A stretch of DNA of 64,000 nucleotides from Massilia sp. (GTDB lineage Bacteria > Pseudomonadota > Gammaproteobacteria > Burkholderiales > Burkholderiaceae_D): contig NZ_DAMAGA010000008.1 in the NCBI RefSeq assembly GCF_031995545.1, positions 27,818 to 91,817 of the forward strand, in the 5' to 3' direction. The translations under genes and the position numbers were made by a program. Numbering within the stretch: the stretch's first letter is position 1; each line of letters opens with the position of its first letter. This document shows positions 1 to 64,000 of this stretch, one piece after another. The notes beneath the pieces were generated by a model. It did no database searches. It saw only the letters and a program-made list of their open reading frames with translations, and was not told where the DNA came from.

Positions 1-93
1 AAGTCGCTGTAAGTTGCTTTGTAAGTTCGCTCTTACCCGGCGCCTGCGCGCACGCCGATAGGCTGCTCGTCCGCGGCTCGCGATAATCGGGCC

Positions 94-1044
94 ATGGACA
101 CCCACCACACTGTATTCGATACCCTGATCGTCGGCGGCGGCCCCGGCGGCCTGAGCGCGGCGATCTACCTACGCCGCTTCACCCGCAACGTGGCCCTGGT
201 CGACAAAGGCAACAGCCGCCTGGGCTGGATCCCGGTCTCGCACAACTACCCCGGCTTCCCGGACGGGATCAACGGCAAGCTGCTGCTCGACCAGCTACGC
301 TGCCAGCTGGGGCGCTATGGCGGGCACGTGATCCCGGGCGAAATCACCAACCTCCGCATCGAGGACGGCCTGTTCGTGGGCGACTGCGTCAGCCCCGAGG
401 GCGACCTGACCACGATGCGCGCCCACACCGTGCTGCTGGCCACCGGCGTGGCCGACGCCGGCATGCCGGTCGAGCGCTGGGACGAAGCGGTGGCCAGCGG
501 CGCGGTGCGCCTGTGCCCGGTATGCGACGGCTTCGACGTGATCGACAAGCGCATCGCGGTGGCCACCTCCGAAGTCAATCCGGTCGGGCATGCCCTGTTC
601 ATGCGCACCTTCAGCACCGACGTGCTGCTGTTCGAGCGCGCCGACGAATCGGCGGTCAACGAGGATGAAGCGCGCCAGCTGGCCGCTGCCAACGTGCGTC
701 ATATTTCCTCGCCGCTGGCCGGGGTCACGCTCACCGACGACCTGAAACCGGTGCTGCACACGCGCGACGGCGAAGACTACCAGTGCGACGTGTTCTATCC
801 GATGCTGGGCCAGACGGCGCGCTCGAACCTGGCGGCGCTGCTGGGCGCCGAGACCGCCGAATGCGACACCCTGGTGGTGGACGACCATTGCCGCACCTCG
901 GTGCCGGGCCTGTATGCGATCGGCGACGTCACGCGCGGGCTGAACCAGATCGCGGTGGCCACCGGCCAGGCGGCGATCGCGGCCACCACCATCCACAACA
1001 CCCTGCCGTGGGCGTTGCGGACCGGCGCGACGGCACCAGCCTGA
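94..1044 (+). CDS. NAD(P)/FAD-dependent oxidoreductase, thioredoxin-reductase-like
   Basis: ATG at 94. N-terminal dinucleotide fold DTLIVGGGPGGLSAAIYL, redox-active CPVCDG, C-terminal GLYAIGDV flavin motif. Confidence 0.85.
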   Translation: MDTHHTVFDTLIVGGGPGGLSAAIYLRRFTRNVALVDKGNSRLGWIPVSHNYPGFPDGINGKLLLDQLRCQLGRYGGHVIPGEITNLRIEDGLFVGDCVSPEGDLTTMRAHTVLLATGVADAGMPVERWDEAVASGAVRLCPVCDGFDVIDKRIAVATSEVNPVGHALFMRTFSTDVLLFERADESAVNEDEARQLAAANVRHISSPLAGVTLTDDLKPVLHTRDGEDYQCDVFYPMLGQTARSNLAALLGAETAECDTLVVDDHCRTSVPGLYAIGDVTRGLNQIAVATGQAAIAATTIHNTLPWALRTGATAPA

Positions 1045-1149
1045 TACCGTTGGTATTGCTTAGACGCGTATTGCTTAAACACAAAGGAACTTCAGCAAGC
1101 CAGTGCTACGGTGACGGATGCGCCTGACCCGCTTCCCGCCACCGTGCCC

Positions 1150-2370
1150 ATGCTGAAGATCCTGACGTTTTCGACTCTGTACCCCAACGCTGTCGCGCCG
1201 CATCACGGCATCTTCACCGAGACCGGCCTGCTGCAGCAGTTGCGCTCGTTTCCGGTGCAGGCGCGGGTGGTGGCGCCGGTGCCCTGGTTTCCGTCGCGCG
1301 CCGCCGTGTTCGGACGCTATGCGCACTACGCCGCGGTGCCGCGCGCGGAACTGCGCGCGGGCGTCGAGGTGCTGCATCCGCGCTACGTGAACCTGCCGCA
1401 GGTCGGCATGCACCTGGCGCCCCTGGCGCTGGCACGCGCCGCGCGGCCTGCCATCGCGCGCCTGCGCGCAGGCGGCTTCGATTTCGACCTGATCGACGCC
1501 CATTACTTCTATCCCGACGGCGTGGCCGCCGCCCTGCTCGGCCGCGCGCTCGGCAAGCCGGTGGTGATCACCGCCCTGGGCAGCGACATCAACCTCCTGC
1601 CGCGCTACCGCTGGCCGCGCCGGCAGATCCGCTGGGCCGCGAGCCGCAGCCCGGCCATGATCAGCGTGTGCCAGGCGCTGCGCGCCGAGATGGTGCGGCT
1701 CGGCCTGCCGGGCGAACGCATCCATGCGCTGCGCAACGGCGTCGACCTCGCGCTGTTCTATCCCGAGCCGCGCGCGCCAGCCCGCGCCGCGCTGGGCCTG
1801 GACGGCTACACCCTGATCTCGGTCGGCCACCTGGTCGAGAACAAGGGCCACGACAAGGCGATCCGCGCACTGGCGGCGCTGCCCGATGCGCGCCTGCTGG
1901 TCGTCGGGGGCGGACCGGAACGGGGGCGGCTGGAAGCACTGGCGCGCACCTTGGGAGTGGCACAGCGGGTACGCTTCGCCGGCGTGCTGCGCCAGGATCA
2001 GCTGCGTAGCTGGTATTCGGCGGCGGACGCGCTGGTGCTGGCGTCGAGCCGCGAAGGCTGGGCCAACGTGCTGCTCGAAGCCATGGCCTGCGGCACGCCG
2101 GCGCTGGCCAGCGACGTCGGCGGCACGGCCGAAGTGCTCACCTGCCGCGCCGCCGGCCTGCTGCTGCCCGAAAATTCGGCCTCCGGCATCGTGCGCGCGG
2201 TGGCGGCATTGCGCGCCGATCCGCCGCCACGCGGCGCCACCCGCGCCCACGCCGAACGCCACGCCTGGCTCGACACCGTGCGTGCCAGATTCGACCTGTT
2301 CGCCCGCATCGCCGGGCTCCCTTCTTCCTGCGCCGCGCCATGTACTCTCAAGACCAACTGCTCGACCTGA
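1150..2370 (+). CDS. Glycosyltransferase family 4 (GT-B, group 1)
   Basis: MLKILTFSTLYPN N-terminus typical of GT4. C-terminal REGWANVLLEAMACGTP (E-x7-E region). The ORF opens at GTG 1111, but ATG 1150 fits family N-termini better. The 3' end overlaps the next gene by 31 nt. Confidence 0.8.
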   Translation: MLKILTFSTLYPNAVAPHHGIFTETGLLQQLRSFPVQARVVAPVPWFPSRAAVFGRYAHYAAVPRAELRAGVEVLHPRYVNLPQVGMHLAPLALARAARPAIARLRAGGFDFDLIDAHYFYPDGVAAALLGRALGKPVVITALGSDINLLPRYRWPRRQIRWAASRSPAMISVCQALRAEMVRLGLPGERIHALRNGVDLALFYPEPRAPARAALGLDGYTLISVGHLVENKGHDKAIRALAALPDARLLVVGGGPERGRLEALARTLGVAQRVRFAGVLRQDQLRSWYSAADALVLASSREGWANVLLEAMACGTPALASDVGGTAEVLTCRAAGLLLPENSASGIVRAVAALRADPPPRGATRAHAERHAWLDTVRARFDLFARIAGLPSSCAAPCTLKTNCST

Positions 2371-3209
2371 CCCTGCGCTACAACACGCAAGGCTTCGTGC
2401 ATCTGCACGGCCTGCTGTCCGCTCCGGTGCTGGAGCGGGCGCGCCAGGCGTTCGACGCCAAGGCCGGGCGCCACGATGCGGCGCTGCGCGCGGCCCGGGC
2501 CAAGGGCGCGCGCTTCCACGACCTGCCGGCGATCCTCGACGCCGATCCGGTATTCGTCGACCTGGTCGACCAGCCGCCGCTGCTGGCGCTGCTGCGCGCC
2601 ACGGTCGGCGAAGACCTGGCGCTGAACGACACCAATGCGCGGCTGTTCTTTCCCGGGCCGACCTTCACCAGTCCCTATCACTCGGACATCGCGCCCCTGG
2701 CCGGGATCGATCCGGCGCACTGCCCGGGTTTCCTGGCCAAGGTCCACTTCTACCTGGAAGACCTGGCGCCGGACCAGGGCTGCCTGTCGTTCATCCCGGG
2801 CAGCCAGCACCTGCCGGCGCTGCATGTCGACGCGCACCGGCCGACGCTGGCCGCATCCAGCGCGGTGACGCGGGTGGTGCCGCGCGCGGGCGACGCGATC
2901 CTGTTCAACACCCACGTGCTGCACATGGCCGAAGCGAACCTGACGCAACGGGTGCGCAAATCGCTGATCTATACCTACGGGCACTTCTGGATGAAAGCCT
3001 ACCCGAGCGCGATGCCGGCGAATGCGGCCTGCTACCGGGGCAATGCGCAGCGCGAGCAGCTGTTCAACGTGGCGCAGCCGGGGGTCGGCCACTTCAACCG
3101 GCGGCTCGACCGGCTGGCGCCGGAGACGCGCGGCACACGCCTGCGGCAACTGTGCGAGCGCTTCGTGCACCGCGTGCTGCCGGTGGACAGCCTGCCGCCG
3201 CGTGCCTGA
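2340..3209 (+). CDS. Phytanoyl-CoA dioxygenase (PhyH) family Fe(II)/2-oxoglutarate oxygenase
   Basis: 289-aa ORF with a PhyH-like layout: YHSDI (His-x-Asp region), a later HVLHMAE His, and an R-x-S region RKSLIY. Confidence 0.78.
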   Translation: MYSQDQLLDLTLRYNTQGFVHLHGLLSAPVLERARQAFDAKAGRHDAALRAARAKGARFHDLPAILDADPVFVDLVDQPPLLALLRATVGEDLALNDTNARLFFPGPTFTSPYHSDIAPLAGIDPAHCPGFLAKVHFYLEDLAPDQGCLSFIPGSQHLPALHVDAHRPTLAASSAVTRVVPRAGDAILFNTHVLHMAEANLTQRVRKSLIYTYGHFWMKAYPSAMPANAACYRGNAQREQLFNVAQPGVGHFNRRLDRLAPETRGTRLRQLCERFVHRVLPVDSLPPRA

Positions 3210-3211
3210 CG

Positions 3212-3844
3212 TCAGCGCTGGCCCGACGCCAGCGCGATACGCCGCCGCACCTGTTCCAGCGCGGCCGTATCGCCGCTCGCTTCCAGGCGCTGCGCCTGCA
3301 CCCCGAGCCAGGCCAGCAAGGGCCGGCGCCAGCCCTGATCGGACGCCGTATCCGACGCCACCACGATGCCCTCGGGCGTCATGCGCCCGGCCTTGAACAG
3401 CGCCCCCGCCGCGACCAGGCGCGAGAGCGGATCGGCAATCTCCCTGAACGCGCCGCTGCCGACCACCGCGCGGTGCTGCTCGGGCAGCAGCGTCGCATCC
3501 AGCCCTTCCCAGCGTCCGGCCAGGTAGGCGGCATAGGCGCGCTGCGCCGGCGTCGCATCCGGCGCCAGCGCCGCATACGCTGGGCAATCCTCGAACACCA
3601 GGCTGGCCGCCTGCGCCGCGCAGCGCACCAGCTCGATCTGGATCACCCGGTCGGCGCGCCCCGTCGCCGAGGTTTCGCTACGCGCTTCGCGAAACTCCGC
3701 TTCGGCGGCCGCCGAATGGCCCTTCAGATAATCGTCGGTGGCAGCATCGAGCGCGCCCTTGGCATTGGCCTGCCAGTCGGGCGGCAATGGCTTCGAAGCG
3801 CAGGCGGCGAGCAGCGCCACGCCGAGGAAAGGAAGCATTCTCAT
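3212..3844 (-). CDS. Putative lipoprotein, last gene of the Mla-like operon
   Basis: Internal ATG at 3844 gives MRMLPFLGVALLAAC|AS, a lipobox. ATGA start/stop overlap with the upstream MlaD-like gene. The longer 424-aa ORF upstream of this start is Arg/Gly-rich junk. Confidence 0.6.
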   Translation of the reverse strand: MRMLPFLGVALLAACASKPLPPDWQANAKGALDAATDDYLKGHSAAAEAEFREARSETSATGRADRVIQIELVRCAAQAASLVFEDCPAYAALAPDATPAQRAYAAYLAGRWEGLDATLLPEQHRAVVGSGAFREIADPLSRLVAAGALFKAGRMTPEGIVVASDTASDQGWRRPLLAWLGVQAQRLEASGDTAALEQVRRRIALASGQR

Positions 3845-4797
3845 GGCAGCTTGATCTCCTGCGGCGTGCGTGCAAACGGCCACTTGCGGTTGATTTCCTC
3901 GACCAGCCGGTTCACCTTGCGCAGGCTGGCGTCGACTTCGCCGCGCAGCGCGCTCAGGTCTTCGGTGGCTTCGCGCGTGTTGGCACCGACCGCCTGGGCC
4001 TCGACCAGCACCGCATCGACCTTTTTCAGCGTGTTGCTGGCGTCCTTCAGCACCACGTCCAGCTGGCGGATCGCGGCTTGCGTGTCGTCCATCACGCCGG
4101 CCTTGCCGAACACGCGCTGGTCGGCCTTGCCCAGCAGGGCATTGACCCGGTCCAGCGCCTCCATCAGCTTCTGCGCCTCGGCGTCGCCGCCCAGTGCCCC
4201 GCCCAGCACCCCATAGCGGCCCGACATGCGGCCAGTGACCGCCGACAGGTTGGCCAGGCTGGCGTTGATGTCGGATTCGGACGCAGTCATGGTCTCCAGG
4301 TTCTCCAGCAGTGCGCGCGCGGTGGCGACGATGCGCGGAATCTCGGCGGTGGCGTCGCCGCGCAGCACGGTGCGGGTGGAGTTCGGCGGCAGCGGCGGAT
4401 CGGTCAGCACGCCGGTATAGGCGCGCAGCCGGGTCTCGCCGACGATGCTCGACTCCAGCGTGAACACGCTCGAGGTGCGCAGCCACTTGGCATCCTTGCT
4501 CTGGACGTCGACCGCGATGTTCACCTTGGCGTCGTCGCCCAGCTCGACCTGGGCCACGCGCCCGATCGGAAAGCCGGCGAAGGTCATGTCCATGCCCGGG
4601 ATCACCCCCGAGGAATCGTCGGCCACCAAGGTCAGGCGCTGGGTCGGCTCGAACACGCCGCGCGCGTACATCACGTACAGCACGAAGGCAGCCACCAGCA
4701 CGCCGATCAGCACCAGCAGGATCGCGGCTTTTACTTCCACGTGCTTCGGTTCTTCAGGCAGCGGTTCGGTCATGGGGTTGTTGATTTTGTCGTCCAT
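3841..4797 (-). CDS. MlaD/MCE family protein (lipid-transport substrate-binding component)
   Basis: N-terminal TM helix AAILLVLIGVLVAAFVLYVMY followed by an MCE domain (GMDMTFAGFPIGRVAQVEL) and a long helical C-terminus. Confidence 0.85.
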   Translation of the reverse strand: MDDKINNPMTEPLPEEPKHVEVKAAILLVLIGVLVAAFVLYVMYARGVFEPTQRLTLVADDSSGVIPGMDMTFAGFPIGRVAQVELGDDAKVNIAVDVQSKDAKWLRTSSVFTLESSIVGETRLRAYTGVLTDPPLPPNSTRTVLRGDATAEIPRIVATARALLENLETMTASESDINASLANLSAVTGRMSGRYGVLGGALGGDAEAQKLMEALDRVNALLGKADQRVFGKAGVMDDTQAAIRQLDVVLKDASNTLKKVDAVLVEAQAVGANTREATEDLSALRGEVDASLRKVNRLVEEINRKWPFARTPQEIKLP

Positions 4798-4801
4798 GCG
4801 G

Positions 4802-5608
4802 TCAGATGTATTTCAGGGTCAGCGAAGCGGCTTCGATCACGATCAGCACGAACAGCAGGCGCAGCGCGCCGGGCTGCACGGTCGACGCGAGGCGGCGCGG
4901 GTAGCGCTGCAATTCGAGGATGGCGGCGGTCGGGATCAGGGCCACGGCCAGGCCGAACAACACGGTCTTGATCACGAAGCCGGCCGTCACGGTGGGCGCG
5001 AACACGCGGCCGACGGTGCGGGTATAGTCTTGCAGGCCCCAGATCGACAGCCCGTACACGTTCACGTAGGCCAACACCAGCACCACGATCGAGGTCACCA
5101 TCGCCAGGCTCAGGACCGCGATGGCGTTGGCGATCAGCTGCGGCACCAGGTCGCGCCGCAGCCGGCGCAGTGCTTCATTGCTCGCCGCGATAGGGGACAA
5201 CCCGGCGCGTGCCAGGCCCAGCGCCGAAGCATCGAAGGCCATGCCGGCGCGCAGCGCCACGAACAGCGCCGCCGACAGGGGAATCAGTTCCAGCACCAGC
5301 ACCCGCACCACCATCTCCAGCGCGAACTGCGACAGGCCATAGCTCTTGGCCGTCACCAGCACGATGCGGATGATCACCAGGCTGACCAGGCTCGAAGCCA
5401 GTGCGAACCAGGGCAGCACCTGCCAGGTGCTGGTGTGGATGTGATGCGCCGTGGCGCGGAAGCTGTCGCGGCGCCAGGTGGAGGGCGACAGCGCGGTCAC
5501 TACCGCGATCGCCCCAAGATGGATCATGTACCACCAGCTGCGCACGTAACGCGTCAGGGTGGCGAGCCACAGGTCGGGATCGGCGATGGGGGTGGTCGTG
5601 CGGGGCAT
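4802..5608 (-). CDS. MlaE-like ABC transporter permease (divergent)
   Basis: Start at the internal ATG (MPRTTTPIADP). Multi-pass membrane protein with a LELIPLSAALFVALRAG segment resembling the MlaE REL-P...AGR core. Sits 4 nt upstream of the MlaD-like gene. Confidence 0.72.
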   Translation of the reverse strand: MPRTTTPIADPDLWLATLTRYVRSWWYMIHLGAIAVVTALSPSTWRRDSFRATAHHIHTSTWQVLPWFALASSLVSLVIIRIVLVTAKSYGLSQFALEMVVRVLVLELIPLSAALFVALRAGMAFDASALGLARAGLSPIAASNEALRRLRRDLVPQLIANAIAVLSLAMVTSIVVLVLAYVNVYGLSIWGLQDYTRTVGRVFAPTVTAGFVIKTVLFGLAVALIPTAAILELQRYPRRLASTVQPGALRLLFVLIVIEAASLTLKYI

Positions 5609-5720
5609 GGGGTGAATGATACTTTGTCGACGGATGAGTTGGCGCGTTCGTGACAAATGATTACGTTCTGGGGGTTTAGTTGCGGGTGAGAGCAGGCGTT
5701 GTTGGCGGCGGTGCGAACTT

Positions 5721-5843
5721 CGGTCCCCGCCTTCGCGGGGATGACGGTCTTTAGGGAGATGGTCGAAGTTGACGAAGCTGGCAGTTCCACCACTACAGAC
5801 CAACGTCATCCCCGGGCTAGGCGCCCCCCTTGGCGGGGACCCA
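5721..5843. repeat. REP-like intergenic palindromic elements, two inverted copies
   Basis: cggtccccgccttcgcggggatgacggtc (5721-5749) and its inverted relative cgtcatcccc...ggcggggaccc (5804-5843). Each copy has its own GC stem. They lie between the Mla-like operon start and the relA stop. Confidence 0.55.
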
Positions 5844-5895
5844 AGTCCGTCGCGGACCACTACCGTCACCGTGCACCAATAACGCATCCGCCCAC

Positions 5896-8136
5896 CTACT
5901 GCCTTCGCGCCTCCATCACCCCGGACACCTCCATGATCCCCGCCAGCGCCTTCTGTACCTGCGCAGTGGCCCCGATCTCCGCCGTGAACACCATTTTCGC
6001 CTGTCCTTTCGCGCTCTGGGTATTCACCCCGATCACATTGATCTTCTCGCGCATGAACACGTCGGAGATATCGCGCAGCAGCCCTTGCCGGTCCTGCGAC
6101 AGGATGAACAGGTCGACCGGATACACGGTCTCGGAGCCGGCCGTGCCCCATTCGGTCTGGATCACGCGCTCGGGCGACTTGGTCTGCATCTCGGCGAAGT
6201 TCTTGCAGCTGAGGCGGTGGATCGATACCCCCTTGCCGCGCGTGACGAAACCGATGATCGGGTCCGGCGGCGCCGGCTTGCAGCACTTGGCCAGCACCGT
6301 CATCAGGCCTTCGGTACCGAGCACCAGCACGCCCGACTTGGCGCCCTGCTCCACGCTCGACGCGCGGCTCTTGTTGACCACCGCCGTGTCTTCGATCGGC
6401 GGTGCTTCGCCCGGCTCGTGCAGCGCCGCTTCCACGTGGCGCAGGCTGAACTTGTCCTTGCCGACTTCGATGAACAGCTCGTCGACCTTGGCGAAGCCCA
6501 GCTTGTGCGCCAGCGCTTCCAGGTTGACCGAGGTCTTGCCTTCGCGCTGGAGCGACTTTTCGACCAGCGCCCGGCCCTGGGCCAGGGTCTCGGCCGTCTC
6601 CAGCGCATGGAACCACGCGCGGATCTTGGAGCGCGTGCGGCTCGACACCGTATAACCGGGACTGAGCCAGTCGCGCGACGGTCCCTGGCTGCCAGCGCCG
6701 CCCTTGGCGGTGATGATCTCGCAGGTCTGGCCATTTTTGAGCTGGGTGTTCAGCGGCACCATGGTGCCGTCGATCTTGGCGCCGCGGCAGCGGTGTCCCA
6801 CTTCGCTATGCAGGTGGTAGGCGAAGTCGATCGGCGTCGCGCCCACCGGCAGCTCCAGCACCCGCGCCTGCGGCGTCAGCACGAAGATGCGGTCGTCCAG
6901 CGTCGCTGCCTTGAGCTTCTCGACCCATTCGCGCTGCAGGTCCTCCTGGCCCGCCACCACGTCGGCCACGTCGCTCTTCCACGCCAGCAGCTGGCGCAGC
7001 CAGGCGATGCGCTCGTCGTACTTCTGGCTCTTGAAGTTGGACCCGCCCTCTTCCTTGTAGCGCCAGTGCGCCGCAATGCCGTACTCGGCGAAGTTGTGCA
7101 TCTCCTGGGTGCGGATCTGCACTTCCAGCGGCCGCCCGTCCTCGGCCGTCACCACCGTGTGCAGCGACTGGTAGCCGTTCGGCTTGGGACGCGAGATGTA
7201 GTCGTCGAACTCCTTTGGAATCGGGGTCCAGATGTTGTGCACCACACCCAGCACCGTGTAGCAGGTCTTCACGTCCGCCACGATCACGCGGAAGGCGCGC
7301 ACGTCGTACAGCGAACTGAAATCGAGCTCCTTGCCGCGCATCTTGTTCCAGATGCTGTAGATGTGCTTCGGCCGCCCCGACACCTCGGCGCGGATGCCGG
7401 CCGCCGACAGTTCGCTTTGCAGGCGCTCGATCGACGAAGCCACGAAGCTTTCGCGCAGCATGCGCTTTTCTTCCAGCATCTTGGCGATGCGCTTGTAGGT
7501 GTCCGGCTCGATGAAGCGGAACGCCAGGTCTTCCAGCTCCCACTTCAATTGCCAGATCCCGAGCCGGTTCGCCAGCGGCGCATAGAAGTCGAGCACCTCG
7601 CGTCCATAGGCGCGCGTGACGTCGTCGAAGCGCTTCTGCTCGGCGAAGTAGCGCAGGCCGGCCGCGCACGAGGCCAGACGCATCAGCACCACGCGCATGT
7701 CGGACGCCATCGCCAGCAGCATCTTGCGCAGCGTTTCGTTCTGGGCCGCGGCCTGCTGGGCGGCGTTTTTACCGCTGCCCACCGGGGCCTGGGCCGCGGT
7801 CAGGTCACGCAGCCGGATCAGCTGCAGCACGCCCTGCACCAGTGTCGCCACTTCCGGCCCGAAGCGCTCCTCGACGCGCGCCAGCGCGCCCGGCTCCATG
7901 ATCGCCAGCTCGAACAGCAGGCCCGCGATGCGGGTCTCGGCATCGGTGTTCAGGTACGACAGGGTGCCGGCCACGCCGAGCGAGAACTCGAACGCGCTCT
8001 GGCCCGAGCCGGCGATGCGCTCGCCATACGCCTCACCGGCGTAGTCGAGCGCCTCGTGGATGCGGGCGCAATCCTCCGGGCTGAGGCCCTGCACCAGCTG
8101 TGTCTTGGCGTCGCCCAGCAGCGCGGTCGATACCAT
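5896..8136 (-). CDS. relA: GTP pyrophosphokinase, (p)ppGpp synthetase I (RelA type)
   Basis: 746 aa. Synthetase motifs RPKHIYSIWNKM, FRVIV, YQSLHT, plus TGS and ACT regions. The N-terminal HD hydrolase motifs are degenerate (LLFELAIMEP in place of LLHD..ED), which favours RelA over SpoT. Confidence 0.88.
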   Translation of the reverse strand: MVSTALLGDAKTQLVQGLSPEDCARIHEALDYAGEAYGERIAGSGQSAFEFSLGVAGTLSYLNTDAETRIAGLLFELAIMEPGALARVEERFGPEVATLVQGVLQLIRLRDLTAAQAPVGSGKNAAQQAAAQNETLRKMLLAMASDMRVVLMRLASCAAGLRYFAEQKRFDDVTRAYGREVLDFYAPLANRLGIWQLKWELEDLAFRFIEPDTYKRIAKMLEEKRMLRESFVASSIERLQSELSAAGIRAEVSGRPKHIYSIWNKMRGKELDFSSLYDVRAFRVIVADVKTCYTVLGVVHNIWTPIPKEFDDYISRPKPNGYQSLHTVVTAEDGRPLEVQIRTQEMHNFAEYGIAAHWRYKEEGGSNFKSQKYDERIAWLRQLLAWKSDVADVVAGQEDLQREWVEKLKAATLDDRIFVLTPQARVLELPVGATPIDFAYHLHSEVGHRCRGAKIDGTMVPLNTQLKNGQTCEIITAKGGAGSQGPSRDWLSPGYTVSSRTRSKIRAWFHALETAETLAQGRALVEKSLQREGKTSVNLEALAHKLGFAKVDELFIEVGKDKFSLRHVEAALHEPGEAPPIEDTAVVNKSRASSVEQGAKSGVLVLGTEGLMTVLAKCCKPAPPDPIIGFVTRGKGVSIHRLSCKNFAEMQTKSPERVIQTEWGTAGSETVYPVDLFILSQDRQGLLRDISDVFMREKINVIGVNTQSAKGQAKMVFTAEIGATAQVQKALAGIMEVSGVMEARRQ

Positions 8137-8139
8137 CGC

Positions 8140-8490
8140 TTAACGCAGCGCCGCGGTGACGCACACTTCCACCAGCCAGTCGGGATTGGCCAGTCTGGCT
8201 TCGACGGTGGCGCGCGGCGGGGTGTGGCCCTGGGCGACCCACTCGTCCCATACCGCATTCATGCCGGCGAAGTTGGACAGGTCGGAAAGGAAGATCTGGC
8301 ACATCAGGATGCAGGTCTTGTCGCTGCCGGCCTCGGTCAGCAGGCGGTCGACGTGGCCCAGCACTTCGCGCATCTGGCCTTCGATGTCCTGGCTCGCGTC
8401 TTCGGCGATCTGGCCGGCCAGGTAGATGGTGCCGTTGTGGATGGCGACTTCGGACATGCGCTTGCCGACGTGCAGACGTTTGATTTCCAT
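8140..8490 (-). CDS. ridA: RidA/YjgF family reactive-intermediate deaminase
   Basis: 116 aa with a typical RidA layout (IYLAGQIA..., C-terminal ARLANPDWLVEV). Lies 3 nt upstream of relA on the same strand. Confidence 0.88.
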   Translation of the reverse strand: MEIKRLHVGKRMSEVAIHNGTIYLAGQIAEDASQDIEGQMREVLGHVDRLLTEAGSDKTCILMCQIFLSDLSNFAGMNAVWDEWVAQGHTPPRATVEARLANPDWLVEVCVTAALR

Positions 8491-8519
8491 GTTCTCTTCT
8501 TCTTTCTTGTCAGTTCAGT

Positions 8520-9401
8520 TCAATTCAATAAGAATTCGCGCGCGACGGCGATCTGCCGTTCGTGCACGAAGGTCGGCGCGTGACCGACGCCCGCGATCTC
8601 GACCAGATGCGGATGCGGCCCGCGCGCCGCCATTTGCTGGGCGGTCTCGCGCGACAGCAGGTCGGAGAATTCTCCGCGCACCAGCAGCGTCGGGCAGCGG
8701 ATCGCATCGTAGGCCGCCCACAGCGCGCTTTCGTCCTGGTCGGCGCGCTCGGGCGTGGTGGCCTGGAACGGCTGCGCCAGGCCGAGGTCGTAGTGGCGTA
8801 CCCACTGGCCATCGTCGCCTTTGCGCAGCACGTCGCCGGCCAGCTTGGTCCATTCGTCGTCGCTGTGCGGCCCGAACGAGGCCGACACCGCCTTCACGTA
8901 GGCGGCCCCGGCCTCGAAGCTGGGAAAGCGCACGTCCTGGCCGATGTATTCGCCGATGCGCGCCATCGCCGCGCGATCCAGCACCGGACCGATATCGTTG
9001 AGCACCAGCTTGCTGATCGGGCTGTCGTCCAGAGATGCCAGCACCATGCCGATCAGGCCGCCCATCGAGGTGCCGAACCAGTGCACGGTCTCGGTCTCGC
9101 CCGGCGCCGTGACGCGCGCGACCAGGGTCACCATGTCGTTCACGTATTGCGGCACCGTGTAATAGGCCGGGTCGCGCAGCCGGCCCGAGCGGCCGCGCCC
9201 GACCACGTCCGGGCATACCACGCGATAGTCCTGGCACAAAGCGCGCGCCAGATGGTCGAAATCATCACCGACGCGGGTCACGCCATGCACGCACACCAGC
9301 ACCTTCGGATTGCCCGGATCGCCCCATTCCTTGTAGGCGACGCGGTGCAGGCCGGCAGGCGAGCTGCACTGGACGCTGTGGTATCTGGGTTCAACCATCA
9401 T
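8520..9401 (-). CDS. Alpha/beta-fold hydrolase
   Basis: HG oxyanion region VCVHGVTR, nucleophile elbow GTSMGG, C-terminal GVGHAP His. Divergent from bdhA, so a 3-hydroxybutyrate-oligomer or ester hydrolase role is possible but unproven. Confidence 0.85.
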   Translation of the reverse strand: MMVEPRYHSVQCSSPAGLHRVAYKEWGDPGNPKVLVCVHGVTRVGDDFDHLARALCQDYRVVCPDVVGRGRSGRLRDPAYYTVPQYVNDMVTLVARVTAPGETETVHWFGTSMGGLIGMVLASLDDSPISKLVLNDIGPVLDRAAMARIGEYIGQDVRFPSFEAGAAYVKAVSASFGPHSDDEWTKLAGDVLRKGDDGQWVRHYDLGLAQPFQATTPERADQDESALWAAYDAIRCPTLLVRGEFSDLLSRETAQQMAARGPHPHLVEIAGVGHAPTFVHERQIAVAREFLLN

Positions 9402-9543
9402 GGCTCCGTCATGCGAATCATGTCAACCCGAGGCCAGGATGACCTCGGGCTGCCCGTCCATATGCACCACGGCGCGGGCGTGTCGATTAGAATTCTACCA
9501 AGACTGAGGCAGTTCCCCGACCACCAACACACTAGAGGACACC

Positions 9544-10347
9544 ATGCAATCGAGCAACGCACGACTTCTTAGCGGTAAAACGGCACTCGTCACCGGTTCC
9601 ACCTCGGGCATCGGCCTTGGCATGGCGCGCGCGCTGGCCGGGCAAGGCGCCAACATCGTGTTCAACGGCTTCGGCGACGCCCAGCAGATCGAAAAGCTGT
9701 ACACCGACACCGGCAGCGAGTTCGGCGTACAGACCGCCTACCACAACGCCGACATGTCCAAGCCGGACGAGATCGCCGCCATGATGGCGTACGCGGCCGA
9801 GAAGTTCGGCGGCGTCGACATCCTGGTCAACAACGCCGGCATCCAGCACGTAGCGGCGGTCGAGGACTTCCCGCCCGAGCGCTGGGACGCGATCATCGCC
9901 ATCAACCTCAGCTCGGCCTTCCACACCACGCGCCTGGCGCTGCCGGGCATGAAGCAGAAGGGTTGGGGCCGCATCATCAACCTGGCCTCGGTGCATGGGC
10001 TGGTCGGGTCGGCGCAGAAGTCGGCCTACGTCGCGGCCAAGCACGGGCTGGTCGGCTTCACCAAGGTCACGGCGCTGGAAACGGCCCAGACCGGGATCAC
10101 CTGCAACGCGATCTGCCCGGGCTGGGTGCTCACGCCACTGGTGCAGAAGCAGGTCGACGACCGCGCGGCGCGTGAAGGGCTGGATAATGACGCGGCGCGC
10201 AAGGCGCTGCTGATGGAAAAGCAGCCGTCGGGCGAGTTCGTCACGCCCGATGAACTGGGGGCGCTGGCGGTGTTCTTCTGCAGCCCGGCGGCGGACCAGG
10301 TGCGCGGTGTGGCGTGGAATATGGATGGAGGCTGGGCCGCACAATAA
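9544..10347 (+). CDS. bdhA: 3-hydroxybutyrate dehydrogenase (SDR)
   Basis: TGSTSGIGLGMARALAGQGANIVFNGFGD, NNAGIQHV and YVAAKHG (YxxxK) give the classic BDH signature. 267 aa. Confidence 0.92.
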   Translation: MQSSNARLLSGKTALVTGSTSGIGLGMARALAGQGANIVFNGFGDAQQIEKLYTDTGSEFGVQTAYHNADMSKPDEIAAMMAYAAEKFGGVDILVNNAGIQHVAAVEDFPPERWDAIIAINLSSAFHTTRLALPGMKQKGWGRIINLASVHGLVGSAQKSAYVAAKHGLVGFTKVTALETAQTGITCNAICPGWVLTPLVQKQVDDRAAREGLDNDAARKALLMEKQPSGEFVTPDELGALAVFFCSPAADQVRGVAWNMDGGWAAQ

Positions 10348-10515
10348 GCATGCTTGTACCCGGTCCCGCCGCGCCCGGCACGGCTGCGGGACCGCGTGCG
10401 CACTGGTGGTTTTCCACAATCCCATACTGCACTGCAGCATGCGGAAATCCACAATAGCCCGCTTGCAGCGATTGGGCCACCATGACACTACCACCAACCT
10501 CGTTGAAGAGTTGTC

Positions 10516-11817
10516 ATGAAAAAGCCTTTCTATAAAATCCTGTATGTCCAGGTGCTGTTCGCCATCGTTCTCGGCGTACTGCTCGGGGTGTTCTACCCCG
10601 AACTGGGCACCGCGATGAAGCCATTGGGAGACGGCTTCATCAAACTGATCAAGATGATCATCGCCCCCGTGATCTTCTGTACCGTCGTCGCCGGCATCGC
10701 CGGGATGCAGGACATGAAGAAGATCGGCCGCGTCGGCGGCAAGGCGCTGCTGTATTTCGAAGTCGTCTCGACCTTCGCCCTGGCCATCGGCCTGGTCGTG
10801 GCCAACCTGGCCAAGCCGGGCGCCGGCTTCAACGTCGATCCGGCCCACCTCGACACCAGCGCGATCGCCCAGTACACCAAGCAGGCGCACGGCCAGAGCA
10901 CGGTCGACTTCCTGATGCACATCATCCCGAACACCTTCGTGGATGCCTTCGCCACCGGTAACATCCTGCAGGTGCTGCTGGTCGCCATCCTGTTCGGCTT
11001 CGCGCTGTCGATGATGGGCGAACGCGGCCGTCCGGTGACCAAGTTCATCGACGACATCTCGCACGTGATCTTCGGCATCGTCAACATCATCATGAAGGTC
11101 GCTCCGCTGGGCGCGTTCGGCGCCATGGCCTTCACCATCGGCAAATACGGCATCGCTTCGCTGCTGCCGCTGGCCAAGCTGATGGGTTCGTTCTACCTGA
11201 CCTGCGCGCTGTTCGTGTTCGTCGTGCTGGGCCTGATCGCCAAGTTCACCGGCTTCTCGATCTTCAAGTTCATCAAGTACATCAAGGAAGAACTGCTGAT
11301 CGTGCTGGGCACCTCGTCGTCGGAAAGCGCCCTGCCGAACCTGATGCGCAAGCTGGAACGCCTGGGCTGCTCCAAGCCAGTCGTCGGCCTGGTGGTCCCG
11401 ACCGGCTACTCGTTCAACCTGGACGGCACCAACATCTACATGACGATGGCGGCGCTGTTCGTTGCGCAGGCAACCAACACCGACCTGACCCTGACCCAGG
11501 AACTGACCATCCTGCTGGTGGCGATGCTGACCTCGAAGGGCGCATCGGGCATCACCGGCGCCGGCTTCATCACCCTGGCCGCGACCCTGGCCGTGGTGCC
11601 GACGATTCCGGTGGCCGGCATGGCGCTGATCCTGGGCATCGACCGCTTCATGAGCGAAGCGCGCGCCCTGACCAACTTCGTCGGCAACGGTGTCGCCACC
11701 GTGGTCGTGTCGAAGTGGGAAAAGGAACTCGACAGCCAGCGCATGGACGACGTCCTGAATGGCCGCATCGAAGTGACCGATGACAAAGGCCTGGTGCCGG
11801 TGAAAGAAGCGGCTTGA
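10516..11817 (+). CDS. dctA: C4-dicarboxylate/cation symporter DctA (DAACS family)
   Basis: [14 protein letters not shown]..., [22 protein letters not shown] and [11 protein letters not shown] are canonical DctA motifs. 433 aa. Confidence 0.93.
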
Positions 11818-11837
11818 TCGCTTCCAGCACTTTCCTC

Positions 11838-11870
11838 AAAAAACCGTGCCCGCGTGGCACGGTTTTTTTT
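11838..11870 (+). terminator. Rho-independent terminator after dctA
   Basis: aaaaaaccgtgcc-cgcgt-ggcacggtttttttt: a GC stem followed by a T8 run. Confidence 0.75.
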
Positions 11871-11916
11871 CGCCCTGACGCGGCTTATGCGCAGCGCATG
11901 AAGTGCAGGACTTTTG

Positions 11917-11952
11917 TAGACAAGTTGATCTAGACAAGATACTCTAGGTCTA
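11917..11952 (+). promoter_or_regulatory. Candidate BlaI-family operator upstream of the blaI-like gene
   Basis: TAGACAAG direct repeat at 11917 and 11931, and an inverted pair TAGAC(11931)-N12-GTCTA(11948), 23-58 nt upstream of the ATG at 11975. Confidence 0.3.
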
Positions 11953-11974
11953 TCCAGACTATACGAGGCCCGTC

Positions 11975-12358
11975 ATGCCGCGCTCCCCCGACTCTCCCAA
12001 GCCGACCCCGGCCGAACTCGACCTGCTGCAAGTGTTGTGGCCACTGAGCTCGGCCACCGCCAAGCAGGTGCACGAAGCGATGCTGGAAACGCGGCCCGAC
12101 GTCACCTACGCCACCGTGCTGCGCCTGATGCAGGTCATGCACGGCAAGGGCTTGCTGCTGCGCGACGAAAGCGAGCGGTCGCACGTCTACACGCCGGCCT
12201 ACGAGCGCGACGCCCTGCAAAGCAACCTGCTGCAGGACCTGATGCAGCGCGCCTTCTCCGGCTCGGCCAAGGCGCTGGTGCTGGCGGCCTTGAAAAGCGG
12301 CATCTCCAAGAAGGAACGCGCCGAGATCGAACAGCTGCTGCGCGAGGACAAGGAGTGA
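11975..12358 (+). CDS. BlaI/MecI/CopY family transcriptional repressor
   Basis: 127 aa. N-terminal winged helix (ELDLLQVLWPLSSATAKQVHEAM...TYATVLRLMQVMHGKGLL) and a C-terminal dimerisation helix. GTGA overlap with the downstream M56 peptidase gene. Confidence 0.88.
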   Translation: MPRSPDSPKPTPAELDLLQVLWPLSSATAKQVHEAMLETRPDVTYATVLRLMQVMHGKGLLLRDESERSHVYTPAYERDALQSNLLQDLMQRAFSGSAKALVLAALKSGISKKERAEIEQLLREDKE

Positions 12359-13659
12359 CCGGCGCCGGCTTCGTCGAAGCGGTCGGCTGGACGCTGCTCA
12401 ATTTCACCTGGCAAGGGGCGCTGATCGCCTGTGAGACCGCGCTCCACCTGGTGCTGCTGCGTAACGCCAGCCCGCAATCACGTTATGCAGTCGCCTGTAC
12501 CGGCCTGCTGCTGTGCCTGCTGTGGCCGCTCGCCTCGCTGTGGATGCGCCTGAGCGGCGGCAGCGCCGCGGATGGCGGCGTCGCGCTGATGCTGGTCGGT
12601 GCCGGCGCCGGCTCGCCTGCCGACCTCGGCTGGAGCGGCGTGCTCGGCATGAACCTGGCGTGGATCGTCGGCGCCTGGGCGCTGTGCGCGCTGTTGCTGG
12701 CACTGCGCATGGTCGCGGGTCTGCTGTGGGTGAAACGGGCGGCGGCACATGAAGCGCGCGATCCGGCCTGGCAGGTGCGTCTCGACCGCCTGGCGGCCCA
12801 GTTCGGGCTCAGGCGGCAAGTACGCCTGCGCATCGTCGCCAACCTCTCCAGCCCGGTGACGGCCGGCTGGTGGCGCCCGGTGGTGCTGGTGCCGGCATCG
12901 CTGGTCACGACCATGCCCGCACACCTGCTGGAAGCGCTGCTGGCGCATGAGCTGGCCCACATCCGGCGCCATGACTACCTGGTCAACCTGATCCAGAACG
13001 CGATCGAGGCGCTGCTGTTCTACCACCCGGCAGTCTGGTGGCTCTCGCGCCGCATCCGCGCCGAGCGCGAACTGATCGCCGACCAACTCGCGGCCGGACA
13101 ACTGGGCGAACCGCGGCGCCTGGCCCTGGCCCTTTCTGAACTGGAAAAACTCCAGTTTTCAACCACCCGACTGGCCCAGGCGGCCAATGGAGGAGATCTG
13201 ATGTCACGCATTAAGCAACTGGTACGTCCCGAGTCGCAATCGCTCAACTGGAAGGCGGCGCTTCCGGTCATCGGCTTCGCCCTGGCCGCCCTGGCCGGCT
13301 GCGCCCAGCAGCAGCCGGCCAAAGTCCAGCAAGACGCCACCGCCATGAACATGGGGCCGATGAAGATCCACGCCAAGGTCATCGAGACCGACGCGGTGGC
13401 CGACTTCAATTCCTGCCCGCGGCCGGTGTACCCGGCGGTGGCCCTGCAAAACAAGGTCGAAGGCACGGTGTCGCTCGGCTTCCTGATCGGCGCCAACGGC
13501 CGCGTGCTCGATACCACGCTGCGCGAGTCGAGCGGCGACGCTTCGCTCGACCAGGCGGCGCGCATCGCCCTGGCCAAGTGCAGCTTCAAGCCGGCGACCG
13601 TGAACGGCACGCCGATCGACCGCTGGACCGACGTCAAATACGTGTGGGCAGCGCACTGA
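12355..13659 (+). CDS. BlaR1-like M56 family metallopeptidase with a C-terminal TonB_C domain
   Basis: GTG 12355 overlaps the blaI-like stop. Multi-pass N-terminus, zinc motif LAHELAHIRRHD (HExxH), then a C-terminal PVYPAVALQNKVEGTVSLGFLIGANGRV...SSGDASLD...VKYVW that matches the TonB C-terminal fold signature. Confidence 0.85.
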   Translation: MTGAGFVEAVGWTLLNFTWQGALIACETALHLVLLRNASPQSRYAVACTGLLLCLLWPLASLWMRLSGGSAADGGVALMLVGAGAGSPADLGWSGVLGMNLAWIVGAWALCALLLALRMVAGLLWVKRAAAHEARDPAWQVRLDRLAAQFGLRRQVRLRIVANLSSPVTAGWWRPVVLVPASLVTTMPAHLLEALLAHELAHIRRHDYLVNLIQNAIEALLFYHPAVWWLSRRIRAERELIADQLAAGQLGEPRRLALALSELEKLQFSTTRLAQAANGGDLMSRIKQLVRPESQSLNWKAALPVIGFALAALAGCAQQQPAKVQQDATAMNMGPMKIHAKVIETDAVADFNSCPRPVYPAVALQNKVEGTVSLGFLIGANGRVLDTTLRESSGDASLDQAARIALAKCSFKPATVNGTPIDRWTDVKYVWAAH

Positions 13660-13817
13660 TGGCACACGGGAATGGCGGCGCCGGCGTTTTCGCCGGCGCC
13701 GCCGTCAGATAGTTCGATGCGGTATCCTATGCGGACGCTACCATCGCGTCGGCCCCGGCGCTCGCCGGTGTCGAATGAACTTCGCCGCTCCCAGCGGCGA
13801 TCACCGCTGGAGAATCG

Positions 13818-14225
13818 ATGTCACGCTTCATCACCCTGGCTTTGTCGCGCGCCGCTGCGCGCGGCTGGACGGCCGCTCTTTCCATCTGCGCGATCACGGT
13901 CAGCGGCTGCGCGCAGACGCCCCACTCGGCCAGCACGGTTGCGCCCCCGGTCCTGCGCACCGCGCTCATTCCCGCCAGCTGCAGCAAGCCGGTCTATCCG
14001 CCGCAGGCGCTGGCGCGCAAGATCGAAGGCACGTCCATCATCCAGTTCCTGCTCAGCGCGCAAGGCAAGGTGCTCGAATCGCGGGTGCAGAAGTCGAGCG
14101 GCGACGCCTCGCTGGACGAGGCGGTGCGCAGCGCCATGTCGGCGTGCCGGTTCACGCCGCCGATGCACCAGGGCGAACCGGTCCAGGCCTGGACTTCCCT
14201 GGAATACGTCTGGAAAGCCGACTGA
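13818..14225 (+). CDS. Stand-alone TonB C-terminal-domain lipoprotein
   Basis: Lipobox AITVSG|C. PVYPPQALARKIEGTSIIQFLLSAQGKV...SSGDASLD...LEYVW aligns by eye with the C-terminus of the preceding BlaR1-like protein. Confidence 0.75.
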   Translation: MSRFITLALSRAAARGWTAALSICAITVSGCAQTPHSASTVAPPVLRTALIPASCSKPVYPPQALARKIEGTSIIQFLLSAQGKVLESRVQKSSGDASLDEAVRSAMSACRFTPPMHQGEPVQAWTSLEYVWKAD

Positions 14226-14251
14226 GCGCACGTCGAAGCAGGCACGGCCAT

Positions 14252-14285
14252 AAAAAAAGCGCCGGATCGCCGGCGCTTTTTCATG
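14252..14285. terminator. Bidirectional rho-independent terminator
   Basis: aaaaaaagcgccgg-atcg-ccggcgctttttt, with A/T runs on both sides. Lies between convergent genes ending at 14225 (+) and 14300 (-). Confidence 0.75.
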
Positions 14286-14299
14286 CGGATTTGCGTCGA

Positions 14300-14950
14300 T
14301 CAGACCGCTGACGTATCCAGCTCGCAGCCGGTTGCAGCCACGACCTGTTCGCGCGTCACGCCCGGCGCCAGCTCCACCAGCTTCAGGCCGCCTTCGACGA
14401 CGTCGATCACGCCCAGGTCGGTAATGATGCGATCGACCACGCCGACGCCGGTCAGCGGCAGGTCGCACTTCTTGAGGATCTTGTGGCTGGTCGAACCGTC
14501 CTTGGCCGTGGCCACGTGCTCCATCACCACCACCACACGCTTGACGCCGGCGACCAGGTCCATCGCGCCGCCCATGCCCTTTACCATCTTGCCGGGGATC
14601 ATCCAGTTGGCCAGGTCGCCTTGTTCCGACACCTGCATCGCGCCCAGGATGGCGAGGTTGATCTTGCCGCCGCGGATCATGCCGAAGGAATCGGCCGAGC
14701 TGAAATAGGCCGAGCCCGGCAGCGCGGTAACGGTCTGCTTGCCGGCGTTGATCAGGTCGGCGTCGATCTCTTCTTCGGTCGGGAACGGGCCGATGCCGAG
14801 CAGCCCGTTCTCGGATTGCAGGAACACCTCGACGTCGTTGGGGACGTAGTTCGCCACCAGGGTCGGCAGGCCGATCCCCAGGTTCACGTAGAAGCCGTCC
14901 TGCAGCTCCCTGGCCGCGCGCGCGGCCATTTCATCACGAGTCCATGCCAT
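14300..14950 (-). CDS. scoB: 3-oxoacid CoA-transferase subunit B
   Basis: [30 protein letters not shown] and LQSENGLLG (catalytic Glu region). 216 aa. Confidence 0.93.
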
Positions 14951-14971
14951 GTCTTGTCTCCGAATGTGTTC

Positions 14972-15673
14972 TCAGTTAGCAGTACGGACCGTACGCTGCT
15001 CGATGCGTTTTTCCGGCGTCGGGTTGTGCACGATGCGGTGCACGAAGATGCTGGGCGTGTGCACCTGGTCGGGATCGATCTCGCCGATCTCGACCAGCTT
15101 CTCGACTTCGACGATGCAGACCTTGCCGGCCATGGCCACGTTCGGATTGAAGTTGCGTGCGGTCTTGCGGAACACCAGGTTGCCGGCGCGGTCGGCCATG
15201 TACGCCTTGACCAGCGACACGTCGGGGGTCAGCGCGCGCTCCATCACGTAGTGCTCGCCGTCGAACTCGCGCGTTTCCTTGCCTTCGGCGACCACCGTGC
15301 CGTAGCCGGTCTTGGTGAAGAAGGCCGGGATGCCGGCGCCGCCGGCGCGCAGCTTCTCGGCCAGCGTGCCCTGCGGCGTGAATTCGAGTTCCAGCTCGCC
15401 GGCCAGGAACTGGCGCGCGAACTCCTTGTTCTCACCCACGTAGGACGAGATCATCTTCTTGATCTGGCGCGTTTCCAGCAGCTGGCCAAGGCCGAAGCCG
15501 TCCACGCCGGCGTTGTTGGAAATGGCGGTCAGGTTCTTGACGCCCGAATCGCGCAGCGCAGCGATCAGGGCCTCGGGGATGCCGCACAGGCCGAAGCCGC
15601 CCACGGCGATGGTCTGGCCGTCCTGCACGATACCGGCCAGGGCCGATTGCGCGTCTGGATATACTTTATTCAT
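14972..15673 (-). CDS. scoA: 3-oxoacid CoA-transferase subunit A
   Basis: [30 protein letters not shown]. 233 aa. Lies 21 nt upstream of scoB. Confidence 0.93.
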
Positions 15674-15798
15674 ACCCGTCCCTTTTATAAATGAAGCGTT
15701 AGCTCTTCTGCAATACCGAGTAAACTCTCAGCATAGAATACGAACAACCCGAGCACAATACCGTAGAACTACGGCCCGTCCCAACGGGCGCGCCCTCC

Positions 15799-16401
15799 AT
15801 GAACACAGCTGTCGATCTGCCTCAGATGAATTTACCGCGCGATATCGCCAACGGCGCCGACATCGACTACGAAATGATTTTCCAGCACGCGCCGGTCGGC
15901 ATGTGCGTCTCGCGCGACCGCGTAATCCAGACCTGCAACGGCGCGCTGGCGGCCATGTTCGGCTACCCGCCGGCACGGCTGCACGGGCAGTCGTTCAGCG
16001 TACTGTACCCCACCATGGATGAGTTCCTGCGCACGGGCGACCGCATCATCCCGATCATGAACGCCAAAGGCCGCTACTCGGACGAGCGCATCATGCGCCG
16101 CGCCAACAGCGAGCTGTTCTGGTGCCACGTGACCGGACGCGCGCTCGACCCGAACGAGCCGCTCGGTGCAGGCGTGTGGACCTTCGAGGATGTGAGCGAA
16201 AAGCGCCCGGTGACGGCGGAACTGACGCCGCGCGAGCGCGAGATCGCGGCGCTGCTGGTCGAGGGCAAGACCAGCAAGGTGATCGCGCGCGATGCGGGCC
16301 TGAGTCCGCGCACGGTGGAGATGCATCGGGCCAGCCTGATGCGCAAGTTCTCGGCATCGACCTCGTCGGAGCTGGTCAACAAGCTGGTCGGAAACCGCTG
16401 A
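15799..16401 (+). CDS. PAS-domain / LuxR-type HTH transcriptional regulator
   Basis: N-terminal PAS (FQHAPVGMCVS...WCHVTGRAL...VWTFEDVS). C-terminal LTPREREIAALLVEGKTSKVIARDAGLSPRTVEMHR. Divergent from scoAB. Confidence 0.85.
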   Translation: MNTAVDLPQMNLPRDIANGADIDYEMIFQHAPVGMCVSRDRVIQTCNGALAAMFGYPPARLHGQSFSVLYPTMDEFLRTGDRIIPIMNAKGRYSDERIMRRANSELFWCHVTGRALDPNEPLGAGVWTFEDVSEKRPVTAELTPREREIAALLVEGKTSKVIARDAGLSPRTVEMHRASLMRKFSASTSSELVNKLVGNR

Positions 16402-16558
16402 TCAGGCAGCGCTGTTCATGCGGACAGGATCGTGTCCGCACGTTCTTGCGCATGCGGCGATACCAGAAATCGCATTTCATGCAATACCCATTGTCACAAT
16501 CAGCGGTTTGTGCAAAGATCGGCTACGCCTGACTTCAACGCACCCGACAGAGGACGCC

Positions 16559-16879
16559 ATGGATCAGATGGACGCAGTCGACGTTTCCTATCTCGCCTAC
16601 ATCAAGCCGGTCCGGGGCGCGGTATGCGGCCCGCACGGCTCGCGCCTGCTCTATTACCGCAACACGCACCCGAGCGTGACCCTGACGATCACGATCGACA
16701 ACTGGTGGCTGTACGAAGGCCGGGTCGCGCGCGAGCCGCGCAAGACGGTCACGCTGGCGCCGAACCTGCACGCCCATCCGCACGTGGTCGATCCGAACGA
16801 CGTGCTCATGGGCTGCCCGATCCCGGGTCCGACGCTGCAGCAATTTCACTGGGACGTGCTGTCGGCCGTACCGGCCTGA
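16559..16879 (+). CDS. Hypothetical small protein (106 aa)
   Basis: Internal ATG (MDQMDAVDVSY...). No recognisable motif. Kept because composition is non-repetitive and it fills the gap between the regulator and the lyase. Confidence 0.4.
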   Translation: MDQMDAVDVSYLAYIKPVRGAVCGPHGSRLLYYRNTHPSVTLTITIDNWWLYEGRVAREPRKTVTLAPNLHAHPHVVDPNDVLMGCPIPGPTLQQFHWDVLSAVPA

Positions 16880-16899
16880 ATCGGCCTGAACTGGCACCG

Positions 16900-18459
16900 T
16901 CAGCGGTAGAGCGGCCAGGCCTGGTCGCGCATCCGTTCCAGCAAGCGCTGCAGGTCGAGGTCGAGCCGCCGGTCGTCGAGCACCGGTGCGATGTCGTCTT
17001 CCAGCACCGCCATCATCACGGCCAGTGCCGGCGGCAAGGCGCGCTGCGGATCGACGCGGCAACGCAGCCATGCACCCTGACGCACCGCGATCAAGAGCGC
17101 CGCCGCCACCTGCTCCGTGAGTTCGAGCACGCGCAGGCAGTCGCGCGCGGCGATGGTGCCCATGCTGACCTTGTCCTGGTTGTGGCACTCGGTCGAGCGC
17201 GAGAACACCGAGGCCGGCATGGTCAGCTTGAGCGCTTCCGCCGTCCACGCCGACACGCTGATCTGCAGCGCCTTCAGGCCGTGGCTGATCGCGGCGCGCT
17301 CGCCTTGCATGGCGGACAGGTTGGGCGGCAAGCCGTTGCTGTAGCGGGTGTCGACCAGCAGCGCCAGCTGGCGGTCCAGCAGGTCGGCCAGGTTGGCCAC
17401 CGCGTTCTTCATGCCGTCCATCGCGAACGCAATGTGGCCGCCGTAGAAATGGCCGCCGTGCAGCACGCGCTCGCCGTCGGCATCGATGATCGGGTTGTCG
17501 TTGGCGCTGTTGAGCTCATTCTCGATCTGGGTGCGGAAAAACGGCAGCGCATCGGCCAGCACGCCGATCACGTGCGGCGCGCAGCGGATCGAATAGCGGT
17601 CCTGCAGACGCCGGCCGTTGCGTTCGACCTGTTCCGTGCTGCCCAGGTCGTGGCGCAACCAGGCCGCCACGTCCTGCATGCCGGCGTGCGGCTTGACCGC
17701 GAACAGCGTGGCGTCGAAATGGTGGGCGTTGCCGTCCAGCGCGAACGAGGCCAGCGCCGTGATGCGGGTGGCCAGGCGCGCCAGGTACTCGGCGCGGTCC
17801 CACGCAAGGCAGGCCAGCCCGGTCATCACGGCGGTACCGTTCATGATCGCCAGCCCTTCCTTTGGACGCAGGCGCAGTGGCGCGATGCCGGCCTCGGCCA
17901 GGGCCTGGGCTGCGGGCAAGTGCGCGCCGTCGCGCCACACCTCGCGCTCGCCGCACAGCACCGCCGCCAGATACGACAGCGGCGTCAGGTCACCGCTGGC
18001 GCCGACCGAACCTTCGCTCGGGATCAGCGGCAGCAGGCCGGCGTCGAACAGGCGCACGATCTGCTCCAGCAAGCCGACGCTGACGCCCGAGTAACCCTTG
18101 CACAGCGAGGCCAGGCGCGCCGCCATCACCGCGCGCGTCTGCTCCGGGGCTAGAAACGCGCCGAGGCCGCAGCCGTGGTAGGTATACAGCTGGCGCGGCA
18201 GTTCGGGCATCAGCTCGGGCGGCACGGCCACGGTGCATGAGTCGCCGTAGCCGGTGGTCACGCCATAGATGACGCCATCCTCGCGCAGCAGGCGGTCGAG
18301 GAAGTCGGCGCCGCGCGCGATGGCGACGCGAAACGCCAGGTCGCTCGATAACGCCGGCCGCGCGACGCCGCGCGCGATGGCGACGACGTCGTCCAGGCTC
18401 AGGCGTTCGCGGTCGAAACGGACGGTGCGGAGGTTGTGCGTGCCGGCGGCCGCACTCAT
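16900..18459 (-). CDS. Aromatic amino acid/histidine ammonia-lyase family enzyme (MIO-dependent)
   Basis: MIO-forming GSVGASGDLTPLSY, and YGVTTGYGD near the N-terminus. Start at the internal ATG 18459, which overlaps the upstream stop as ATGA. Substrate (His, Tyr or Phe) cannot be decided by eye. Confidence 0.87.
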   Translation of the reverse strand: MSAAAGTHNLRTVRFDRERLSLDDVVAIARGVARPALSSDLAFRVAIARGADFLDRLLREDGVIYGVTTGYGDSCTVAVPPELMPELPRQLYTYHGCGLGAFLAPEQTRAVMAARLASLCKGYSGVSVGLLEQIVRLFDAGLLPLIPSEGSVGASGDLTPLSYLAAVLCGEREVWRDGAHLPAAQALAEAGIAPLRLRPKEGLAIMNGTAVMTGLACLAWDRAEYLARLATRITALASFALDGNAHHFDATLFAVKPHAGMQDVAAWLRHDLGSTEQVERNGRRLQDRYSIRCAPHVIGVLADALPFFRTQIENELNSANDNPIIDADGERVLHGGHFYGGHIAFAMDGMKNAVANLADLLDRQLALLVDTRYSNGLPPNLSAMQGERAAISHGLKALQISVSAWTAEALKLTMPASVFSRSTECHNQDKVSMGTIAARDCLRVLELTEQVAAALLIAVRQGAWLRCRVDPQRALPPALAVMMAVLEDDIAPVLDDRRLDLDLQRLLERMRDQAWPLYR

Positions 18460-18920
18460 TGCGCCGCTGCCGCCGGCAGCGCCGCGCGCAGCGAATCCGG
18501 CAGCGGCGCCGACTTGCCGATCTTGAAGTCGACCCACACCACCTTGGCCGTGCCTTCGGCGTGCACCGCGCCCGCTTCGCCATCGGCGCCGACCAGGCGG
18601 ATCTCGTGCGACACCTCGACGCTCGAGCGGCCCGGCGGCGAGACGAAGGTGCGCACCTCGATGTCGCCCGGATAGGTCAGCTGCCGGATGAAGTTCATCG
18701 AGGCACTGACGATCACCGGCCCCTGCCCGTCCGGGTTGAGCAGGCCGCCGACCTGCTCCAGCCAGGCGATGCGGGCCGACTCGATGTAGCGGAAATAATT
18801 GGTGTTGTTGACGTGGCCCATGGCGTCCATGTCGCCCCAGCGGATCGACATGCGCATGGTGTGCACGAGTTGTGGAACCTGGTTCGGTGCTGCGTTTGCT
18901 GCGGACTGCTCACTGCTCAT
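18456..18920 (-). CDS. Acyl-CoA thioesterase, 4HBT/YbgC-like hotdog fold
   Basis: RWGDMDAMGHVNNTNYFRYIE, the catalytic Asp region of 4HBT-type thioesterases. 154 aa. Confidence 0.85.
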   Translation of the reverse strand: MSSEQSAANAAPNQVPQLVHTMRMSIRWGDMDAMGHVNNTNYFRYIESARIAWLEQVGGLLNPDGQGPVIVSASMNFIRQLTYPGDIEVRTFVSPPGRSSVEVSHEIRLVGADGEAGAVHAEGTAKVVWVDFKIGKSAPLPDSLRAALPAAAAQ

Positions 18921-18941
18921 TGCTTGTCTCTGTTCTTGAAA

Positions 18942-19718
18942 TTATTGCGCCGTCATGCCGTCGTCGGCGGTGATGATGGCGCCGTTGATGAAATGGGCTT
19001 CTTCCGCCGCCAGCAGCAGGAGCAGCCCGTCGAGGTCTTCCGGCTTGCCGGGGCGCTTCCTCGGCAACATCTCGATCAGCTTGCGGCCCGGTTCGGTGTC
19101 GAAATAATCCTCGTTGGAATCGGTGGCGATGTAGCCGGGGCAGATGGCGTTCACGTTGATGCCGTACTTGCCCCACTCCACCGCCATCGCCTTGGTCATC
19201 TGCACCACGCCGGCCTTGCTCATGCAGTACACGCCGATCTGGGGCAGCACGCGCAGGCCCGCCACCGAGGCGATGTTGACGATGCGGTGCTGCTTGCGCG
19301 GGTCGCCCTTGGCGCGCGCGATCATGCGCTTGGCGGTCTGCTGCGCCATGAAGAATGCGCCGCGCAGATTGGTGTCCATGATATAGCTGTAGTCGTCCTC
19401 GCCGACGTCGAGCAGGCGCTGGGTGGTCGACACGCCGGAATTGTTGACCAGGATGTCGATCGGTCCGGCCTCGGTCTCGGCGTGCGCGATCGCCGCCTTG
19501 ATGCTGCTCAGGTCGGTGACGTCGAGGCGCACCACGTGCGCCGCGCCGCCATCGGCTTCGATCTCGGCGCGCAGTTCCTTGAGGCGCTCGGTGCGGCGCG
19601 AGGCCAGCACCACCTGGGCGCCGGCGCCGGCCAGGGCCTTGGCGAAACGTGCGCCGAGGCCGCTCGATGCGCCGGTGACCATTGCAATCTTTCCTTCGAA
19701 ATTGACTTCAATCCCCAC
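18942..19718 (-). CDS. Short-chain dehydrogenase/reductase (FabG-like)
   Basis: MVTGASSGLG, NNSG, YCMSKAG (YxxxK). The ORF opens at 19775, but GTG 19718 is preceded by ggggag and gives a family-typical length. The start is uncertain. Confidence 0.84.
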   Translation of the reverse strand: MGIEVNFEGKIAMVTGASSGLGARFAKALAGAGAQVVLASRRTERLKELRAEIEADGGAAHVVRLDVTDLSSIKAAIAHAETEAGPIDILVNNSGVSTTQRLLDVGEDDYSYIMDTNLRGAFFMAQQTAKRMIARAKGDPRKQHRIVNIASVAGLRVLPQIGVYCMSKAGVVQMTKAMAVEWGKYGINVNAICPGYIATDSNEDYFDTEPGRKLIEMLPRKRPGKPEDLDGLLLLLAAEEAHFINGAIITADDGMTAQ

Positions 19719-19903
19719 GTCCGGCTCCCCGACGCCTGTGTGCGTCACGCATTTGCGAAAGCATAATGATCCCACAAATGTCGGGCATTAGATTGCCGCA
19801 TCTAATATTGCACTTACAATGGCGCGAAAGTTGCATTCGGCAGCAAAAACCCGCACACTCGTGCTAATTTTTTTCAGCCCTCTATTTACGTCAGAAAAAC
19901 ACC

Positions 19904-21580
19904 ATGACCGAGACCACGAATCTTCTAGAACAATATGGCCCGCGCGAGGCGATGGAGTATGACGTCGTCGTCGTTGGCGGCGGTCCTGCCGGCCTGTCGG
20001 CCGCGATCCGGCTGAAGCAGCTGGCGGCCGAGCAAAACCGCGAAGTGTCGGTCTGCGTGCTGGAAAAAGGCGGCGAGCTGGGCGCGCACATCCTGTCTGG
20101 CGCCGTGATGGACCCGCGCGCGATCACCGAGCTGTTCCCGGACTGGAAGGAAAAAGGCGCACCGCTGAACACGCCCGTCACTGAAGACCGTGTGCTGTTC
20201 CTGACCGAGACCAAGTCGTATGCGACCCCGAACTTCGCGGTGCCGAAGGCGCTGACCAACCACGGCAACTACATCGTGTCGCTGGCGAACGTAGTGCGCT
20301 GGCTCGGCCAGCAGGCCGAGGCGCTGGGCGTCGAGATCTTCCCCGGCTTCCCGGCCGCCGAGGTGCTGTACAACGAAGATGGTTCCGTCAAAGGCGTCGC
20401 CACCGGCAATATGGGCGTCAAGCGCGACGGCGAACCGGGTCCGGACTTCCAGCTCGGCATGGAGCTGCACGCCAAGTACACCTTCTTCGCCGAAGGCGCG
20501 CGCGGCCACCTGGGCCGCCAGCTGATGGCGAAATACGATCTGCAAAAAGATTGCGATCCGCAGACCTACGGCATCGGCATCAAGGAACTGTGGGAAATCG
20601 ATCCGGCCAAGCACCAGCCGGGCCTGGTGATCCACACCGCCGGCTGGCCGCTCGACAACGACGTGTACGGCGGCTCGTTCCTGTACCACCTGGAAAACAA
20701 CCAGGTCGCGGTCGGTTACGTGGTCGGCCTGTCGTACCAGAACCCCTATCTGTCGCCATACGAAGAATTCCAGCGCTACAAAACCCACCCGGCGATCCGC
20801 GGCTTCTTCGAAGGCGGCAAGCGCATCTCGTACGGTGCCCGCGCGATTGCTTCGGGCGGCCTGCAATCGCTGCCGAAGACCGTATTCCCGGGCGGCTGCC
20901 TGATCGGCTGCGATGCCGGCTTCCTGAATACGTCCCGCATCAAGGGCAGCCATGGTGCGATCAAGACCGGCATGCTGGCGGCCGAAGCGGCGTTCGCTGC
21001 GCTGGGCGCCGGCCGCCAGGGCGACGAACTGACGGCGTATCCAGAAGCTTTCAAGAACTCGTGGCTGCACGAAGAGCTGTACATCGCGCGCAACTTCAAG
21101 CCGTGGATGAGCAAGGGTCTCGTACTCGGCACGATCATGACCGGCATCGACCAGATCGTTTTCCGCGGCAAGGCGCCATGGACGCTGCACCACAAGCACG
21201 CCGACCACGAATGTCTGAAGCCGGCGTCGCACTTCAAGCCGATCGTGTATCCGAAGCCGGACGGCAAACTGACCTTCGACAAGCTGTCGTCGGTGTTCAT
21301 CTCGAACACGAACCACAGTGAAGACCAACCGGTGCACCTGACCTTGAAGAACCCGAGCGTGCCGGTTGAGGTCAACCTGGCCAAGTTCGCCGGTCCCGAG
21401 CAGCGCTACTGTCCGGCCGGGGTGTATGAGTACGTGAAGACCGACGAGGGTCGCGACCGCCTGCAGATCAACGCCCAGAACTGCGTGCACTGCAAGACCT
21501 GCGACATCAAGGACCCGACCCAGAACATCGTCTGGGTGACGCCGGAAGGCGGCGGCGGGCCGAATTACCCGAATATGTAA
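19904..21580 (+). CDS. Electron-transfer flavoprotein:ubiquinone oxidoreductase (ETF-QO)
   Basis: YDVVVVGGGPAGLSAAIRL and a C-terminal 4Fe-4S motif NCVHCKTCDIKDP. 558 aa. Confidence 0.95.
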   Translation: MTETTNLLEQYGPREAMEYDVVVVGGGPAGLSAAIRLKQLAAEQNREVSVCVLEKGGELGAHILSGAVMDPRAITELFPDWKEKGAPLNTPVTEDRVLFLTETKSYATPNFAVPKALTNHGNYIVSLANVVRWLGQQAEALGVEIFPGFPAAEVLYNEDGSVKGVATGNMGVKRDGEPGPDFQLGMELHAKYTFFAEGARGHLGRQLMAKYDLQKDCDPQTYGIGIKELWEIDPAKHQPGLVIHTAGWPLDNDVYGGSFLYHLENNQVAVGYVVGLSYQNPYLSPYEEFQRYKTHPAIRGFFEGGKRISYGARAIASGGLQSLPKTVFPGGCLIGCDAGFLNTSRIKGSHGAIKTGMLAAEAAFAALGAGRQGDELTAYPEAFKNSWLHEELYIARNFKPWMSKGLVLGTIMTGIDQIVFRGKAPWTLHHKHADHECLKPASHFKPIVYPKPDGKLTFDKLSSVFISNTNHSEDQPVHLTLKNPSVPVEVNLAKFAGPEQRYCPAGVYEYVKTDEGRDRLQINAQNCVHCKTCDIKDPTQNIVWVTPEGGGGPNYPNM

Positions 21581-21585
21581 GGCTG

Positions 21586-21613
21586 AACGCCGGCGAACTC
21601 GCCGGCGTTTTTA
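21586..21613 (+). terminator. Rho-independent terminator after ETF-QO
   Basis: aacgccggcg-aact-cgccggcgtt followed by ttt. Confidence 0.65.
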
Positions 21614-21724
21614 CTGTTGGCTTTGTCCGAAACCTCCTACAGCGCATCCTCCAATTATCCGATTGGCATAGCCGCTGACAGGCGTAGCATGGGTCTCCTC
21701 GACATTCAGTGCAAGGAGACCAGC

Positions 21725-22174
21725 ATGAGTGAAAACAAGGGCCATAGCGACAAAAATCCGAGCTACCCCGAGTTGGACGACATGGGTTCTGCAGCCAGCC
21801 GCGCCGGAGATAATGCCGGCAATCTGCAAAACGCTGGGCAGCAGGACATTGGAAACCAGCAGAGCGGAAAACTTCAAGGCAGTAATCAAAGCAGCAAGCA
21901 GCAAGGCAATCTGCAGCAAGGCAGCAAGCAGCAAGGTGGTAAGCAAGCAGACATTGGTAGCCAGCAGAACATCGGCAACCAGCAACAGGGCCTGCAAGGC
22001 GGCCAGCAGCAAGGCCAGAAGCAGGGACAACAGCAGAACCAGCAGCACGGCGGCCAGCACGCATCCGGAGGCACTCCGGCGTTGGACAACCTGAACAGCA
22101 AGCAAGGCAGCCGCCAGTCCGGCCAGGATGCACAACAGACCGACTGGGACAATCTGCAGGACAAGCACCGCTGA
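21725..22174 (+). CDS. Gln/Gly/Asn/Lys-rich intrinsically disordered protein (hydrophilin-like, 149 aa)
   Basis: ATG 21725 preceded by aaggaga. MSENKGHSDKNPSYPE..., then degenerate (Q/N)QQG(N/S/K) repeats. No hydrophobic core. A terminator follows. Confidence 0.6.
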   Translation: MSENKGHSDKNPSYPELDDMGSAASRAGDNAGNLQNAGQQDIGNQQSGKLQGSNQSSKQQGNLQQGSKQQGGKQADIGSQQNIGNQQQGLQGGQQQGQKQGQQQNQQHGGQHASGGTPALDNLNSKQGSRQSGQDAQQTDWDNLQDKHR

Positions 22175-22203
22175 CGCAGCACGGTCACGGCAGCACGATC
22201 CAG

Positions 22204-22241
22204 GGCGCGGTCCTCTTACGAGGCCGCGCCGTTTTCATTTT
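22204..22241 (+). terminator. Rho-independent terminator after the Q-rich gene
   Basis: ggcgcggtcctc-ttac-gaggccgcgcc followed by gttttcatttt. Confidence 0.55.
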
Positions 22242-22267
22242 CAGGTCCGCAGCTGCAGCCAGACCCC

Positions 22268-23860
22268 TCAGGCAGTCAATGCTTGCGCTGTCTCGCGATC
22301 CGGCGCCGGCGCTGCATGGGACGCGATCAGTTCCAGCACGTGCGCCAGCTGGACCGGCTTGTTGAGGTGATGCGCGATGCCCGCCGCCTTCGATGCCGCG
22401 CGCGACGCTTCGTCGCTCCAGCCGGTCAGCGCCACCAGCAGCGTCTGCGCGCCGAGTGTGCCGGCGGCGCGCGCACGCTGCGCCACGTCGTAGCCCGACA
22501 TGTCCGGCAGGCCGACGTCGAGCAGCACCACGTCCGGCCGCCCGGCCGCGATCGCGCGCAGGGCGCCGGCACCGTCATAGGCGGTCAGGACGCGGTAGCC
22601 CTCCATGTCGAGCAGCGCCTGCATCATCTGCACCGAATCGACGTTGTCGTCGACCACCAGCACGGTCGCCGCCGCCAGCGGCGCGCCGCCCGGCTCCTCG
22701 GCTGCCGGCTCGTTCACCGGCAGATCCTGCGCCAGGGGCAGCACGATCTGGAAGCGCGCGCCGGTGCCGGGACCATCGCTGTGGGCGTCGATGCGTCCGC
22801 CGTGCTGGGTCACCAGGTGGCGCGTCAGCGCCAGGCCGATGCCCAGGCCGCTGTTGCCGTTCATGCCGCTGGCATGTTCCTGGGCGAACATGCCGAACAG
22901 CTTGGGCAGCATCGCCGGCGCGATGCCGCGCCCGCTGTCGCTGACGGTGACCACCACCGTCTTGGCGTCCGGCAGCGTCACCGTCAGCTCGATGCGGCCG
23001 CCGTCCGGCGTGAACTTGATGGCGTTATTGAGCAGGTTCGAGACGCACTGCGCGATGCGCACCGCGTCCACGCACACCGGCACCGGCGTGGCCGGCAGGC
23101 TGGCGCTGAACGCGTGGCCGGCGGCCTCGATCAGCGGCTGGCAGGTTTCCAGCGCGCCGTCGATCACCTGGCGCAGGTCGACATGGGCCAGGCGCAGGGT
23201 CAGTTTGCTCGACTGGATGCGCGACACGTCGAGCAGGTCGTCCACCAGGCGCGTCAGTTGTCCGCTCTGGCGCGCGATGATGGCGGCGGCGCGCCGCACC
23301 TTGTCGTCTTCCGGTTCGACGGCGGCGATCAATTGCGCCGCCGAACGGATCGGCGCCAGCGGGTTGCGCAGTTCGTGCGCCAGCATGGCCAGGAACACGT
23401 CCTTCTGGCGGTCGGCTTCGCGCAGCTCGGCTTCGCGCGCCAGCAAATCCTGTTCGCTGCGGCGCAGCTTTTCGCTGGTGATGCGCAGCCGGCTCAGTGC
23501 CGAATTCATCAGCTCGATGACGATGCAGTCCACCACCAGGATCCCGGCGAAGAACACCAGCGCGATCAGGTCGCTGCGCGGCATGGCGCTCAAGGCCACC
23601 GGCGGCCCCATGAAGAAGGCCCAGGCCGCCCCCGTGCTCAGCACCGCCACCACCAGCCCCGGCCCCAGGCCGACCAGCCAGGTGGTGATCAGGACTGCCG
23701 GGAAGAACGAGAGAAAGGGAAAGCCGCGCGCCGGCAGCACGTCCACCAGCAGGAAACGCGCCGCCAGCGCGATGGCGAACAAGGCGATGGCGGTGACGTA
23801 CCGGACAGGCTGGCGCGCGGCGGCCTGACGCCAGGCGTCGCGCAGGGAAGAAAGCTTCAT
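22268..23860 (-). CDS. Hybrid sensor histidine kinase/response regulator (membrane DUF4118-like input)
   Basis: N-terminal TM bundle, H-box LAHELRNPL, HATPase G-boxes (DSGRGI, GLGIGLAL), C-terminal receiver (VLLDVGLPDMSG). 530 aa. Confidence 0.9.
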   Translation of the reverse strand: MKLSSLRDAWRQAAARQPVRYVTAIALFAIALAARFLLVDVLPARGFPFLSFFPAVLITTWLVGLGPGLVVAVLSTGAAWAFFMGPPVALSAMPRSDLIALVFFAGILVVDCIVIELMNSALSRLRITSEKLRRSEQDLLAREAELREADRQKDVFLAMLAHELRNPLAPIRSAAQLIAAVEPEDDKVRRAAAIIARQSGQLTRLVDDLLDVSRIQSSKLTLRLAHVDLRQVIDGALETCQPLIEAAGHAFSASLPATPVPVCVDAVRIAQCVSNLLNNAIKFTPDGGRIELTVTLPDAKTVVVTVSDSGRGIAPAMLPKLFGMFAQEHASGMNGNSGLGIGLALTRHLVTQHGGRIDAHSDGPGTGARFQIVLPLAQDLPVNEPAAEEPGGAPLAAATVLVVDDNVDSVQMMQALLDMEGYRVLTAYDGAGALRAIAAGRPDVVLLDVGLPDMSGYDVAQRARAAGTLGAQTLLVALTGWSDEASRAASKAAGIAHHLNKPVQLAHVLELIASHAAPAPDRETAQALTA

Positions 23861-24004
23861 GGAGCAGGAAAGAGTGAGTGTGGAGACCGTGGACGGAGAG
23901 AAAAGGCGTTCAGATTGCCGGTCAATCCGCGACTCTACACTAAAAGTACTTGCCTGATAACACGATTGCTATTTCACAACGCCGGCGCCGGCGTCAATAC
24001 CGGT

Positions 24005-25126
24005 TCAGCGCAGCGCGATGCGTTTCTGTTCGCGCGCCGAACGGTATACGGCCTCGATGATGCGGATGTCGCGCAAGCCCTCTTCGCCGGCCACGATCGG
24101 TTCGCGGTTCTGCAGCACGCACTGCGACATGTGGTCGAGCTGGCCCGCCCATTGAGTCGCGTCCGGGCCCGGCTTCGGCGTGACCAGGGTCTCGTCGCTG
24201 CGGTTCTTGCCGACCCATAGCTTGTGGCCGCTGTAGCCGGTGGCCGGTTCCATTTCGATGCGGCCCTTGTCGCCCATCAGCAGCAGGTGGTTCTGGTTGG
24301 CGCTGTACATCGACATGCACGAGCCGATCACGCCGGACGGGAATTCGAGCTGGAACTCGATCATGTCTTCCACTTCGCGGAAGCGCGGATCGTTCTTGTC
24401 GGTGGTTTCCTTGGCATACACGGCAATCGGCTCCTCGCCCACCATGTAGCGCGCCGCCTGCAGTGCATAGATGCCGATGTCCATCATCGAGCCGCCGCCC
24501 GACATCGCCTTCTTGAGGCGCCAGTTGTCCGGACCGCCACCCGCGGTGAAGCCGTGCTCGGAGCGGAAATAGCGCAGCTTGCCGATCTCGCCCGAGCGCG
24601 CGCGGCGCATCGCTTCCAGGTTGTGCGGCTCGAAGTGGCTGCGGTAGCCAATCATCAGTTTCTTGCCGGCCTTGCGGCAGGCGGCGATCATCTGCTCGCA
24701 TTCCTTCGAGGTCAGCGCCATCGGCTTTTCGCACAGCACGTGCTTGCCGGCAGCGGCCGAACGCTCGGTGTACTCCAGGTGCATCGAGACCGGCAGGCAG
24801 ATGTAGACGATGTCGACGTCCGGGTTGTCGCGGATGCTGTCGAAGTTCTGGTAGTTATAGATGCCGCGTTCCGGCACGCCATATTCCGCCGCCACCTTTT
24901 TCGCCTTGGCGGGATCGCCGCTGACCAGCGCCACCAGTTTGCTGTGCTGGCAGTTCTTGAACTGCGGGATGATCACACCCAGGCCGTAGCCGCCGAGGCC
25001 GACGATGGCATAGCCCAGCTTGCGTCCCGGCTGCTGGGCCCAGGCCGGCATGCCCATCGCGCCGGTTGCCAGCGCGCCTCCCGCGGCCAGCATCAGGCCG
25101 CGCCGATTCAGATCGATCATCACCAT
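24005..25126 (-). CDS. Gfo/Idh/MocA family oxidoreductase with a Tat signal (glucose-fructose-oxidoreductase-like)
   Basis: Twin-arginine leader NRRGLMLAAGGALATGAMGMPAWA, Rossmann GLGGYG, conserved LCEKPMA. Confidence 0.9.
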   Translation of the reverse strand: MVMIDLNRRGLMLAAGGALATGAMGMPAWAQQPGRKLGYAIVGLGGYGLGVIIPQFKNCQHSKLVALVSGDPAKAKKVAAEYGVPERGIYNYQNFDSIRDNPDVDIVYICLPVSMHLEYTERSAAAGKHVLCEKPMALTSKECEQMIAACRKAGKKLMIGYRSHFEPHNLEAMRRARSGEIGKLRYFRSEHGFTAGGGPDNWRLKKAMSGGGSMMDIGIYALQAARYMVGEEPIAVYAKETTDKNDPRFREVEDMIEFQLEFPSGVIGSCMSMYSANQNHLLLMGDKGRIEMEPATGYSGHKLWVGKNRSDETLVTPKPGPDATQWAGQLDHMSQCVLQNREPIVAGEEGLRDIRIIEAVYRSAREQKRIALR

Positions 25127-25296
25127 CTCCTTGTTGTCGGTATTCGTTGTCGGTACTCGCCCTGCCCGGCTGCGAACGCAGCAATGCGCAATGGGGTCCT
25201 TGATAAGGATACAATTGTTCCGATTGAAATGGTAGCGATAACATCACGTATGCTCCACCTTCGTCCCGCGCGACTTCACCCTGAAAGAACCAGCCG

Positions 25297-26265
25297 ATGA
25301 CCGTTTTCATGAACCGCTTCCCTCTCCCATCCGCCCGCAGCCTGTTTGCAGCGGCCGTGATGGCCACGCTCGGCCATGGCACCGCCGTCGCTGCCACGCC
25401 GTTGCCGCCAGCCTGCGGCAAGGCGCCGTCGGGCGAGTCGACCGCCCAGCGCATCGCCGCCGTGACGCCCAGCCGCAGCGAGCCCGGCCTGTACGAAGGC
25501 CCGGTATGGATCAAGGATGCGCTGTACTTCTCGGACTTCAGCTTCAGCCAGGGATTCCCGTCGCGCGTGCGCAAGCTGGCGCTCGACGGCACGGTGACGA
25601 CCGCGATCGAGGATGCCGGCAGCAACGGCCTGGCGGTAGACAAGGATGGCAAGCTGATCGCCGCCACCCACAAATACAAAGCGCTGTCGCGCTATGACCT
25701 GGCCGGAGGGCGCACCGCCGTTGCCGAACGTTACCGCGACAATGTGTTCAATTCGCCGAACGATATCGCCATCGCGCAAGATGGCACGATCTATTTCACC
25801 GACCCGGATTTCCAGAAAGCGGCCGCACCCGGCGGCCAGCCGGTGACCGGTATCTATCGGGTGGGTACGGACGGCAGCGTGACGCTGGTCGACGGCAGCC
25901 GCCGCAACCCGAACGGGATCGCGCTGTCGCTCGACGGTGCGCAGCTGTACGTGGTCGCCGGCGACGGCGCGATCCGCAGCTATGACGTCAAGGGCAAGAT
26001 GCCGCAGGCCGGACGCGAGCTGGTCAAGGGTATCGAGAACGGCGACGGCATGACCCTCGATTGCCACGGCAACCTGTACCAGACCGAGCACGGCGCCAAA
26101 CGGGTGCGCGTGTTCTCGCCGCAGGGACGCGAGCTGGCGACGATCCGGGTCGATGCGAATGTCACCAACGTCGCCTTCGGCGGCAAGGATGGCAAGACGC
26201 TGTACATCACGGGCGCCGGCGCCGTGTGGCAGACGCGGCTGGACGTGAGCGGCCTGCCCTACTAG
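25297..26265 (+). CDS. SMP-30/gluconolactonase/LRE family protein, secreted
   Basis: Signal peptide, beta-propeller repeats with NSPNDIA, IYFTDP, PNGIALS, GDGMTLD. Divergent from the Gfo-like gene. Confidence 0.87.
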   Translation: MTVFMNRFPLPSARSLFAAAVMATLGHGTAVAATPLPPACGKAPSGESTAQRIAAVTPSRSEPGLYEGPVWIKDALYFSDFSFSQGFPSRVRKLALDGTVTTAIEDAGSNGLAVDKDGKLIAATHKYKALSRYDLAGGRTAVAERYRDNVFNSPNDIAIAQDGTIYFTDPDFQKAAAPGGQPVTGIYRVGTDGSVTLVDGSRRNPNGIALSLDGAQLYVVAGDGAIRSYDVKGKMPQAGRELVKGIENGDGMTLDCHGNLYQTEHGAKRVRVFSPQGRELATIRVDANVTNVAFGGKDGKTLYITGAGAVWQTRLDVSGLPY

Positions 26266-26275
26266 AAAGGGCTGC

Positions 26276-26689
26276 TTACCAGGCGCGGCGGCCGTGGCTG
26301 CCGAAGTTGTGGCCGCTGACCAGGGTGGTGCTCTGCACCAGCGTCGACAGGCCCAGGATCAGTTGCACCAGCCGGTCGTCCGGCAGCACCCAGATCTGGC
26401 CGCGCGGCTGTTCGGCGCCGGTGGCGGCCATGATCAGTGGCGCGATCCAGGCCGCGTCCTGATCGACGTCGAGGATCACGGCGTCCTGCGTCGTCTGCAT
26501 GTGGATGTTGCCGCCCTCGCTCAGGGTGAAGCAGATGCCGACACCGGTTTCCTGCGGCTTGAACGCATCCACCATCGCGGCGTTGTGTTCGTCGATCCAG
26601 AGTTCGACGTCCTGCGGCGTCTCGAGCGGGGTCCAGGGGCGGGGTTTGAAGCGAGGTGGCTGGTCGGGCGATGGATTCATGTGCTGCAT
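26276..26689 (-). CDS. Hypothetical protein (137 aa)
   Basis: ATG-initiated ORF with balanced composition and no recognisable motif. Confidence 0.45.
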   Translation of the reverse strand: MQHMNPSPDQPPRFKPRPWTPLETPQDVELWIDEHNAAMVDAFKPQETGVGICFTLSEGGNIHMQTTQDAVILDVDQDAAWIAPLIMAATGAEQPRGQIWVLPDDRLVQLILGLSTLVQSTTLVSGHNFGSHGRRAW

Positions 26690-26799
26690 GTGTGAGTAGA
26701 CGGGCAGTATCTTACGGGATTTTGCGCCGATGCGGCGGCGCTATTTCCGGCTGCTTGCCTGTGTCAGAATGCTCGACGACAATAACAACGGAGCCCGAT

Positions 26800-27708
26800 G
26801 TGAAGATCATCCTTGCTGCGGCGCTGCTGGCGCTGGCCGGCGCCGCCAACGCCGCCGTGCCCAACGCTGCGCTTGCCGCGCAGGCCTACGTCCTCGACAA
26901 CACCGAAGTACGCGATATCCGCGCCACCGAACTCAGGCGTGACTACCAGGTCTACGTCGCCCTGCCCGACTCTTACCGCGACGGCAAGCGTTCCTACCCG
27001 GTGGTGTTCGTGTCCGACGCCAGCTACGCGTTCCCGGTGGTGCGCAACATCGCCCAGCGCCTGCATCGCCACGCCGGCATGGAAGAAGCGATCGTGGTCG
27101 GCCTGTCGTACGCCAAGGGCGACACCGGCGTCTACAGCCGCCGGCGCGACTACACGCCGACGACGCCGCACAAGCACGACTACCGCAGCGACATGCCGGG
27201 CCGTCCGCTCGCGTTCGGCGAGGCTGCGGGCTACGGCCGTTTCGTGTCGAATGAAGTCTTTCCGCTGATCGCCAAACACTACCGCGCCGACATGCGGCGC
27301 AAGATCTTCGTCGGCCACTCCTACGGCAGCCTGCTCGGCCTGCAGATGATGCTGGATGCGCCGCGCAGCTTCGAGCACTATATCCTCGGCAGCCCGTCGC
27401 TGTGGTTCGACGCCGGCGTCATGTTCGAGCGCGAGCGCGCCTACGGCAGCAGGCACAAGGACTTGCCGGCCAGTGTGTTCTTCGGCATCGGCGGCCTGGA
27501 AACCCTGCTACCCGGCAAGAAGCGCTCGCGCGCCGAGGAAGACGCCGACATGGTGGCCGACCTGCGCGAATTCGATGCCGCCTTGAAGAGCCACCGCTAC
27601 CCGCAGCTGCGCACGCGCCTGAAAGTGTTCGCCGATGAAGACCATGCCAGCGTGCTGCCGTTCGTGGTCACGCACGGCTTGCGCGCCTATCTGGCGACGA
27701 AACGATGA
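26800..27708 (+). CDS. Secreted alpha/beta hydrolase, putative esterase (esterase D/IroE-like)
   Basis: GTG 26800 after aacggag. Signal peptide VKIILAAALLALAGAANA, then YPVVFVSDA and the nucleophile elbow GHSYGS. Confidence 0.8.
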   Translation: MKIILAAALLALAGAANAAVPNAALAAQAYVLDNTEVRDIRATELRRDYQVYVALPDSYRDGKRSYPVVFVSDASYAFPVVRNIAQRLHRHAGMEEAIVVGLSYAKGDTGVYSRRRDYTPTTPHKHDYRSDMPGRPLAFGEAAGYGRFVSNEVFPLIAKHYRADMRRKIFVGHSYGSLLGLQMMLDAPRSFEHYILGSPSLWFDAGVMFERERAYGSRHKDLPASVFFGIGGLETLLPGKKRSRAEEDADMVADLREFDAALKSHRYPQLRTRLKVFADEDHASVLPFVVTHGLRAYLATKR

Positions 27709-27709
27709 T

Positions 27710-28171
27710 TCAAGGCAGGTCGAGGTTCAGCAGGCGCACTTCGACCTGGCCGTCTTCGATCAGGAGTTCGCCCACCGATATCGGCAGCTTGAAGCGGCGC
27801 CGTCCGGCGCTGCCCGGATTCACGTACAGCACGCCGTCGCGCTCGCTGCAGGAAGGCTTGTGCGAATGGCCGGCGATCACCACGCGCACGCCTTCGGCAG
27901 CCGGGTCGATCGCCAGTTCCTTGAGGTCGTGGATGATGTGGATGGCGACGCCGTCGAGCGTCAGGGTAACGGCTTCGGGCAGGGCCTGCGCCCAGTGGCC
28001 GTGGTCATTATTGCCGCGCACGGCCGTGAGCGGCGCCAGCGTGGCCAGTTGTTCGAGCGTGGCCGGGTCGACGATGTCGCCGGCGTGGATGATGTGGGCG
28101 CTGCCGCGCAGGTAGTCGAACGCCTGCGGCCGCAGCAGCCCGTGGGTGTCGGAAATCAAGCCGACCCGCAT
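27710..28171 (-). CDS. YfcE/MJ0936-family metallophosphoesterase
   Basis: ISDTHG, HAGDIV, GNNDH, GHSH motifs in canonical order. 153 aa. Confidence 0.9.
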   Translation of the reverse strand: MRVGLISDTHGLLRPQAFDYLRGSAHIIHAGDIVDPATLEQLATLAPLTAVRGNNDHGHWAQALPEAVTLTLDGVAIHIIHDLKELAIDPAAEGVRVVIAGHSHKPSCSERDGVLYVNPGSAGRRRFKLPISVGELLIEDGQVEVRLLNLDLP

Positions 28172-28187
28172 TCCTTATTTGCTCGCT

Positions 28188-28478
28188 TCAGGTGCGCTTG
28201 CTGCTGGCCATCTTGGCCGTGGTGTACACCGAGTACAGCGCCGCGATACCGACCAGCACGTAGACCACGCGCGTCAGCGCGCTGCCCGGGCCGAACAGCG
28301 TGGCGACCATGTCGACGTTGAACAGGCCGACCATGCCCCAGTTGAGGCCACCGATGATCAGGAGCGCCATCGCAATATAGTCCATGGCGGACATGGCGGA
28401 GCGTTGGTGCGAACGGACGGCCACCCGGCGATCGGGCATGGTGCGGCGGTCCATGGTTGGTGCGTTGATTGTTGCCAT
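28188..28478 (-). CDS. DUF378-family small membrane protein
   Basis: Internal ATG 28478 preceded by aaggagg. Core IAMALLIIGGLNWGMVGLFNVDMVATLFG matches the DUF378 signature. Confidence 0.72.
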   Translation of the reverse strand: MATINAPTMDRRTMPDRRVAVRSHQRSAMSAMDYIAMALLIIGGLNWGMVGLFNVDMVATLFGPGSALTRVVYVLVGIAALYSVYTTAKMASSKRT

Positions 28479-28594
28479 CACAGCCTCCTTGGTAAGAGTT
28501 GGATCGCCGGGACGCGGCGCCCCGGCCCTTGCAACAATACTAGCAAAAGTAATCCGACACGCTCGCACGGATTGTGCGAACGCCTGTCAAGCTA

Positions 28595-29212
28595 TCAACC
28601 CTTCCAGGTACGCTCCAGGCCCGTATCCGCATGGATCCAGCCGCCGCGCGGACCCGAGCGGTAATAGTAGCCGACGCCGCCGCCGCGGAAGCTGCGGATC
28701 AGGCCGCCAAGCACTTCCTCGTTCAGGTTGGCCAGGCGAATATCGGCCGCCTTGCCGACCATGTGCAGCGACTTGCGCGCGGCCGGGATGCCGGCTTCCT
28801 GCAGGCGCTTGTTCGAGGCCGGGGTGCGGTAGCCGGACAGGATCTCGACCGGCTGGTTCAGGCCGTAGCGCGCGATGAAGGCCTGGGTGCTCCACAGCAT
28901 CTCGAGCAGCTTGGGATCGATCGGCGCGGTCTCGCGGCCGTTGACGTCGCGCAGCAGGTGGCACAGTTGCTGGTAGGCCGACTCGATCACTTCGCCGTCC
29001 TTCCAGTACAGCAGGGTCGCTTTTTCGTTGCTTTGCGGCCGGGTGACGGTCAGCGTGCGCGGCTTGATCCAGAAGTCCAGATCCAGCGCTTGCGAATCGA
29101 ACAGGTCGGGTGGCGGCTGCAGCTCGGTGGCGGCGCCGATCAGGGGCGTGCCGAGTGCGCCGAGGGCGGCCAGGCGGGCGCCCTGATGAAGGAAATCTCT
29201 GCGTGAAGCCAT
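28595..29212 (-). CDS. DUF882/YcbK (MepK-like) peptidase M15 family protein with a Tat signal
   Basis: MASRRDFLHQGARLAALGALG twin-arginine leader. SGYRTP, SLHMVGKAADI and WIHADTG are zinc-ligand motifs. Confidence 0.88.
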   Translation of the reverse strand: MASRRDFLHQGARLAALGALGTPLIGAATELQPPPDLFDSQALDLDFWIKPRTLTVTRPQSNEKATLLYWKDGEVIESAYQQLCHLLRDVNGRETAPIDPKLLEMLWSTQAFIARYGLNQPVEILSGYRTPASNKRLQEAGIPAARKSLHMVGKAADIRLANLNEEVLGGLIRSFRGGGVGYYYRSGPRGGWIHADTGLERTWKG

Positions 29213-29315
29213 GGGGTTGCGGGTCCGGTTTATGCGATGCTCATCATTGCGATGGCGCTTACTATAGCTTATCGGAACGACACACGACAGCCGGTGTGTG
29301 TGCACCGCGACAACC

Positions 29316-29840
29316 TCAGTCACCGCAGTTGCAGAAACGCTTGCTGGCCTTGGGATCGCATACGCCGTCGAGGCGTTTCCACAACAGGTCGCATTCGAGG
29401 CCGAAGCAGGCCTTGTCCTTGCCCGCATTCATGAAACCGTGGCGCTCGAAGAAGGTGCTGGCGCCGGACGGGCTGTGCAGGCTGAGCTTGCCGATATTCC
29501 AGGCGCGCGCCTGTTCTTCCAGCGCGCTGAGCAATGCTCGGCCGACGCCGCAGCGCAGCGCTTCCGGCAGCACGTAGCACAGCGCCACCTTGCCGGCCTG
29601 GGTCAGCAGGGCCATGCCGACCATCCGCCCTTCGCTTTCGGCGACCAGGGCGTAGTTGATCGGGGACGAAAACCAGGCCAGCACCGTGGCCGGGGTCTTG
29701 TTGCCGAGCCAGGCATCAAGCACGGCAGGCTGATCGCGATGCTCGTCGCGGCAACCTTCCTCGATGGAGCGCCGCAGCAAGGCGCAGGCAGCCGGCGCGT
29801 CGTCGGGAAGCGCCCTGCGGATCTCAATACGCGTGGACAT
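29316..29840 (-). CDS. GNAT family N-acetyltransferase
   Basis: Internal ATG (MSTRIEIRRALPDDA). Acetyl-CoA loop LRCGVGRALLSALEE and C-terminal FFERHGF. Confidence 0.85.
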   Translation of the reverse strand: MSTRIEIRRALPDDAPAACALLRRSIEEGCRDEHRDQPAVLDAWLGNKTPATVLAWFSSPINYALVAESEGRMVGMALLTQAGKVALCYVLPEALRCGVGRALLSALEEQARAWNIGKLSLHSPSGASTFFERHGFMNAGKDKACFGLECDLLWKRLDGVCDPKASKRFCNCGD

Positions 29841-30057
29841 TACATCTCTACTCGAACAATACAGGGTGGACAACGGTGTCGACATTTTTTAGGGGGTGTC
29901 GCATGGCCTCGACTATACACCGAAAGCGCCCCGGCCCGCTCGGCAGCGCCCCAAGCGCGTGCTCTGAATAAGGATATGACGAAAGTATTGTTCCGTTTAT
30001 TTCTGAAATTTAGGAACATGCAAACTGTCATCACTCTTCGAGATAAGCGAGAACACC

Positions 30058-31074
30058 ATGCGCAACTCCCCTCACAGCTCCCTGCGCCGCGCGCTGCTGG
30101 TCCTGGCCATGGCCGCCGGCAGCACCCTGTCGGTGCAGGCCGCGGCCCAGACCGAACTGCTGAACGTGTCGTACGACGTGGCGCGCGAGCTGTACAAGGA
30201 CGTGAACCCCGCCTTTATCGCCGCCTATAAAGCGCAAACCGGCCAGACCGTGACCGTCAAGCAGTCGCACGGCGGCTCGAGCAAGCAGGCGCGCGCGGTG
30301 GCCGACGGCCTGGAAGCGTCGGTGGTAACCATGAACCAGGCCAACGACATCGACATGCTGGCCGACCGCGGCCTGGTGGCAAAGGACTGGGCCAAGAAGT
30401 TCCCGAACAATGCGGCGCCCTACTACTCGACCATGGTGTTCCTGGTGCGCAAGGGTAATCCGAAGCAGGTACGCGACTGGCAAGACCTGGCGCGCCAGGG
30501 CGTGCAGGTGATCATTCCGAATCCGAAGACCGCCGGCAATGGCCGCTACACCTACCTGGCCGCCTGGGGCTCGGTGATCAAGAAAGGCGGCAACGAAGCG
30601 CAGGCGCGCGAGCTGGTCGGCAAGATCTTCAAGAACGTGCCGATCCTGGACGGCGGCGGCCGCGCGGCTACCACCACCTTCACCCAGCGCCAGATCGGCG
30701 ACGTGCTGGTGACCTTTGAAAACGAAGTGAGCATGGTGCGTGCCGAATTCGGCAACGATTTCGAAGTCGTGTATCCGGCCACGTCGATCCTGGCCGAATC
30801 GCCGCTTGCCGTGGTGGATAAGGTGGTCGATCGCCGCAATCTGCGCAAGCCTGCCACCGCATATCTGAATTATCTGTATTCGCCGGCCGGCCAGGAATTC
30901 GGCGCCAAGCATTTCATGCGCGTGCGTAATGAAACCGTGATGAAGAAGTACGCGGCCAATTACAAACCGATCAGCCTGTTCACCGTGGACGAGGTATTCG
31001 GCGGCTGGCGCGCGGCACAGAAACGCCACTTCGACGATGGCGGCGAATTCGACAAGATCTATCAGGCCAAATAA
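30058..31074 (+). CDS. sbp: Sulfate/thiosulfate ABC transporter periplasmic binding protein
   Basis: Signal peptide, LLNVSYDVARELY, SHGGSSKQARAV, IPNPKTAGNGRYTYLAAWG. 338 aa. Confidence 0.93.
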   Translation: MRNSPHSSLRRALLVLAMAAGSTLSVQAAAQTELLNVSYDVARELYKDVNPAFIAAYKAQTGQTVTVKQSHGGSSKQARAVADGLEASVVTMNQANDIDMLADRGLVAKDWAKKFPNNAAPYYSTMVFLVRKGNPKQVRDWQDLARQGVQVIIPNPKTAGNGRYTYLAAWGSVIKKGGNEAQARELVGKIFKNVPILDGGGRAATTTFTQRQIGDVLVTFENEVSMVRAEFGNDFEVVYPATSILAESPLAVVDKVVDRRNLRKPATAYLNYLYSPAGQEFGAKHFMRVRNETVMKKYAANYKPISLFTVDEVFGGWRAAQKRHFDDGGEFDKIYQAK

Positions 31075-31117
31075 ATGTTGAACAGCTAAATGCTTGATCG
31101 ATAAGCACTGTATATAT

Positions 31118-31150
31118 AAACAGCCCCGCCATCTGCGGGGCTGTTTTTAT
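31118..31150 (+). terminator. Rho-independent terminator after sbp
   Basis: aaacagccccgc-catct-gcggggctgttttt. Confidence 0.75.
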
Positions 31151-31412
31151 TCATGGGGTAGCTCATCCATTATCGCGGAGCCGAAACCATTGGGCTTACT
31201 CATTAATTATTTCATTCGATAAATTCATTCCGCCAAGCTGTCACATTCCCGTAAAAAATTCTTCTGCTTTTAGGTAATTTTCTTGTGCGCCATAGACATG
31301 CACAGCTTATAGATGCTATCTTCCAATTCTCTGTAGTTGCTCTACAGATAGATGTTGAAAGCGCCGCCCGGCGCCCGTGACGCTCAACCTCCACCGAATT
31401 CCAGACCGCCAA

Positions 31413-32369
31413 ATGATCAAGAAATTGTTCGCCACCGCGCTGATGTCGTTCTCGGCCGCTGCATTCGCAGTGCCGTTCGGCTCCCAGTCGGTGCTCGTAG
31501 TAGACGATGAGACCGGCAAGGTACTCATCGAAAAGAATGCCGACACCGTGGTGCCGATCGCCTCGCTGACCAAGCTGATGACGGCAATGGTCGTGCTCGA
31601 CGCCAAGCTCGACATGGACGAGCAGATCGAGATCGACCGCAGCGACGTCGACACCGTCAAGTTCAGCAGCTCGCGCGTGCCGGTCGGCGCCAGCATCGCG
31701 CGCCGCGACGTGCTGCACCTGGCCCTGATGTCTTCGGACAACCGCGCCGCTGCCGCGCTGGCCCGCACCTACCCGGGCGGCAAGGAAGGCTTCAAGGCCG
31801 CCGTGCGCCGCAAGATCCACGCGCTGGGCATGACCCAGACCTCGATCGAAGAACCGACCGGCCTGTCGCCGCACAACCGCTCGACCGCGGTCGACCTGGT
31901 CAAGATGGCCACCGCCTCGACCAAGTATCCCGAGATCGTGCGCATGACCACCGAAACCCGCGACATCATCGACATCAACGGCCGCGGCGTCGAATACCGC
32001 AACACCAACCGCCTGGTCGGCGCCAAGGGCTGGGACGTCGGCCTGTCGAAGACCGGTTTCACCAACGAAGCGGGCCGCTGCCTGATCATGAACATCAAGG
32101 CCGCCGGCAAGAACGCGACCCTGGTGCTGCTCAACGCCGGCGCCTCGTCGGCGCGCATCATGGATGCGCTCAATATCCGCCGCTTCATCGCCGGTGACGA
32201 ACCGGTCGCCCGCGTGGCGCGCGCCGCCACCGGTGGCTCGCTGATCAAGGCCAGTGCCGGCCGTTCGAAGTCCAAGGCCAGTGCACGCGCCAAGGCGGGA
32301 GCCAAGGCCAAGGCGGTCAGCAAGCGCAAGCAGGCGAAGGTCAAGACGACGCGCAAGCGCCGCGACTAA
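31413..32369 (+). CDS. D-alanyl-D-alanine endopeptidase/carboxypeptidase (peptidase S11, PbpG-like) with a Lys/Ala-rich tail
   Basis: Internal ATG (MIKKLFATALMSFSAAAFA). SxxK ASLTKLMT, SxN MSSDNRAA, KTG SKTGFTNEAG. The last ~45 aa are KAKAGAKAKAVSKRKQAKVKTTRKRRD-like. Confidence 0.88.
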   Translation: MIKKLFATALMSFSAAAFAVPFGSQSVLVVDDETGKVLIEKNADTVVPIASLTKLMTAMVVLDAKLDMDEQIEIDRSDVDTVKFSSSRVPVGASIARRDVLHLALMSSDNRAAAALARTYPGGKEGFKAAVRRKIHALGMTQTSIEEPTGLSPHNRSTAVDLVKMATASTKYPEIVRMTTETRDIIDINGRGVEYRNTNRLVGAKGWDVGLSKTGFTNEAGRCLIMNIKAAGKNATLVLLNAGASSARIMDALNIRRFIAGDEPVARVARAATGGSLIKASAGRSKSKASARAKAGAKAKAVSKRKQAKVKTTRKRRD

Positions 32370-32382
32370 AGCACACCGCGTT

Positions 32383-32970
32383 TCAACGCGAGGGGCCTGT
32401 CAGGGCCCTTTTTGTTTTGTGGGCGTCCGACGATTGCGGCTCGCGCAAGCATTTGGGATCGAAATTCACGCGGCCGACGTCGCCCGCGGCCCAGGTGCGC
32501 AGCTCGCGCAAGAAGCCGCGGGTTCCGATCACCGGCATCGATGATCCATATCGCCTGCCGCCCGTGGCGCCCTTGCGATCACGCCAGCCGTCGATGGCAC
32601 CATCGGTAGCGGAATCGTCGTCGAAGGTATAGCGCAGTATGGAGCCATCGTCCATGTGCAGCTCGACGGCGTTGCGCAGGGAGGCGCGGGAGAAGCCGCT
32701 CGATGAACTGTGGAGCAGATGGCGCTCCATGATATCCACCAGCGCGGCCTGGCGGTCGGGGCGGAACGACGTACCGAAGCGGCATGCGAACGTCTCCAGC
32801 CTGGCGTAGGTCAGCGGCATCGAGAAGCGCAATCCGGGCGGTGTCAGCAGCACCGTCACACGCGTAACTCGCGCCGCATCGGGCACGGGCGGCTCCGGCC
32901 AGCTGGCGCTTGCCGCGTGGACGAACCCGACACCGAGCAGACCGCCGACCAGCCATTGCACCGTCTTCAT
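32383..32970 (-). CDS. Hypothetical secreted protein, distal gene of the recCBD transcription unit
   Basis: ATG 32970 preceded by aggaga, 9 nt after the recD stop. Signal peptide MKTVQWLVGGLLGVGFVHAASA. No family motif recognised. Confidence 0.5.
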   Translation of the reverse strand: MKTVQWLVGGLLGVGFVHAASASWPEPPVPDAARVTRVTVLLTPPGLRFSMPLTYARLETFACRFGTSFRPDRQAALVDIMERHLLHSSSSGFSRASLRNAVELHMDDGSILRYTFDDDSATDGAIDGWRDRKGATGGRRYGSSMPVIGTRGFLRELRTWAAGDVGRVNFDPKCLREPQSSDAHKTKRALTGPSR

Positions 32971-32979
32971 GGCATTCTC

Positions 32980-34914
32980 CTATCCGATCAGTTCCCGCAA
33001 TCCACTGGTGCGGTGTGTGCGGCGCGCGATTGCGTCGAACAGCACGTCGCCGGCCGGCGTCACCAGCGTGAACATCTGGCTGGCGCGCGTGATGCCGGTG
33101 TAGACCAGCTCGCGCGTCAGGATCGCATTGCGCTCGCGCGGCAGCGCCAGCACGGTGTGGCGGAACTCCGAACCCTGCGACTTGTGCACGGTCATCGCGA
33201 ACGCCGTCTCCACATTGCGCAGGCGCGTGGCCAGCACGCTGCGCACCTTGTCGCCTTCCAGGAAGTAGACGCGCAGCGCACCGGCACGCGCCGGATCGGG
33301 CAGCGTGACGCCGATGTCGCCGTTGAACACCGAGGTGGCGTAGTCGTTGCGGGTCACCATCACCGGCCGCCCCACGTACCACTCGCCGCTGCGGCGCAGC
33401 AGGCGCACCGACTCCAGGCGCTTTTCGATCGCCTCGTTCAGCCCCGCCACGCCCCACTCGCCGTCGCGCACCGCGCACAGGATGCGGAAGGCTTCGAAGC
33501 GCTGCAGCACACCGCGCACCCACTCCTCGTGGTCGCCCTGCTCGCCTGCGTGCAGATGCTCGAGATACGGCGCGTAGCCGTTCTGCGCCAGCTGCAGCAA
33601 CTGGGCCTGCTGCGCATGCTCGATCCAGCGCACGCTGTCCTCGCCCGCGCGCAGCACCGCCTCGGAGCGCTCGGCATCGCCATCGTTCACGGCCAGCGCC
33701 AGCTGCCCTATAGGCCCCCCGAAGCGGCGGCTGTGGCGCAGCATCACGGTCTGCTGCGCCAGCGGACCGCCGGCGCCGCCATATCTTTCCGGAATCGTTT
33801 CGCCGCTAGCCGCCGCCACATAGGCCAGCGTGTCGGCGTCGTAGTTGCCGTCGTGCGCGTCGTGGCACAGGTCACCCAGCACCGCGCCCGCCTCCACCGA
33901 CGCCAGCTGGTCCTTGTCGCCCAGCAGGATCAGCGTCGCACCGGGCGGCAGCGCATCGAGCAGGCTGGCCATCATTTCCAGGTGCACCATCGAGGCTTCA
34001 TCGACGATCAGCACGTCGACGTCGAGCGGATTGCCGCGGTGGTGGGCGAAAGCGCGGCTGTCGGGCCGCGCGCCCAGCAGGCTGTGAAGCGTGCGCGCCG
34101 CGCCCATGCGGCCGGTCAACTCGCGCAGCGGCAGCCGGTCACCGACGCGCTCGGCCAGGTCGCCCAGCGCCTTGTCGATCGACTGCTTCAGGCGCGCGGC
34201 CGCCTTGCCGGTGGGCGCGGCCAGTGCCACGCGCTGGCGCCCAGCTTCCGGTGCGGTCGCGAACAGCAGCGCCAGCAGGCGCGCCACGGTGTAGGTCTTG
34301 CCGGTGCCGGGGCCGCCGGTGATGATCGCCACCGCGCCGCGCAAAGCGATGGCGCAGGCCAGCTTTTGCCAGTCCGGTGCTTGCATATCTGCTTGCGGTG
34401 GGAAGAGGGTATCGAGCCAGCCGCGCACCGCCGCCACATCCACCGGCAGCGCGGCTTCGGCACGTTCGCGCACGGCGCGCGCCACCTGCGTCTCGTCGCG
34501 CCAGTAGCGGCGCAGGTACAGGCGCTCGCCGTCCAGCACCAGCGGCTGGTCGTAGTCAAACGATTCGCGGTCCCACACCTGCTCGCAGCCGGCCAGCAAC
34601 GTCTGCCAGCCCTTGACGCCTTTCGGCAGCGGTGCGGCGGTGGCGGCCAGCGCGCGCCACTGCTCGTCGCTCCAGCCCAGCAAGGGTGCCAGGCCCGGGC
34701 CGGGATCGGCCAGGTCGGCCAGCTGGATGCAGCTGTGGCCATGGCCTTCCAGCTCGGACAGCACGGCCGCGGCCAGCACCAGCGGCGGCGGCGCGCTGCC
34801 CAATGAGGCGATGAAGCGCGCGAACGCATTCGACAGGCGGCGCAGTTCGCCGGCCTCGGTCAGGGCGCCGATTTCGTCCCACAAAGCGGCAATGTTCGCA
34901 CTAGTCTTGGCCAT
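32980..34914 (-). CDS. recD: Exodeoxyribonuclease V subunit alpha
   Basis: Internal ATG 34914 (MAKTSANIAAL), overlapping the recB stop by 14 nt. Walker A ITGGPGTGKTYTV, LIVDEASMV, LLGDKDQLASV, C-terminal AMTVHKSQGSEF. Confidence 0.92.
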   Translation of the reverse strand: MAKTSANIAALWDEIGALTEAGELRRLSNAFARFIASLGSAPPPLVLAAAVLSELEGHGHSCIQLADLADPGPGLAPLLGWSDEQWRALAATAAPLPKGVKGWQTLLAGCEQVWDRESFDYDQPLVLDGERLYLRRYWRDETQVARAVRERAEAALPVDVAAVRGWLDTLFPPQADMQAPDWQKLACAIALRGAVAIITGGPGTGKTYTVARLLALLFATAPEAGRQRVALAAPTGKAAARLKQSIDKALGDLAERVGDRLPLRELTGRMGAARTLHSLLGARPDSRAFAHHRGNPLDVDVLIVDEASMVHLEMMASLLDALPPGATLILLGDKDQLASVEAGAVLGDLCHDAHDGNYDADTLAYVAAASGETIPERYGGAGGPLAQQTVMLRHSRRFGGPIGQLALAVNDGDAERSEAVLRAGEDSVRWIEHAQQAQLLQLAQNGYAPYLEHLHAGEQGDHEEWVRGVLQRFEAFRILCAVRDGEWGVAGLNEAIEKRLESVRLLRRSGEWYVGRPVMVTRNDYATSVFNGDIGVTLPDPARAGALRVYFLEGDKVRSVLATRLRNVETAFAMTVHKSQGSEFRHTVLALPRERNAILTRELVYTGITRASQMFTLVTPAGDVLFDAIARRTHRTSGLRELIG

Positions 34915-37900
34915 CGTCGTTGTCCAGCAGTCGTTCCAGTTGATCCAGCAGTTCCATGTCCGGCGCCAGCACGCAGCAGCCGTGCGTCTCGGTGTTCGCG
35001 ATCCCGCGCAGGAACAGGAACAGCGCCCCGCCCAGCTGGTACTCGGGTTCGTAGGCGTCGCCCAGGCGCGCGCGCAGCAGGCGGTGCAGCGCCAGCATGT
35101 AGATCGTGCCCTGGATGTCGTAGCGGTGGCCGGCCATGCCGGCGTCCATCGCCAGGCGCGTGTAAGCGTCGTCGCCGGTGCCCAGCGCATTCGACTTGTA
35201 GTCCAGCACCCAGTAGCGGCCGTCGACCTCGAACACCAAGTCGGCGAAGCCCTTCAGCATGCCGTGCAGCGTCTTCTCGGGCAGCGTCGGCCGCTCGATC
35301 GCGCCCAGCAGGTGGGTGCGGCATAATTCATCGAGCTTGGGCAGCTTGAGGCGCTCGCTTGGGAACCAGAATTCCATCTCGGGCAGCACGCCGCGCAGGC
35401 CGTTCAGGGCCAGGCCGAGCGGCGGCAGCGGCGTCTCGACGATCGCGTGCAGCCAGGCCAGCGCATCGTCCATGCGATGGCCCCAGCCGGCGCGCTCGAT
35501 GCGCTGTGCCAGGCGAGGTTCGCAGGTCGGATCCTGCAGGCAGTCGAAGCCTTCGCGCGCCAGCCATTCGAGCTGCTCGTGCAGGAAGTTGCCCGGCACC
35601 GAACCGCGCGGGAAGCGGTGCCATGGCGCGTCCTCGATGCGCGGCGGTGTCACCACCTGCGGGGCTTCCTCCATCAGCGTCTGCTCCTGCGCCCGCATCG
35701 GCGCCGGCGGCGCCACCGCATGGCGGGTCAGCGACGTGAACGAGCCCACCGCCCAGTCGCGCTCGAAGTCGGCATGATAGCTCGGCGCATCCAGCAGGTC
35801 GGGACGCGCATCGTGGCGTGCCAGTAATGTGACGCCTTCGGGCGGATCGAGTTCATGCAGCGCGATCCCTTCGACACCGCCACGCAGGCGCTCGAAGTGG
35901 TCGCGCAGCGCGTCGGCGGCGATGGCGCCGCCCCCGCCCAGCAGATAGCCGAGCGCCGACTCGTGCAGCCGGTTTTCTCCCTTGCGCCCGGCCGCCACCG
36001 CCGCCGCGCCCAGCCACAGAAAGTGGCGCGCGCGCGTCAGCGCCACGTACAGCAGGCGCAGGTCTTCCTCGATGCGGGCGCGATCGACCGCGTCGAGTGC
36101 GTCGTCGGACAGCGCCAGATCCAGGTGGCGTTCGCCCTCCAGGTCCACATACTCGAAGAAGGCGCGGTTGCGGCGGTCGGTGCGGCGCGCGGTGACCGCG
36201 AACGGCAGGTACACCAGCGGATACTCCAGGCCTTTCGACTTGTGCACCGTGACCACCTTCACCAGTTCGGCGTCGCTCTCCAGGCGCAGCACGCGCTCGT
36301 CGCCGCCCGAGCCGAGGCCCTCGATCTGTTCAGCGAACCAGCGCGTCAGCGCCTGCTCGCCTTCCAGCTGGGCGCTGGCTTCCTGCAGCAGTTCGGCCAG
36401 GTGCAGCAGATTGGTCAGGCGCCGCTCGCCGCCCGGCTCGCGCAGCAGGCGCGCGGGCAGGCCGAGCTGGTGGATGAAGCTGCGCAGCATGGCCAGCACG
36501 CCGCGCCGCTGCCAGATGCCGTGCAGCGTTTTGAGCATCTCGACGCGCGCTTCCCATGCCAGCTCGTCGTGCGAAAAGCGCGCCAGTTCGGCCAGGCCCA
36601 GGCCTGCGGTGCGGGTGGCGAAGGCCGCGCGTGCCAGCGCGCCGTCGAGCGGATTGGCGACCGCGTACAGCCAGCGCAGCACGTCGGCCGCTTCTTCGCT
36701 TTCGACCACCGAATCCTTGTCCGACAGGTAGACGCTCGGGACCTTGCGCCGCGCCAGCGCGCGGCGGATGGCGGCGGCTTCGCGCCGGTCGCGCACCAGG
36801 ACCGCGATATCGGCCGGCATCAGGCGCGTGAACCGCTCCTGCCCGTCGTCGTCCTCTTCCTTGAAGCCCACGCGCTCGTCGTTCAGCATCTGCACAATGT
36901 GCTCGGCGCAGTGCTGGGCGAAGAAGTCGCGGTAATCGTCGGCCTTCAAGTCGTCGCGGCAGGTGGTGCAGACCGCCAGCGCCTGCAGCTCGCCGTCGAC
37001 GCCGACCAATTGCTTGCTGTGGCCCTTGGCATCGACCGCGTCGAACGGCAAGGGATTATCGTCACCGCGGCGGAAACGGAATGCGCCGGCGCTGTAGCCG
37101 CTGCCGTTGGCCTCCGTCTCGGCGTGCAGGAACAGCTGGTTGACCGCTTCCACCAGCGCCGCCGTCGAGCGGTAGTTGGTGCCGAGCTGGTAGTGGCGGC
37201 CGGTGGTGGCGCGGCGTGCCGACAAATAGCTGTGGATGTCGGCACCGCGGAAGCCGTAGATCGACTGCTTGGGGTCGCCGATCAGGAACAGGCCTTGTTG
37301 CGGATCGTTGTCGGCCACACGGTACAGCAGGTCGAAGATGCGGTACTGGTCGGGCGAGGTGTCCTGGAATTCATCGACCATCGCCACTGGGTACTGTTCG
37401 ACGATGCGCTGGCGCAGCGCGGCGCCGTTCTCGCCTTCCAGCGCAGCTTTCAGGCGCTCGAGCATGTCGGCGAAGCCGAACTGGCGGTTGCGGCGCTTCA
37501 GTTCCTGCATGCGCGCGCCGATATGGCCGGCGGCATGACGCAGCAGCGCGTGCGCGATCGGATCGATTGCCCCCAAGGCTTCCTGCAGTGCGGCGGTGGC
37601 ATCGAAATGCTCCGGCACCTCGGTCGAGAAATTCTTGCTGAATGCGTCCTCGATGCCGCCCGGGGTCAGGCGGCGCCAGGCGGTGTCGTTCAGGTCCGGC
37701 ATGTGCAGGTCCGGGTTAGCGGCCCAGGCGCGCAGCGCGTCGAACCACTTGACCAGCGAATCGGGCCGCATCTTGGTGCCGTTGAAGCACTTCGGGTCGC
37801 GCCCGCGATGCTCGGCGATCCAGCGCTCCATCGCATCGGCGCGTTCGCTCCAGCCCTGCTTCAGGCGGCCCAGCTCTTCGCGCTGGGCGCGCGTCATGCG

Positions 37901-38563
37901 CGCCACCAGCTGCCCCAGCGGCTCGTGCGGCACCTCGCCAAGCAACGGAGCGCGATGCACCAGGTCGCGCACGCCGCGCTTCATCGCCTCGACGTCGCTC
38001 CAGGTGCCCAGCACCGCGTCCAGTGCATCGGCGCCGAGCGGGTACACGTGCTGGCGCCAGTAGTCGTGCGCCGCGTCCTCGAACAGCAATCGCTCGTCGC
38101 TGACCAGCTCCTCGTCGAACAGGCTGCCGCTATCGAACGCGTGCTCGCGCAGCATGCGCTGGCACCAGGCGTCGATGGTGAAGATCGCCGCTTCGTCCAT
38201 CGTTTCGGCGGCCAGCATCAGGCGGTGCGCGGCGATGCTTCTTTCGCTTCCTTCGGCGTAGGATTCGGCCAATTTCTCCAGGTAGGCGTCGTCCAGTTCC
38301 AGCTCGCCGCGGAAGTAGGCGGCAGCCTGCACCAACCGCTCGCGCACGCGGTTGGCCAGTTCGCGCGTGGCGGCGCGGGTGAAGGTCATCACCAGGATCT
38401 CGGACGGCAGCAGCGGGCGCACGAAAGCGTCATCGCCGCCATGGCCCAGCACCAGGCGCACGTACAGCGCGGCGATGGTCCAGGTCTTGCCGGTGCCGGC
38501 CGAGGCTTCGATCAGGCGCGAGCCGTGCAGGGGAAGAACGAGTGGGTCGAGCTTCTGGCTCAT
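34901..38563 (-). CDS. recB: Exodeoxyribonuclease V subunit beta
   Basis: Internal ATG 38563 (MSQKLDPLVLPLHGSRLIEASAGTGKTWTIA). VDEFQDT, GDPKQSIYGFRGA, C-terminal nuclease VLDYKSN. Confidence 0.93.
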   Translation of the reverse strand: MSQKLDPLVLPLHGSRLIEASAGTGKTWTIAALYVRLVLGHGGDDAFVRPLLPSEILVMTFTRAATRELANRVRERLVQAAAYFRGELELDDAYLEKLAESYAEGSERSIAAHRLMLAAETMDEAAIFTIDAWCQRMLREHAFDSGSLFDEELVSDERLLFEDAAHDYWRQHVYPLGADALDAVLGTWSDVEAMKRGVRDLVHRAPLLGEVPHEPLGQLVARMTRAQREELGRLKQGWSERADAMERWIAEHRGRDPKCFNGTKMRPDSLVKWFDALRAWAANPDLHMPDLNDTAWRRLTPGGIEDAFSKNFSTEVPEHFDATAALQEALGAIDPIAHALLRHAAGHIGARMQELKRRNRQFGFADMLERLKAALEGENGAALRQRIVEQYPVAMVDEFQDTSPDQYRIFDLLYRVADNDPQQGLFLIGDPKQSIYGFRGADIHSYLSARRATTGRHYQLGTNYRSTAALVEAVNQLFLHAETEANGSGYSAGAFRFRRGDDNPLPFDAVDAKGHSKQLVGVDGELQALAVCTTCRDDLKADDYRDFFAQHCAEHIVQMLNDERVGFKEEDDDGQERFTRLMPADIAVLVRDRREAAAIRRALARRKVPSVYLSDKDSVVESEEAADVLRWLYAVANPLDGALARAAFATRTAGLGLAELARFSHDELAWEARVEMLKTLHGIWQRRGVLAMLRSFIHQLGLPARLLREPGGERRLTNLLHLAELLQEASAQLEGEQALTRWFAEQIEGLGSGGDERVLRLESDAELVKVVTVHKSKGLEYPLVYLPFAVTARRTDRRNRAFFEYVDLEGERHLDLALSDDALDAVDRARIEEDLRLLYVALTRARHFLWLGAAAVAAGRKGENRLHESALGYLLGGGGAIAADALRDHFERLRGGVEGIALHELDPPEGVTLLARHDARPDLLDAPSYHADFERDWAVGSFTSLTRHAVAPPAPMRAQEQTLMEEAPQVVTPPRIEDAPWHRFPRGSVPGNFLHEQLEWLAREGFDCLQDPTCEPRLAQRIERAGWGHRMDDALAWLHAIVETPLPPLGLALNGLRGVLPEMEFWFPSERLKLPKLDELCRTHLLGAIERPTLPEKTLHGMLKGFADLVFEVDGRYWVLDYKSNALGTGDDAYTRLAMDAGMAGHRYDIQGTIYMLALHRLLRARLGDAYEPEYQLGGALFLFLRGIANTETHGCCVLAPDMELLDQLERLLDNDDGQD

Positions 38564-38565
38564 GC

Positions 38566-41500
38566 TTACACTTCCGAAAGAGGCGTGACCGTCAGCGCGC
38601 CGTCCATCCAGCGCGCCAGCGGTCCATACAGTTCGTCGGCCAGTTCGGGCCAGCCGCCGGCGGCGCGCAGGGCGTCGAAGTCGGGCCACAGGCGTGCCAG
38701 GCACAAGTCCTCGACCTCGCCCGACATTTCAAAGCCGCCGTCATACACCGCACGTGGATCGCCTTCCGCCAGCTGCGCCAGCGCGGTGCGGCAAGCCACC
38801 GGCAGCGGGCTGTCCAGGTTCGCGCGCCACAGGCGGGCCAGGTCGCGCAGCACCGCCAGCGAATCGGCTTGCTCCAGCGGTTTCATCTCCACCACCGCGT
38901 CGCGCGCCACCAGGTAGCCGGTCACCGGCGTGCCGGCGGCGCTGCTCGCCAATTGGCGCAGCCAGGGACCGATCAACTTGTCGCCGCGCGGCTTGCCGCC
39001 GCGATCCAGCACGCGCGAGGACAGCTGCATCAGCCACGCGGTCTGTCCTTCTTCGCTGCTGCGCAATCGATCGATCCAGTCGTCGAGCGGCAGGCCATCC
39101 AGCTCCAGCGCCACCGACAGCTTGGCCGCCGGCTGCGGGAAGCGCGCGCCCAGGCGCAGCCACTCGGTGCGCACCGGCGCCAGCGCATTGACCAGCTGTT
39201 CCTGCCACATGCGGCCCACCAGGCCGATCGGCAGCACGCCTTCGCGCGCCAGGCGCCCTGCCCGTTCGGCCAGCGTGGTGCGCACTTCCTCGATCGGTTC
39301 CGGCTCGCCGCTATCATCCAGCAGGTGGTCTTCGATCTGGTAGCGTTCCAGCGCGTTGAGCGCGAACGGCTCTTCGTCCTCGCCCACCTGCACTGCATCA
39401 GCAAACACCACGCCCAGGCGGCGGCGGAAGAAGTAGCGCGCCGGCTGACGCAGGAAGCTGGCCAGTTCGCCCAGCTTCAGCACAAAGTCCGGCTCCAGCT
39501 CGTGCCGCGGCAGGTCGTCGGCGGCCGCGTCTTCCTCGGCGCCGTGGGCCAAGCGCCATTCGCCGGCATAGGTCAGCAGGCCGCCGCGCTGGAAGTAGCG
39601 GCGGCTGAACGGCTGCAGCGCGTGCTCGGTCGTGCGCTCGTCCAGATCGAGATCCCAGCCGGCCGCCAGATAGTCGCGCAGCTGCGCCACCAGTACCGAC
39701 GGCGGCTGCTCGCTGTTGTCGCGCACATTGCGTCCCACCCAGCTGACGTAGAACTTGTCGCGCGCGGCCAGCAGCGCTTCCAGCATCAGGTAGCGGTCGT
39801 CGTCGCGGCGCGAGCGGTCGCCCGGACGTGCCATGCCGGGCAGCGCCAGCAGGTCGAAGTCGGAGTGGCGCGCGCGGCGCGGGAAGTCGCCGTCGTTCAT
39901 GCCCAGCAGGCACACCACGCGGAACGGCACCGCGCGCATCGGCATCAGGGTGCAGAAGGTCACGCCGCCGGACACGAACTGGTGGTTCAGGGTCGGCTGG
40001 TCGAGCTCATTCAGCCAGGCTTCGCGCAGCACCGCGAGCGGCATCGGCTCGTCGAAGCCGGCCGCGTCACAGGTCTCGAGCCAGCACTGCAGGCCTTCGC
40101 TCAGGCTGGCCAGGGTCAGGCGGTCGGCTTCATCGCTGGCGGCGTAGAAGCACGACAGCATCTCGCGCGCCGCTTCGCCCCATTCGGCGGGACGGCGCGG
40201 CTGGTCCAGCGCGGCGCGCCAGTTGAGCAGGCAGTCGACCAGCTGCGCCAGTGATCCCGCCAGCGCCGCATCCAGGCCGCCGACTTCCGCGTACGGCTCG
40301 ATCTCGCCGAAGCTGGCGCCGGCGCCGCTGGCGTAGCCGAGCAGCATGCGGCGCACGCCGAAGATCCAGGCATTCTGCTCGCCCGCCATGCCGAGTCCCA
40401 GGCCGGCGCGGTGCTCGCGGTCCAGGCCCCAGCGCACGCCGGCGCCTTCGATCCAGCGGCCCAGGATCGGCAGGTCTTCGTCAGAGAGGCCGAAACGCTG
40501 CGCCACCGCCGGCACATCCAGCAGGTCGCGCACCTCGCTCTGGCGGCAGCGCTGCTGCGGCAGGCGCAGCAGCCATTCGAGCGACACCAGCAGCGGATTG
40601 ACGCTGCGGTCGCGCACGTCGCCGATCTCGAACGGGATGTGCCGATCGTCGCCGCGCCGGTGCTGGTCGAATACCGCGTGAATCGCCGGCGAGAAGGTGT
40701 CGATGTCGGGCACCATCACCACCACGTCGCGCGGACGCAGCGTGGGGTCGCCCGCGAACCAGGACAGCAGCTGGTCGTGCAGCACCTCGACTTCGCGCTG
40801 CACGCTGTGCGTCACGTGGAATTCGATCGAGCGGTCATCCGGCATCGGCGGCACGTGCGGGTGCTCGGACAGCGGCACCAGGTCGCGCACCGCGGCCTGG
40901 GCCTGGGCCAGCAAGGTGGCGCCGTCATCGTCCGCGAACAGGTCGACCCGCAGGTGCGGACCGTCGCCGGCTTCGCTTGCGTCCTGGTTGTCGAATTCGT
41001 CCAGCATGCGCACGAAGTCGCGGCCCTGGCGTCCCCAGCTCGCCAGCAGCGGGTGGCTGTGCGCGTGCAGTTCTTCGATCGGGATCGCACCCAGGTCGGC
41101 GCCCTCGCGCAGCGGCTGGCGGCGGCGTGCGGCTTTCAGCAGTTCGCGGCCCTCGATGATGTCGCCCCAGTAGAAGCGGCACGGGTTCGGTACCGCGAAC
41201 AGCACCTGGGTGTGGCGCGCCAGCGCGGCGATCGCCTGCAAGGTCTGGTATGGCAGGGTCGACATCCCGAACAGCACCACGCGCCGCGGCAGGCGGCTGG
41301 CGGGCGGAAAGTCCTGCTCGACCGCCGACAGGAACTGGGCGTGGATGGTGGCGCGCCCGCTCCAGCGCTGCTCCGGCGGCAGGCTCTCGTGGATCGCGCG
41401 CCACAGGCAGGCCTGCCAGCGCTGCTCGGGCGCCAGCGGCACCGCGTCGCCGCCGGCGCGGCGCAGCTGGTCGCGGCCTTCGGCCCAGTCCTGGAGCCAG

Positions 41501-41952
41501 TCGGCGCGGTAGACCTGGTACTGGTCGTACAGATCGGCCACGCGCTCGGCCAGCTGCAGGCGGCGCTCGGCGTCGCCACCGGCCAGGAAGCGCGCCAGCG
41601 GCTCGTAGCCGTCCTGCTGCAGCAGGGTCGGCAACAGGCGCATCAGGCGCCAGGTCAGCGGATCCTTGTCGAACGGCGCGCGCGTCGGCACCCGTTCGCG
41701 TCCCAGCATGCCGCGATAGGCTTCCCACATGAAGCGCGCCGGCAGCGCCACGCGGGTGGCGGCGCAGACGCCGAGTTCCTCGGCCAGCGCGATCTTGAGC
41801 CACTCGGCCACGCCGTTAGACTGGACCAGGAACACTTCTTCTTCCAGCGGCGCCAGCGGATGGTTGCGCAGCCAGTCGAACACGGCGCTGCGCAGCAGCT
41901 CCATCTGGTTACCGTGGAGGATCAGCAGGCCGGGGGAGATAGAGGAAGACAT
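38566..41952 (-). CDS. recC: Exodeoxyribonuclease V subunit gamma
   Basis: Internal ATG 41952 (MSSSISPGLLILHGNQMELL), 1,128 aa. Stop lies 2 nt before the recB start. Size, position and N-terminal motif fit RecC. Confidence 0.92.
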   Translation of the reverse strand: MSSSISPGLLILHGNQMELLRSAVFDWLRNHPLAPLEEEVFLVQSNGVAEWLKIALAEELGVCAATRVALPARFMWEAYRGMLGRERVPTRAPFDKDPLTWRLMRLLPTLLQQDGYEPLARFLAGGDAERRLQLAERVADLYDQYQVYRADWLQDWAEGRDQLRRAGGDAVPLAPEQRWQACLWRAIHESLPPEQRWSGRATIHAQFLSAVEQDFPPASRLPRRVVLFGMSTLPYQTLQAIAALARHTQVLFAVPNPCRFYWGDIIEGRELLKAARRRQPLREGADLGAIPIEELHAHSHPLLASWGRQGRDFVRMLDEFDNQDASEAGDGPHLRVDLFADDDGATLLAQAQAAVRDLVPLSEHPHVPPMPDDRSIEFHVTHSVQREVEVLHDQLLSWFAGDPTLRPRDVVVMVPDIDTFSPAIHAVFDQHRRGDDRHIPFEIGDVRDRSVNPLLVSLEWLLRLPQQRCRQSEVRDLLDVPAVAQRFGLSDEDLPILGRWIEGAGVRWGLDREHRAGLGLGMAGEQNAWIFGVRRMLLGYASGAGASFGEIEPYAEVGGLDAALAGSLAQLVDCLLNWRAALDQPRRPAEWGEAAREMLSCFYAASDEADRLTLASLSEGLQCWLETCDAAGFDEPMPLAVLREAWLNELDQPTLNHQFVSGGVTFCTLMPMRAVPFRVVCLLGMNDGDFPRRARHSDFDLLALPGMARPGDRSRRDDDRYLMLEALLAARDKFYVSWVGRNVRDNSEQPPSVLVAQLRDYLAAGWDLDLDERTTEHALQPFSRRYFQRGGLLTYAGEWRLAHGAEEDAAADDLPRHELEPDFVLKLGELASFLRQPARYFFRRRLGVVFADAVQVGEDEEPFALNALERYQIEDHLLDDSGEPEPIEEVRTTLAERAGRLAREGVLPIGLVGRMWQEQLVNALAPVRTEWLRLGARFPQPAAKLSVALELDGLPLDDWIDRLRSSEEGQTAWLMQLSSRVLDRGGKPRGDKLIGPWLRQLASSAAGTPVTGYLVARDAVVEMKPLEQADSLAVLRDLARLWRANLDSPLPVACRTALAQLAEGDPRAVYDGGFEMSGEVEDLCLARLWPDFDALRAAGGWPELADELYGPLARWMDGALTVTPLSEV

Positions 41953-42134
41953 GCGAATGGAAGTGCGGAGTGGATGCGGAAAGGTTGCCGTCGAACCGGG
42001 GGCACAGGATACCGCGTTTGGGGGCGCGGCGATAGCGTAGCCCATCCGTTCGGGATGGGTTTACGCTACCCTTTCGCGGTCAGGCTGGCGCGGAGATCTC
42101 CAATGATTCGCAGGCAAGCCGGCGACAGGATCGA

Positions 42135-42749
42135 TCAGCGCGGCCGGTGCATCTGGAACAGCTGTTCCGGCCCGATCGAGAAATAGTCGGCCGGGCCACC
42201 GCCGCGCAGGATGTGACCGGCGGCCGCGGTGTCGTAGACGCCGTCCTTCAATGTCTCCTGCGCGATGTGCACACCGACCACTTCGCCCAGCACCAGCCAG
42301 GTCGGCACCGTTTCACCGTCGGTGCGCTGCAGCTGGACGATCTGGGTGACCTTGCACTCGAACGCCACCGGGCTTTCGGCCACGCGCGGCGCTTTGACCA
42401 GGCGGCTCGGCACGGCGGTCAGTCCGGCCAGCGCGAACTCGTCCACCTCCGGCGCCACCGCCGCACAGCTGGCGTTCATCGCCTCCGCCAGCGGCCGGGT
42501 CGCCAGGTTCCAGACGAATTCACCGGTATCCTGGACGTTGCGCAGCGTGTCCTTGGCGCCGATGCTGGCGAAGCCGACGATCGGCGGGATGTAGTTGAAG
42601 GCGTTGAAGAAGCTGTACGGCGCCAGGTTGCGCACGCCGTCCTGGCTCAACGACGAGATCCAGCCGATCGGGCGCGGACCGACGATCGCATTGAAGGGAT
42701 CATGGGGCAGCCCATGGCCGTTGCGGGGTTCGTAGAAATGGATCGACAT
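42135..42749 (-). CDS. Flavin reductase family protein (DIM6/NTAB)
   Basis: Internal ATG 42749 (MSIHFYEP). RPIGWISSLSQDG..NLAPYSFFNA is typical of the FMN-binding split-barrel fold. Confidence 0.87.
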   Translation of the reverse strand: MSIHFYEPRNGHGLPHDPFNAIVGPRPIGWISSLSQDGVRNLAPYSFFNAFNYIPPIVGFASIGAKDTLRNVQDTGEFVWNLATRPLAEAMNASCAAVAPEVDEFALAGLTAVPSRLVKAPRVAESPVAFECKVTQIVQLQRTDGETVPTWLVLGEVVGVHIAQETLKDGVYDTAAAGHILRGGGPADYFSIGPEQLFQMHRPR

Positions 42750-42805
42750 GGGATGGATGTGCGTGGCATGGCCGCGGCGGACGCCGCGGGACGATGGGGC
42801 GACAG

Positions 42806-43447
42806 TCAGGACCGGTTCAATTTGTCGATGACGCTCGCCACCTTGGTGGTAATGACGTCGACCGCCGGACCGTTGGCGCCGTGCGGCAGGATGACGTCGG
42901 CATGGCGCCTGGTCGGCTCGATGAACTGCTTGTGCATCGGGCGCACCGTGTCCATGTACTGTTTGACGATGCTGTCGACCGAGCGCGCGCGCTCGGCCAG
43001 ATCGCGCTGCAGGCGGCGGATGAAGCGCACGTCCGGCGCGGTGTCGACGAAGATCTTCAGCGACATCATGTTGCGCAGGTCCGGATCGTGCAGGGCGAAC
43101 AGGCCTTCGATCACGATCACCGGGGCCGGCTTGACGGTGATGGTTTCGCTGGAACGGTTGCTGATCGTGAAGTCGTACACCGGCATCTCGATCGTCTCGC
43201 CGTTGCGCAGCGCCTGGACGTGCTGCACCAGCAGCGGCCAGTCGAACGCGTTCGGGTGATCGTAGTTCTGCTTGCGGCGCATTTCCGGGGTCAGATCGGT
43301 CTGATCGCGGTAGTAGTCGTCCTGCATGACGACCGAGACCACATCGGAGCCGAACGACGCAAGCACTTGCTGGGAAACCGTTGACTTGCCGCTGCCGCTG
43401 CCGCCGGCGACACCAATGACAAATGGAGGGGAGGAAATCTGATTCAT
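42806..43447 (-). CDS. udk: Uridine kinase
   Basis: P-loop IGVAGGSGSGKST, NYDHPNAFD, VIVIEGLF. 213 aa. Confidence 0.93.
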   Translation of the reverse strand: MNQISSPPFVIGVAGGSGSGKSTVSQQVLASFGSDVVSVVMQDDYYRDQTDLTPEMRRKQNYDHPNAFDWPLLVQHVQALRNGETIEMPVYDFTISNRSSETITVKPAPVIVIEGLFALHDPDLRNMMSLKIFVDTAPDVRFIRRLQRDLAERARSVDSIVKQYMDTVRPMHKQFIEPTRRHADVILPHGANGPAVDVITTKVASVIDKLNRS

Positions 43448-43575
43448 CCCCGAATGATACCGGAGTGGCGGGCAACCTGACAGGGGCCGTTGAACGTGAA
43501 GAGTCTGCCAATATTATCAAATTTGCACCAATAATAGCTATTGGCAACTGTAGCAGCACAGCTCATTCTCTCGTC

Positions 43576-43732
43576 GGGGTCAGACCCGAAAAGTAGACAC
43601 GAGCTGAACAGCTGTCAGGCGAAAACGTTGTGAACCGGGGCAAGGCGCTCACACAGAGACTCGCCAGTTCCCCACCGTTCTACCCTCCTGGCTCTAACGT
43701 CGAGTCCGTGTCAACTTTTCGGATCTGACCCC
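43576..43732. mobile_element. MITE-like element (~157 bp) with ~31-bp imperfect terminal inverted repeats
   Basis: Left end ggggtcagacccgaaaagtagacacgagctg. The reverse complement of the right end is ggggtcagatccgaaaagttgacacggactcg. No ORF inside. Lies between udk and the CHASE kinase. Confidence 0.5.
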
Positions 43733-43762
43733 GTTAGTTGTTAGTTGCCCTGGATTTTCTCG

Positions 43763-46700
43763 CTAGCGGCCGTCGCTGGCACGGCACCCGAACTGTGCCG
43801 ACACCTCGCGCTCGATGCGCAGCAGCAGCGCACGCAATCGTGCCACCAGGGCACGTGCCTGCGCCGTGCCGGCGACAGCGACAGCCGCGCCGCCGCTTGA
43901 CGCCATGCGCCCCGGCTGCGCTTCCAGGTCTTCACACACCTCACCGAACGTCAACGCCCCGACCGCGCGCGCCGCGGATTTGAGCTGGTGCGCCAGGCTG
44001 GCCGTGTGGGTCAGGTCGCCGCCCGCCAGCGCGTTCTCGATCCCGGCCAGGTTCTCGCGCGCCGTTTCCAGGAACAGGTAGGCGTACTTGCGCATGCGGT
44101 CGGTGTCGCCGTTGGCGGTCGCCGCCAGCCGCGCCAGATCGAGCACATCGCTGCCTCCGGTCACCACCGGGGCCGCGCCGGCACTCGAACCAGCAACGGG
44201 CGCCATCGCCACATCCGGCACCGGCGCCGTGGTCCGCCCTAGGCAACGCGCGATGGTCGCCGCCAGCAACTCCGGCACCACCGGCTTGGCCAAAAATTCG
44301 TTCATCCCCGCCGCCAGGCAGCGCGCGCGGTCGACGACGCCGGCGTTGGCCGTCATCGCCACCACCAGCGTGTCCTTCAGCGCCGGATCGGCGCGGATGC
44401 GGCGCGTCGCTTCCAGCCCGTCCATCACCGGCATCTGCACATCCATCAGCACGCAGTCGAAGCGCGCCCGCTCCATCGCCGCCAGTGCCTGGGCGCCGTC
44501 GCCGGCCACCGTCACTTTAGCGCCGGCCTGCTCCAGCAGCTCGCGCGCCACCTGCTGGTTGAACGGATTGTCCTCGACCAGCAGCACCGCGCATTCGTCC
44601 AGCCGCGCGATCGCCGGCGCCGGCGCCGCACCCAGGCCGACCATCGCGGCGCGGTCTTCCAGCGACAGGCGCGCGGTGAACCAGAAGGTGCTGCCGGTGC
44701 CCGGATCGCTGGTGACGCCGACCTCGCCGCCCATCAACTCGGCCAGCTGGCGGCTGATCGCCAGCCCCAGGCCGGTGCCGCCGTGGCGGCGCGTGGCCGA
44801 GGGGTCGGCCTGCTGGAACGGGGTAAACAGCTGCGGCAGCGCGTCGGGAGCGATGCCGATGCCGCGGTCCTGCACCTCGAAGCGCACCAGCACCTCGGGA
44901 CCGAAGGCGCGTGCCAGGTTGGCGCGCAGCTTGATGCGGCCGCGCTCCGAGAACTTGACGGCGTTGCCGGCGAAGTTGATCAAGACCTGCTCCAGGCGCA
45001 GCACGTCGCCGCACAGGGGCCGCATCAGTTCGGGCGCGATCTCGACGTCGAAGCCCAGGCCCTTGGCCGCCGCCGCCGCGCCCAGCTGGACTTCGACGTT
45101 GCGCATCAGGGCGTCGAGCATGAAGGTCTCGCGGCGCAATTCCAGCATGCCGGCCTCGATCTTGGAAAAATCGAGGATGTCGTTGATGATGCCCAGCAGG
45201 TGCTGGCCCGAGTGATAGATCTTTTCCAGATAATCGCGCTGGCGCGGATCGGGGGCGGCATTGAGCGCCAGGTGGGTCATGCCGATGATGCTGTTCATCG
45301 GCGTGCGGATCTCGTGACTCATGTTGGACAGGAAGTCGCTCTTGGCCTTGCTGGCGGCGTCGGCGCGCGCTTTCAGCCGGTGCAGCTCGGTGATGTCGGT
45401 CGAGACGCACAGCACCGCCGGATCTTCGCCAATCTGCAGCGGCACGCGCACGCTCCACAGCTGACGCGTGCCGTGGTCGCCGGGGCGCTGGCCCTGCTCG
45501 AACTGCACCGCGCTGCGTCCGCCGCCTTCCAGCACCGCGCGGTCGTGCTCCCAGGCCGCGTCGGCCAGCGCCGGCGCCACCACGTCATGGTCGTGCAGCC
45601 CGGTCACTTCGGCCGCCGGGCGTCCGATCGCCGCCGCGCCCTTGGCGTTCAGGTAGCGGATGCGGCGCGCGTCGTCCTTCAGATAGACCTCGGCGTCCAG
45701 GTTGTCGAGCACCGTGTCGAGCAGCAGGCGTTGCTGGTCGGCGGCACGGCGCGAGCGGTACTGGGCGAAGAACAGCACGTACACCAGCAGCGTCGCGCCG
45801 CCGCCGGCGACGAACGCGCCCCATGGCAGGTAGCGCGAGAACCCGGTCAGCATCGCCTGCTTCGGCGCCGAGATGTGCGCCTTCCACTGGCTGCCGGCGA
45901 AGTTCACGCCCAGTACCGTGATGAAGTGGGTGTCCGGATCGGGCCCGGCGCCGCGCACGTCGGCGCCGTCCAGCAGGCGGTCGCCGGCAACCGGCGCCGC
46001 ACCCGGCCCCGGCGCATGCGGCAGGTTGGAGCCATACAGGCTCAGACGCAGCGGCCGGCCGTCAGGGGAGCCGAGCGCGCCGCGCACCAGTTCCTGCACC
46101 GAGAACGCGACGCCGACCGTGCCCACGTAGGCCGCACGGCGCGCTTCGACGCTCGGCGGCAGGCCGCCGCCGCGGTACACCGGCAGGCGCATGCCAATCG
46201 CGATGTGCGGCGTCGGGTGCTGCAGGTACATCGGCTGGCCCGAGGCGCTCATGCCGCCGCTGTCGCGCGCACGTGCCAGCGTGGTGGCCACCGCCGGGTT
46301 GGCGGCCATGTCGATCCCCAGGCGCCGGTTGGGCGGGTCGCGCGGGAACTCGAAGCTGACCACTTCGTAATAGGCGCGCCGTCCTGGCGGCTTGACCGCG
46401 AAATCGGGGCTTTCGCTGGCGCGCATGGCGGCCACGAAGCCTTCCAGTGCGTGCTCCGGCACATGGCTGGCGAAGTTGACGCCCTCGATCGCCGGGTAAT
46501 CGCGGGCGATGTCGAGCGCGGCCACATAACGCTGGAAGGCCTCGCGATCCGGCGGGCCATCGGCGCGACCGGCCGCGTGCAGCGCCACCACGCCGCGCAC
46601 CGCGCGACCGTACGAAGCGATCGCGCTGTCGAGCCGTTCCTGGATGCTGCGCGCTTCGTTGTCGAAGCGCAGCCGGGCATCGTCCTCGATGCTGCGCGCG

Positions 46701-46831
46701 CTGACCGCGAACAGCAGCAGCCCGACCGCCAGCGACAGCAGCACGCCGCCGGCCAGTATCACAACAGTACGTCCGAGACGCTGGAGACCGGATCGGAGCC
46801 GGCCGCCGATGAGCGCAGTGGTTCGCTTCAT
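43763..46831 (-). CDS. CHASE-domain hybrid sensor histidine kinase (CHASE-PAS-HisKA-HATPase-REC-HPt)
   Basis: Internal ATG 46831 (MKRTTALIGG...). TM, periplasmic CHASE-like region, TM, PAS, H-box MSHEIRTPMNS, G-boxes, receiver (VLMDVQMPVMDG), C-terminal HPt (AHQLKSAARAVGA). Confidence 0.9.
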   Translation of the reverse strand: MKRTTALIGGRLRSGLQRLGRTVVILAGGVLLSLAVGLLLFAVSARSIEDDARLRFDNEARSIQERLDSAIASYGRAVRGVVALHAAGRADGPPDREAFQRYVAALDIARDYPAIEGVNFASHVPEHALEGFVAAMRASESPDFAVKPPGRRAYYEVVSFEFPRDPPNRRLGIDMAANPAVATTLARARDSGGMSASGQPMYLQHPTPHIAIGMRLPVYRGGGLPPSVEARRAAYVGTVGVAFSVQELVRGALGSPDGRPLRLSLYGSNLPHAPGPGAAPVAGDRLLDGADVRGAGPDPDTHFITVLGVNFAGSQWKAHISAPKQAMLTGFSRYLPWGAFVAGGGATLLVYVLFFAQYRSRRAADQQRLLLDTVLDNLDAEVYLKDDARRIRYLNAKGAAAIGRPAAEVTGLHDHDVVAPALADAAWEHDRAVLEGGGRSAVQFEQGQRPGDHGTRQLWSVRVPLQIGEDPAVLCVSTDITELHRLKARADAASKAKSDFLSNMSHEIRTPMNSIIGMTHLALNAAPDPRQRDYLEKIYHSGQHLLGIINDILDFSKIEAGMLELRRETFMLDALMRNVEVQLGAAAAAKGLGFDVEIAPELMRPLCGDVLRLEQVLINFAGNAVKFSERGRIKLRANLARAFGPEVLVRFEVQDRGIGIAPDALPQLFTPFQQADPSATRRHGGTGLGLAISRQLAELMGGEVGVTSDPGTGSTFWFTARLSLEDRAAMVGLGAAPAPAIARLDECAVLLVEDNPFNQQVARELLEQAGAKVTVAGDGAQALAAMERARFDCVLMDVQMPVMDGLEATRRIRADPALKDTLVVAMTANAGVVDRARCLAAGMNEFLAKPVVPELLAATIARCLGRTTAPVPDVAMAPVAGSSAGAAPVVTGGSDVLDLARLAATANGDTDRMRKYAYLFLETARENLAGIENALAGGDLTHTASLAHQLKSAARAVGALTFGEVCEDLEAQPGRMASSGGAAVAVAGTAQARALVARLRALLLRIEREVSAQFGCRASDGR

Positions 46832-46899
46832 GCTGTCCCTCGCGGACGATGCCCGCTTCCTAAAATTGTTAGTATGGCGGCGCGCCATACGGGCGCGCA

Positions 46900-49026
46900 A
46901 TGATTGAACATATTGACGAGGACAGCATGCAACAGGACACCCAGCCGCAACCCGCGCAGCACCAGCCGCACGACCATGACGATCCCTACCTGTGGCTGGA
47001 AGAGGTCGACGGCGAACGCGCGCGTGCCTGGGTGGCCGAGCGCAATGCCGCTGCCGAGGCCGAGCTGGAAGGCCGCCCGGGCTTCGCGCCGCTGCGCACG
47101 CGCCTGAAGGCGATCCTCGACTCGAGCGAAAAGATTCCCTACGTCGGCGTGCACGATGGCCTGTGCTACAACTTCTGGCGCGATGCCAACCATGCGCGCG
47201 GCATCTGGCGCCGCACCACGCTCGAGCAGTACCGTCAGCCGGCGCCGCAATGGGAAACGGTGCTCGATCTCGATGCGCTGGCGCGCGACGAGGACGAGAA
47301 CTGGGTCTGGGCCGGCGTCGCCTGGCTCGAGCCGCACGGCGCACGCTGCCTGGTGTCGCTGTCGCGCGGAGGCGGCGACGCGCACGTGGTGCGCGAATTC
47401 GACCTGTCCGCGTGCGCCTTCGTGGCCGACGGTTTCACGCTGCCGGAAGCGAAAAGCGACGTGTCCTGGATCGACCGCGACACCCTGTACGTCGGCACCG
47501 ACTTCGGCCCCGGCAGCCTGACCGAATCGGGCTACCCGCGCATCGTCAAGGAGTGGCGCCGCGGCACGCCGCTGGAGCAGGCCATCACCGTGTACGAAGC
47601 GGCGCCTGATGACCTGGCCGCCTCCGGCCATCAGGACAACACGCCCGGCTGGGAACGCGCCTTCATCCAGCGCCAGATCGACTTCTATACCAGCGAACTG
47701 TTCCTGCGCCGCGGCGAGCAACTGATCAAGATCGACAAGCCGCAGGACGCCAACGCGTTCGCCTTGCGCGACCAGATCGTGATCGAACTGCGCTCCGACT
47801 GGGACATTGGCGGCCGCACCTATCCGCAAGCCGCGCTGCTGGCCACCGGCTTCGATGCCTTCCTGGATGGCGGGCGCGACTTTGAGGTGCTGTTCGCGCC
47901 GACCGCTGCCACCTCGCTCGACGGCGTCTCGGTCACCAAGACCGCTCTGCTGCTGACGGTGCTCGACAACGTCAAGAACCGCGTGGTGGAGCTGCAACGC
48001 ACCAACGGCCAGGCGTGGCAACGGCGCGACGTCGACGTGCCGGCCTTCGGTGCGCTGGGCGTGGCGGCGCTCGACTCCGACAATTCGGACGACTATTTCC
48101 TGACCGTCACCGACTTCCTGCATCCGACCACGCTGTACCTGATGACGGCCGGCGGCGACACCCGCACGCCACTGAAGTCGATGCCGGCCTTTTTCGACGC
48201 GGCGCCGTACGACGTGGCCCAGCACACCGCCGTCTCGGGCGACGGCACGCCGGTGCCCTACTTCGTGGTCACGCGCCGCGGCCAGGGTCCGGGGGAACCG
48301 AATCCCACCCTGCTGTACGGCTACGGCGGCTTCGAGGTCTCGCTGAAGCCCTTCTACAGCGGCATGACCGGCGCCGCCTGGCTCGACCAGGGCGGCACCT
48401 ATGTATTGGCCAACATCCGCGGCGGCGGCGAGTTCGGCCCGCGCTGGCACCAGGCCGCGCTGCGCCAGCATCGCCAGCGCGCGTTCGATGACTTCATCGC
48501 GGTGGGCGAAGACCTGGTCAGGCGCGGCGTCACCACGCCGGACAAGCTCGGCATCATGGGCGGCAGCAATGGCGGCCTGCTGGTGGGCGCGGCGCTGACC
48601 CAGCGTCCCGACCTGTTCGGCGCCGTGGTGTGCCAGGTACCGCTGCTCGACATGCGGCGCTACCACGAGCTGCTGGCCGGCGCGTCCTGGATGGGAGAGT
48701 ACGGCGACCCGGATGATCCGGCCGACTGGGAATACCTGGCGCGCTATTCGCCGTACCACAACGTGCGCCCGGGCGAACGGTATCCGCTCGTGTTGTTCAC
48801 CACCTCGACCCGCGACGACCGAGTGCATCCGGGCCACGCGCGCAAGATGGCGGCGCGCATGCTGGACCAGGGCCACGACGTGCTGTACTGGGAAAACACC
48901 GAAGGCGGCCACGCCGGCGCGGCCGACAACGAGCAGACCGCGCGCATGTGGGCGCTGACCTATACCTTCCTGATCGAGCAACTGGGCGCGCAAACGGATC
49001 GTTCTCCGGTTCAAAAGGTCAACTAA
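46900..49026 (+). CDS. Prolyl oligopeptidase family serine peptidase (S9A)
   Basis: [10 protein letters not shown]-terminal signature, beta-propeller region, catalytic GGSNGGLL, C-terminal D and H regions ([15 protein letters not shown]). Confidence 0.92.
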
Positions 49027-49607
49027 GAGGCCAGTAATCGCGGCGCATACAACGCGTCCCAGGTCGGTTCAATCTCGACATACAGCGCCACCGCGCGCTC
49101 GATGCCGACCTGCTGCGGCGCGCCGATACGGGTGATCACCACCCCGGCACGGCGCAGCATGCGCTCGATCGCCACCGTGGTCACGGTGACGTAGCGCTGC
49201 AGCCCCTGCTCATGAGCGTGGCGGATCACCGCCTCGATCGATTCCATCGTCATGTCCGAAAAGCCGAAGCCGGCCGCGCCTTCGGTTTCCAGCGCAAAGC
49301 GCGACAGTTCCCATATCTGCGGATCGCTTGGCGCTTCCTGGCCGTCGAGCAGCTGCGGGAACGAATCCTTCAGCATGTACGGCCCTTCGGTCGGCAGCAA
49401 TCTCCAGCAGCCGCGCAGGGTCTCGCCCTCGCGCATCTGCATGTAGCGCGGCTCGAGCGCGTCGTAGCCGTCGATCTCCATGCCGGACAGCACCGGCACT
49501 TCCCACCCCAGGCGCCCACGGAACACCTTGGCGCGCAGGGTATGCATTTCGCACAGTTCGTTCGATTTGAAGGCGCCACGCGGCGCGATCCGGATTTGCA
49601 TGCTCAT
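49023..49607 (-). CDS. Acyl-homoserine-lactone synthase (LuxI family)
   Basis: LRAKVFRGRLGWEV, DGYD and WELSRFA are hallmark LuxI motifs. 194 aa. Confidence 0.92.
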   Translation of the reverse strand: MSMQIRIAPRGAFKSNELCEMHTLRAKVFRGRLGWEVPVLSGMEIDGYDALEPRYMQMREGETLRGCWRLLPTEGPYMLKDSFPQLLDGQEAPSDPQIWELSRFALETEGAAGFGFSDMTMESIEAVIRHAHEQGLQRYVTVTTVAIERMLRRAGVVITRIGAPQQVGIERAVALYVEIEPTWDALYAPRLLAS

Positions 49608-49705
49608 TTGTCAGCCCCCTCGTGTGCTATCGCAATGTGATGAACCGTCAGGTGAAGAGAAAATGCAGTGCGCATCAATTTTTTATGCAAGTTGGGTAGA
49701 ACGGT

Positions 49706-49725
49706 AACTATCAGGTCTGATAGGT
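49706..49725. promoter_or_regulatory. lux/las-type box in the luxI-rsaL divergent intergenic region
   Basis: aaCTatcaggtctgatAGgt has a CTATCAG-GT-CTGATAG dyad and fits CT-N12-AG. If centred at about -42.5 for luxI, TAAAAA (complement of 49680-49685) falls at -10. Confidence 0.55.
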
Positions 49726-49811
49726 GTTGAGTCATGTCGGCGGTGCAATACTTTTGTCCATCAACCCGATTTAACTTTCCGCCCCGCTTGTTCACCACGA
49801 AAGGAACTACC

Positions 49812-50084
49812 ATGGCAAACGATCTGATGTGCGACGCACTGGCTGCCGAACTGCAAGCCCACCAGGGCATCCCGGGCGCCGGTCCGATCCGCCTGGCCCC
49901 GCACGAGCTGCGCCGCCTGCGCATCGGCAAACGCGAAAGCCAGGAAAAATTCTGGGGCCGCTTCGGCGTCACCCAATCGAGCGGCAGCCGCTTCGAAACC
50001 GGCCTTGCCATCCCTGCTCCCGTGTCGATCCTGTTGCGCATGTACATGAACGGCAAGCTCAACGATGGTGATCTTCAGGGATAA
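49812..50084 (+). CDS. rsaL: RsaL-like HTH repressor of quorum sensing (90 aa)
   Basis: Divergent from luxI and convergent with luxR, the lasR-rsaL-lasI topology. ESQEKFWGRFGVTQSSGSRFETGLAIPAPVSILL resembles the RsaL/XRE HTH signature as I recall it. ATG 49812 after aaaggaa. Confidence 0.68.
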   Translation: MANDLMCDALAAELQAHQGIPGAGPIRLAPHELRRLRIGKRESQEKFWGRFGVTQSSGSRFETGLAIPAPVSILLRMYMNGKLNDGDLQG

Positions 50085-50925
50085 GCATCCCCAGGGCGAT
50101 CGCCTTGACCACCGCCTGCTGGCGGGTGTTCACGTCAAATTTTTGACGGACATTCGCCAGGTGAAAATTGACGGTGGCCTCGGAACAGCTGGTAATCCGG
50201 GCGATCTCCCATGACGACTTGCCGGCCATGACCCATTGCAGCACTTCGAGCTCGCGCTTGGTCAGGCGCGGCAGGCCGGCGCGCTGAGCGTCGATCTGGT
50301 GTTGCGGCACGTGGGGCCGATGGTGTTCCTGGTGCTGAGTGTGCTGGGCGTGCTGTGTCTGCTGGTACTGTTGATGTTGCTGGTGTTTCTGGAGCGGTTG
50401 CGGCGTTTCGTGGCGCAACAGCTCTTCGCGGAAACGGGCCGAGGACGCCAGCGCATAATCGCGCACCAGCGTCAGAGTAGGCAGCGCGGCGGCGGCGGCG
50501 CGGCGCGCCTCGGCATCGGGACGGGCATCCGAGGCGAAACTGAGCACCCCGAACTCGCCCTGCGGGCCGTGCACCGGCAGCGTCACTCCGCTGCGCAGGC
50601 CATGCATGCGCGCTTCTTCGTACAGCGCCTGCTGGTCTTCGGAGGCGAAAGTGCCCGGCTCCCATACCAGCGGCAGGCTGCTCGACAGCGCGTGCGACAC
50701 GGTCGGGTCGACATAGGCGAAGCCGTTGCGGTCGTAGCGGTTGCGCCAGCTTTCCGAATAATTGCTGCGCAAGAAAGCCGATTCGAACGGCGCATTGCGC
50801 GACGCCACCACCCCGTACAGCACCCGATCGAAACCCAGACCGCGCGCGAGCGTGTACAAGGAGTCACTCCATTCGGAAGTGTCCTTGGCCTGCATCAGCT
50901 CGAGTAATAGAGCGGTATCAATCAT
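50059..50925 (-). CDS. LuxR family autoinducer-binding transcriptional regulator with a His/Gln-rich linker
   Basis: N-terminal autoinducer-binding domain (YVDP, WEP, GVLSF). C-terminal HTH LTKRELEVLQWVMAGKSSWEIARITSCSEATVNFHLANVRQKF. 288 aa rather than the usual ~240. Confidence 0.9.
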   Translation of the reverse strand: MIDTALLLELMQAKDTSEWSDSLYTLARGLGFDRVLYGVVASRNAPFESAFLRSNYSESWRNRYDRNGFAYVDPTVSHALSSSLPLVWEPGTFASEDQQALYEEARMHGLRSGVTLPVHGPQGEFGVLSFASDARPDAEARRAAAAALPTLTLVRDYALASSARFREELLRHETPQPLQKHQQHQQYQQTQHAQHTQHQEHHRPHVPQHQIDAQRAGLPRLTKRELEVLQWVMAGKSSWEIARITSCSEATVNFHLANVRQKFDVNTRQQAVVKAIALGMLIPEDHHR

Positions 50926-51187
50926 GGGGGCGGAATTTTGGTCAACACCTGTATGCTAGTTGCTTCGACCCCCTCCAAAATTCACGGAAATTAACAATCG
51001 GCCACGAAAATTGCACCCGTTTTGCATGTTGTCGTGCATAAACAACAAGCCAAATCGCAATCGTGCGCCGTGACCAGGTAATTTCTACTACCCTGCGCAC
51101 GAATAAATTTCATATTTGCAATTATTTGTAACCGAGAGTAGCCTCGCTCTTCACTTCACCACCCCACCGAAACAAGGATCACAGTCG

Positions 51188-56089
<4,902 letters not shown>

Positions 56090-56108
56090 GGGAAGCGGTG
56101 ACGGTCCG

Positions 56109-56981
56109 ATGAACGCATTCACTGGAGCGCTGCCGGCCGGAGCTCCGGCCGCCGGATTTCGCCCCGACCCGGCGCTGGAAGAGCTCGAGATCGATCTGCT
56201 GCTCGAAGCCCTGTACGGGCGCTACGGGCTGGATTACCGCAGCCACGACCGCGCCCTGCTGCGCCGCCGGCTGCAGGAGGTGGTGGCACGGCGCGAGCTG
56301 GCCACCCTGTCGCGCTTGCAGGAGCAGGTGCTGCACCAGCCCGGCGCCGCGCTCGACGTGACGCGCGCGCTGGCGGTGCCGGCGGCCAGGCTGTTCGACC
56401 GCCCCGAATGGGCGCGCCGTCAGCGCACGGCATTGAGTGATTCGCTGCGGCCGACCGCACTGCCCAAGGTCTGGCTGCCCGAGGCGGCCGGCGTGGGCGA
56501 GGCGTGGACGCTGGCGATCCTGCTGGCCGAGGAAAAGCTGTATGGGCGCACCGAGGTGTTCGCGACACTGGCCAGCGATGAACTGCTGGCCGAGGTGCGC
56601 GAGGCCACGCTGCCGGCGGCGCAGTTGCAGGAAGCGCAGCAGGATTACGAGGCCAGCGGCGGCGGCGGACGGCTGGCCGATTACTTCGAGGTCAGCGATG
56701 GGCGTGCCCGTTTGCTGCCGCGCTTGCGCGAGCGGATCACCTGGCTGCAGTATTGCCTGGTGACGGATGGGTCGTTCAACGAGTTCCATGCGATCCTGTG
56801 CTGCCGCGCGCTACCGGATTTCGGGCCGGTGCTGCGCCAGCGGGTGCTGCGGCTGTTCCGTGACAGCCTGGCCTTGTTTGGCGTGATCGGGCTGGATCGT
56901 GAGCTGGACGGTACCGATGCGGCTGCGAGTGATTATCAGCCGCTGTTCGACGACGGCGCCTGGTACAAGCGCATCCGGTAG
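56109..56981 (+). CDS. CheR-like methyltransferase-fold protein (divergent, probably degenerate SAM site)
   Basis: The CheR N-terminal helical domain is recognisable (LEALYGRYGLDYRSHDRALLRRRL). WLPEAAGVGEAWTLA replaces the canonical WSAGCSTGEEPYS, and CCRALPDF replaces CRNVLIYF. Confidence 0.75.
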   Translation: MNAFTGALPAGAPAAGFRPDPALEELEIDLLLEALYGRYGLDYRSHDRALLRRRLQEVVARRELATLSRLQEQVLHQPGAALDVTRALAVPAARLFDRPEWARRQRTALSDSLRPTALPKVWLPEAAGVGEAWTLAILLAEEKLYGRTEVFATLASDELLAEVREATLPAAQLQEAQQDYEASGGGGRLADYFEVSDGRARLLPRLRERITWLQYCLVTDGSFNEFHAILCCRALPDFGPVLRQRVLRLFRDSLALFGVIGLDRELDGTDAAASDYQPLFDDGAWYKRIR

Positions 56982-57095
56982 GGTTGGCCTGGGCGGCCCC
57001 GCGCTTTGCCGCCGACGCGTTCAACCGGCTTTCGATTTGCCGCGCGGCCTGCCAACGTAGGTTGAACGCGTCGGCGGCGGAGCCGCCAACCCTAC
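56978..57095. repeat. Nested long palindrome (REP-like), likely a bidirectional terminator
   Basis: Outer arms gtagggttggc (56978-56988) and gccaaccctac (57085-57095). Inner perfect 19-bp arms gccgccgacgcgttcaacc (57008-57026) and ggttgaacgcgtcggcggc (57060-57078). Confidence 0.6.
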
Positions 57096-58699
57096 GAAGC
57101 GACGCTGCTTGATGCTGTCAGTTGCCGCGCCATCCAGTCATCGATCTCGCGCGCCACGCCCGGCCGCAGATGCAGCCCTAATTTGGTCCGGCGCCACAAC
57201 ACATCGGCGCTGCTGACCGCCCACTCCTGCTCCACCAGATAGCGCAGCTCGGCCTCGTACAAGCCCGGCGTCACCTCCGCGCCCAGATCGTCGAGCGATG
57301 AACACCCTTCCAATACCCGTTCGACCCGGGTGCCGTACGCCCGCGCATAACGCAACGCCAACGGCGCCGGCAGCCACTCATGCCGCCGCCGCAGCGCCGT
57401 CACCCAGCGATCGAACTGCAGCACCCCACGCGCATCTGGCGTGGGGCCGAACAAGTCGCCACCGGGCAGCACGGCGTTCGCGGTCCAGGCAGGCGACGAT
57501 CGCCCTAATAAAGGCGCCAGCCAGTTCACGGCTTCCTCGGCCAGCTTGCGGTAGGTCGTGATCTTGCCCCCGAACACCGACAGCAGTGGCGGCCCTGCGG
57601 TATCTCGTTCAAGAAAATAATCGCGCGACGCATCCGCCGCCCTGCCCCGCGTCCCCTTGGCCACGGCATCTTCCAGCAGCGGCCGCACGCCGGAATAACT
57701 CCACACCACGTCGCGCGATGTGATCTGGCGCCGGAAGTAGCGGTTCGCCAGCGCGCACAGGTAATCGGTCTCGCCATCCGCGATGGTGGGCGCATCCGGG
57801 TCACCCTCGAACTCGACATCGGTAGTGCCGATCAGCGTGAACGAACCTTCATATGGCATCGCGAATACCACGCGCCCGTCGGGATGCTGGAACAGATAGG
57901 CGCACGAATGATCGAACAGGCGCGGCACGACGATGTGGCTGCCTTTGACCAGGCGCAGCGTGTGGCGTGGAGGATTGACCGCACCACTCGCCTGCCGGGC
58001 GAAGCGCGCCGCCCAAGGTCCGGTGGCATTCACCAGTGCCCGCGCCCGTACCTGCAGCTGCGCCGACGTAACATCGCCACGGGGCAAGTGCGCCTCCCAG
58101 TGATCCGCACGCCGCGCCACGCTCTCGCAACGCGTGCGCGGCAACACCAGCGCCCCGCGCTCGCGCGCATCGACGGCATTGAGCACCACCAGCCGGGCGT
58201 CGTCGACCCAGCCGTCGGAATAGGCAAACGCGCGCGTGAACTCGGGCTGCAGCGGCAGGCCGGCGCGGTGCCCGGCCAGATCGAACGCTTCGGACGCCGG
58301 CAGGAAGGCGCGCGGCGCCAGCCGGTCATACAGGAACAGACCGGCGCGGATCAGCCAGGCGGAGCGCTGGCCGGCATCATGCGGCATCACGAAACGCAGC
58401 GGCCGCATGATGTGCGGCGCGCTCTTGAGCAAAATTTCGCGCTCGCCCAGCGCCTTGCGCACCAGGCCGAATTCGCGCTGCTCCAGATAGCGCAGGCCGC
58501 CGTGGATCAGCTTGCTGGAGGCGGACGAGGTATGGCTGCCCAGATCGTCCTTGTCGCACAACACCACGCGCAGGCCGCGCCCGGCGGCGTCGCGCGCGAT
58601 GCCGGCGCCGTTGATGCCGCCGCCGACCACCAGCAGGTCGCAGTCGACCTGCCCATCGCCGATCCAGTCTGCATCGTCGCCCGGTTCCATCTTGCCCAT
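57092..58699 (-). CDS. glpD: FAD-dependent glycerol-3-phosphate dehydrogenase
   Basis: Start at ATG 58699 after gaggggagg. CDLLVVGGGINGAGIARDAAGRGL and SSASSKLIHGGLRYLE. 535 aa. Confidence 0.92.
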   Translation of the reverse strand: MGKMEPGDDADWIGDGQVDCDLLVVGGGINGAGIARDAAGRGLRVVLCDKDDLGSHTSSASSKLIHGGLRYLEQREFGLVRKALGEREILLKSAPHIMRPLRFVMPHDAGQRSAWLIRAGLFLYDRLAPRAFLPASEAFDLAGHRAGLPLQPEFTRAFAYSDGWVDDARLVVLNAVDARERGALVLPRTRCESVARRADHWEAHLPRGDVTSAQLQVRARALVNATGPWAARFARQASGAVNPPRHTLRLVKGSHIVVPRLFDHSCAYLFQHPDGRVVFAMPYEGSFTLIGTTDVEFEGDPDAPTIADGETDYLCALANRYFRRQITSRDVVWSYSGVRPLLEDAVAKGTRGRAADASRDYFLERDTAGPPLLSVFGGKITTYRKLAEEAVNWLAPLLGRSSPAWTANAVLPGGDLFGPTPDARGVLQFDRWVTALRRRHEWLPAPLALRYARAYGTRVERVLEGCSSLDDLGAEVTPGLYEAELRYLVEQEWAVSSADVLWRRTKLGLHLRPGVAREIDDWMARQLTASSSVAS

Positions 58700-58821
58700 G
58701 ATCGCCTCCCCTCGCGCACGGCTTGCCGCCATCCGGACCAGTGTAGGCAGGCGTCTCGCGCGCCAGGTTTGCCTGCATCAATTATGCGGAGAATGCGCGG
58801 CCCGGTGTGTAAAATCGCCAC

Positions 58822-59493
58822 ATGCACAATCCGTCCAACCCGGCGCCCGTTCCTGCATTGGGGGCGCCCGATCCACGTACCCGCGCCTGGGTGCGCATGC
58901 CGTCCGGGCGCCGTCTCGACCTGCTCGATCCTACACCGTTCGACTGGGACGACGCCGACCTGGCGCTCGGCCTGGCCCGCACTTACCGCTGGGGCGGCCA
59001 CTCGGCGTGGCCGCTGCCGCTGTCGGTGGCCCAGCATTCGATCAGCGTGATGCTGCTGCGGCGCGCCGCGGCGCCCCACATCTCGCCGCTGGAGGATTTG
59101 CGCGAACTGCTGCACGATGCCGAGGAAGGCCTGCTCGGCTTCGACGCGATCTCGGTGATCAAACCCTTCCTGGGCGAAGCGTTTCGCGCGCTGACCAAGC
59201 GGCTGGAACACATGGTCTTTCTGCGCTATGGCCTGCCGGCCTGGAACGCCAAGTCGCACGCGGCGCACAAGCGCGCCGACCGCTTGGCAGCCGCCAGCGA
59301 AGCCGTGCACGTGGCCGGCTGGTCGCGCGAGGAAGTGCGGCGCACGCTCAAGATCCGGGCCGAGGTGCTGGGCGAGGATCCGCTGGCGCGCCATTACGGC
59401 TGCACGCCGTGGGAACCGTGGCCGCCGGGGGTGGCGTGCGAACGGTTCCTGGCGGAGCTGACCCGCCTAAAACAGGCGGTGGCGGCGTCCTGA
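58822..59493 (+). CDS. HD-domain metal-dependent phosphohydrolase
   Basis: SVAQHS...LLHDAEE matches the H...HD...D pattern. 223 aa. Confidence 0.72.
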   Translation: MHNPSNPAPVPALGAPDPRTRAWVRMPSGRRLDLLDPTPFDWDDADLALGLARTYRWGGHSAWPLPLSVAQHSISVMLLRRAAAPHISPLEDLRELLHDAEEGLLGFDAISVIKPFLGEAFRALTKRLEHMVFLRYGLPAWNAKSHAAHKRADRLAAASEAVHVAGWSREEVRRTLKIRAEVLGEDPLARHYGCTPWEPWPPGVACERFLAELTRLKQAVAAS

Positions 59494-59515
59494 AGCGAAG
59501 ACGCCGCCCGCTCAT

Positions 59516-60967
59516 TCAGGCCGGTGCGCTCAGTTCCTTCTGCAGGTGGCGCTCCAGCCCTTCGAGCGACTTGCCATGGGTCTCTGGCACCAGTGTCGCC
59601 ACGAACAGCAGCGATGCGATATTGATCGCCGCGAACACGAAGAAGGTCGCACTGCCCAGCTGCGACAGCGCGATCGGGAACAGCAGCGCCACCAGCGCAT
59701 TGAACACCCACTGGCACGCCACCGCGGTGCCGGTCAGGACGCCGCGCACGTGCATCGGGAACAGTTCCGACATCAGGAGCCAGTACACGGGCGCGATCAA
59801 CATCTGCATGCACAGCAGGAAGCACAGGATGCAGCCCAGCGCGGCGTAGCTGCGCAGCAAGCCTTCCGGCATCCACAGCAGGACGGCGCCGAGCGCGGCC
59901 TGGGTGGCGATCACGCCCGACAGGCCGGTCATCAGCATCGGCCGGCGGCCGTGACGGCCGATCAGCCAGATGCCGATCATGGTCGCGATCACCGACACCA
60001 CGCCGTTGCCGATGGTGGCGGTCAGCGCCGCGTTGGTGCCGAGGCCGGTCGAAGTCAGGATGATTGGCGTGAAGTACATGAAGGCGTTGATGCCGGTGAA
60101 CTGGGCCATGAAACCGAGGCCGATCCCGATCCACAGCAGCTTGCGGATCCATGGCGTACCGAACACGGCCGACCAGCCGGCCTGCTCGTGCTCGATGGCA
60201 TTGAGCTTGTTCATCTCGGCCATCTCGAGCTCGATCTGCTTGTCGCTCGATCGGATCTGCTCCAGCACGGCGCGCGCTTCCTTCATGCGGTTCTTGCTGG
60301 CCAGCCAGCGCGGTGACGCCGGTACCATCAGCATGCCGATGCCGAGAAGGATCGCCGGCACCGCCGAAATGGCGAGCATGTAGCGCCACACCGAGGGCGA
60401 ATCGGAGAAGTACGCCAGCAGCGCATTAAGCACGTAGGCGGCCAGTTGTCCGCTGACGATCATCAGCTCGTTCTGGCTGACCAGGCGTGCACGCCGGCTC
60501 GGCCCCGCCATCTCGGCGATGAACACCGGCACCGTGGACGAGGCGCCGCCGACCGCCATGCCCAGGATGAAGCGCATCGCCACCATCACCGCCACCGAAG
60601 GCGCCAACACCGAACCGAGCACACCGACCAGGAACACCAGCGACAGGCCGAGCAAGGTGGTGCGCCGGCCATAGCGGTCGGACAGGGTGCCGGCCATCAG
60701 CGAACCGAGCGCGGCGCCGAATACCAGCGACGAGGTAACGATGCCTTCGGTGACCGGGTTCAGGCCAAGGCCGCCACTGGCTTGCGGAAGGCTCATGAAC
60801 GGCAGTGCGCCGGAGATCACGCCGGTATCGTAGCCAAAAGCCAGCGCGCCCATGGTGGCGGCAATCGCGACCTTGAAGACGAAGCGGCTTTCCTTGGTGT
60901 CGGGTGGTGCTGCGGGTGGCGTGGAGACAGTAGATGAGTCTGATAGATCGGGGACTGCTGAAGACAT
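59516..60967 (-). CDS. MFS sugar porter family transporter
   Basis: Internal ATG 60967 (MSSAVPDLSD). GYDTGVISGALPFM, SDRYGRR, PESPRW-like PASPRWL, PETHGKSLE. 483 aa. Confidence 0.9.
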   Translation of the reverse strand: MSSAVPDLSDSSTVSTPPAAPPDTKESRFVFKVAIAATMGALAFGYDTGVISGALPFMSLPQASGGLGLNPVTEGIVTSSLVFGAALGSLMAGTLSDRYGRRTTLLGLSLVFLVGVLGSVLAPSVAVMVAMRFILGMAVGGASSTVPVFIAEMAGPSRRARLVSQNELMIVSGQLAAYVLNALLAYFSDSPSVWRYMLAISAVPAILLGIGMLMVPASPRWLASKNRMKEARAVLEQIRSSDKQIELEMAEMNKLNAIEHEQAGWSAVFGTPWIRKLLWIGIGLGFMAQFTGINAFMYFTPIILTSTGLGTNAALTATIGNGVVSVIATMIGIWLIGRHGRRPMLMTGLSGVIATQAALGAVLLWMPEGLLRSYAALGCILCFLLCMQMLIAPVYWLLMSELFPMHVRGVLTGTAVACQWVFNALVALLFPIALSQLGSATFFVFAAINIASLLFVATLVPETHGKSLEGLERHLQKELSAPA

Positions 60968-61317
60968 GGATACCACTCTTTCTTTGAAATGGACGACGCG
61001 GACATGGCAGCGCGGCAAGCGCCTCCACCCCCGTGCCATTGCAAACACGACGGCATACGTTCTGCCGCCGGCGACGAAGCCGGTTCGAAATACTTAACGA
61101 AGGATAACGAAAATGGTCAAAGATGAATGTTCGATAGCTTACATATTAGTAAGTTTCGTCTCATCAGTCGGAAAGTGACATGCTCCGGAGCGTTGCCAAA
61201 GATTGCGTTTCAATGGGCGCGAACAAGCGTGCTGGGGTGCCAGAAACCGGCATGCAAAAAGCTTGATTTGGATCAATTGCCCGGCACTAAGTGGCTGATT
61301 TTGTTCAGCCTTTTGGT

Positions 61318-61406
61318 CTATCCACAAGAAATGTGGATAACTGTGTGGACAAGCGGCTCTTGACAAGCCGCAAGCGCAGTAGGGATGCGGGTTTCAACAA
61401 AATGCC
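61318..61406 (+). repeat. DnaA-box-cluster module, copy A
   Basis: CTATCCACA (61318-61326), TGTGGATAA (61332-61340, reverse complement is a perfect TTATCCACA), TGTGGACAA (61344-61352), CTTGACA (61359-61365), TGCGGGTTTCAACAAAATGCC (61386-61406). Confidence 0.6.
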
Positions 61407-61544
61407 CGTTCGACGGGCAAAAAATCTTCCCTTATAAATCAATGGCTTGCACATGCACTTCAAAAGTGCAGCAGGAATATGTGCGGTAAATTCCTACAAA
61501 AGCGGGGCACGGGGGATAAGTCGTCAACTTGGCGCCAACTGTCG

Positions 61545-63629
61545 TCATTTCCACGCGTTCCTGGCACGCTCGCGCACCAGCATGCGTACGCTGTCCGGCA
61601 TCGGGGTGCGGTTCTCGCGCCGGTCGGCATCGAGCCAGGCACATTCCTCGAAATGCTTGAGCATGGCGGGCGTGATGAAGCGCGTGCGCGCCGCATACAT
61701 GTGACGGTCGCCCATCTGCGCCTGCTGCTTCACGAAGAAGCGGTTCGGCACCACCAGGTGCAGGTTGTCGCGTGCGCGGGTCATCGCCACGTACAGCAGA
61801 CGCCGCTCTTCCTCGATGTCGTCCTGGTTGCCGGTGGACATATCTGACGGGATGCAGCCGTCGACCACATTCAGCACATGCACCGACTTCCACTCCTGGC
61901 CCTTGGCCGAGTGGATGGTGGACAGGATCACGTAATCTTCGTCCAGCAGCGGCGCGCCGGCGCGGTCGCCCGTCGCTTCCGGCGGGTCGAGCGTGATCTC
62001 GGCCAGGAAGCTTTCGCGGCTGCCATGGCCGGCGGACAGCGCCAGCAATTGCGCCAGGTCGGCCGCGCGCACTTGTGCATCATCGTGCTTGCGCTCCAGG
62101 TGCGGCCGATACCAGTCGATCGCCAGCTCCAGGTCCATCGGCCAGCGCAGACCGGGCGTGCGCAGGCGCCGGTACAGCGCGCAGAACGCCGACCAGTCCT
62201 CGCCGCCGCGCAGCTTCGCTCCGGCCGCTTCCAGTGCGCTTGCCGCATCAACGCTCTCCCCTACCGCGTCGAGCAGGCGGGTGGCGCTGGCCGGGCCGAT
62301 CCCCGGCAGCAGCTGCAGCACCCGGAAGCCCGCGATGCGCCCGCTCGGATTCTGGGCGAAACGCAGCAGCGCCAGCACGTCCTTGATGTGCGAGGCCTCC
62401 AGGAATTTCAATCCGCCGAATTTCACGAACGGGATGTTGCGGCGCATGAGCTCCAGCTCCAGTGCCGCACTGTGGCTGGCGGCGCGAAACAGCACCGCTT
62501 GGCTGGTGAGCGCCATGCCGGCTTCGCGCTGCTCGAGGATGCGGTTGCAGACCCAGCGCGCCTGTTCGGCTTCGTCGGGAATCAACACCAGCTGCGGTTT
62601 AATGCTGGACGCCTTGTCGGTCCACAGCGTCTTGGCGTGGCGCTCCAGCGCCCCCGCGATCACGGCGTTGGACGCATCCAGGATCGGCTGGGTCGAGCGG
62701 TAGTTGCGCTCCAGCGTGACCAGGCGCGCCGGCTGCGAGAACTGCTTCGGGAAGTCGAGGATGTTGCGCACCGTGGCGCCGCGAAAACCGTAGATCGACT
62801 GGGCATCGTCGCCGACCACCATCACGCCCTGGCCGTCGGGCTTCATGCCGGTCAGGATCGATGCCTGCAGGCGATTAGTGTCCTGGTATTCGTCCACCAG
62901 CACGTGGTCGAACAGCGCGCCCAGCTCGCGCCCGAGCACCGGGTCGGCCGCCATCTCGGCCCAGAACAGCAGCAGGTCGTCGTAGTCGAGCACGTTCTGC
63001 TCCTGCTTGGCGTCGACGTAGGCGCCGAACAGGGTCTTCAGCTGCGCCTCCCATTCGCTGCACCAGGGGAAGGTCGATTGCAGCACGGCGTCGAGCGGGT
63101 CGCGGCTGTTGACCACGCGCGAGTAGATCGCCAGGCAGGTGCCTTTCAGCGGAAAGCGCTTCTCGGTACCGGTCAGCCCGATCTCGTGTCGCACCAGGCC
63201 CATCAGGTCTTCGGAGTCGCCACGGTCGTGGATGGTGAACGCCTCGTCCAGGCCGATACGGCCGGCGAATTCGCGCAGCAGGCGCGCTCCGATGCTGTGG
63301 AAGGTGCCGGCCCAGGGCAGCGACACCGGTGCCGTCGAGCCTCCGCGCCCCAGCAGGCGCTGCAGCACGGCGCTGGCGCGGTGCCCCATCTCATTGGCGG
63401 CGCGGCGCGAAAAGGTCAACAGCAGGATGCGCTGCGGATCGGCGCCGGACTGGATCAGGCGTGCCACCCGGTGCGCCAGCGTGTTGGTCTTGCCGGAACC
63501 GGCACCGGCCACCACCAGCAGCGGACGCGGCGCGGCGACGCCGATGTCGTGCTCGACCGCCGCACGCTGCTCGGCATTAAGAGAAGCGAACGGGTCTTCA
63601 GTGGCGGGCGGGGTGGCGACAGCGGACAT
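61545..63629 (-). CDS. UvrD/PcrA/Rep-family ATP-dependent DNA helicase
   Basis: VVAGAGSGKTNTLAHR (Walker A), LVDEYQDTN, VGDDAQSIYGFRGA, ERNYRST, TIHSAKGQEW, YVAMTRAR. 694 aa. Confidence 0.92.
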   Translation of the reverse strand: MSAVATPPATEDPFASLNAEQRAAVEHDIGVAAPRPLLVVAGAGSGKTNTLAHRVARLIQSGADPQRILLLTFSRRAANEMGHRASAVLQRLLGRGGSTAPVSLPWAGTFHSIGARLLREFAGRIGLDEAFTIHDRGDSEDLMGLVRHEIGLTGTEKRFPLKGTCLAIYSRVVNSRDPLDAVLQSTFPWCSEWEAQLKTLFGAYVDAKQEQNVLDYDDLLLFWAEMAADPVLGRELGALFDHVLVDEYQDTNRLQASILTGMKPDGQGVMVVGDDAQSIYGFRGATVRNILDFPKQFSQPARLVTLERNYRSTQPILDASNAVIAGALERHAKTLWTDKASSIKPQLVLIPDEAEQARWVCNRILEQREAGMALTSQAVLFRAASHSAALELELMRRNIPFVKFGGLKFLEASHIKDVLALLRFAQNPSGRIAGFRVLQLLPGIGPASATRLLDAVGESVDAASALEAAGAKLRGGEDWSAFCALYRRLRTPGLRWPMDLELAIDWYRPHLERKHDDAQVRAADLAQLLALSAGHGSRESFLAEITLDPPEATGDRAGAPLLDEDYVILSTIHSAKGQEWKSVHVLNVVDGCIPSDMSTGNQDDIEEERRLLYVAMTRARDNLHLVVPNRFFVKQQAQMGDRHMYAARTRFITPAMLKHFEECAWLDADRRENRTPMPDSVRMLVRERARNAWK

Positions 63630-63665
63630 GATGCAAGAAAGCTTGAAACTGAGCTGGAAATGCCA

Positions 63666-63685
63666 TACTGTACATTTATCCAGTA
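63666..63685. promoter_or_regulatory. LexA (SOS) box upstream of the helicase gene
   Basis: TACTGTACATTTATCCAGTA matches the TACTGT-N8-ACAGTA type consensus at 17 of 20 positions (CTGT-N8-CCAG core). Lies 37-56 nt upstream of the ATG at 63629. Confidence 0.6.
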
Positions 63686-63804
63686 CGGACGAGCAAGCAA
63701 AAAGTGGAGAGACTGACGCCGGATGTCATGGACGCGTGTGCGGTGACATCAGCCATGACTTGAACACTCGAGCCTAACTCCCGGATAAATAAAAAGTTTT
63801 CCGG

Positions 63805-63893
63805 ATATCCACAAAGTCTGTGAATAAGTATGTGGAAAAGCGGGGGCTTGACACGCTGGATGCGGCCATCCGTGCGGGTTTCAACAATATGCC
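63805..63893 (+). repeat. DnaA-box-cluster module, copy B
   Basis: ATATCCACA (63805-63813), TGTGAATAA (63819-63827), TGTGGAAAA (63831-63839), CTTGACA (63847-63853), TGCGGGTTTCAACAATATGCC (63873-63893). Same order, spacing and orientation as copy A. Confidence 0.6.
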
Positions 63894-64000
63894 TAATGGG
63901 AAGGCAATCTCGGCAGCCTCGAAAATCAAGGGTTTACGTTGACTGCGCGATGTTGGGCCTAGTATGCACCGCAAATAACTTTGGAGCAATCTTTGTGCAT

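Follow-up and report, generated by a model that had tools for sequence, protein, structure and literature searches.

Judged from its sequence, the locus that we analysed in Massilia sp., within a 64,000-nucleotide stretch of DNA (the window, whose numbering is used throughout), is a complete but ordinary las-type quorum-sensing unit consisting of a signal synthase, a receptor and a small built-in repressor. Very probably it corresponds, as a chromosomal and vertically inherited orthologue, to the lasR-rsaL-lasI circuit of P. aeruginosa (the R-L-I, or "L1", topology). Its control DNA appears to be laid out almost as in P. aeruginosa las, except that the full repressor site would lie two DNA turns further downstream.

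Gene content, order and distribution of the locus

A preliminary description, made from the sequence alone, had placed luxI, an rsaL-like gene and luxR in this region, and its coordinates proved to be right. The HMM searches it proposed were run, and PF00765, PF03472 and the RsaL family PF22495 were all matched above their curated Pfam cut-offs. The genes, with the ribosome-binding site of luxI, are:

49023-49607, minus strand: luxI, LasI-type acyl-homoserine-lactone (AHL) synthase, 194 aa (PF00765, E 6.5e-34)
49615-49622, minus strand: luxI Shine-Dalgarno sequence, GAGGGGG
49812-50084, plus strand: rsaL-like gene, 90-aa tetrahelical HTH protein, predicted repressor (PF22495, RsaL-like HTH, E 4.5e-22)
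50059-50925, minus strand: luxR, LasR-type AHL receptor/activator, 288 aa (PF03472, E 6.6e-36; PF00196, E 5.6e-21)

The las-type identity suggested at the outset was upheld, as the closest solved structures of the three products are LasI, RsaL and LasR. LuxI scored 117.5 bits against PF00765 (cut-off 24; profile positions 7-175 of 183) and aligned best with LasI 1RO5 (E 1.5e-57; 51% identity over 186 aa), with identical blocks at lRa.vF....gW, mEiDgyDal, iWELSRFa, vTvTTv and gIERAVAL; the conserved synthase motifs (R..F.....W, E-D..D and WELSRF) are present. LuxR scored 123.5 bits for the autoinducer-binding domain PF03472 (cut-off 23) and 74.4 bits for the HTH domain PF00196 (GerE; cut-off 23.5), and its best solved relative is LasR 6MVN (E 7e-60), the identity to the two LasR domains being 44% and 56%. 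Tyr56, Trp60, Asp73 and Ser129 of LasR, which we take to be the residues that hydrogen-bond the AHL head group, are all identical in the Massilia protein, as are Arg61, Thr75, Trp88, Ala105 and Leu110, while Y47F, Y93F, F101L, L125F and A127V are substitutions relative to LasR. By this similarity to LasI and LasR, and solely by it, the product of LuxI is probably a long-chain 3-oxo-AHL; the literature searched yielded no AHL measurements from Massilia.

The RsaL-like protein matched all 45 positions of the PF22495 profile (77.5 bits; cut-off 27), and its sole PDB match was P. aeruginosa RsaL 5J2Y (E 2e-14; 49% identity over 55 aa). In that alignment the DNA-contact residues R20, Q27, E28, G35, Q38, S42 and R43 are conserved; Ser37 and Asn46 are each replaced by Thr. 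In RsaL, Gln38 and Arg43 contact bases of the ATG/CAT half-sites, and Arg20, Gln27, Glu28 and Ser42 contact the backbone (PMC5314801). The start of the gene is most likely the ATG at 49812, with AAAGGAA just upstream. A longer ORF from 49734 (116 aa) was rejected, since its ATG lies upstream of the conserved rsaL -10 element at 49744-49752; the 90-aa form is preferred because a ribosome-binding site precedes it and its alignment with the relatives starts at residue 1.

The order luxR(-) rsaL(+) luxI(-), described earlier as mirroring lasR-rsaL-lasI, was borne out and occurs (luxR > rsaL < luxI >) in 78 of 80 related loci from Massilia, Telluria, Novimethylophilus, Methylotenera, Herminiimonas and Glaciimonas; rsaL itself is present in 79 of the 80. 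The rsaL gene is divergent from luxI and convergent with luxR, the two 3' ends overlapping by 26 bp (50059-50084); in Pseudomonas L1 circuits the corresponding ends overlap by 10-20 bp (PMC3386692). It is also the most conserved of the three genes, with 99% identity to a close relative (L001) vs 93% for LuxI and 84% for LuxR.

Recent horizontal acquisition was considered and rejected, and the locus regarded as resident, because the GC content of its genes (63-65%) is close to the genome value of 65.4% and the same genes flank it across loci, namely an S9 peptidase gene (49 loci) and a poly-HAMP kinase gene (40 loci). In the genome, luxI is single-copy, and tblastn (E <= 1e-3) revealed no second AHL system and no LuxR solos except one GerE-type HTH fragment. 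Of 110 species genomes from the genus, 71 carry a LuxI homologue (E <= 1e-20); in four of the 71 the matches are only 37-38% identical. With about 60% of the species genomes carrying an orthologous synthase, a map of this locus should transfer widely.

One lux box between two predicted promoters

The luxI/rsaL intergenic region (49608-49811) is 204 bp long, as had been claimed, and has 47.5% GC vs 65.4% for the genome. Phylogenetic footprinting on an alignment of 75 distinct sequences revealed four conserved islands in this otherwise variable region, namely the rsaL extended -10, the lux box, a luxI TTGCAT-plus--10-like element and an ATG-N7-CAT palindrome. The predicted control elements are:

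49662-49676, unstranded: O2, palindrome GATGCGCACTGCATT (luxI strand), ATG-N7-CAT, predicted main RsaL operator
49678-49685, minus strand: predicted luxI -10, TAAAAA (49680-49685) or AAAAAT (49678-49683), in an A/T tract
49684-49698, unstranded: O1, TACCCAACTTGCATA (luxI strand), 9 nt after the lux-box core, predicted half-degenerate RsaL site
49706-49725, unstranded: lux (las-type) box, ACCTATCAGACCTGATAGTT on the luxI strand, core 49708-49723, centre 49715.5
49744-49752, plus strand: predicted rsaL extended -10, TGCAATACT (TGn + AATACT)

The 20-bp dyad fitting CT-N12-AG on which the preliminary description had rested its lux box was recovered as the 20-mer AACTATCAGGTCTGATAGGT at 49706-49725, whose core consists of two perfectly inverted 7-bp arms separated by 2 bp (CTATCAG-GT-CTGATAG). 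We regard it as the predicted binding site of a LuxR-AHL dimer, common to both divergent promoters. The core pattern CTA[GT]CA-N4-TG[AC]TAG has one perfect match in the entire 5.53-Mb genome and none in three random control sequences of equal size and dinucleotide make-up. Among the related loci the core is kept with at most one mismatch in 75 of 80 (Massilia, Telluria, Methylophilaceae and Herminiimonas), and the box stands at a fixed distance from the flanking conserved elements. A search for a wider regulon showed no enrichment, as the core with at most one mismatch gave 4 genomic matches vs 10-15 in random sequence. One of these matches (C37:160-175) is situated upstream of a gene for a CHASE-like sensor, and another falls in an apparent rRNA promoter region.

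The geometry proposed for luxI was reproduced: with the dyad centre (49715.5) at -42.5 the start falls at 49673, and TTTTTA (49680-49685; TAAAAA) occupies -12 to -7. The ATGCA/GCAT repeats reported at 49663-49690 are present. The luxI -10-like element stands 22-24 nt from the lux-box core, and the column block TTGCATgA.tC.T is conserved on the luxI side of the 75 distinct sequences; within the hexamer, the A in second and the T in sixth place are mostly kept, and in this genome the hexamer is weak and ambiguous by 1-2 nt. On the other side, the reverse complement of the rsaL -10, AGTATTsCA, forms a conserved island 23-25 nt from the box core. We thus predict a luxI start near 49673 and an rsaL start near 49759, with the lux-box centre at about -42.5 and -43.5, respectively, so that one LuxR dimer would sit some 42.5 to 43.5 bp upstream of both divergent starts, a class-II distance on either side. 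A consensus scan of 48900-51200 found neither a -35 element nor a consensus sigma-70 promoter; no such match is expected at class-II activator-dependent promoters, but the result is uninformative rather than positive evidence for them.

Candidate RsaL operators, proposed circuit and alternative readings

The region 49663-49690, earlier singled out for RsaL-type binding, does hold RsaL-type half-sites, and the candidates could be placed more exactly as O2 and O1, using operator consensus and geometry from PMC5314801, PMC10746200 and PMC8424335 and the lasI promoter sequence from published text. O2, whose half-sites match the published RsaL half-sites, is the sole ATG-N7-CAT in the intergenic region (genome-wide rate 0.18 per kb) and would extend from about -3 to about +12 relative to the predicted luxI start; a palindrome of this spacing is found 29-33 nt past the lux-box core in 70 of 77 loci. 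O1 matches 10 of the 12 specified positions of the published consensus TATGnAAnTTnCATA, a quality reached by only 26 matches in 5.53 Mb. Its promoter-side half-site is intact and its box-side half degenerate, and across the loci the CAT half is kept at this position in 68 of 77 vs 3 of 77 for the ATG half. At the las operator position there is thus only one ATG/CAT half, with the full palindrome over the predicted luxI start, 21-22 bp (two helical turns) downstream of O1.

The sequences themselves show what the genes are and how they are ordered, that the DNA elements and their spacing are conserved, and that the residues contacting ligand and DNA are kept; from this we infer the start sites, the binding of the proteins to DNA, the regulatory direction and the nature of the AHL in the following circuit. 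LuxI would make an AHL, probably a long-chain 3-oxo-AHL; LuxR would dimerize with it, occupy the single lux box at 49706-49725 and activate two back-to-back promoters without a -35 element, luxI (about 49673) and rsaL (about 49759), which would yield positive feedback on signal synthesis together with induction of the repressor. An RsaL dimer would then bind the palindrome at 49662-49676, overlapping the luxI start, and possibly also, two helical turns from there, the half-degenerate site O1 at the las position (49684-49698), thereby shutting luxI down and capping the AHL level. Repression of luxI by RsaL is predicted from the conservation of this ATG-N7-CAT palindrome. As O1 lacks one ATG half and the full palindrome is 22 bp further downstream than in lasI, the geometry of repression may differ from that of the model system. 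Tentatively, and with less than even confidence, we propose that the RsaL operator of Massilia and Telluria (and partly that of Methylophilaceae) was displaced by two helical turns from a place between the lux box and the -10 onto the luxI start, leaving a half-site behind, or else that O1 and O2 are bound cooperatively, in which case two RsaL dimers could occupy the same DNA face. If the operator has indeed shifted, RsaL could block luxI without displacing LuxR or silencing its own promoter 86 bp away; the "regulatory symmetry" of P. aeruginosa rsaL-lasI would be broken and the feedback changed, giving sustained RsaL with no autorepression.

The same circuit could have another geometry, which we consider unlikely, in which the luxI -10 is the second TGCAT(A), the right half of O2, and the box centre is at about -64.5 (class-I). 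O2 would then lie between box and start like the lasI operator, whose right half is overlapped by the lasI -10. The two TGCAT motifs are 22 bp apart, that is, two helical turns, the Massilia consensus tGCATAacTT resembles the lasI sequence GCATAAATT that carries the lasI -10, and class-I placement has a precedent, as it occurs at some TraR-dependent promoters. However, the motif has the form GCATTTTCT both here and in the closest relatives, which makes a poor -10, whereas the first TTGCAT element is at the exact lasI -10 offset from the box and mirrors the -10 that stands 23 nt from the core on the rsaL side; the -42.5/-43.5 arrangement is the one best suited to a single dimer that serves both directions.

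Two further readings concern the proteins. The interdomain linker of this LuxR is 55 aa long (residues 166-220), vs 11 aa in LasR, and contains a lineage-specific 44-aa Gln/His-rich insert that could alter or impair the receptor. Among 78 orthologues the insert was found only in this strain and, in shorter form, in L001, and the DNA encoding it is an imperfect low-complexity tract with a 9-nt period; the 76 other orthologues are 240-250 aa long, and the present protein is atypical in linker length, although a short linker (about 10 aa; protein about 240 aa) is not a criterion of the LuxR domain family. These features would suit a locus intact in sequence but impaired or rewired, with ligand binding uncoupled from DNA binding, luxI expressed at basal level only, or LuxR responding differently, e.g. 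to metal or pH. We hold this to be quite improbable: LuxR-type interdomain linkers are flexible, the reading frame is kept, neither domain is disrupted, the residues of the pocket and of the HTH are conserved, and the lux box and both operators are intact, real promoter disruption being exemplified by loci L004 and L024. Least probable by far, and close to dismissible, is the view that the small HTH protein, rather than repressing luxI, is some unrelated antitoxin or Xre-like regulator placed here by chance, and the ATGC/GCAT repeats merely promoter elements. A weak NCBIfam match to an MqsA-type antitoxin HTH (E 6e-4, far below cut-off) and the occurrence of RsaL homologues also outside quorum-sensing loci (PMC3386692) point that way, but they stand against the PF22495 score and sole PDB match given above, the conservation of both base-reading residues (Gln38 and Arg43), the position of this most conserved gene between luxR and luxI in 79 of 80 loci, and an adjacent conserved palindrome with exact RsaL half-sites and spacing.

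The las-type reading makes the locus a testable map of an AHL circuit in Massilia, a common genus of soil, rhizosphere and air dust, with a box, two predicted promoters and two candidate operators; no experimental work on las-type quorum sensing in the Massilia clade was found in the literature searched. The understanding of such circuits is left unchanged by it.

Comparison with known systems

The las system of P. aeruginosa has the same gene order and orientation, overlapping luxR/rsaL 3' ends and likewise just one lux box between rsaL and the synthase gene. There, both genes are activated through this box, and RsaL binds beside it (PMC10746200). The lasI operator ATCTATCTCATTTGCTAGTT (bioRxiv 10.64898/2026.05.13.724834) is identical to the Massilia lux box at 14 of 20 positions. 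The lasI RsaL operator, as read from the published pLas sequence (PMC8424335), lies 9 nt after the lux-box core; an RsaL-consensus-like 15-mer occurs at this identical offset in Massilia, and a GCAT-containing -10 region is at equal distance from the box in both. In contrast to lasI, the present locus has lost the box-side operator half (TATG to TACC), and the central spacer of the operator is G/C-rich (CGCACT) rather than A/T-rich (AAATTT). The full ATG-N7-CAT palindrome is found over the predicted start, another 21-22 bp downstream, where lasI has nothing. The proteins differ in that the N-terminus of this RsaL is 17 aa longer and that, unlike LasR, the LuxR of this strain carries the linker insert. 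The host belongs to a soil genus of betaproteobacteria and has a single AHL system in the genome.

The same topology class includes ppuR-rsaL-ppuI of P. putida, pfvR-rsaL-pfvI of P. fuscovaginae and braR-rsaL-braI of plant-associated Burkholderia/Paraburkholderia, with RsaL as the built-in repressor of the synthase gene; convergent luxR/rsaL ends also overlap in some L1 members (PMC3386692). Those circuits are supported genetically and biochemically, whereas the literature searched offered no such support for the Massilia clade. Closer at hand, orthologous R-L-I loci with the same lux box in Herminiimonas, Glaciimonas and one member of the Methylophilaceae (L075, L077 and L078) retain, unlike Massilia, the las-type operator in full at the las position (TATGCAATTTGCATA and similar); the downstream palindrome is absent from L075 and L077. 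They show an arrangement like that of P. aeruginosa, which the Massilia layout departs from. Both full palindromes are present in at least one locus (L037). Together these form a natural series of operator placements, from the full las site of Herminiimonas/Glaciimonas to the downstream palindrome plus half-site of Massilia, with L037 combining both, that could be used to study operator position versus quorum-sensing homeostasis.

Gene content and protein families of the quorum-sensing unit

The three adjacent reading frames of the preliminary description were recovered at the places it had given, and the profile searches it had proposed assigned their products, above the curated Pfam cut-offs, to the synthase, RsaL and receptor families:

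49023-49607, minus strand: luxI, 194 aa; Autoind_synth PF00765 (E 6.5e-34)
49812-50084, plus strand: rsaL-like gene, 90 aa; RsaL-like HTH PF22495 (E 4.5e-22)
50059-50925, minus strand: luxR, 288 aa; Autoind_bind PF03472 (E 6.6e-36) and GerE PF00196 (E 5.6e-21)

For rsaL, the most likely start is the ATG at 49812, behind AAAGGAA, which gives the 90-residue product; an upstream ATG at 49734 was rejected because it precedes the conserved rsaL promoter element. Among solved structures, the top match of LuxI was LasI (1RO5; 51% identity, E 1.5e-57) and that of LuxR was LasR (6MVN; E 7e-60, ligand domain 44% and HTH 56% identical), while P. aeruginosa RsaL (5J2Y; 49% identity, E 2e-14) was the sole match of the RsaL-like protein. 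In the alignments, the blocks common to LuxI synthases were identical between this LuxI and LasI, and LuxR was found to keep all four of Tyr56, Trp60, Asp73 and Ser129, the LasR residues that bind the AHL head group. The lining of the acyl pocket differs from that of LasR by Y47F, Y93F, F101L, L125F and A127V. We infer that the AHL made is probably a long-chain 3-oxo-AHL. In this genome, luxI, rsaL and an AHL-type luxR are each present as a single copy.

LuxR also carries, within residues 166-220 (50266-50430), a 44-aa Gln/His-rich low-complexity insert in its interdomain linker, encoded by an imperfect tract of 9-nt period; among 78 orthologues, it occurred only in this genome and, in a shorter form, in Massilia sp. 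YIM B02443. The genes rsaL and luxR converge and share their last 26 bp (50059-50084), most related loci show a similar overlap of about 20-26 bp, and overlaps of 10-20 bp have been described for Pseudomonas L1 circuits (PMC3386692). This overlap could lead to antisense or transcriptional interference. At the other end of the unit, the stops of luxI and of a convergent S9 prolyl-oligopeptidase gene (46900-49026, plus strand) overlap by 4 bp (49023-49026), and no terminator was found between these two genes.

Conservation of the locus

The nearest LuxI relatives in public genomes were all from Massilia/Telluria, and those of Novimethylophilus, Methylotenera, Herminiimonas and Glaciimonas came next. 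Massilia sp. YIM B02443 gave the best match; its locus shows 93% identity in LuxI, 84% in LuxR and 99% in RsaL, which is the least diverged of the three. The order luxR > rsaL < luxI > is kept in 78 of 80 related loci, commonly flanked by genes for an S9 prolyl-oligopeptidase (49 loci) and a poly-HAMP kinase (40 loci), and the GC content of the locus genes is at the genomic level (65.4%). A LuxI homologue (E <= 1e-20) was detected in 71 of the 110 species genomes surveyed in the genus; 4 of those 71 hold just 37-38% identical matches. Taken together, the shared flanking genes, the genomic GC content and the spread of LuxI within the genus argue that the locus has long resided in the chromosome and was not imported recently.

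The lux box and the predicted divergent promoters

The 204-bp region between rsaL and luxI (49608-49811) has a GC content of 47.5%, against 65.4% for the genome, and contains the following elements:

49706-49725: lux-box dyad AACTATCAGGTCTGATAGGT, core CTATCAG-GT-CTGATAG, a perfect inverted repeat
49744-49752, plus strand: predicted rsaL extended -10, TGnAATACT
49680-49685 (TAAAAA) or 49678-49683 (AAAAAT), minus strand: predicted luxI -10 hexamer, ambiguous by 1-2 nt

The core is found at a single place in the 5.53-Mb genome, random sequences yielded no perfect match to it, and the box shares 14 of its 20 positions with the lasI operator ATCTATCTCATTTGCTAGTT from the literature. The genome-wide search revealed no enrichment beyond the luxI site, with one-mismatch matches not above random expectation. 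One such match, CTAGTAGAGCTGATAG, lies outside the window in an A/T-rich stretch of this genome (C37:160-175); an ORF for a CHASE-like membrane sensor follows about 110 nt downstream, and the site is a candidate for a second target of LuxR.

When the luxI upstream regions from all loci were anchored on the dyad, the 75 distinct sequences aligned as four conserved islands amid variable DNA. Island 2 is the lux box itself (gCCACCTAgCA-N4-TGcTAGTt), which in 75/80 loci departs from the core pattern by no more than one mismatch; the exceptions include a locus lacking upstream sequence (L065), one with a diverged box (L070, four mismatches), and two in which insertions disrupt or displace the box. 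In Massilia oculi HYUMC2021 (L004:2650-3000), an insert of ~165 bp has taken the place of the box and most of the operator region or has displaced them, and in Massilia sp. BSC265 (L024:2705-3000) one of ~130 bp lies within the luxI 5' UTR; both are possible natural promoter knock-outs.

On the rsaL side, a distance of 23-25 nt separates island 1 (AGTATTsCA), which corresponds to the predicted extended -10, from the box core. On the luxI side, island 3 (TTGCATgA.tC.T) begins 17 nt past the core and contains the -10-like hexamer, of which positions 2 (A) and 6 (T) are mostly kept. Placing each start ~7 nt beyond its hexamer predicts that luxI is transcribed from near 49673 and rsaL from near 49759. 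Relative to these starts, the box centre (49715.5) is at about -42.5 and about -43.5, respectively, so that the class-II geometry first suggested for luxI fits the rsaL side as well. A consensus sigma-70 scan of 48900-51200 found no -35 element for either promoter, which fits activator dependence.

Candidate RsaL operators and the las model

According to the crystal structure of RsaL (PMC5314801), the A of each ATG half-site is read by Gln38 and its G by Arg43, with a two-fold axis through the middle, hence a site of the form ATG-N7-CAT. The Massilia protein keeps both residues, as well as Arg20, Gln27, Glu28, Gly35 and Ser42. Based on the published consensus TATGnAAnTTnCATA and the lasI site TATGAAATTTGCATA (PMC5314801), two candidate operators could be placed:

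49684-49698: O1, candidate RsaL site at the las position, TACCCAACTTGCATA on the luxI strand; 10/12 specified consensus positions
49662-49676: O2, candidate RsaL site further downstream, GATGCGCACTGCATT; the sole ATG-N7-CAT of the intergenic region

RsaL-type sites are thus present in the stretch where such a repressor had been expected to bind (49663-49690). Matches as good as O1 number 26 in the whole genome (~0.001 expected per 204 bp), and O1 lies 9 nt past the lux-box core, which is the lasI offset in the published pLas sequence (PMC8424335); its box-side half-site reads ACC in place of ATG. The form represented by O2 occurs genome-wide at 0.18 per kb, and a palindrome of its spacing (island 4, ATGCg...tGCATA) is found 29-33 nt past the box core in 70/77 related loci, which places it 21-22 bp, or two turns of the helix, further downstream than the las position. 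At the las position, the promoter-side CAT is present in 68/77 loci and the box-side ATG in only 3/77 (L075, L077 and L078, from Herminiimonas, Glaciimonas and a Methylophilaceae genome), which have a complete lasI-like operator; L075 and L077 lack the downstream palindrome. In a Pseudomonadota MAG (L037:2880-2960), a full palindrome at the las position, TATGCAAAATGCATG, coexists with the downstream one, TATGCATGTTGCATA; this locus may represent an intermediate step from one layout to the other.

Alternatively, the luxI -10 could be the second TGCAT motif, which forms the right half of O2; this would resemble lasI and put the box near -64.5, a class-I position, with O2 between the lux box and the luxI start as in P. 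aeruginosa. We consider this unlikely, as the second motif reads GCATTTTCT in this genome, a poor -10, whereas the first mirrors the rsaL side and matches the lasI offset. With the luxI -10 in the first motif, the full predicted operator of this clade would be displaced downstream, spanning about -3 to +12 relative to the predicted luxI start and lying 86 bp from the predicted rsaL start; computationally, this appears as a modest variant.

The best-supported mechanism for the locus is the las model as published for rsaL-lasI (PMC10746200); the parts identified here and their spacing are conserved. LuxR-AHL on the single lux box would activate luxI and rsaL divergently, and RsaL would repress luxI, capping the signal level. 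The R-L-I (L1) topology, the luxR/rsaL end overlap and the role of RsaL are well described in Pseudomonas and Burkholderia (PMC3386692), and surveys mention luxI/luxR/rsaM arrangements of Massilia (PMC10710839); experimental work on las-type systems in Massilia was not found in the literature searched. Overall, the nearest solved relatives of the Massilia proteins are LasI, RsaL and LasR of the P. aeruginosa lasR-rsaL-lasI unit, and the Herminiimonas and Glaciimonas loci have a las-like operator at the las position, unlike the predicted displaced one of Massilia.

Follow-up and report, generated by a model that had tools for sequence, protein, structure and literature searches.

The question raised by this locus is why two similar stretches of non-coding DNA, each carrying several DnaA-box-like 9-mers, stand on either side of a UvrD-family helicase gene in Massilia sp. 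In this study, which was based on a window of 64,000 nucleotides (the whole stretch of DNA that was analysed, with coordinates counted from its first letter) and on the comparison with related genomes, we found that the two flanking repeats are old, strongly conserved non-coding DNA elements. On balance, we read each repeat as an element of about 200 bp from the family of DnaA-reactivating sequences (DARS), on which DnaA and IHF would assemble, and the window as holding two old paralogues of it, a reading that we favour with slightly more belief than doubt. The original prediction had placed two modules 2,487 bp apart in direct orientation and had counted six DnaA-box-like 9-mers, one of them a perfect TTATCCACA and five matching in 8/9 positions, all of which was reproduced. 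However, its module length of about 90 bp had to be extended to about 200 bp, as a fourth DnaA-like box was found further 3', and the similarity that it had noticed about 80 nt further 3' turned out to be a perfect IHF consensus WATCAANNNNTTR (61437-61449 and 63924-63936). The parts of both elements and the gene between them are as follows:

61318..61519, + strand: left element (copy A), from box I to box IV (nhmmer profile match 61318-61444, E=1.4e-36)
61318..61326, + strand: left DnaA box I (CTATCCACA, 8/9), opposed to boxes II and III
61332..61340, - strand: left DnaA box II (perfect TTATCCACA), 5 bp from box I
61344..61352, - strand: left DnaA box III (TTGTCCACA, 8/9), 3 bp from box II
61360..61365, + strand: left TTGACA, conserved, without a matching -10
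61386..61419, + strand: left 21-mer TGCGGGTTTCAACAAAATGCC, overlapping the invariant TGCC-N9-GGCA
61437..61449, + strand: left IHF-binding consensus AATCAATGGCTTG, 84 bp after box III
61511..61519, - strand: left box IV (GGGGGATAA on the + strand, 7/9), 61 bp after the IHF site
61545..63629, - strand: UvrD-family helicase gene between the elements (Pfam UvrD-helicase and UvrD_C)
63805..64000, + strand: right element (copy B), its box IV cut by the window end (nhmmer match 63804-63930, E=3.1e-22)
63805..63813, + strand: right DnaA box I (ATATCCACA, 8/9)
63819..63827, - strand: right DnaA box II (TTATTCACA, 8/9), 5 bp from box I
63831..63839, - strand: right DnaA box III (TTTTCCACA, 8/9), 3 bp from box II
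63848..63853, + strand: right TTGACA
63873..63906, + strand: right 21-mer TGCGGGTTTCAACAATATGCC with TGCC-N9-GGCA
63924..63936, + strand: right IHF consensus AATCAAGGGTTTA, 84 bp after box III
63994..64000, - strand: right box IV, first 7 bases (TGTGCAT[AA]), 57 bp after the IHF site

Common to both elements are three DnaA boxes, TTGACA, the 21-mer, the IHF consensus and box IV as the fourth DnaA box. In the 64 kb, there are exactly two occurrences of the 21-mer TGCGGGTTTCAACAANATGCC (61386-61406 and 63873-63893), while none was expected from 100 shuffles, and the full three-box pattern likewise had two matches in the window and none in the shuffles. The sequence past 64000, where the right box IV ends, was inferred from relatives. 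What had been taken for a GTG start at 63994 is part of this box and not the start of a gene; the next gene beyond the right element in the relatives is a small convergent ORF on the opposite strand.

The sites, their exact geometry and their conservation are evident in a set of 115 copies from 67 Oxalobacteraceae species and the window. The spacing of box I(+), 5 bp, box II(-), 3 bp and box III(-) was unchanged in 115/115 copies, although the spacers themselves varied freely in sequence, with 25 different 5-bp and 12 different 3-bp spacers. Pairwise identity was 0.92-0.97 in the boxes compared to 0.32-0.57 in the spacers, and 0.86 in the 21-mer. Selection on binding sites, as had been suggested from the two copies in the window, is therefore borne out over 67 species by conserved boxes and free spacers. 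Box II was the perfect consensus TTATCCACA in 64 of the 71 high-scoring copies; in the right copies it is mostly TTATTCACA (8/9). Further downstream, 111/113 copies had TTGACA at an offset of 42 or 43 from box I and 95/113 copies had the exact IHF consensus WATCAANNNNTTR at offset 118/119, the distance from the core to the IHF site being constant even where a 1-nt indel shifts TTGACA. The distance from the IHF site to box IV is likewise fixed, at 56-61 bp. In the left copies, it has the form (G/A/C)GGGGATAA at offset 192-193 and its arm from the IHF site is 61 bp long, and in the right copies it has the form TGTG(C/T)ATAA at offset 187-189 with an arm of 56-57 bp. The N9 spacing of TGCC-N9-GGCA was kept in 112/112 copies, and this motif together with the 21-mer is presumably a candidate site for an accessory protein.

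The elements were compared with the known regulatory loci of E. coli. The cores of DARS1 (L068, 1108-1142) and DARS2 (L069, 2136-2170) have the same geometry, and the position and orientation of the left box I equal those of the E. coli DARS box I. The original prediction knew of no described element with this architecture, which was wrong, since DARS1 and DARS2 have the same box orientations and the same gaps of 5 and 3 bp, and the architecture had thus been described previously. The same agreement favours the datA/DARS-like DnaA locus among the options that the prediction had listed. Because the DnaA-box arrangement is exactly as in the E. coli DARS, the two repeats are most likely the first DARS-like regulators to be seen in Massilia and its relatives among the soil bacteria. 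A high-affinity box II, on which assembly nucleates in DARS, is found in the left element in the form of the perfect consensus, and both sites are intergenic and lie apart from oriC, with no GC-skew switch and with oriC assumed to be at the record start. The 5-bp gap between the opposed boxes I and II of DARS was stated previously and was tied to ADP release (PMC6868365).

Beyond the core, a close counterpart is DARS2, which is likewise non-coding and away from oriC and also has more DnaA boxes past its IHF site. Of its two IHF sites next to the core, IBS1 at +93 and IBS2 at +109 (counted from box I), the latter has the orientation seen here and is one helical turn closer than the site at +119 in our elements. 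An IHF site next to its core was shown to be needed by DARS2 (PMC4245941). In contrast to the (-) fourth box at +187 to 193 here, box V of DARS2 is a (+) box at +211. DARS2 also has Fis sites, whereas no conserved Fis consensus was found in the elements described here, in which TTGACA, the 21-mer and TGCC-N9-GGCA are present instead; a search for GNNYANNNNNTRNNC revealed no position that carried the consensus in at least five of 111 copies. In E. coli, the Fis-binding sites FBS2-3 are required for the activation of DARS2. DARS1, which is located between bioD and uvrB, has the identical core geometry and likewise a perfect consensus box II, but, unlike the elements here, it has no IHF consensus within one mismatch beside the core; according to the literature, it needs no protein activator. 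The surroundings differ as well. DARS2 lies in the rppH/ygdT-mutH intergenic region and DARS1 adjoins uvrB, while the locus in this betaproteobacterial host has neither uvrB nor mutH/rppH synteny that would indicate orthology with DARS1 or DARS2. Moreover, the E. coli DARS are on different replichores, whereas the two copies here are 1.1-3.4 kb apart.

The same layout was also observed outside this family. A metagenome scan found the triad, an IHF site at +119 to 122 and a fourth box in many other taxa, and among 114 metagenomic elements the IHF(+) sites clustered at +119 to 122 and the (-) boxes at +201 to 206. These elements, e.g., those of Woeseiaceae, thus share with the Massilia type the triad, the IHF(+) site and a (-) box downstream. 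However, the usual place of their fourth box is +201 to 206, with a gap of about 71 bp from the IHF site, compared to +187 to 193 and 56-61 bp in the Massilia type, and they have neither the 21-mer nor the TTGACA of that type. Their nhmmer module scores were about 20, as opposed to more than 60 for the Massilia-type copies. One of them, L176, has the triad and an IHF consensus at +122 and is located 318 bp upstream of uvrB; E. coli DARS1 is 419 bp upstream of this gene in the same orientation. When the neighbour genes of the E. coli DARS and datA were searched against the metagenome loci using tblastn, the sole match was uvrB in L176.

An element that resembles datA and represses initiation rather than promoting it is an alternative that we consider unlikely, even though the geometry of the arms around the IHF site speaks for it. 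When flipped, datA, the DDAH locus of E. coli, has the order box 4(+), 3 bp, box 3(-), 84 bp, IBS(+), 56 bp, box 2(-), and the right copies read I(+), 5 bp, II(-), 3 bp, III(-), 84 bp, IBS(+), 56-57 bp, IV(-). In the right copies, a single IHF site with arms of 84 and 56-57 bp is therefore flanked by boxes III and IV, which point in the same direction, as datA requires (PMC5742627). The opposed box of datA also adjoins the box of the 84-bp arm, as it does here. On the other hand, datA lacks the three-box I/II/III core with its 5-bp opposed pair, and the 61-bp arm of the left copies is half a helical turn off datA. Box 7 of datA, which is an essential, low-affinity box in the same direction as box 2, is located 3 bp beyond the latter (a position inferred from the 183-bp minimal datA) and has no counterpart here, as every copy has 4-9 mismatches in the 9-mer that lies 3 bp past box IV. 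Furthermore, datA is near oriC, while the locus of the Massilia type is at 42-47% of the chromosome record (oriC assumed at its start), and L176, the syntenic homologue of DARS1, has the triad and the IHF site at +122. DARS promotes the dissociation of ADP from ADP-DnaA, which regenerates ATP-DnaA, whereas datA acts on ATP-DnaA by stimulating ATP hydrolysis and so has the opposite role. As arms and orientations that equal those of datA go together with this opposite role, the sign of the effect is uncertain; we nevertheless infer that it would be the reactivation of DnaA and not its inactivation.

The genes around the two copies bear on a further explanation, that they are merely DnaA-controlled promoter regions, whose boxes would repress or activate the transcription of REC-PAS, located downstream of the left copy, and that of the helicase, which is divergent from the right one. 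In its support, box IV of the left copy is about 50 nt upstream of the REC-PAS start where this gene is present (L045), the helicase start in the window has box I of the right copy 176 nt upstream of it, TTGACA is conserved, and E. coli DARS1 likewise overlaps the promoter region of uvrB. However, TTGACA is not accompanied by a -10 element and a scan of 61050-64000 called no sigma-70-like promoter, including the one that had been proposed upstream of the window edge; a check by eye for alternative-sigma motifs gave nothing convincing. The neighbours of the locus are an MFS transporter, the UvrD-family helicase, the REC-PAS regulator, chrA and small ORFs, and depending on the lineage the helicase, the REC-PAS response regulator or both are found between the copies. 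Over 40 Massilia species have an intact left copy despite the loss of the REC-PAS gene, while Rugamonas and Pseudoduganella have kept the right copy with no helicase between the copies. Convergent 3' ends stand on both sides of the left copy of Telluria and of the right copy of Rugamonas, which does not fit DnaA-controlled promoters as the whole explanation. In addition, spacers that are fixed in length and free in sequence over 200 bp, together with an IHF site, are beyond the needs of an operator, and we regard this explanation as decidedly improbable. The elements are independent of their flanking genes. The helicase gene, which scores under every NCBIfam equivalog cut-off, is incidental, lineage-specific cargo outside the element.

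The history of the two copies was also examined. The identity between left and right copies was 0.717 within a genome and 0.723 between genomes, compared to 0.817 among the left and 0.753 among the right copies, and there was no gene conversion between left and right copies. Since the left copies make up one orthologous set and the right copies another, the duplication is old and predates the genera. This is at odds with the earlier proposal that a helicase cassette was inserted with a duplication of its target, since both sets are older than the genera and the DNA between them differs by lineage. It is very unlikely that the repeats are the scar of a mobile cassette, whether a target duplication by the helicase or a REP/MITE, or else a bipartite or secondary origin, although the two copies form direct repeats around a gene and DnaA boxes with an IHF site are origin-like. 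The copies are about 72% identical and fall into the orthologous left and right sets, and the spread in many copies that would mark a REP/MITE was not found, as the exact 21-mer was seen once per genome in 67 species and no locus had more than two copies; this search was for the exact 21-mer, which diverged third copies could escape. As for an origin, GC skew showed no switch, averaging -0.025 on the left and -0.021 on the right flanks of 67 loci, and it was negative through the window and also in the 22-kb loci. In four complete chromosome records, the locus is at 42-47%, the record start being assumed to be oriC, no strongly AT-rich unwinding element is present and an origin skew pattern was seen in 1/33 metagenomic relatives. 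A search for a dif site found none. The cumulative GC skew has a minimum near 60 kb in the window; the replication origin that this had raised as a candidate was rejected because the skew is negative on both flanks and a dif site was not found.

Conserved non-coding sequence of 200 bp could also represent a pair of paralogous genes for small RNAs, on one strand or the other, whose promoters contain the DnaA boxes, and both copies have a minus-strand terminator-like hairpin with a T-run (TGCC...GGCA followed by TTTTGTTG). Nevertheless, the stem of this hairpin is just 4 bp in 77/114 copies, terminator-like matches were not more numerous than in the shuffled controls and Rfam gave no match at the gathering threshold or at E<=1. 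On both strands, RNAalifold with 41-44 non-redundant copies yielded -1 to -6 kcal/mol for 180 nt with no covariation, and the would-be body of the RNA is the least conserved part (0.32 identity), though its length is fixed. A tRNA search found none. Small-RNA genes are hence the explanation to which we give the least credence, and it is hardly to be expected.

Returning to the DARS-family reading, the analogy with DARS1 and DARS2 of E. coli suggests how such an element may work. DnaA and IHF probably bind at both elements, as judged from their consensus sites. DnaA would first bind the consensus box II and would then recruit a second DnaA head-to-head on the opposed box I, 5 bp away, and a third one head-to-tail on box III, 3 bp away. 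IHF at its consensus site 84 bp further on would bend the DNA back and could thereby place the DnaA on box IV and any factor that binds TTGACA and the 21-mer against the triad. Such a complex would make ADP-DnaA drop its nucleotide, and ATP-DnaA would be regenerated to serve the following initiation round.

A broader proposal, which is rather unlikely in our judgement, is that the triad, a distance of 84-87 bp, an IHF site and a fourth box form an ancient, widespread proteobacterial module of the DnaA cycle from which both DARS and datA arose, and that the paralogues of Oxalobacteraceae diverged into a two-way switch, one reactivating and one inactivating. The right copy has arms of 84 and 56 bp, like datA, and a strong box IV, while in the left copy box II is perfect, box IV is weak and the arm is longer by 5 bp, which would put box IV on the opposite helical face. 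Because of these differences, one copy could reactivate and the other inactivate DnaA. If this is true, the pair would be a compact switch, both parts of which are replicated simultaneously late in the cycle, and a factor at TTGACA and the 21-mer would stand in for Fis.

DARS and datA are central to the timing of replication initiation in E. coli and, to our knowledge, were characterised in this species only; in the literature that was searched, their homologues were traced solely to related gamma-proteobacteria. If the DARS-family reading is true, control of the DnaA nucleotide cycle via non-coding DNA would reach the Betaproteobacteria, and the 9-5-9-3-9 triad with its phased IHF site would be a conserved signature by which any genome can be searched for sites of this kind. 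The strictly conserved TTGACA and 21-mer would then point to an undiscovered accessory factor that is similar to Fis and, as two diverged copies stand side by side, the pair in Massilia and its relatives would offer a natural experiment.

In the window, whose GC content of about 65% is that of a Massilia-type chromosome segment, copies A and B start at 61318 and 63805, 2,487 bp apart on one strand. The two copies, with their shared 21-mer and three boxes, were recovered as described, since the 21-mer and the three-box pattern each had exactly two matches in the window and none in shuffled sequence; the six DnaA-box-like 9-mers also matched the description. The similarity extended beyond the modules of about 90 bp in the original prediction: a profile made from relatives aligned 127 nt of each copy, and position-specific features of both reached to about +200 from box I. 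The features are listed below, with offsets counted from the first base of box I and applying to each copy.

Features of copies A and B and the gene between them
61545-63629, (-): UvrD-family helicase gene, 694 aa, flanked by copies A and B
Offset 0-8, (+): predicted DnaA box I
5 bp: spacer between boxes I and II
Offset 14-22, (-): predicted DnaA box II
3 bp: spacer between boxes II and III
Offset 26-34, (-): predicted DnaA box III
Offset 42/43 (window 61360-61365 and 63848-63853): TTGACA
Offset 68-88: 21-mer, whose last four bases, TGCC, open an invariant TGCC-N9-GGCA (together, window 61386-61419 and 63873-63906)
Offset 119: perfect match to the IHF consensus WATCAANNNNTTR, 84 bp past box III
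About 56-61 bp: spacer from the IHF site to box IV, fixed in length and free in sequence
Offset 187-193, (-): predicted DnaA box IV

Box IV of copy B (TGTGCAT...) is interrupted by the window end, and the GTG start that had been proposed there is part of this box. The helicase is 100% identical to an NCBI protein (P0001) from a 166-kb contig. Elsewhere in the window, 51509-53299 holds six tandem 276-bp repeats (75-87% identity to the reference copy), which may code for recurring HAMP-type modules in a large sensor protein, because a related genome (L070) has a called 1637-aa multi-HAMP protein.

When one genome per species was scanned, the exact 21-mer turned up in 67 species, a single time in each genome, and every one of these species belonged to the Oxalobacteraceae (Massilia, Telluria, Pseudoduganella, Rugamonas and Zemynaea). 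This copy number excludes a dispersed repeat of the REP/MITE kind. At nearly every locus with sufficient flank, a second, diverged copy lay 1.1-3.4 kb off in the same orientation. The 9-5-9-3-9 spacing was kept in 115 of 115 copies, among which the 5-bp spacer took 25 sequences and the 3-bp spacer 12. Among 83 non-redundant copies, pairwise identity was 0.92-0.97 in the DnaA boxes, 0.94 at the specified IHF positions, 0.86 in the 21-mer and 0.32-0.57 in the spacers, and the 84-bp distance from core to IHF site was kept even in copies in which a 1-nt indel displaced TTGACA. Such fixed length with free sequence reads as the signature of a DNA-protein architecture and not of coding or RNA constraint. 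Further loci, reached through a neighbouring small ORF, retained their DnaA boxes, box IV included, and the IHF site, also where the 21-mer had diverged. The elements are real, non-random and strongly selected. TTGACA, the 21-mer and TGCC-N9-GGCA (spacing 9 in 112 of 112 copies) were nearly as conserved as the DnaA boxes; since none of the models for promoters, Fis, IHF or RNA fitted them, they are probably the site of a further protein.

Left copies carried (G/A/C)GGGGATAA at +192/193 and right copies TGTG(C/T)ATAA at +187-189. Left-right identity was equal within (0.717) and between genomes (0.723) and was exceeded by both left-left (0.817) and right-right identity (0.753), which indicates that the duplication is old and that each copy was retained independently. 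Ancestrally, the locus appears to have run HD-domain gene, left copy, REC-PAS response regulator (+), helicase (-), right copy, small ORF (-), zinc-ribbon ORF and chrA pair. The regulator was lost from the main Massilia clade, window included, and the helicase is absent from Rugamonas and Pseudoduganella. In Telluria, a Sir2 gene and the helicase converge with their 3' ends on the left copy, as do the regulator and small ORF on the right copy in Rugamonas. Because both copies are fully conserved despite these gene losses and convergent settings, they are not simply promoters of their neighbours, as had been suggested, nor is the helicase a cassette whose insertion created them. The promoter scan also called none, and the right copies had no conserved -10. 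A structured RNA was likewise rejected, as the elements had no Rfam match, neither strand showed a consensus fold or covariation, and the minus-strand hairpin stem was 4 bp in most copies; so was an origin or terminus, with neither a skew switch nor a dif site. The small ORF (72-84 aa), conserved and always convergent to the right copy, is placed by the relatives just beyond window position 64000 and had no Pfam or NCBIfam match (in related genomes, all on (-): L038 5520-5738, L005 5401-5628, L047 6487-6741). Next to it come a small zinc-ribbon ORF of the CxxC-CxxC type and a split chromate-transporter pair.

The original prediction knew of no described element with this architecture; E. coli, however, has one, as the cores of strain MG1655 demonstrate.

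DnaA-box cores of the E. coli and Massilia elements
E. coli DARS1: box I TTATCCACT, ATTCC, box II TGTGGATAA, CCA, box III TGTGTATTA
E. coli DARS2: box I TTATTCACC, TTTTC, box II TGTGGATAG, AGT, box III TGTGAAGAA
Massilia copy A: box I CTATCCACA, AGAAA, box II TGTGGATAA, CTG, box III TGTGGACAA
Massilia copy B: box I ATATCCACA, AAGTC, box II TGTGAATAA, GTA, box III TGTGGAAAA

All four agree in box orientation and in both gaps, of 5 bp and 3 bp. In the DnaA-reactivating sequences (DARS), ADP release was attributed to head-to-head DnaA on boxes I and II, 5 bp apart, with oligomerisation supported by box III (PMC6868365), and for DARS2 an IHF site and Fis sites next to the core are required as well (PMC4245941). 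The Massilia IHF site at +119 shares its orientation with IBS2 of DARS2 at +109, whereas a conserved Fis consensus was not found among the Massilia-type copies. By analogy with E. coli, the repeats are best explained, with slightly more confidence than doubt, as two paralogous DARS-family DnaA/IHF assembly elements. Repair genes adjoin such elements in E. coli (uvrB and mutH, L068/L069) and in the window (the UvrD-family helicase), which may be a coincidence.

As to the sign of the effect, a function like that of the DnaA-inactivating locus datA is a serious alternative. Read on the other strand, E. coli datA runs box 4(+), 3 bp, box 3(-), 84 bp, IBS(+), 56 bp, box 2(-), and the Massilia right copies have the same 84-bp and 56-57-bp arms in the same orientations (datA locus L072 533-727 against window 63805-64000), but lack an equivalent of datA box 7. 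This match hints that datA and DARS-type elements either share a structural constraint or descend from a common ancestor. In four complete chromosomes (CP196525.1, NZ_CAXUPB020000001.1, CP132480.1 and CP131935.1) the locus lay 42-47% of the way along the record, and in about 80% of loci the box I strand had negative GC skew. Provided that the records start at oriC, the pair would be late-replicated and terminus-proximal, a position that would fit a reactivator better than an inactivator of the datA kind.

A metagenome scan with the bare triad of boxes I-III found at least 120 loci (L076-L195) spanning GC 0.33-0.71. Among the matches listed, the most frequent family belonged to Woeseiaceae, most had no relation to the Massilia module beyond the boxes, and only one of 33 elements had an origin-type skew switch. 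The 114 listed elements analysed by position nevertheless gave a strong positional signal: IHF(+) consensus sites clustered at +119 to 122, with 27 exact matches and 60 within one mismatch (exact matches elsewhere: 8), and (-) DnaA boxes at +201 to 206 in 45 elements and at +191 in 8. On a low-GC gammaproteobacterial contig (L176, GC 0.38), the triad lies 318 bp upstream of uvrB (7937-8255, oriented) in the orientation of E. coli DARS1, a synteny that ties the class to DARS and marks this element as a predicted syntenic DARS1 homologue; its IHF consensus is perfect, at +122, whereas E. coli DARS1 has none within one mismatch beside the core. In the literature searched, we found no report of DARS-type architecture in Betaproteobacteria; one review refers briefly to "beta- or gamma-proteobacterial" conservation of DARS2. 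What the present analysis adds is the datA-like arms, the TTGACA/21-mer motif and evidence that a "triad, IHF site, fourth box" class is widespread; the metagenome patterns suggest that this class is general and broader than the reported gamma-proteobacterial DARS2 homologues.
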